A stretch of DNA of 22,294 bases from Archangiaceae bacterium. Its GTDB lineage: Bacteria > Myxococcota > Myxococcia > Myxococcales > Myxococcaceae. The position numbers and the translations under genes were made by a program. This document shows, one piece after another, positions 1 through 22,294 of the stretch. The DNA is taken from assembly GCA_043750125.1 (NCBI GenBank), contig JAYVCD010000220.1:1-22294 (forward strand). The letters run 5' to 3'. The stretch's first letter is position 1; every line of letters begins with the position of its first letter. The notes beneath the pieces are model-generated. The model worked only from the letters and a program-made list of their open reading frames with translations. It was not told where the DNA came from and ran no database searches.

Positions 1-1835
1 GAAGCGTGCTCCACCACCACCTGGCACGTGAGACGCGGGCGGTGTTTGGTCCGCCCGCGAAGCCTACCGATCGTCTGCTCGATGAGGCGATGCGGGACAA
101 GGTATTCCGCACCACGCTGGAAGAGGTGGCGAAGGAAAAGAACCAATCGATCGAGGCAGTCCAGGGCGAGGCCAGGCGAAACCTCGACGAGATCGCCGCG
201 CGCTACATGCCTTCGGTGGTGGCGGTCGCTGCGCCGGTGCTGCGCTGGGTCTTCAACCGGATCTACGACGGAATCGAGGTCGACGAGGCAGGGCTCGAGC
301 GGGCGATGAAAGCGGCGGCGCACACCCCGGTGGTGATTACGCCCAGCCACAAGAGCCACATCGACTACCTGGTGATGAGCCACGTTCTGTGGGAACGCGG
401 GTACGCCGTTCCGGTGGTTGCCGCCGGCGCGAACCTGTCTTTTTTTCCGCTCGGCCCCTTCCTTCGTCGCGGAGGCGCTTTCTTTCTTCGCCGGACCTTC
501 AAGGGCGACAAGATCTACGGAGCGGCGTTTCGCGCCTACCTGAAGAAGCTCGTCCACGACGGAATCCACCACGAGTTCTTCCCGGAAGGAGGCCGTTCGC
601 GCACCGGCAAGCTGCTGCAGCCGAAGCTCGGAATGTTCACCTGGCTCGTGGACGCGGTGCTCGAAGGTGCGCGCGACGACCTGCTCTTCGTTCCGGTGGC
701 GATCGACTACGAGAAGGTCGTCGAGGGCGCCAGCTACACCGCCGAGCTTCGCGGGGGCGAGAAGAAGCCCGAAGACCTGTCGGCTCTGCTGTCGGCGCCC
801 AAGGTGCTCTCGGGAAACTACGGGCGCATTCACCTCGGCTTCGACGAGCCGGTGTCGCTCGCGGCCTTGATGCTGGAGCGCGGCATCGATCGTCGAGGCG
901 TGGTCACCGATGAGCAGAAGAAGGGCCTGGTCCGTGCACTGGGAAACCGGGTGATGTACGGAATTGGTCGGGTGTCGACGGTCACGCCGCACGCGCTGCT
1001 GGCGGCAGCCTTGCTCGCGCACCGCCGACGCGGCGTCTCGGCCCGCGAGGTCACCGATCGGGTCGTGCTGTTGCGCAAGGTAGCCGGCGACCTGCGTGCC
1101 CCGTTTTCGCGCCAGCTGCTCAATGCGCCTTCGAGCCCGACGGCCCTGGGCCCGGTCGCCGACGCGCTGAAGACCTTCATCGAGGAAGGAATGCTCAAGC
1201 CCGCCCAGGCGAAGGGCGAGACGATCTATGCACTCGATGACGACCGGCGATCCGAGCTCAGCTTCTACAAGAACACCCTGTTGAATCTCGTTGCGGGTCG
1301 AACGATCGTCGCCTGCGCATTGCTGGCTGACGAGACCCAGCTCACGCTGTCTGCGGTCTCTGAGCGCGCCCACTTCCTCTCGCGGCTCTTCAAGTTCGAG
1401 TTCGTCTTTCCAGTGGGGAAGAGCTTCGATCAAATCTTCGAAGACACGGTCGAGCACCTGGTCACACTGGGGCTGGTGGTGAAAGAAGGCCCGCAGCTGA
1501 AAGTCGCTCCCGAACCCTTCGCCCGGCCGCAGCTCGAGTTCTTGAGCGACTTGATTCGTGACTACCTCGAGTCGTACCTGATGACCGCGATGACGCTGAG
1601 CGAGGTCGGCGCGGGCCTGGACAAGAAGGAGTTCATTCGTCACGCGCTCGACACGGGCCGGGCCGAGTTCCTCGCGGGAAAGATCACCACGGCCGAGTCG
1701 ATCTCTCGCACCAACCTCGAGAGCGCCTTGCAGTGGCTTCTCGATCAGCAGGCGCTGGTCGAGAAAGACAAGAAGCTCAAGGTCGGCTCGAAGCCATTGC
1801 CCGAGCTGGGCGAACAGATCCGCGCCTACCTCTGA
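1..1835 (+). CDS. plsB: Glycerol-3-phosphate O-acyltransferase PlsB/GPAT family (5' end outside the window)
   Basis: Acyltransferase motifs HKSHID (HxxxxD), GAFFLRR, FPEGGRSRTG and VPVAIDYE. The frame is open to the left edge of the window. Confidence 0.88.
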   Translation, partial: SVLHHHLARETRAVFGPPAKPTDRLLDEAMRDKVFRTTLEEVAKEKNQSIEAVQGEARRNLDEIAARYMPSVVAVAAPVLRWVFNRIYDGIEVDEAGLERAMKAAAHTPVVITPSHKSHIDYLVMSHVLWERGYAVPVVAAGANLSFFPLGPFLRRGGAFFLRRTFKGDKIYGAAFRAYLKKLVHDGIHHEFFPEGGRSRTGKLLQPKLGMFTWLVDAVLEGARDDLLFVPVAIDYEKVVEGASYTAELRGGEKKPEDLSALLSAPKVLSGNYGRIHLGFDEPVSLAALMLERGIDRRGVVTDEQKKGLVRALGNRVMYGIGRVSTVTPHALLAAALLAHRRRGVSAREVTDRVVLLRKVAGDLRAPFSRQLLNAPSSPTALGPVADALKTFIEEGMLKPAQAKGETIYALDDDRRSELSFYKNTLLNLVAGRTIVACALLADETQLTLSAVSERAHFLSRLFKFEFVFPVGKSFDQIFEDTVEHLVTLGLVVKEGPQLKVAPEPFARPQLEFLSDLIRDYLESYLMTAMTLSEVGAGLDKKEFIRHALDTGRAEFLAGKITTAESISRTNLESALQWLLDQQALVEKDKKLKVGSKPLPELGEQIRAYL

Positions 1836-1858
1836 CGTCCTGATAGCCTTTTGAGCCA

Positions 1859-3052
1859 ATGCGCCTGCCTTCGCCGCTTCGCTTCAGTCGGTTGGTTGGT
1901 CTGTCGGTTCCCCTGTTCTGCTCTGCCGCCTTCGGGCAGGGCTTCGAGCTCGATCTTTCCGAGCCTGAGATCCCGGCCGAGTTTCGCCCTTCGATCGCGG
2001 TGATCGGCGTCAGCTCTGGCGAGGCGACCGAAGACCCGTTGACGACGGCACGCGCCAGATTGCTCGAGGCCGAGATGCTGAAGGCGGCCAGTGGCAGCGC
2101 GGCCTTCGGGTTGGTGATGAACCCGACCCAGGTGGCCGCTCAGCTCGGGGCCAAGGCCGCCGAAGCCCGGAAGTGCGTCGATTATTCGTGCCTCGACGCG
2201 GTGGCGAAGAAGCTGAAAGTCGACCGGATCCTGATGGGCCTGGTGACGAAATCGGGCCCGGCGAGCTTGTTGACTGTTCATGGCTTCGACTCGGTGCTTC
2301 CTGAAGTGGTCGAGGGGCTGATCGAGAGCGGCGAGCGGGCAGAGAAGGCGAAGGCCGGAGGCTTCGCGGGCCTCCAGGGAAAGAGCCAGGCCCAGAAGGA
2401 CAAGGAATTCGTGCGCAGCGCGGTGCCGGTCTTCCTCGAGGTGCTCGAGAAGATCAAAGCCAGCAATGGGAAGATTGCCGTCGACAGTGCCGAGCCCAGC
2501 TCGGTCGCGACGCTCAACGGGGTCGAGGTCGGAACGGGCTCGTTCGAGAAGGTGGTTCCCCGCGGCAGCTATGACGTGAAGGTGTCTGCGGCCGGCTACA
2601 TGCCCTACGAAGCCAAAGTGGTGGTCGAGCCGCAGCAGGTGGTTCCGGTGAAAGTGCTGCTGGTGGCCAAAGAGCTGTTGAAAAAACCGGTGGTGGCGGT
2701 CGAAGGGCGCACCGGGACTCCGGCCTTCGAACGGCCCGGCCTGTACATCGCCGTCGCGGGCGTGGCGGCGATCGTCGCGGGAGTGCTGATCGGAATGAGC
2801 GCCAAGTCGGTCGAGGCGCGCGCGAAGCCCGATGGCGAGGGGGTGGTTTCGATCAGTCGGACGGCGGCGAAGGGCGCTCAGACCAATGCTCTGATCGCCA
2901 ACGTGCTGGTCGGAGCCGGGGCAGCAGCCACGGTGGGTGGTGGGTTGTGGTTCATGCTCACCCCCGCTCCATCGAAGAAAAAAGAAGAAGCGCCTCCCGT
3001 CGATACGGGCGGCGGCTTCGGCTTGATGGTCGGCTATTCGGGGCGCTTCTGA
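1859..3052 (+). CDS. Exported PEGA-domain protein
   Basis: N-terminal signal-like segment; PEGA-like segment (VDSAEPSSVATLNGVEVG...VPRGSYDVKVSAAGY); two Gly/Ala-rich hydrophobic segments near the C-terminus; ends in a beta-strand-like GYSGRF. Confidence 0.72.
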   Translation: MRLPSPLRFSRLVGLSVPLFCSAAFGQGFELDLSEPEIPAEFRPSIAVIGVSSGEATEDPLTTARARLLEAEMLKAASGSAAFGLVMNPTQVAAQLGAKAAEARKCVDYSCLDAVAKKLKVDRILMGLVTKSGPASLLTVHGFDSVLPEVVEGLIESGERAEKAKAGGFAGLQGKSQAQKDKEFVRSAVPVFLEVLEKIKASNGKIAVDSAEPSSVATLNGVEVGTGSFEKVVPRGSYDVKVSAAGYMPYEAKVVVEPQQVVPVKVLLVAKELLKKPVVAVEGRTGTPAFERPGLYIAVAGVAAIVAGVLIGMSAKSVEARAKPDGEGVVSISRTAAKGAQTNALIANVLVGAGAAATVGGGLWFMLTPAPSKKKEEAPPVDTGGGFGLMVGYSGRF

Positions 3053-3062
3053 AGGCACCCAA

Positions 3063-3536
3063 TCACGGCGAAAGGATCTCCTCGATCCTCCGCTCGAACC
3101 ACGCCTGATCCTTCAGGCCGTTGACGACGGCGTTCAAGGTTCCGTCTGACCGCAAGAACACCGTCGAAGGCACCTGGTTGACCCCGAGTGGGCCCAGCGT
3201 TTCGGACTTCGCGATCGCGACCTTCGAGCCGATGTTGAATCGATGCGACGCCGCGAGCACCAACTGAGCGTCGGGCTCGATTGAGAGCGCTAGGAACCCC
3301 ACGCCCTTCTCTTCGTATTTCTGGCGCAGCGCTTCGAGCTCGGGAAACTCCCGAGCGCAAACACTTCAACCCGGGACCCAGATGTTCACCACCCACGGTC
3401 GTCCCTTCAGCGTGTCGCGGTCAATCGCCTCGCCCGTCAGCGACTCGGCCTTGAAGTGCTCTGGAATTCCGCGGCGCGGACGGTCGACGTAGTCACACCC
3501 CGCGACGATGAGAGCCAGCATCGCAAGCCACTTCAA
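3063..3536 (-). CDS. TlpA/ResA-like thiol-disulfide oxidoreductase lipoprotein, predicted selenoprotein (UxxC; TGA at 3366-3368 read as Sec57)
   Basis: ORFs 3366..3620 and 3063..3302 share a frame, joined by 21 open codons. The joined protein reads MKWLAMLALIVAGC...LKGRPWVVNIWVPG-U-SVCAREFPELEALRQKYEEKGVGFLALS...LGVNQVPSTVFLRSDG, a TlpA-type Trx fold with the cis-Pro motif VP. The TTG start overlaps the upstream TGA (TTGA); an alternative ATG lies at 3521. Confidence 0.88.
3328..3365 (-). promoter_or_regulatory. Bacterial SECIS-like stem-loop directly 3' of the in-frame UGA
   Basis: mRNA: UGA AGUGUUUGC GCUCGGGA GUU UCCCGAGC UCGAAGCGCU. Perfect 8-bp upper stem (3338-3356), apical loop starting with G 17 nt after the UGA, and a lower stem with G-U pairs. 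Confidence 0.75.
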
Positions 3537-4465
3537 GGCAGACACTCGACCCGGTTGAGCGTCGACTTCACTCCCACCTCTTCGCTGGCGGTGAAGTACC
3601 CGCGCCCATCGAACCGCCACGCGACGGCCTCGCCCTGCTGCTCGGCGCTGACCGGCATGTTGAGGGGAGTCGCGGCAAAGATCTGCTCGAACGGCGCTTC
3701 TGGGGGCACCTTGAGCTGGACCAGGCGGTTGTACATTCGCAGCAGCAGTGCGGTGCCGTCGGGGCTGAGGGACCCTCCGGTGAGCGGCTGGTCGGTGGGC
3801 TGGGGAATCGTCAGCTCGGCCACTTTGATCAAGACCGCCGTCTTCGACGAATCCATCGGCTGGGGAAACTTGAAGACCACGCTCGGAGCCCCCGCGCTCT
3901 GCTTGACGGCGAGGTACAGCTCGCCCGAAACCGGGTGGGCAAAGAGCGTCTCGGCGTTGTATTTCTCGCCGCCGGGGTACTCGAAGCCGAACCGCTCGTA
4001 CCCGACCTTCACGGTTCCGACCGGACTACCGACCGCGACCTGGGGCTCTTGAACCCGGTAGATCGCATAGTCCGAGCGGACCCGACGGTTGTCGCCGATG
4101 TCACCGAGGAACAAGCAGGTACCCGAGGGACAGGGGCCGATCGTCATGTCTTCCCAGTCGACCGCCTTTGCGCCCTCGAGCTCGAAGCGCCCCAGGGGCC
4201 GGGCCTCAGTGTCCATCGCGAAGAAGCGGGCGGTGTCGCCCGAATCGTTGTGCGCGTAGAGGACTCCGGGGTTGGCGCGGCTGGCGACCAGCCCGGACAG
4301 CTCGATCAGGTCCGGGTCGCCCAGAACAGGGCCAGCCCGGGCAGGCCCGAAGCGACAAATGCCGCCGGTGACGACCGGAGGAACAGGCCCAGGAACCGGA
4401 GCAGCGGCGCAGGCCAGCACCAGACCGAAGCTGCAGATCAGCGCTCTTCCCCTGGGCCCAGTCAC
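3533..4465 (-). CDS. Uncharacterised lipoprotein, probable beta-propeller
   Basis: Lipobox-like LVLAC; motifs ELSGLVAS, HNDSG, DWEDM, GDIGDN, NAETL, QGEAVAW and FTASE resemble repeated propeller blades. The GTG start at 4465 overlaps the upstream TGA (GTGA). Confidence 0.7.
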   Translation of the reverse strand: MTGPRGRALICSFGLVLACAAAPVPGPVPPVVTGGICRFGPARAGPVLGDPDLIELSGLVASRANPGVLYAHNDSGDTARFFAMDTEARPLGRFELEGAKAVDWEDMTIGPCPSGTCLFLGDIGDNRRVRSDYAIYRVQEPQVAVGSPVGTVKVGYERFGFEYPGGEKYNAETLFAHPVSGELYLAVKQSAGAPSVVFKFPQPMDSSKTAVLIKVAELTIPQPTDQPLTGGSLSPDGTALLLRMYNRLVQLKVPPEAPFEQIFAATPLNMPVSAEQQGEAVAWRFDGRGYFTASEEVGVKSTLNRVECLP

Positions 4466-4857
4466 ATCGACGCGTCCTGAACGATGAGCCACTTCTCACC
4501 CTTTTTGTGGAGCACGAGCAGCGTCTGTCCCGATGTGGCGGGCTTGTCGGAATAGGTCAGCGTCCATTTCGCGATCATCGAGACGGCATCGGTGCGCTCG
4601 CGGGTTTCGAGGAACTCGAACGAAAGCGTCCCCATCGCCTTCTTGTCCGGGTAGCGCTTCTGGTAGCGCTCGAGCACCGCTTGCCGTCCGCGCGTCACGC
4701 CGGTCGGGCTGACAAAGACCGCGTCGTCCGCGTACACCGAAGTAAACGCCGGCAGATCGCCCCGGTTCCACGCCTCGGCCTGCGTCAGGATCAACGCCTT
4801 GACGCTGTCGGACCCCGAGATCGGAGCCGCCATCAGCATCAATGCAATCGGGAGCAT
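4462..4857 (-). CDS. SnoaL/NTF2-like (DUF4440-type) exported protein
   Basis: AEAWNRGDLPAFTSVYADDAVFV...GRQAVLERY...WLIVQD is an NTF2-like pattern; short hydrophobic N-terminus. Confidence 0.78.
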   Translation of the reverse strand: MLPIALMLMAAPISGSDSVKALILTQAEAWNRGDLPAFTSVYADDAVFVSPTGVTRGRQAVLERYQKRYPDKKAMGTLSFEFLETRERTDAVSMIAKWTLTYSDKPATSGQTLLVLHKKGEKWLIVQDASM

Positions 4858-6242
4858 GTCGCGAGCCTCACTTTCTTCATTTCACCCAGGAACTTCGCGG
4901 GAGGAAGGTAACCGGTGATTTTGGGGTCGACGAGCAGCTCGCCCATCGCATCGACGAACGCAACGGTGGGCAGCCCGGCGACTCCGTAGTGCGCGTACAG
5001 CTTCTCGAGCACCGCGTGATCGGCCGTTCCATCGACCTTGATGTTCACGAACCGCTCGGACTCGTCGGCCACTTCGCGCGTGCTGTAGACGTTGGTGTCG
5101 AGCTCTTTGCAGGCCGAGCACCAGTCTGCGTAGAAGTCGATCATCACCGGCTTGCATTCCGCCTTGGCTTTGGCCATCGCTGCGTCGAAGGGATCTGCGC
5201 TTCCCGATGTCTCGGCGCTGAACTTCATCTGCCAGGCGATCTCGTGCCGTCCATCGCTCACCGGACGAGCCTCACCCGACGCCGTGCGCACCAATACCGC
5301 GACAGCCACCAACGCAACGCCCAGGAATTTGAGCGCGAACTCTCCGAATCGCGCCTTGAACGAGAGATGAATCGCGCCGAGCAGCACCCCGAGCAAGACC
5401 ATCGCGACGGCCAGGCCGACGCCCGCCGGTTTACCGAGCGTCATTCCGAGGTTGGTAAAAAAGTCCCGCAGCACCGGGAATGCATCGCGCAGGTAGCCGA
5501 AGGCGAGCGCAACGAGCGCGACCCCGAAGAAGCTCTTCACCCATTCCATCCACGCGCCGCCCTTGGGCAGCCGAACGGTGAAGACGCCGATCAAGAAGAA
5601 TGGAACGCCGATGCCCAGCGCGTAGACGAACAACAGCCCCCCGCCGACGATCGGGTCCTGGGTTCGAGAGACGTAGGCCAGCACCCCGGTGAGAACGGGC
5701 CCGGTGCAGGGAGCGGCCAGGAACCCCGAGACGCTGCCCATCAGCAGGGCGCCCACGTAGCCCCCACCGCCGACGGTGTTGAGCCGGGTGGCCAACGCCG
5801 AGGGCAGCGTCATCTCGAAAGCGCCGAACATCGAGCTGGCCAGGACGAGAAGAAATACGGCGAGACCCACGACGACCCACGGGTTTCCCAATGCCGAGCC
5901 GAACGCCTTGCCGGACAACGCGGCGATCACCCCCAACGCGCTGAAAACCAGCCCCATGCCGATGACGTAGAGCGAGGTGAGGACGGTGGCCTTCGCGCGG
6001 CTGTCGGCCTTGCGGGCACCGAACACCCCGACGGTGATTGGAATCAACGGGTAGACGCAAGGGGTCAGTGAGGTCAGCAGGCCGCCCAAAAAGATGGCGG
6101 GCACCGCGACGAACATCCGTCCGCTCTCGAGGAAGCCTGCGGCGTCGAAGCCGCTGGTCGGCCCCGCAGGGAGGATTTCGGGCAGCACTGCGAGCCCAAG
6201 TGCAAACAGCGCTGCCATTCCCGCAACTTTGGTCCACCGCAT
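4839..6242 (-). CDS. dsbD: DsbD-family protein-disulfide reductase (CcdA-type TM domain plus C-terminal thioredoxin domain)
   Basis: TM cysteine motifs SLTPCVYPLIP and AAPCTGP; LPKGGAWM; C-terminal IDFYADWCSACK and GLPT. Confidence 0.88.
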   Translation of the reverse strand: MRWTKVAGMAALFALGLAVLPEILPAGPTSGFDAAGFLESGRMFVAVPAIFLGGLLTSLTPCVYPLIPITVGVFGARKADSRAKATVLTSLYVIGMGLVFSALGVIAALSGKAFGSALGNPWVVVGLAVFLLVLASSMFGAFEMTLPSALATRLNTVGGGGYVGALLMGSVSGFLAAPCTGPVLTGVLAYVSRTQDPIVGGGLLFVYALGIGVPFFLIGVFTVRLPKGGAWMEWVKSFFGVALVALAFGYLRDAFPVLRDFFTNLGMTLGKPAGVGLAVAMVLLGVLLGAIHLSFKARFGEFALKFLGVALVAVAVLVRTASGEARPVSDGRHEIAWQMKFSAETSGSADPFDAAMAKAKAECKPVMIDFYADWCSACKELDTNVYSTREVADESERFVNIKVDGTADHAVLEKLYAHYGVAGLPTVAFVDAMGELLVDPKITGYLPPAKFLGEMKKVRLATCSRLH

Positions 6243-6319
6243 AAGTCCCTTATATGCGGCGGCGGGCCCATTCGTTTCACGTCATTCGGGAGTCGAGTCG
6301 GCGGGAATCATTGGCATCT

Positions 6320-6712
6320 TCAAACCAGCAGACCGGGCCAGTTGAGCATCCGAAAAGCGATCAGCGGGTCGGCGATTCGGTACACCGCGATCTCCGTCAC
6401 TTTTACTCCCACCTATTCCTGGGTGATCTGATCGGCGGTGAAGTGAAGCGTCTGCACCGTCGTCGGAACGATCGCCACCGAGTCCCAGGGCCACTTGAAG
6501 CACGAGGCGCCCTGCCCGCTGGAGACCACTTTTCCGCCGCTCATTCGCACCAGGAACTCGCTGGGCTTCGCGCTCACGTAGCCCCACTTCTTCATCTTCT
6601 CGGGGTCCTCGTCCGGCTTGCCCGAGCGCCAGCCGTGACGCATCGGGCTCGGGCCAGTCGAGAGCCCATGTTCACCACCGCTTCGCTTCTCATCAGTCTG
6701 GGGATTGCGCAT
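6320..6712 (-). pseudogene. Truncated SPFH/band-7 (flotillin-like) gene remnant with an internal TAG
   Basis: Reads KWGYVSAKPSEFLVRM...GASCFKWPWDSVAIVPTTVQTLHFTADQITQE*VGVKVTEIAVYRIADPLIAFRMLN, then stops at 6320. SPFH-like sequence continues in frame past the TAG at 6413-6415 and is lost after RMLN. Confidence 0.7.
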
Positions 6713-6909
6713 GGACCCGACACAGTGCAGCGGTCCTGCCGTTCTCAACCGCCCCAGAGCAGGCTTCCCCTCGGGCCGAATCGGCGCAGGTGATCCGTTC
6801 TGGACCGGTCGATTTATGAGCCCCGAATCGGATAAGCGCAGTTCATGAGCTTGAGGCCCTGATCGTGCCCCCAGCTAATACTTCGCGAAGGGTGCGATAA
6901 GATCGGTCC

Positions 6910-6934
6910 ATAGTGGACTTGACTAGTCCACATT
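6910..6934 (+). promoter_or_regulatory. IscR/Rrf2-type operator overlapping a putative -35 (TTGACT, 6919-6924) of the isc operon
   Basis: ATAGTGGACT-TGACT-AGTCCACATT contains the inverted repeat GTGGACT-N5-AGTCCAC, resembling the IscR type-1 site (GACT-N5-AGTC core), 21 nt upstream of iscS. Confidence 0.7.
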
Positions 6935-6955
6935 CGGCCGGTATTTGATCGCTCG

Positions 6956-8320
6956 ATGCTCAAGCTGCCGATTTACATGGATAACCACGCGACGACCCCA
7001 ATGGACCCCCGGGTCCTCGACGCGATGCGCCCCTACCTGGCGGAAGACTTCGGGAACGCCGCTTCTCGCAACCACAGCTTCGGTTGGAAAGCGGAAGCCG
7101 CGGTCGAGAACGCGCGCAAGCAAGTTGCTGCGCTGATCGGCGCCAACGAAAAAGAGATCGTCTTCACCTCGGGCGCTACCGAGTCGGACAACCTGGCCCT
7201 CAAGGGCGCGGTCGAGTTCTACAAGGACAAGGGCGACCACCTCATCACGCTGAAGACCGAGCACAAGGCGATCCTCGATACCTGCAAGCGCCTCGAGCGG
7301 ATGCGTCAGGAACGAATCGAAGAGCTGAAGATGATGAGGCTGTCGCAACTGGCCGATCGCGACGTGGGCCCCGAAGAGCTGGCGACGCTCGAGATCAAGT
7401 TCGACCTCGAGAAGGACATCGTGTTTCAGCGCTGGGTCGCGAAAGTCCGCACCGGCGCGCGGGTCACCTACCTCGATGTGAAGAAAGACGGCCTGGTCGA
7501 TCTCGCCCAGCTCGAGGCGGCGATCACCGATCAGACGATCCTCGTTTCGATCATGCTCGCCAACAACGAGATTGGGGTCGTCCAGCCGGTGAACGAGATT
7601 GGAAAGCTCTGCCGCGCCCGGGGAGTGCTCTTTCATTCCGACGCGGTGCAGGGCCTGGGGAAGGTGCCCTTCAGCGTCGACGAGGCGAAGGCAGACCTGG
7701 TGTCGATTACCTCGCACAAGATCTACGGACCCAAGGGCATTGGCGCGCTGTACGTGCGTCGCAAGCCGCGGGTGCGCATTGCGCCGAGCATCGACGGCGG
7801 CGGTCATGAGCGCGGGATGCGTTCGGGCACCCTGCCTGTCGCGTCGATCGTCGGGTTTGGCAAGGCGGCAGAGCTCGCGCGCGTCGAGATGGCGGGCGAA
7901 GCCGCGCGCCTCGAGGCCTTGCGAGATCGGTTGCTGAAGGGCCTTCAGTCCAAACTCGACATGCTGGTGATCAACGGCTCGATGGAACATCGACTTCCGG
8001 GCAACCTCAACGTCTCGTTTGCGTACGTCGAAGGCGAAGCGCTGATGATGGCGATCAAGGACGTCGCGGTGAGCTCGGGTTCTGCCTGCACGTCGGCATC
8101 GCTCGAGCCGTCCTATGTGCTGCGCGCCTGCGGAATCGAAGAAGACATGGCCCACAGCTCGATTCGTTTCGGGATCGGGCGGTTCAACACCGAAGAAGAG
8201 ATCGATTTCGTGATCGACCTGATGGGAAAAAGCGTGACCCGCTTGCGTGAAATGAGCCCTCTGTACGAGATGGCCAAAGAAGGAATCGACCTCAAGTCCG
8301 TGAGTTGGACGGCACACTGA
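6956..8320 (+). CDS. iscS: Cysteine desulfurase IscS
   Basis: [28 protein letters not shown] (PLP Lys), SSGSACTS (catalytic Cys), and the IscS-type C-terminus [14 protein letters not shown]. Confidence 0.97.
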
Positions 8321-8338
8321 AACGAAGGAGAACTGATC

Positions 8339-8770
8339 ATGGCCTACAGCGAAAAAGTTATTGAGCATTACGAGCGTCCCCGGAATGTCGGCACCCTCGA
8401 CAAAGACGATCCGAACGTGGGCACCGGGCTGGTGGGCGCTCCTGCGTGCGGCGATGTGATGCGGCTTCAGCTCCGGGTTTCCGACGCCGGCATCATTCAG
8501 GACGCGCGGTTCAAGACCTTCGGCTGTGGCTCGGCGATCGCGTCCAGCTCGCTGGTGACCGAGTGGGTGAAGGGGAAGACCCTCGAAGAGGCGGGCAAAA
8601 TCACCAACGTCGAAGTGGCCAAAGAGCTCTCTTTGCCGCCGGTGAAGATTCACTGCTCGGTGCTCGCCGAAGACGCGATCAAGGCCGCGATCGCGGACTT
8701 CCAGAAGAAGCGCGCTGCCCGCATGGTTCCTGCGGCGGTTCCGCTCGCGACGGCTGAAACGGGGAAGTAA
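8339..8770 (+). CDS. iscU: Fe-S cluster scaffold IscU
   Basis: GAPACGDVM, FKTFGCGSAIASSS and LPPVKIHCS (HscA-binding LPPVK); Shine-Dalgarno AAGGAG upstream. Confidence 0.97.
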   Translation: MAYSEKVIEHYERPRNVGTLDKDDPNVGTGLVGAPACGDVMRLQLRVSDAGIIQDARFKTFGCGSAIASSSLVTEWVKGKTLEEAGKITNVEVAKELSLPPVKIHCSVLAEDAIKAAIADFQKKRAARMVPAAVPLATAETGK

Positions 8771-9159
8771 TGGGCGAGCCGATTGCCACTCAAGATCTGG
8801 CCAGCATCGGCCCGATCGGAAAGCCGACCATTCGCGGAGTGGGCATTGGCGAGAGCGCGGTGCCTCGGCTCAAGCTGTTGTTGGCCGAGCGCCAGACCCC
8901 CCAAGCGGGGCTGCGGATCATGGTCAAAGGCGGTGGGTGCTCGGGTCTGTCGTACCAGATGGAATGGGCCGAAGCCCCCCGCGAGCGAGACAAGATCTTC
9001 GAGCGGGACGGGGTTCGGGTGTTCGTGGACCCCAAGAGCTACCTGTACCTGATGGGCACCGAGCTGATCTTCGAAGAAACGATGATGGCTTCCGGATTCA
9101 AGCTTCAAAATCCCAACGTCAAAGCTGCCTGCGGTTGCGGTGACAGCTTCGCCGTGTGA
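8770..9159 (+). CDS. iscA: A-type Fe-S carrier IscA
   Basis: GGGCSGLSY and NPNVKAACGCGDSF motifs; position in the isc operon. Confidence 0.93.
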   Translation: MGEPIATQDLASIGPIGKPTIRGVGIGESAVPRLKLLLAERQTPQAGLRIMVKGGGCSGLSYQMEWAEAPRERDKIFERDGVRVFVDPKSYLYLMGTELIFEETMMASGFKLQNPNVKAACGCGDSFAV

Positions 9160-9162
9160 CGT

Positions 9163-9684
9163 GTGACGCACTTCGAACTTTTTGGACTCCTACCCTCGGT
9201 GGATGTCGATGTCCCTGCGCTGGAAGCCAGACACCGCGCGCTGAGTCTCGAGCGGCATCCGGATCGCCAGGCTGACCCCAAAGCGCGAAGGTTGGCGGTC
9301 GACCAGACGGCGAGCCTCAATGAGGCGCTCAAGGTCCTGCGCGATCCGATCAAGCGCGCTTTCTACCTGCTCAAGCTCAAGGGCGTAGATCTCGAGCGGG
9401 ACCAGGCGGGAGAACAACGCCAGATGCCTCTGGAATTTCTCGAAGAGGTGATGGAACGGCGCGAGGCGCTCGAGGAAGTGCGGGCGGCCAGAGATCTGGT
9501 CAAAGCCCAGGCGATGGCGAACCAGGTCGCGTCGTTGAAAGACCAGGCGCTCGAGGCGGCGCAGAAGGCACTGGCCGCAGATCGGGTTCAAGACGCGACC
9601 CACCAACTGGGGCGGGTGCGGTACTTCACCCGGTTCCTCGAAGAGGTCGAAGCGATCGAAGAAGAGGCGGCGGCGGCGCCATGA
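9163..9684 (+). CDS. hscB: Fe-S co-chaperone HscB (J-domain)
   Basis: HFELFGL, the HPD motif, [17 protein letters not shown] and [10 protein letters not shown]. Confidence 0.92.
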
Positions 9685-11522
9685 AAGGGCTCCTTCAGAT
9701 TCACGACCCGCTCAAGCCGAAAGGCCACGCGGTCGGCATCGATCTGGGAACCACCAATTCGTTGGTCGCTTCGGTGATCAACGGCAAGCCGCGCTGCTTG
9801 CCGGCCGACGAAGGCGAGTCGTTGCTGCTCCCCTCGGTCGTCCACTACGGGAAGGACGGCGGAGTGGTCGTCGGAGCCCGCGCGCTCGCGCTGATCCCCG
9901 AGTTTCCGACCGACACCCTCAAGTCGGTGAAGCGGTTCATGGGCAAATCGTTGTCGGATGCCGAGACCCGCAAACTCGGCAGCTATAAGTTCACCGAAGG
10001 CCACGGAGTGGTGCGCTTCGATGTGGCCGGAGGGAACCCGGTGACCCCGGTCGAAGCGTCGGGCGAGATCTTGCGCGCGCTCAAGCGCAGGGCCGAGACC
10101 CATTTTGCCGGCAAGGTCGAGCAGGCGGTGATCACCGTTCCGGCCTACTTCGATGACGCCCAGCGCCAGGCCACTCGAGACGCAGGCCGGCTCGCAGGCC
10201 TCGAGGTGCTTCGATTGCTCAATGAGCCCACCGCCGCGGCGCTGGCTTACGGGCTGGACAAGGGCAGCCAGGGCCTGTTTGCGGTCTACGACCTGGGGGG
10301 CGGGACCTTCGACATCTCGCTGCTCAAGCTCACCGAGGGGATCTTCGAGGTGAAGTCGACCGGTGGCGACTCAGCGTTGGGTGGCGACGACTTCGATCGC
10401 GCGATCGCCCAGGCGGTGCTGAGCGAACGGGGGCTAATCGACCCGACCCCCTCGCAGATTGGAACGCTGTTGCTGTTGGCGCGGAAGGCGAAGGAAGAGC
10501 TCACCGAGCGGCAGAGCACCGCGCTCGTCTTCGAGGGGCGGTCGACCGAGGTGACGCGGGAGCAACTCGAAGGGTGGATCGCTCCCCTGCTGGCGCGAAC
10601 GGGCGTGGCGTGTCGTCGAGCGCTCAAGGACGCGAGCCTGAAGCCGACCGAGCTCGATGGAGTCGTGCTGGTCGGCGGCTCGACCCGGGTCCCCGCGGTG
10701 CGAAAATTCGTGACCGAGCTATTTGGGCGTACACCCTTGGCCGACATCGACCCCGATCAGGTGGTCGCCCTCGGAGCAGCGATTCAGGCCGACCTTTTGA
10801 CCAACCAGTCTCGCCAGGACGAGGTGTTGCTGCTCGATGTCATTCCGCTGTCTCTGGGTCTGGAGACCATGGGGGGGGTGGTCGAGAAAGTGATTCCGCG
10901 CAACAGCCCGATTCCCACAGCGCAGGCGCAGATCTTCACCACGTTCCAGGACGGCCAGAACGGAATGGACATCCACGTGCTGCAGGGTGAGCGCGAGCTG
11001 GTCGACGATTGCCGGTCGCTCGCGCGGTTCCGGCTGACCGGAATTCCCCAGCTGCCCGCGGGCATGGGGCGGGTCGAGGTGCGGTTTGCGGTCGACGCCG
11101 ACGGGATCTTGTCGGTCAGCGCCAAAGAGCAGACCACCGGGGTGTCCCAGGCGATCACCGTCAAGCCCAGCCACGGTCTGAGCGATGAGGAAATCGAGCA
11201 GATGCTGCTCGATTCGATCGATCACGCCGAAGACGACATGCAGAAGCGTCAGCTGCGCGAGCAGCAGGTCGAGGCCAAACAGATCCTCGTCAATGCCCAC
11301 AAGCAGCTGATCGAGAACGGCGATCTCTTGAGCGACGATGAGAAGCGCGCGTTCGTCGACGGAATCGAGGCGCTCGAGAAGACCGCTGCGACCGTTGAAG
11401 ACCACCTCGAGCTCAAGGCGGCGATCGCGATGCTCGACGAGCAGAGCAAGCCCTTCGTCGAGCGGATCATGAATCGGTCGATTCAGCGCGCGGCGGTCGG
11501 CCATCGCATCGAGGAGTACTGA
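9681..11522 (+). CDS. hscA: Fe-S chaperone HscA (Hsp70 family)
   Basis: LLQIHDP N-terminus, [34 protein letters not shown] and [10 protein letters not shown]; operon context. Confidence 0.94.
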
Positions 11523-11524
11523 TC

Positions 11525-11902
11525 GTGCCGAAGGTGCATTTCGTCTCTCCGCTGCAGGACCTCACCGTCGAGGTGGCCCCGGGGACCACGATTCTCGAGG
11601 CAGCCGAGACGTGTGGAGCCCAGGTCGGTCACAGCTGCGGAGGGGTCTGCGCCTGCTCGACCTGTCACGTCTGGGTGAAGAAGGGGATCGCCTCGCTCTC
11701 GGAACAGCAGGACGACGAGATGGATCGCCTGGATCAGGCCTTCGATGTGAGGCCCGCGTCGCGGCTGGCCTGCCAATCGAAGGTCGATGGCGAAGACCTC
11801 GAGGTGTTCATCACCGAGGAATCGCTGGTCGCATTCATGGATGAAAATCCCGATGTGCGCCGGAAGCTGATCGCCGAACAGAAGTGGCCGGTCAGAAAGT
11901 GA
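11525..11902 (+). CDS. fdx: ISC-type [2Fe-2S] ferredoxin
   Basis: HSCGGVCACSTCHV and RLACQ; follows hscA. Confidence 0.93.
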   Translation: MPKVHFVSPLQDLTVEVAPGTTILEAAETCGAQVGHSCGGVCACSTCHVWVKKGIASLSEQQDDEMDRLDQAFDVRPASRLACQSKVDGEDLEVFITEESLVAFMDENPDVRRKLIAEQKWPVRK

Positions 11903-11922
11903 TCGGGCAGCGCGTCTGAAGC

Positions 11923-11951
11923 TTGATTCCTTCGACGTGCCTTTCTATAAG
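11923..11951 (+). promoter_or_regulatory. Sigma70-type promoter of tRNA-Leu
   Basis: TTGATT-N17-TATAAG followed by a GC-rich discriminator (CCGCGCGG), 11 nt before the tRNA. Confidence 0.65.
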
Positions 11952-11962
11952 CCGCGCGGCTC

Positions 11963-12046
11963 GCCCAGGTGGTGGAATTGGTAGACACGCCAGATTCAGG
12001 GTCTGGTGGTGGCAACACCGTGGAGGTTCGAGTCCTCTTCTGGGCA
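11963..12046 (+). tRNA. tRNA-Leu (anticodon CAG)
   Basis: Acceptor stem GCCCAGG/TCTGGGC plus discriminator A; D-loop GGAATTGGTAGAC; anticodon arm CCAGA-TTCAGGG-TCTGG; long variable arm GGTGGCAACACC; T arm GGAGG-TTCGAGT-CCTCT. CCA is not encoded. Confidence 0.97.
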
Positions 12047-12055
12047 AGAGTTGAA

Positions 12056-12090
12056 GGGGGAGTCGGGAAACCGGCTCCCCCTTTTTTTTT
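12056..12090 (+). terminator. Rho-independent terminator after tRNA-Leu
   Basis: GGGGGAGTCGG-GAAA-CCGGCTCCCCC followed by T9. Confidence 0.92.
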
Positions 12091-12222
12091 ACCGCGGGTC
12101 ATTTCAGCCACCCCTACCCAACGACTGATGCGATCTGCCTCACTGCGAATCCCGGTGTGGCGTTGCTGTCAACGGACGCACGGCTCAAACGCAGAATCGG
12201 CGCGGGTTACCGCCCAGCCCAA

Positions 12223-12238
12223 TGGCATGGCTCCTGCT
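12223..12238 (+). promoter_or_regulatory. Putative sigma54 (-24/-12) promoter
   Basis: TGGCATG-GCTC-CTGCT matches TGGCACG-N4-TTGC(A/T) with exact GG-N10-GC spacing, 52 nt upstream of the ATG at 12291. Confidence 0.7.
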
Positions 12239-12290
12239 TAGGGCCCCTCAGCAGTGTTCAAGCAGTAACAACCCAATCCCAGGAGCATCC

Positions 12291-12644
12291 ATGAAGCGCC
12301 TTCTCGTCGTTGCCGTGACTCTGTTCGCATTCGCGTCGTTTGCCGAAGACACCAAGACCACTGAGACGAAGAAGACCCTCACCAAGACGAACGGGAAGGC
12401 CACCGCCACCACCGAGACCAAGACCGTCAACGATCCCGACGGGCTGGGCAACAGCACCACCGACAAGACGCTGTCGGAGAAACAGGTGAAGAGGACCCCG
12501 GGCGGCGGCAAAGAGACCACCACGGCGACGACCGCCGAGCACGACGCGCCGGGGATGAAGAACGACGCGAAGGCCAGCACCAAGACCAAGGTCGTCCGCG
12601 ACGCGAACGGGAAGATCGTGAAGGAAGAAGTCGAGATCAAGTAA
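12291..12644 (+). CDS. Small secreted Thr/Lys-rich hypothetical protein (117 aa)
   Basis: Shine-Dalgarno AGGAG before the ATG; Sec signal peptide MKRLLVVAVTLFAFASFA; strong GC3 codon bias; own terminator. Confidence 0.82.
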   Translation: MKRLLVVAVTLFAFASFAEDTKTTETKKTLTKTNGKATATTETKTVNDPDGLGNSTTDKTLSEKQVKRTPGGGKETTTATTAEHDAPGMKNDAKASTKTKVVRDANGKIVKEEVEIK

Positions 12645-12671
12645 GCGCTGAAAAGAGCTTCACGCTTTGCT

Positions 12672-12706
12672 GGCCCGGCATCGTTGCGATGCCGAGGCCT
12701 TTTTTT
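12672..12706 (+). terminator. Rho-independent terminator between convergent genes
   Basis: GGCC-CGGCATCG-TTG-CGATGCCG-A-GGCC followed by T7. Confidence 0.85.
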
Positions 12707-12716
12707 CTACCGAGGC

Positions 12717-13793
12717 TCAGCTCGCCAGCCACCGATCAAGCCCCCGGCTTCCGGGCTCGCCGCGCAGCCCGGTTTCGATCGCGAGCTCAAAGGCGTGAAT
12801 GCCCCGAGTGCGCAGCGACTCGAGCAGGACCGCGCCCGTCGCTGCATCTGGAGCGAAGATCACGCAGCCGTCTCCCCCTCCAGCGCCGGACATTTTCCCG
12901 GCGCACCCGACCGACCGGGCCAGGGCCAGCAGCCTCGCCATCGGCTCGGTCTCCAGCCGCCCCAGCGACGACAGCAATGCCTGAAGGCCGGTGGCGGCCT
13001 CGGCGACCTCGGCGAAGTCTCCTTTGGCCAGGCCCGTCTCGAGCTGTTGGCCCAGCGAGTCCGAGCGGCCGACGAAGCGCTGGCGTTCGACTTCGGCCCA
13101 GCGCTGCTCGACTTCGCCAATCAGGAACGGGGTCGAAGCGCTGTTCCCGGCGAAGGCGTAGATCAGCGGCAGCTTCGCGTCGGGCAGGCGCGACAGTTCG
13201 ACCGGGGCCGCGTTGCGCAGGGCTCCGGACAGATCGCTGCCGGTCGCCGCGCGGGTGAGCGCGCTCAAGTCATACCGACGGTACCGAATGATGCCCCCGG
13301 CGAAGATCGCCGCCACGTCGCCGCCGCTGCCTTTTCCACCCTGGGCGATCGCGTGCGCCAACAGAGAGAGCTTGAGGGTGTCGAGCGGGGCATCCAGGGC
13401 GTAACGCGCGGCTTCGGTGGCGAGCACGACCGCCCGCGCACTGCCGCCCATGCCCAGCTTGCGCCCGTCGCTCGCAGCCGGCGAAGGCTCGAGCGCGATG
13501 CCAAAGCCGGGCACCTGCCGACCCACCGCGCGCAGGACGAGATCGATGGCGCGGGCCGCAAAATGAAAGCGCTCGGGAACCTCTTCCGTCCACCGAACCC
13601 CCAGCGGCGTCGTTTGCCCTGAGAGCTTCCCGTCTTCGAGCGCGATCGCGACATCGCGATCGACCCGGGAACGAACGTGAGCGGCCGCCCGGGGCCCGAC
13701 TGCGGCGATTCGCGCGACGCCTCCCCAGAGCACGGCGTATTCGCCGCTCAGGAACAACTTTCCGGAAGCCGACAAGGTGCGCTGCATCGTCAC
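12717..13793 (-). CDS. GHMP kinase, phosphomevalonate-kinase-like
   Basis: ASGKLFLSGEYAVL, KLGMGGSA, GSGGDVAA and KMSGAGGGDG. GTG start overlaps the psuG stop; an alternative ATG lies at 13787. Confidence 0.8.
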   Translation of the reverse strand: MTMQRTLSASGKLFLSGEYAVLWGGVARIAAVGPRAAAHVRSRVDRDVAIALEDGKLSGQTTPLGVRWTEEVPERFHFAARAIDLVLRAVGRQVPGFGIALEPSPAASDGRKLGMGGSARAVVLATEAARYALDAPLDTLKLSLLAHAIAQGGKGSGGDVAAIFAGGIIRYRRYDLSALTRAATGSDLSGALRNAAPVELSRLPDAKLPLIYAFAGNSASTPFLIGEVEQRWAEVERQRFVGRSDSLGQQLETGLAKGDFAEVAEAATGLQALLSSLGRLETEPMARLLALARSVGCAGKMSGAGGGDGCVIFAPDAATGAVLLESLRTRGIHAFELAIETGLRGEPGSRGLDRWLAS

Positions 13794-14698
13794 CTTCCCT
13801 GGCTCAAGGCCACTGCGACCTTCGCGGCGAAGCGGGCGTTGTTCTCGAGCAGCGCGAGGTTCGCAATCAGGCTCTTGCCCTGGGTCCGGGCCGACAGTTC
13901 GGCGAGAAGAAACGGGGTCACCGCTTTCCCGGTAATCCGCTTCCGCTTTGCGGCCGCCAAGGACGCCGTCATGTGCCGCTCGATTTCCGAGAGCTTGAGG
14001 GCGGTCTCATCTGGCGGAGGCAGCGCAAACACCATCCCCCCCTGCCCCAGCTCTTCGAACCGCACCTTGCACAGCCGGGCTGCCTGCTTGGCTCCGGATA
14101 CGTCGTGCTCGAGTCTGAGCCCGGTGTGGCGGGTGTAGAAGCCGGGGAGCTCGGTGGTCCCCACCCCGACCACCGGCACGCCCAGGGTCTCGAGCAGCTC
14201 GAGCGTCTTGGGCAGGTCGAGCACCGACTTGGCCCCCGCGCAGATCACCGCTACGGGAAACCGGCCCAGCGCGAGCAGGTCTTGGGAAACGTCGAGGTCC
14301 TCGGCGAAGCCTCGGTGCACGCCCCCCAGCCCCCCGGTCGCGAAGACCCGGATTTTGGCGGCCGCGGCCAGCTCGCAGGTCGCGCTCACGGTGGTCCCTC
14401 CACTGGCCTCGTCGGCAATCGCCATCGCGAGATCGCGCGAGCCGATCTTGCGCAGCCCCTTTCCCACCGCGAGCCGACGAACCTGCGCTGGGGTGAGCCC
14501 GACCCAAAGCTCGCCGTCCAGGACCCCGGTGGTGGCCGGTACCGCGCCCTCTTCGCGAATGACCGCCTCGCAGCGCAGCGCGCTTTTCACGTTGTGGGGG
14601 CTGGGGAGGCCCTGGGCGATCACGGACGATTCCAGCGCCACCAACGGGCGATGGGTCTTCAAGGCGCGCGCCACTTCGGCAGAAAAGCGCAGCCTCAC
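13790..14698 (-). CDS. psuG: Pseudouridine-5'-phosphate glycosidase
   Basis: VALESSVIAQGLP, TTVSAT, FATGGLGGVHRG, DVSQDL, GAKSVLDLPKTLE.LET and GKAVTPFLL. Confidence 0.92.
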   Translation of the reverse strand: MRLRFSAEVARALKTHRPLVALESSVIAQGLPSPHNVKSALRCEAVIREEGAVPATTGVLDGELWVGLTPAQVRRLAVGKGLRKIGSRDLAMAIADEASGGTTVSATCELAAAAKIRVFATGGLGGVHRGFAEDLDVSQDLLALGRFPVAVICAGAKSVLDLPKTLELLETLGVPVVGVGTTELPGFYTRHTGLRLEHDVSGAKQAARLCKVRFEELGQGGMVFALPPPDETALKLSEIERHMTASLAAAKRKRITGKAVTPFLLAELSARTQGKSLIANLALLENNARFAAKVAVALSQGR

Positions 14699-16401
14699 GG
14701 CATCCGGCGCTTCTCGACGATCAACTGGTAATCCTCGATTTTCTTGTCCAGCGTCGGTCGACTGATTCCGAGCAGCGCGGCGGCCTTGATCTTTTTTCCG
14801 CGGGCCTCACGCAGCGCCTCGCTGATCGCATCGCGCTCGAGCCGGGAAATCATCTGCGCCAGGGTACGCCCGGTGGGAGTTGCGCCCCCTTCCTGGACTT
14901 CGGGCGGCAGCTTGAGCGCCGGGACTTCGGTGCCCGCGTAGAGCAAGGCCAGGCGCTCGGAAATTCCCTTCAGCTCCTCGACGTTGCCCGGCCACGCGTA
15001 ATCGACCAACAGCCGCCGGGCATCGGGGGTCAGCGTGGGCAGCTCTTTCTTCCGGCTGCGCGACAGACGCGCGGCGAAGGCCTCGTAGAGCGCGGGGACG
15101 TCGGGCCGTCGCTCGCGCAGGGGCAGCGACTCGATTTCGGCGCCCGCGAGGGCGCGGCCCAGCTCGGCTTCGAGCTCTCCCCGCTGCCCCAGCACACCAA
15201 TCGGCGCGTGCGAGGTGGCCATCACCCGAAGGTCGACCGCCTCTTCTCCTCCCTGTCGGGCGGGGGCGACCTTGCGCAGCAAAAAGCGGGCGACCCGTTC
15301 TGCCGTATGTCGAGGCAGCGCTTCGATCTGTTGCAGGACCAGGGTGCCCCCGTCCGCGCGCAGCAGCGCCGAGGCCATCGGAGGAACCCCGGGGGTGCTG
15401 CCCCGGCCAAACAGGTCTTCATCGACCTGCACCGGGGTCCGCCGGCAGTCGACCACGATGAACGGACCCAGCGCGCGGGGAGAGCGCGAATGAATGTACC
15501 GCGCGGTGTGAAGGCGACCGGTGCCGTGCTCTCCGTAAACCACCACTGGCTCGATCATCGACGCCGCGCGACGTGCCTGCTCGACCGTCTTGCGAAATTG
15601 CCGCGAGCCCCCCACCAGCTGCACCGGAGGGGCATCGACATCAGATCGGGCGCGAACCGCGGCGAAGGCTTCGCCGGCCAGCCGACCCAGAGCCGCGATC
15701 GTTCGGCCTTCTTCTTCTCCAAACGGCTCGGGCCGCTCGGCGTAGAGGATTCCAAACGGGGCGCCTCCGGAAGCCATCAGCGGAGCGCAGAGCACCCCAC
15801 CCACCCGGCCGATCTCACGCCGCTCGAGGGCTCCGCGGACGAGGCTGCGGGGAACCTCGACCGAGTCGGCTCCGACGACCGCCGCAGTGAGCAGGCCTTC
15901 CATTCCACCCAGCAGGGCGGCCGCCTTGTCTGCGTTGACGCTGCGGCCGAGCTCTTCAGCGGCGCGCCGCAGCACCATCGCTTCGTTGGCGGCCGACAGC
16001 AGCGCGGCGCCGGCGTTGTACAGGCCTCCCAGCGGGCCGCCGGCGGGCAACAGCTCTTCCAGCGGCGTCGAGGCGACGTTTCCGGGGCGATCTTTTTCGG
16101 TGAGCGCCGCGCGGGTCGGCGGCTCGTACAGCACCATGCTGTCGCCAATCTGAAACTGGTCGCCGGGCAGCATGATCGTCTCGCCTTCGATTCGCTCGCC
16201 GTTGACGAGCGTGCCGTTGCGCGAGCCGAGATCGGTCACTTTCGCCTGACCGTTCTCGACCACGATCTTCGCGTGGCGCCGCGAAACCTTGCTGTCTTCG
16301 AGAGGGATCTCGCACGACGGACTGCGTCCCAGCACCACTTCCCCTCGCACTTCGTGGCGCAACCCCGCGGACGGTCCGGTCAAAAGAAGCAATGCCGGCA
16401 T
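14695..16401 (-). CDS. FHA / GAF-like / degenerate sigma54-activator AAA+ / Fis-HTH regulator
   Basis: FHA motifs (LGRS, SRRHA, DLGSRNGT); bEBP remnants (GEHGTGR, ADGGTL, PLRERR, WPGNV.EL); C-terminal HTH (KAAALLGISRPTLDKKI). Confidence 0.87.
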   Translation of the reverse strand: MPALLLLTGPSAGLRHEVRGEVVLGRSPSCEIPLEDSKVSRRHAKIVVENGQAKVTDLGSRNGTLVNGERIEGETIMLPGDQFQIGDSMVLYEPPTRAALTEKDRPGNVASTPLEELLPAGGPLGGLYNAGAALLSAANEAMVLRRAAEELGRSVNADKAAALLGGMEGLLTAAVVGADSVEVPRSLVRGALERREIGRVGGVLCAPLMASGGAPFGILYAERPEPFGEEEGRTIAALGRLAGEAFAAVRARSDVDAPPVQLVGGSRQFRKTVEQARRAASMIEPVVVYGEHGTGRLHTARYIHSRSPRALGPFIVVDCRRTPVQVDEDLFGRGSTPGVPPMASALLRADGGTLVLQQIEALPRHTAERVARFLLRKVAPARQGGEEAVDLRVMATSHAPIGVLGQRGELEAELGRALAGAEIESLPLRERRPDVPALYEAFAARLSRSRKKELPTLTPDARRLLVDYAWPGNVEELKGISERLALLYAGTEVPALKLPPEVQEGGATPTGRTLAQMISRLERDAISEALREARGKKIKAAALLGISRPTLDKKIEDYQLIVEKRRMP

Positions 16402-16413
16402 TGGTAGGCCCTT

Positions 16414-17613
16414 TTACATCGGCCGCTCGGCGAGCAAGAGCGACTTCATCTCATCCTCGTCGAGGGTGCGGCCTTCGCGAGACAGTGCGATGGCGTTGAT
16501 TTGCGACTCTTCAATCTCGACATGGGCCCCTTTGCGCCACTCGGTGGTCGTCTCTCCACCGTCGACCAGCTTGCCGACCAGTGTGCCCTCTTCCCACTGG
16601 AGCACTTCGACCCACAGCTGCTCTTCCTCGACATCGCCCTTGGGCGGCTCGGCCTTCCCTGAGTCGGGGTGGACCTCGAACGGGGCTCGAATCGCGAAGG
16701 TGAGCGGTTCCATCAGGCCTTTGCGGCCGAACCGGGCTTTGAACGGCTGGAGCATCGCCTTGGCATGCTTGAGCAGCTCTTCGGCTTCCTCGGCCGTCTC
16801 TTCCTCGAAGCGATCCCGGTACTGCGAGAGCACCTCGCTCAGCGAATGCCGCCCTTCAGGAGAGACGACGGTGAGGAAGTGCGATTCGTGGCCATCAAAA
16901 GTGTCGGTCACGACCCCGAACAGGTTTCGGCGGGCCTCGTCGCAAGGCAACAGCTGAAACCCCATTCCAACGCTGGTGGCGACTGGAATGCGGGTGGTCG
17001 GCCCCTGCCCGAAGGCCAGGTCGGTGCACATTTCGTGGAAGAAGGTCTCGGCCGGCTGGAGGTCCTTTTCCGAGAGGCAGAAGATCTCTACGTCCAGCAG
17101 GCCGAACTTGCCCATTCCGTGCGAGTGGACCCACATCGGGGTGGGGGTGGTGGTGCCCGCTTCCACCGCGTGAAGCGTGATGTGGTCTCGAATGTCGAAG
17201 TCGAGCTCGGTGATCTCTTCCACGTCTTCGGCGGTGTGGATCTTGAACGCGGTCACGTCGACCACCACGCCGTTGACGTTCTCGAGCAGCGATCGAATGC
17301 ACCACAGCGCCTCGAAGACGGCGATCGAGCCCTGAGGTTTCCCGGGGTCGAAGGCCACCCGGTAGAACCCCTTGGAGTCCTTCAGCAGCTGGTGGGCTTC
17401 CTGGGTGCCGGTGAGCAGGTCGGGGGTCCAGCCGAGCCCTTCGGTGCGGACATCGAACCGCACGTCGACCCGGGTTTCGTCGGCGCGAACCGAGAACAGG
17501 CAGCCGTCCTCTCCGAAGGTGAGCTCGACTTCGTCCGATTCGAACGCCTCGCGCACCGCTGCTTCCGCAACGGGCTCGGCCTGCATTGTCGCGAGGATGT
17601 AGACCTCTTTCAT
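16414..17613 (-). CDS. Acidic uncharacterised protein, DUF4026/DUF2314-like
   Basis: WVHSHGMGKFGLLDVEI segment and C-terminal APF...EQLWVEV..W.....GKL pattern; strong coding bias; 12 nt upstream of the next gene. Confidence 0.6.
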   Translation of the reverse strand: MKEVYILATMQAEPVAEAAVREAFESDEVELTFGEDGCLFSVRADETRVDVRFDVRTEGLGWTPDLLTGTQEAHQLLKDSKGFYRVAFDPGKPQGSIAVFEALWCIRSLLENVNGVVVDVTAFKIHTAEDVEEITELDFDIRDHITLHAVEAGTTTPTPMWVHSHGMGKFGLLDVEIFCLSEKDLQPAETFFHEMCTDLAFGQGPTTRIPVATSVGMGFQLLPCDEARRNLFGVVTDTFDGHESHFLTVVSPEGRHSLSEVLSQYRDRFEEETAEEAEELLKHAKAMLQPFKARFGRKGLMEPLTFAIRAPFEVHPDSGKAEPPKGDVEEEQLWVEVLQWEEGTLVGKLVDGGETTTEWRKGAHVEIEESQINAIALSREGRTLDEDEMKSLLLAERPM

Positions 17614-17622
17614 CGCGGGGTT

Positions 17623-18237
17623 CTAGAGGTGTCGCTCGATCTGTCGAAACAGATCGACGCGGTCCACAAGGTTGGTCAGGTAATCGAGGGTATCGGTCTG
17701 GAGCACCAGCACGGGACTCATCTTGTAACTCTTGAACCAGTCCTCATACAGATCGTTGAGGCGCTTCAGGTAGGGGGTGGGAATGTCCTTTTCCATCTCG
17801 CGCCCCCGAAGGCGGATGCGATCCTTTAGCGTCCGAACCGGGCACTTCAAGTAGATCATCAGATCGGGCGGGCGCAGCGAGGCCGAGACGGTCTCGTACA
17901 ATTCCCAGTACGTGCGCCAGTCGCGCTTGTCGATGAATCGCTGCCGATGCAGGTTTTTGGCAAAGATCTCGGCATCTTCGTAGATCGTCCGGTCCTGCAG
18001 CGCCGTGCCTTCGCCCTGCTCGAGCATGCGGTGCAGCCTGAACTTGTGGGTCAGAAAGAAGATCTGCGAGCGCAGGGCCCAGGTCTTCATGTCTTTGTAG
18101 AAGTCGGCCAGGTAGGGGTTCTGGTCGTTGGGCTCGTAGAACGCCGTCAGCCCGTATTTTTTGCAGAGGAACGCAGTCAGCTCGGTTTTGCCGGCGCCGA
18201 TGTTGCCCGCGATCGCGATGAATTTCTTCTGCGCCAC
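17623..18237 (-). CDS. Deoxynucleoside kinase (dNK family)
   Basis: IAIAGNIGAGKT P-loop, NPYLADFYKD, QDRTIYED, PDLMIYL and RIRLRGREME lid. Confidence 0.92.
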   Translation of the reverse strand: MAQKKFIAIAGNIGAGKTELTAFLCKKYGLTAFYEPNDQNPYLADFYKDMKTWALRSQIFFLTHKFRLHRMLEQGEGTALQDRTIYEDAEIFAKNLHRQRFIDKRDWRTYWELYETVSASLRPPDLMIYLKCPVRTLKDRIRLRGREMEKDIPTPYLKRLNDLYEDWFKSYKMSPVLVLQTDTLDYLTNLVDRVDLFRQIERHL

Positions 18238-18280
18238 CTGAGCGTCGATGTACCACGCCGCGTGCTATGCAAGCCGCCCG

Positions 18281-19054
18281 ATGTCAGTGCTGCGCCACTT
18301 CAAGCACGCGGTGCTGCTTTCGCTGAGCGTCGGTTGCGCCGAGCCCGGGACGGGGGCGATCAGCACCGGGAACCGCGCCGCCCGCGCCGGGCACTACGAC
18401 GAAGCGGTGGTGGCGTTCGAGCAGGCCTGCGCCCAGGCCCCGACGCTGGCGCGAGCCCACGCCCTGCGAGGCAACGCTCTTTGGGCGGCAGAAAAGAAGG
18501 CCGAGGCGCTGGCCGCCTGGACCCAGGCGCTCAAGCTCGACCCGACCCAGGTCGACGCCGCCCTCGGGCTGGCGCGCAACGAGCTGCAGACCGGGGCGAC
18601 GGGCGCGGCGATCGACCGGCTGACGGCCGCGCTGGTCAAGGCCCCGGGCCGTTCGGATCTGCGCACCGCCCGGGTTCTGGCCTGGGTGAGTCGCAATGCC
18701 GAAGGCGACCTGGGAAAAGCGAACGAAGACTCGGAGCTGGCCTACCGCGCCGCCCCCAAAGACCCCGACGTGCTGTACACCCGGGGCTCGGTGCTGATCG
18801 CTGCCCATCGCTTCGATGAAGCCCAATCGACCCTCGACGCCCTCGAGCGCGCCTCCCCCCATTCTTCCCTGGCTTCGTACGGGCTCGCCCGGCTCGCAGC
18901 GGCCCAGTCCCGCCGCACCGATGTGATGCTCCACCTTCGGGCCGCCCGCGCCGCAGCTGGATCCCAATGGCAGTCGGCTGCGGTGGTGTCGGACCCGGCC
19001 TTCGCCTTCCTCAAAGACGACCCGGATTTCGTTCGCGAAGTCTCGGGACGCTGA
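18281..19054 (+). CDS. TPR-repeat lipoprotein
   Basis: Lipobox LSVGC after a basic/hydrophobic leader from ATG 18281; repeated TPR-like helices (A..A...AL.LDP). Confidence 0.75.
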   Translation: MSVLRHFKHAVLLSLSVGCAEPGTGAISTGNRAARAGHYDEAVVAFEQACAQAPTLARAHALRGNALWAAEKKAEALAAWTQALKLDPTQVDAALGLARNELQTGATGAAIDRLTAALVKAPGRSDLRTARVLAWVSRNAEGDLGKANEDSELAYRAAPKDPDVLYTRGSVLIAAHRFDEAQSTLDALERASPHSSLASYGLARLAAAQSRRTDVMLHLRAARAAAGSQWQSAAVVSDPAFAFLKDDPDFVREVSGR

Positions 19055-19059
19055 ATCCC

Positions 19060-19854
19060 ATGATCCGAAAGCTTCATACGGTCTATTGCATCTTCATCAC
19101 CGGCTTCGCGACGCTGACGCTGTTCCCGGTCGCGCTGTTGATGATGCTCTTCAACTGGAGCCGCGACGGCGAGATGTGGCTGGTCGCCAACGTCTGGTCG
19201 CAGATCTTGATCAAGTCGGGCGGGGCCACGGTCGAGGTGATCGGCCGTGAAAACATCGACCCCAAACGGCCGACGATCTACGTCTCGAACCACCAGTCGA
19301 CCCTCGATGCTCCGGTGCTTTTCTGGGGACTGTGGCCGGTGCGGTTTCGGTTCGTCAGCAAACACACGCTCAAGTACATCCCGGTGATGGGGTGGTACCT
19401 CTTGCTGGCGCGGTACATCTTCATCGACCGATCGAACCACCGCACCGCCGTCGAAACGCTGGATGCAGCGGGGGTGCGAATTCGGGCCGGGACGAGCATC
19501 GTCGTCTTCCCCGAAGGCACCCGCAGCGAGACCGGGGCGATTCTTCCGTTCAAGAAGGGGCCCTTCGCGCTCGCGGTCAAAGCGGGAGTGGCGATCTGCC
19601 CCGTCACCATCGAAGGCACCGGCTCGGTGATGCCGAAGAACTCGTGGAGCATCAACCCCGGCCCGGTGAAGTTGATGATCGGCCCTCCGATTGATCCGCG
19701 GCCGTATGGCAACGATCGCGAGGCGCTGGCTCGGGTGGTGCGCGACGCGATCATCGCCCAGAGCCTGAAGCTCGGAGGCAAAGGGGGCGACCGTTCCACC
19801 CCGATTGCCGCCCGGGGCGAAGAAGGCCTCACCCGTCGGGCGGAAACCACGTGA
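19060..19854 (+). CDS. plsC: 1-acyl-sn-glycerol-3-phosphate acyltransferase (PlsC family)
   Basis: SNHQSTLD, FIDR, FPEGTRS and FKKGPF motifs; N-terminal TM helix. Confidence 0.9.
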   Translation: MIRKLHTVYCIFITGFATLTLFPVALLMMLFNWSRDGEMWLVANVWSQILIKSGGATVEVIGRENIDPKRPTIYVSNHQSTLDAPVLFWGLWPVRFRFVSKHTLKYIPVMGWYLLLARYIFIDRSNHRTAVETLDAAGVRIRAGTSIVVFPEGTRSETGAILPFKKGPFALAVKAGVAICPVTIEGTGSVMPKNSWSINPGPVKLMIGPPIDPRPYGNDREALARVVRDAIIAQSLKLGGKGGDRSTPIAARGEEGLTRRAETT

Positions 19855-21176
19855 GGCTGCGTCGGGCGCTGCTGATTCTGATTCTGGCGGGCTGTGCAGG
19901 GGGCCCGAAAGGGGGGGGCCTGACCCCGCGGGAACAAGCCACGGTGTTGCTCAAGCGCGGAGACGGGAAGGCGGCTGCAGCGATCCTCGAGCAGCTCGCG
20001 CTCGAGTCCCCTTCGGACCTGTCGATCGCCCGGGCCCTGGCCGAGGCGCACGTCAAGGGCGGCACCGGGGACGCTTTTCTGAGCCGACGGGTCCCCGACG
20101 ATTCGGCGATCAGCCATTACCAGCAGGGGCTGATTCTCTTTTCCCGCTCGGCGGACGCCACCGGGCCCGCCGTCGAGCAGTTCCGGCGGGCCAGCGCGCT
20201 CTCGCCGGCTGAACCTGAGTTTCACTACCGATTGGGCGTGGCCCTGCTCGAATCTGAACGTTTCGAGGATTCGCTGCCCGAGCTGAAAGCGGCCATCGCG
20301 CTCTCGCCCAACAACCCGACCTGGCACCTGCCTCTGGCGAAAGCGCTTCATCACACCGGCGATGACAAGACCGCGGTCGAGGCGGTGCGCACCGCGATCA
20401 ACGGTTCACCCTCGCCGGGCGACGTGAAGACCGCGCGCGCGCTGATGGGGCAGATCAATGACCCGCTCGCGCGCTTTCCGAAGCAGGCCCAGGCGAGGCT
20501 CGAAAAAGGTATCGCGTGGCTCGATCAAGGTGATGTGCCGCAGCAGGCGATCATCTCGTTCGAAGAGATCCTTCGGGATTTCCCTGATCTGGGGGTGGTG
20601 CACTCGCTGCTGGGTATGGCCTACCAGCGCCTGGACGATGCGGGCCGCGCGGTCGACGAGTTCAAGCGAGCCCTGGAGCTCAACCCCGAGGACGCGCGAA
20701 GCCACTACCTGCTGGGTGAGCTGTACTTTGCGCGTCAGCGGCAACAGCAGGCCAAAGAGCACTTCGAGATCGCGCTCGAGAAAAACCCGACACTCGACGA
20801 AGCCTGGCTGCGCCTGGGGGACCTGGCGCTCGATCGTCAGGAACTGGTCGCTGCGCGCGACTGCTACCGCACCCTCACCTTCCTGGAACCCGAGGCCTCG
20901 GCCCCGCGCGGCAAGCTGGCCCTGGTGTACCAGCTCGAGGGCGACTGGCCGGGAGCCGATCGCGAGCTGAAGCGGGTGGTGGAGAAAGAGCCCGAGAATC
21001 TCGAGTTCATGTTGCGCCTGGGCGCTCTTCATACCGAGCGGTACCTCAAGGCGAAGCAGCCGTCTGAACGCAAGGCGGCCAGCGAGGAAGCGCGCAAGTG
21101 GCTGACCAAGGTGCTCGAGGCCCAACCCGAGAACGCCCTCGCGTCCCGCGCGCTGGAATCAATTCAGGATCGTTGA
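19851..21176 (+). CDS. TPR-repeat lipoprotein
   Basis: MRLRRALLILILAGC lipoprotein signal; multiple TPR repeats (e.g. AVDEFKRALELNPEDARSHYLLG); GTGA overlap with plsC. Confidence 0.85.
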   Translation: MRLRRALLILILAGCAGGPKGGGLTPREQATVLLKRGDGKAAAAILEQLALESPSDLSIARALAEAHVKGGTGDAFLSRRVPDDSAISHYQQGLILFSRSADATGPAVEQFRRASALSPAEPEFHYRLGVALLESERFEDSLPELKAAIALSPNNPTWHLPLAKALHHTGDDKTAVEAVRTAINGSPSPGDVKTARALMGQINDPLARFPKQAQARLEKGIAWLDQGDVPQQAIISFEEILRDFPDLGVVHSLLGMAYQRLDDAGRAVDEFKRALELNPEDARSHYLLGELYFARQRQQQAKEHFEIALEKNPTLDEAWLRLGDLALDRQELVAARDCYRTLTFLEPEASAPRGKLALVYQLEGDWPGADRELKRVVEKEPENLEFMLRLGALHTERYLKAKQPSERKAASEEARKWLTKVLEAQPENALASRALESIQDR

Positions 21177-21213
21177 CGCGGCCCCTCGGTCGAGTCTTTC
21201 TTGTCGCCTTCCC

Positions 21214-21768
21214 ATGCAACCCTCTCAGGATCGTTCCAAGCGGGCGGTGAGCGCGGCGCGGATGGCTCCGCTGGCCGATTCCGGCCCCCGACTCAGTGGG
21301 GCGCGCCTACGTGCCGGCGCGGTCGAGACCCTACTGAATGGAGCGGGCCTTCTTCGCGACGTCTGGGCCGACTTCCAGAGCTCAGATCGCTACTTCAAAT
21401 ACAAGGCGATGGTGCTGTTGTGTTGGCTGGCGCTCACCGTCACCAGCTTCGGCGTCGCCTGCCCCACCAGCGGCTTTCGAACCAATTCCTATGGGGCGCG
21501 GCTGGTAATTGCGGGCGAGGCCAATTCGCCGATCTACATGGTGAAGAACGACAGCACCGACGCCTGGCAGAACGTCGAGGTCCTGGTCAACGGCGCGTAC
21601 CGCAGCACCGCAGCGCAGGTCGACTCGCAGCGCGAGATCACGCTGTCGCCCATCATCCTCTTCGACAGCACCGGAACCCGGGCGCCTTCCAACCTCAAGA
21701 TCACCGAGATCGAGGTCCAGATCGCCGACCACAAAGTCGAGCTGCTGCAGGGCGGTTTGCCGCACTGA
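21214..21768 (+). CDS. Hypothetical single-pass membrane protein with a beta-rich C-terminal domain
   Basis: 184-aa ORF with GC3 bias; TM segment AMVLLCWLALTVTSFGVAC; Ig-like VKNDSTDAWQNVEVLVN. Start position uncertain. Confidence 0.65.
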   Translation: MQPSQDRSKRAVSAARMAPLADSGPRLSGARLRAGAVETLLNGAGLLRDVWADFQSSDRYFKYKAMVLLCWLALTVTSFGVACPTSGFRTNSYGARLVIAGEANSPIYMVKNDSTDAWQNVEVLVNGAYRSTAAQVDSQREITLSPIILFDSTGTRAPSNLKITEIEVQIADHKVELLQGGLPH

Positions 21769-22294
21769 GGGTCGCTGGCGGGCGGCTGCAGAACGCAGGT
21801 GAATTCGCCGTGGCGCTCGGATTTGCCTGCCGCGATTTGCCCGCCCGGCCCCGTTCACGCCCAGAGCGAACGGCCAGGTCGCGAGGGAGTTGAGCATTTT
21901 CCGACGGGTCCCTGACAGGCGGCGGGCCTCCGTTCCTCCATCCCGAGGATCCGGCGGCGTGAGCACTCATTTGGAGAACGAATGACGGACGTGCCCGTGA
22001 ATGCCGGGCCTCAGCGGGTTCTCGTTGCTTCGGCTTTGCTCTGGACGGGGGCGGTTGAACCGGGCTTTGACGTGTTCCTTTCCGGACTCTTTGACCCTTC
22101 GGCGTAACGCAAGGCCGCGGATGGAGTTCCCAGGGGTCCACCAGGGGCTCTCGATTCAAACCGGGGCAACCGGGGTAAAAATACGTCGGAATCCGGAATC
22201 CGGTGGTATTTTACCCCGCTAGCGAACTTCGCGGCGTTACCAGCCTGCTGGAACATTTCTTTTGGCCCTTCTGGACCATTTTCCCGCCAATGCC

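Follow-up and report, generated by a model that had tools for sequence, protein, structure and literature searches.

An unannotated gene in a Myxococcota clade almost certainly encodes a selenoprotein of the known UxxC TlpA-like kind

A frame interrupted by a single TGA

The stretch of DNA analysed here (22,294 nucleotides, called the window below) contains a thioredoxin-like frame broken by one TGA, and the question it raises is whether this codon ends a gene or is read as an amino acid. The initial annotation had placed two minus-strand open reading frames, 3366..3620 and 3063..3302, in a common frame with a single TGA (3368..3366) between them. Retranslation gave the same coordinates. Reading through the TGA from 3536 to 3063 on the minus strand yields 157 residues, M/LKWLAMLALIVAGC-DYVDRP...PWVVNIWVPG-U-SVCAREFPELEAL...GVNQVPSTVFL...EEILSP, before the terminal TGA at 3065..3063. 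The active-site stretch of this product reads VVNIWVPG-U-SVCAREFPEL, VPSTVF lies downstream, and the C-terminus is EEILSP; the length, the lipobox, the WVPG-U-SVC sequence and the VP motif had all been described correctly. At 3536, the TTG start shares bases with the stop of the preceding open reading frame (TTGA). This start is supported because the orthologues of the same genus have ATG or GTG at this same codon. The features of the gene are as follows.

3063..3536, minus strand: gene of 157 codons, very probably for a Sec-containing TlpA/ResA-like lipoprotein (start TTG 3536..3534, Sec codon 3368..3366, stop TGA 3065..3063), from its frame, the Pfam Redoxin match, the ResA 4nmu alignment and the structural model
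3495..3536, minus strand: predicted lipoprotein signal peptide M(TTG)KWLAMLALIVAG-C14, with lipobox IVAG-C and Asp at +2, read from the sequence
3366..3368, minus strand: in-frame TGA, U57, at the N-terminal nucleophilic position of UxxC (TGA in 39 of 49 loci, Cys codons in 10 of 49; column of the first Cys of ResA)
3357..3359, minus strand: TGC, resolving Cys60 of U-S-V-C (invariant in the 40-sequence alignment; column of the second Cys of the ResA CxxC)
3338..3356, minus strand: putative bacterial SECIS core (7-bp stem GCUCGGG/CCCGAGC, apical loop AGUUU, 9 nt after the UGA)
3168..3170, minus strand: codon of Pro123, the conserved cis-proline position of the thioredoxin fold, in VPSTVF (invariant among the 40 aligned sequences; on the LPT/LPTT proline of ResA chains)

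The joined protein matches the Pfam families PF08534 Redoxin (39.1 bits, cut-off 26.6), PF00578 AhpC-TSA (35.5 bits, cut-off 26) and Thioredoxin_2. The ResA orthologue model NF002854 is its best match in NCBIfam, at 55.9 bits against a cut-off of 170, and the TlpA model NF047696 gives 24.1 bits against a cut-off of 230, so both stay far below threshold. These scores suggest a protein that works like ResA and TlpA proteins but is not their orthologue. Among PDB structures, the best sequence match is Bacillus ResA (4nmu, E 5.7e-12). In this alignment U57 and C60 occupy the columns of the two Cys residues of the ResA CxxC, in that order; E63 and P65 match the E-F-P behind it, and P123 matches the Pro of the cis-Pro loop. 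The TGA had been assigned to the nucleophilic Cys position, and it indeed aligns both with this first Cys of ResA and with the Cys codons of relatives. An AlphaFold2 model built on 40 orthologues has a mean pLDDT of 92.1 and makes one compact domain of the joined sequence, in which a helix (58-77) begins directly after U57. The top Foldseek matches to this model are all ResA chains or thiol-disulfide oxidoreductases: ResA comes first (TM 0.77/0.86, rmsd 1.8 A), and DsbE, DsbF, CcmG and Sco-type proteins come next.

The N-terminus, with K2, a hydrophobic run and IVAG-C14, has the sequence pattern of a short lipoprotein signal. By the same kind of judgement, a lipobox with an acidic +2 residue is found in 29 of 30 orthologous loci. 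The product is thus predicted to be exported and lipid-anchored at Cys14. It shares with ResA of Bacillus (PDB 4nmu, 1st9, 1su9) and with the TlpA/CcmG(DsbE)/DsbF group the modelled fold and an active site at the N-terminal end of helix 1. The Glu located three positions beyond the second Cys is kept as in ResA (E63, the column of the residue in the PDB title 'ResA E80Q'), and so is the cis-Pro column. Like the proteins of the ResA/TlpA group, the product is membrane-tethered and exported, as predicted from its sequence, and a DsbD/CcdA-type gene lies nearby. It differs from ResA in having Sec for the nucleophilic Cys, within WVPG-UxxC instead of the W-x-x-W-CxxC of the aligned ResA chains, and in its anchor, which is a lipobox here, whereas ResA is anchored by a transmembrane helix.

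Conservation of the TGA, the downstream hairpin and the selenocysteine machinery

We searched for the gene in two samples of genomes. The family sample (121 genomes of the same family) gave 52 orthologue rows at E <= 2.4e-23, the next match being at 3.6e-13. Exactly one TGA is found in 41 of these rows and none in 11, counts that include 17 of the 52 rows without inspection of where the TGA lies. The phylum sample (301 genomes) gave 45 matches in 44 genomes, confined to four families, with one TGA in 39 of the 45 rows and none in the other 6. At the level of codons, the position was checked in 49 loci, which represent 40 distinct sequences: the place of residue 57 is occupied by TGA in 39 loci and by TGC or TGT in 10. 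The TGA form is present across many genera, and its named records are Myxococcaceae and Archangiaceae MAGs and Pyxidicoccus fallax DSM 14698 (locus L056). One row among the loci, L042, comes from a genome flagged as unpublished (G049), and no claim hangs on it. The TGA is therefore not unique to this strain, a point on which the initial annotation had made its reading depend, and the Cys-containing orthologues it had called for are found both among these loci and as 7 full-length database homologues that carry CxxC.

The TGA is followed by a conserved hairpin. All 25 Sec loci that we first fetched have the TGA, 9 nt, a 7-bp stem (consensus GCUCGGG/CCCGAGC) and a 5-nt loop AGUU(U/G), of which A20, G21, U22 and U23 are invariant in the 25. 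The hairpin overlies the codons for A-R-E-F-P-E-L, and in the window's sequence the helix is lengthened by a lower stem, so that it spans about 3328..3365. Paired cells make up 95.0% of the hairpin, versus 89.4 +/- 0.8 in column shuffles (0/500 reach the observed value), and sliding the 3' partner as a control leaves only 7.5-55.3% paired. There are compensatory changes at three pairs: CG>UA in 6-7 sequences, UA>CG in 3 and GC>AU in 3. Since these changes also alter amino acids (ARE-F-PEL to IQE-F-PGL), the influence of the RNA structure on the protein is visible. The window's own copy, 48 nt long, folds with -22.3 kcal/mol (z -2.74), and 3 of 200 shuffles are equally stable.

Bacterial SECIS elements are hairpins placed close behind the UGA, with a G early in the apical loop. 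The hairpin fits these rules, and we class it as a putative SECIS. Some of its conservation is protein constraint, because it sits in the codons of the conserved AREFPEL motif. One Cys form (L025) retains an identical hairpin and two others (L023 and L024) have weaker ones, with 7-nt loops, in the same place; part of the structure may therefore be vestigial, or a side effect of peptide conservation. An Rfam scan of 3200..3450 at E <= 10 matched no family, giving only a chance match to RF01090 (E 8.9), and a SECIS of this type apparently has no Rfam model, so that the scan speaks neither for nor against the hairpin.

The initial annotation had tied its reading to the presence of selA, selB, selC and selD. 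In the window's genome (6.17 Mb in 460 contigs, 89.4% complete), selB exceeds the cut-off at 281 bits, or at 301.8 when its C-terminal piece is included. The tRNA-Sec scores 65.1 bits (threshold 47), and ARAGORN also calls a tRNA-SeC(tca). The selD gene itself carries an in-frame TGA, at GG-U-GAK, and is thus of the Sec type. The remaining gene, selA, was not found in this 89.4%-complete assembly, either with the TIGR00474 model or by tblastn with the SelA of the same genus. It is present in 3 of 4 same-genus genomes. In one of them (G072), the flank of selA matches a contig of our own genome (C280) from 3214 to its last base, 4295; by blastn of the neighbourhood, which gives one syntenic flank, this contig ends about 400 nt short of the position where selA starts in G072. 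Because this flank stops at the contig end, we take a contig break as the probable explanation of the missing selA and do not count it as an absence.

The same gene was surveyed in the family sample, where 105 of the 121 genomes have selA. Among genomes with the TGA form, 38 of 40 have it, the exceptions being the genome under study (89% complete) and G086 (86% complete, in 1280 contigs). Among those with the Cys form, it is found in 8 of 11, and the three that lack it (G016, G038 and G044) are 99, 100 and 98% complete. Every near-complete genome of this sample that has the gene and lacks selA thus has the Cys form. This co-occurrence is a consistency check and not a statistic, because related genomes are not independent. 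The distribution of Sec and Cys forms appears, from these gene contents, to follow the Sec machinery.

The reading that survives best beside selenocysteine is that the UGA is translated with no selenium, by a near-cognate tRNA-Trp or tRNA-Cys or by a tRNA-Sec charged with Cys, so that residue 57 would be Cys or Trp. The failure to find selA in this assembly is in its favour, as is the fact that Cys forms are functional in relatives. Against it stand a conserved, covarying hairpin at SECIS spacing behind the UGA, the presence of selB, tRNA-Sec and a Sec-type selD, and the selA found in nearly all TGA-form genomes. Furthermore, TGA otherwise serves as a stop in this genome, including at the end of this very gene. 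We regard selenium-free readthrough as very unlikely.

A second reading is that a TlpA-like gene was killed by a nonsense mutation and that its 3' part is decaying. The frame is indeed interrupted under translation table 11, and the public gene calls of relatives are fragments only. In a collection of 5.8 billion proteins, 16 of the 23 matches are Sec forms, and all 16 are C-terminal pieces of 89-103 aa. One of them (P0020) is named 'TlpA family protein disulfide reductase [Pyxidicoccus fallax]', and its locus is L056, which carries the TGA. Gene callers split the gene, as had been anticipated, and Sec forms stand in public protein sets only as C-terminal fragments. A preprint describes RefSeq as truncating unrecognised selenoproteins at UGA (10.1101/2022.07.06.499078), which is also the pattern here. 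Against decay stands the fact that 39 of 49 loci, drawn from many genera, share the TGA at this codon, and the 49 loci have no other stops or frameshifts. The 3' half had also been singled out as the place where relaxed selection might show, and it is under purifying selection instead: among five same-genus sequences, dN/dS is 0.04-0.32 in codons 14-56 and 0.06-0.28 in codons 58-155, with dS of 0.4-1.4 overall and up to 1.2 downstream of the TGA. As the two ranges are similar, the part behind the TGA is as constrained as the part before it, and a pseudogene is extremely improbable. Equally hard to credit is a pair of small genes, a 56-residue lipopeptide and a C-terminal protein of 79-100 residues started at an internal GTG or TTG: gene callers do give such C-terminal products, as the database matches illustrate, but the internal 'starts' lie at differing codons among relatives, neither piece alone gives the thioredoxin fold that the joined sequence forms as one compact domain (pLDDT 92), and the Cys-form orthologues are single genes.

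The reading as an intact selenoprotein gene, which the initial annotation had proposed, is thus supported by the conservation of the TGA, the Sec/Cys pairs, purifying selection, the covarying hairpin and most of the Sec machinery. We are confident that 3536..3063 on the minus strand is one intact gene, that UGA 3368..3366 is decoded as selenocysteine through SelB, tRNA-Sec and the downstream hairpin, and that the product is an exported, lipid-anchored thioredoxin of the ResA/TlpA type.

We also scanned the genome for TGA followed by 8-13 nt, a stem of at least 6 bp and a loop NGUUN, with an open frame on both sides. This returned 9 rows at 7 sites. The window's gene is among them, but as the pattern was built from this gene, its recovery is circular. 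At another site (G000:C2:4028-5011, minus strand), the TGA lies in NQ-C-L-Y-U-TSAH of a CxxU protein of the AhpD/CMD type, which matches TIGR01926 with 139.6 bits (cut-off 81.8) as well as the Pfam CMD family. Its TGA has the same 9-nt spacer, 7-bp stem and AGUUU loop as the window's gene. Spacer and stem length are also the same behind the TGA of selD, where the loop differs. These features support the AhpD-like CxxU gene as a putative second selenoprotein gene of this genome. The other five sites look like noise.

Operon, proposed mechanism and family history

The selenoprotein gene is the last of four minus-strand genes that overlap end to end, of which the first is a DsbD-like gene. The three genes upstream of it are as follows.

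4839..6242, minus strand: DsbD-like membrane electron transporter (DsbD_TM domain PF02683, 2.3e-54; Thioredoxin_7, 2.9e-13), with a C-terminal thioredoxin domain that contains WCSAC
4462..4857, minus strand: DUF4440/SnoaL-like gene of the SgcJ/EcaC family (PF14534, 8.4e-14; TIGR02246, 43.4 bits, cut-off 33.95)
3533..4492, minus strand: 319-aa protein with a lipobox-like N-terminus (LVLAC); this is the upstream open reading frame whose stop overlaps the TTG start

The DsbD-like protein matches the DsbD model NF001419 with 301.9 bits at model positions 171-572 only, and because the match is limited to these positions we take the protein to be without the DsbD alpha domain. The 319-aa protein has no sequence match in Pfam, NCBIfam or the PDB. 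Its gene lies next to the orthologue in the same genus and, beyond that, in G009 only, and the arrangement of DsbD, DUF4440 and 319-aa genes is kept in the same set. We inspected six other genera. A DsbD-type gene adjoins the orthologue in two of them (G089 and G147), as it does in G009. Two small-genome genera have a glycerol-3-phosphate acyltransferase gene as convergent neighbour, and so, nearly, has the window (6..1835). Two of the six have neither neighbour. No substrate could be read from the conservation of neighbourhoods among the genera compared, and no cytochrome c maturation genes were identified among the annotated neighbouring genes. A scan of 2800..6600 for sigma-70 promoters and terminators returned no promoter-like site and one terminator-like site, which lies inside the DsbD gene; terminator-like sites are fewer than in shuffles, and the scan is uninformative.

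Transporters of the DsbD/CcdA type reduce ResA, TlpA and CcmG. By analogy, the DsbD-like protein of the same operon is probably the reductant of the selenoprotein. Because the neighbourhood is not conserved in four of the six other genera inspected, this partner is one that we infer.

We propose the following mechanism. SelB and tRNA-Sec would decode UGA 3368..3366 as Sec, directed by the hairpin that lies within the coding sequence 9 nt downstream. The product would be an extracytoplasmic thioredoxin of the ResA/TlpA type, exported and lipid-anchored at Cys14, with the active site W-V-P-G-U57-S-V-C60, in which Sec would replace the nucleophilic Cys. The selenolate would attack a disulfide, or a sulfenylated Cys, of an envelope substrate. 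Cys60 would then resolve the mixed selenenylsulfide. Finally, the Se-S bond would be re-reduced by the C-terminal thioredoxin domain of the operon's DsbD-like protein, with electrons from the cytoplasm. In this scheme, the insertion of selenium, the direction as a reductase, the DsbD partner and the substrate are all things that we infer.

In a maximum-likelihood tree of the 40 distinct sequences (34 Sec and 6 Cys), midpoint-rooted and with many deep forks unresolved, the Cys forms occupy five separate positions inside Sec clades. The simplest reading of this tree would be an ancestral Sec form with repeated replacement of Sec by Cys. Such an ancestry also fits the hairpin kept by the Cys form L025 and the Cys genomes that lack selA. 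A much more tentative proposal, which we consider unlikely, goes further: the protein would be a Myxococcota-specific, ancestrally Sec-containing envelope reductase that has reverted to Cys at least five times, partly with loss of the Sec machinery, and that in this genus belongs to a dedicated operon of DsbD(beta-gamma), SnoaL-like protein, 319-aa lipoprotein and Sec-TlpA. If this were true, the operon would provide one particular substrate in the envelope of these aerobic soil bacteria with reducing power boosted by selenium.

Relation to catalogued selenoproteins

Families of this kind have been catalogued before. Reviews of prokaryotic selenoproteins (2026, 2022) list a 'Prx-like thiol:disulfide oxidoreductase' (PF00578, UxxC/UxxU) and a 'VPGUxxT family thioredoxin-like protein' (PMC13188914, PMC9312934). 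UxxC selenoprotein families of the TlpA-like/cd02966 class are among the entries given there (PMC13188914), and older papers give the same families (PMC1088965, PMC1794560). Since these catalogues list families of this sort, selenoproteins that are TlpA-like and carry UxxC are already known. The initial annotation had called both the WVPG-USVC variant and the extracytoplasmic UxxC unusual; as regards the extracytoplasmic UxxC this was overstated, given the entries in the same catalogue text (PMC13188914).

The protein resembles the selenoproteins catalogued as 'Thiol-disulfide isomerase-like' and 'Prx-like thiol:disulfide oxidoreductase' in its superfamily, in UxxC and in the Sec that comes first, a comparison by motif and domain class only, with the entries as given in the catalogue text. 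The catalogued UxxC examples that this text names are from anaerobes of the Geobacter/Syntrophus type or from marine metagenomes, whereas the clade described here was found in Myxococcota only (301 genomes sampled) and encodes a predicted lipoprotein. We also compared it with the selenoprotein models of NCBIfam. The tetrapeptide VPG-U matches the name of NF041383 (VPGUxxT), but the motif is UxxC and not UxxT, and this model gives no match at E <= 1. The fold is ResA-like as in NF041054 (ResA-like WAxxUGC), but UxxC again stands in place of UGC, and with 15.1 bits the protein stays below the cut-off of 300. The clade lies outside all selenoprotein models of NCBIfam.

The string 'Myxococc' is absent from the main text of PMC13188914, PMC9312934 and PMC1794560, and 'Myxococcus' is absent from the searched supplement files of PMC1794560. 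We found no description of a myxobacterial Sec-TlpA in open-access full text; supplements of the catalogue papers may list it. In summary, the window almost certainly holds an unannotated, intact selenoprotein gene, and this gene represents a Myxococcota clade of the known UxxC TlpA-like selenoproteins.

How selenoproteins are made is seen no differently after this finding. What it does is to correct an error of annotation that affects an entire bacterial family. It also provides a series of natural Sec/Cys pairs that goes with whether or not selA is present. Combined with cultured hosts, this series could be used to ask what an extracytoplasmic thiol reductase gains from selenocysteine.

Hairpin and protein sequence

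The putative SECIS hairpin overlaps codons of the selenoprotein gene itself (window 3338-3356), and where the window protein reads A-R-E-F-P-E-L, the orthologues at L026, L033 and L036 read I/L-Q-E-F-P-G-L. In these three loci the hairpin shows compensatory base-pair changes, with R>Q corresponding to one side of the pairing and E>G to the other, so the covariation of these residues is caused by the RNA structure.

A candidate selenoprotein gene and selD sequences elsewhere in the genome

Three further sequences of the window's genome (G000) concern selenoproteins:

C2:4028-5011 (L077:132-1112), minus strand: AhpD/CMD-type 'peroxidase-related enzyme' gene (TIGR01926, 139.6 bits)
C278:3012-3932: selD with an in-frame TGA, motif GG-U-GAKLSP
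C370:1-261: SelD-like N-terminal fragment, Cys form, motif AG-C-AAKIRP

The first, whose product comprises two CMD-like halves, carries an in-frame TGA within the motif C-L-Y-U-TSAH (CxxU), followed by a 9-nt spacer, a 7-bp stem and an AGUUU loop, as in the window gene. It is a candidate unannotated selenoprotein, the second of this genome. The in-frame TGA of the C278 gene makes its product a Sec-type SelD. The C370 fragment, a second SelD-like sequence, sits at a contig end and could be a paralogue or come from another strain within the bin.

Genes around the selenoprotein gene

window 3533-4492, minus strand: 319-aa ORF, lipobox-like N-terminus (LVLAC)
window 6-1835, plus strand: PlsB-like glycerol-3-phosphate acyltransferase gene
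L074:6435-8981 and L075:6252-8810 (two other genera): PlsB-like acyltransferase gene, convergent to the selenoprotein gene

Judging from the TTGA overlap, the 319-aa ORF appears to be translationally coupled to the selenoprotein gene. It had no match in sequence searches of Pfam, NCBIfam and PDB, and outside the window's genus, genome G009 alone keeps it next to the selenoprotein gene. Its product is possibly a partner or substrate of the selenoprotein. The acyltransferase gene lies one gene farther away in the window, where a PEGA-domain gene (1859-3052) intervenes, and its proximity looks like the remnant of an older common neighbourhood.

A distant paralogue with an in-frame TGA

G057:C7:260271-260666, G077:C385:1746-2135 and G013:C40:344162-344554: distant TlpA-like paralogue, one in-frame TGA

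These genes, from three genomes of one genus in which the main orthologue is the Cys form, match P0001 with an E-value of about 1e-10 and 33% identity, and may represent a separate Sec-containing TlpA-like lineage.
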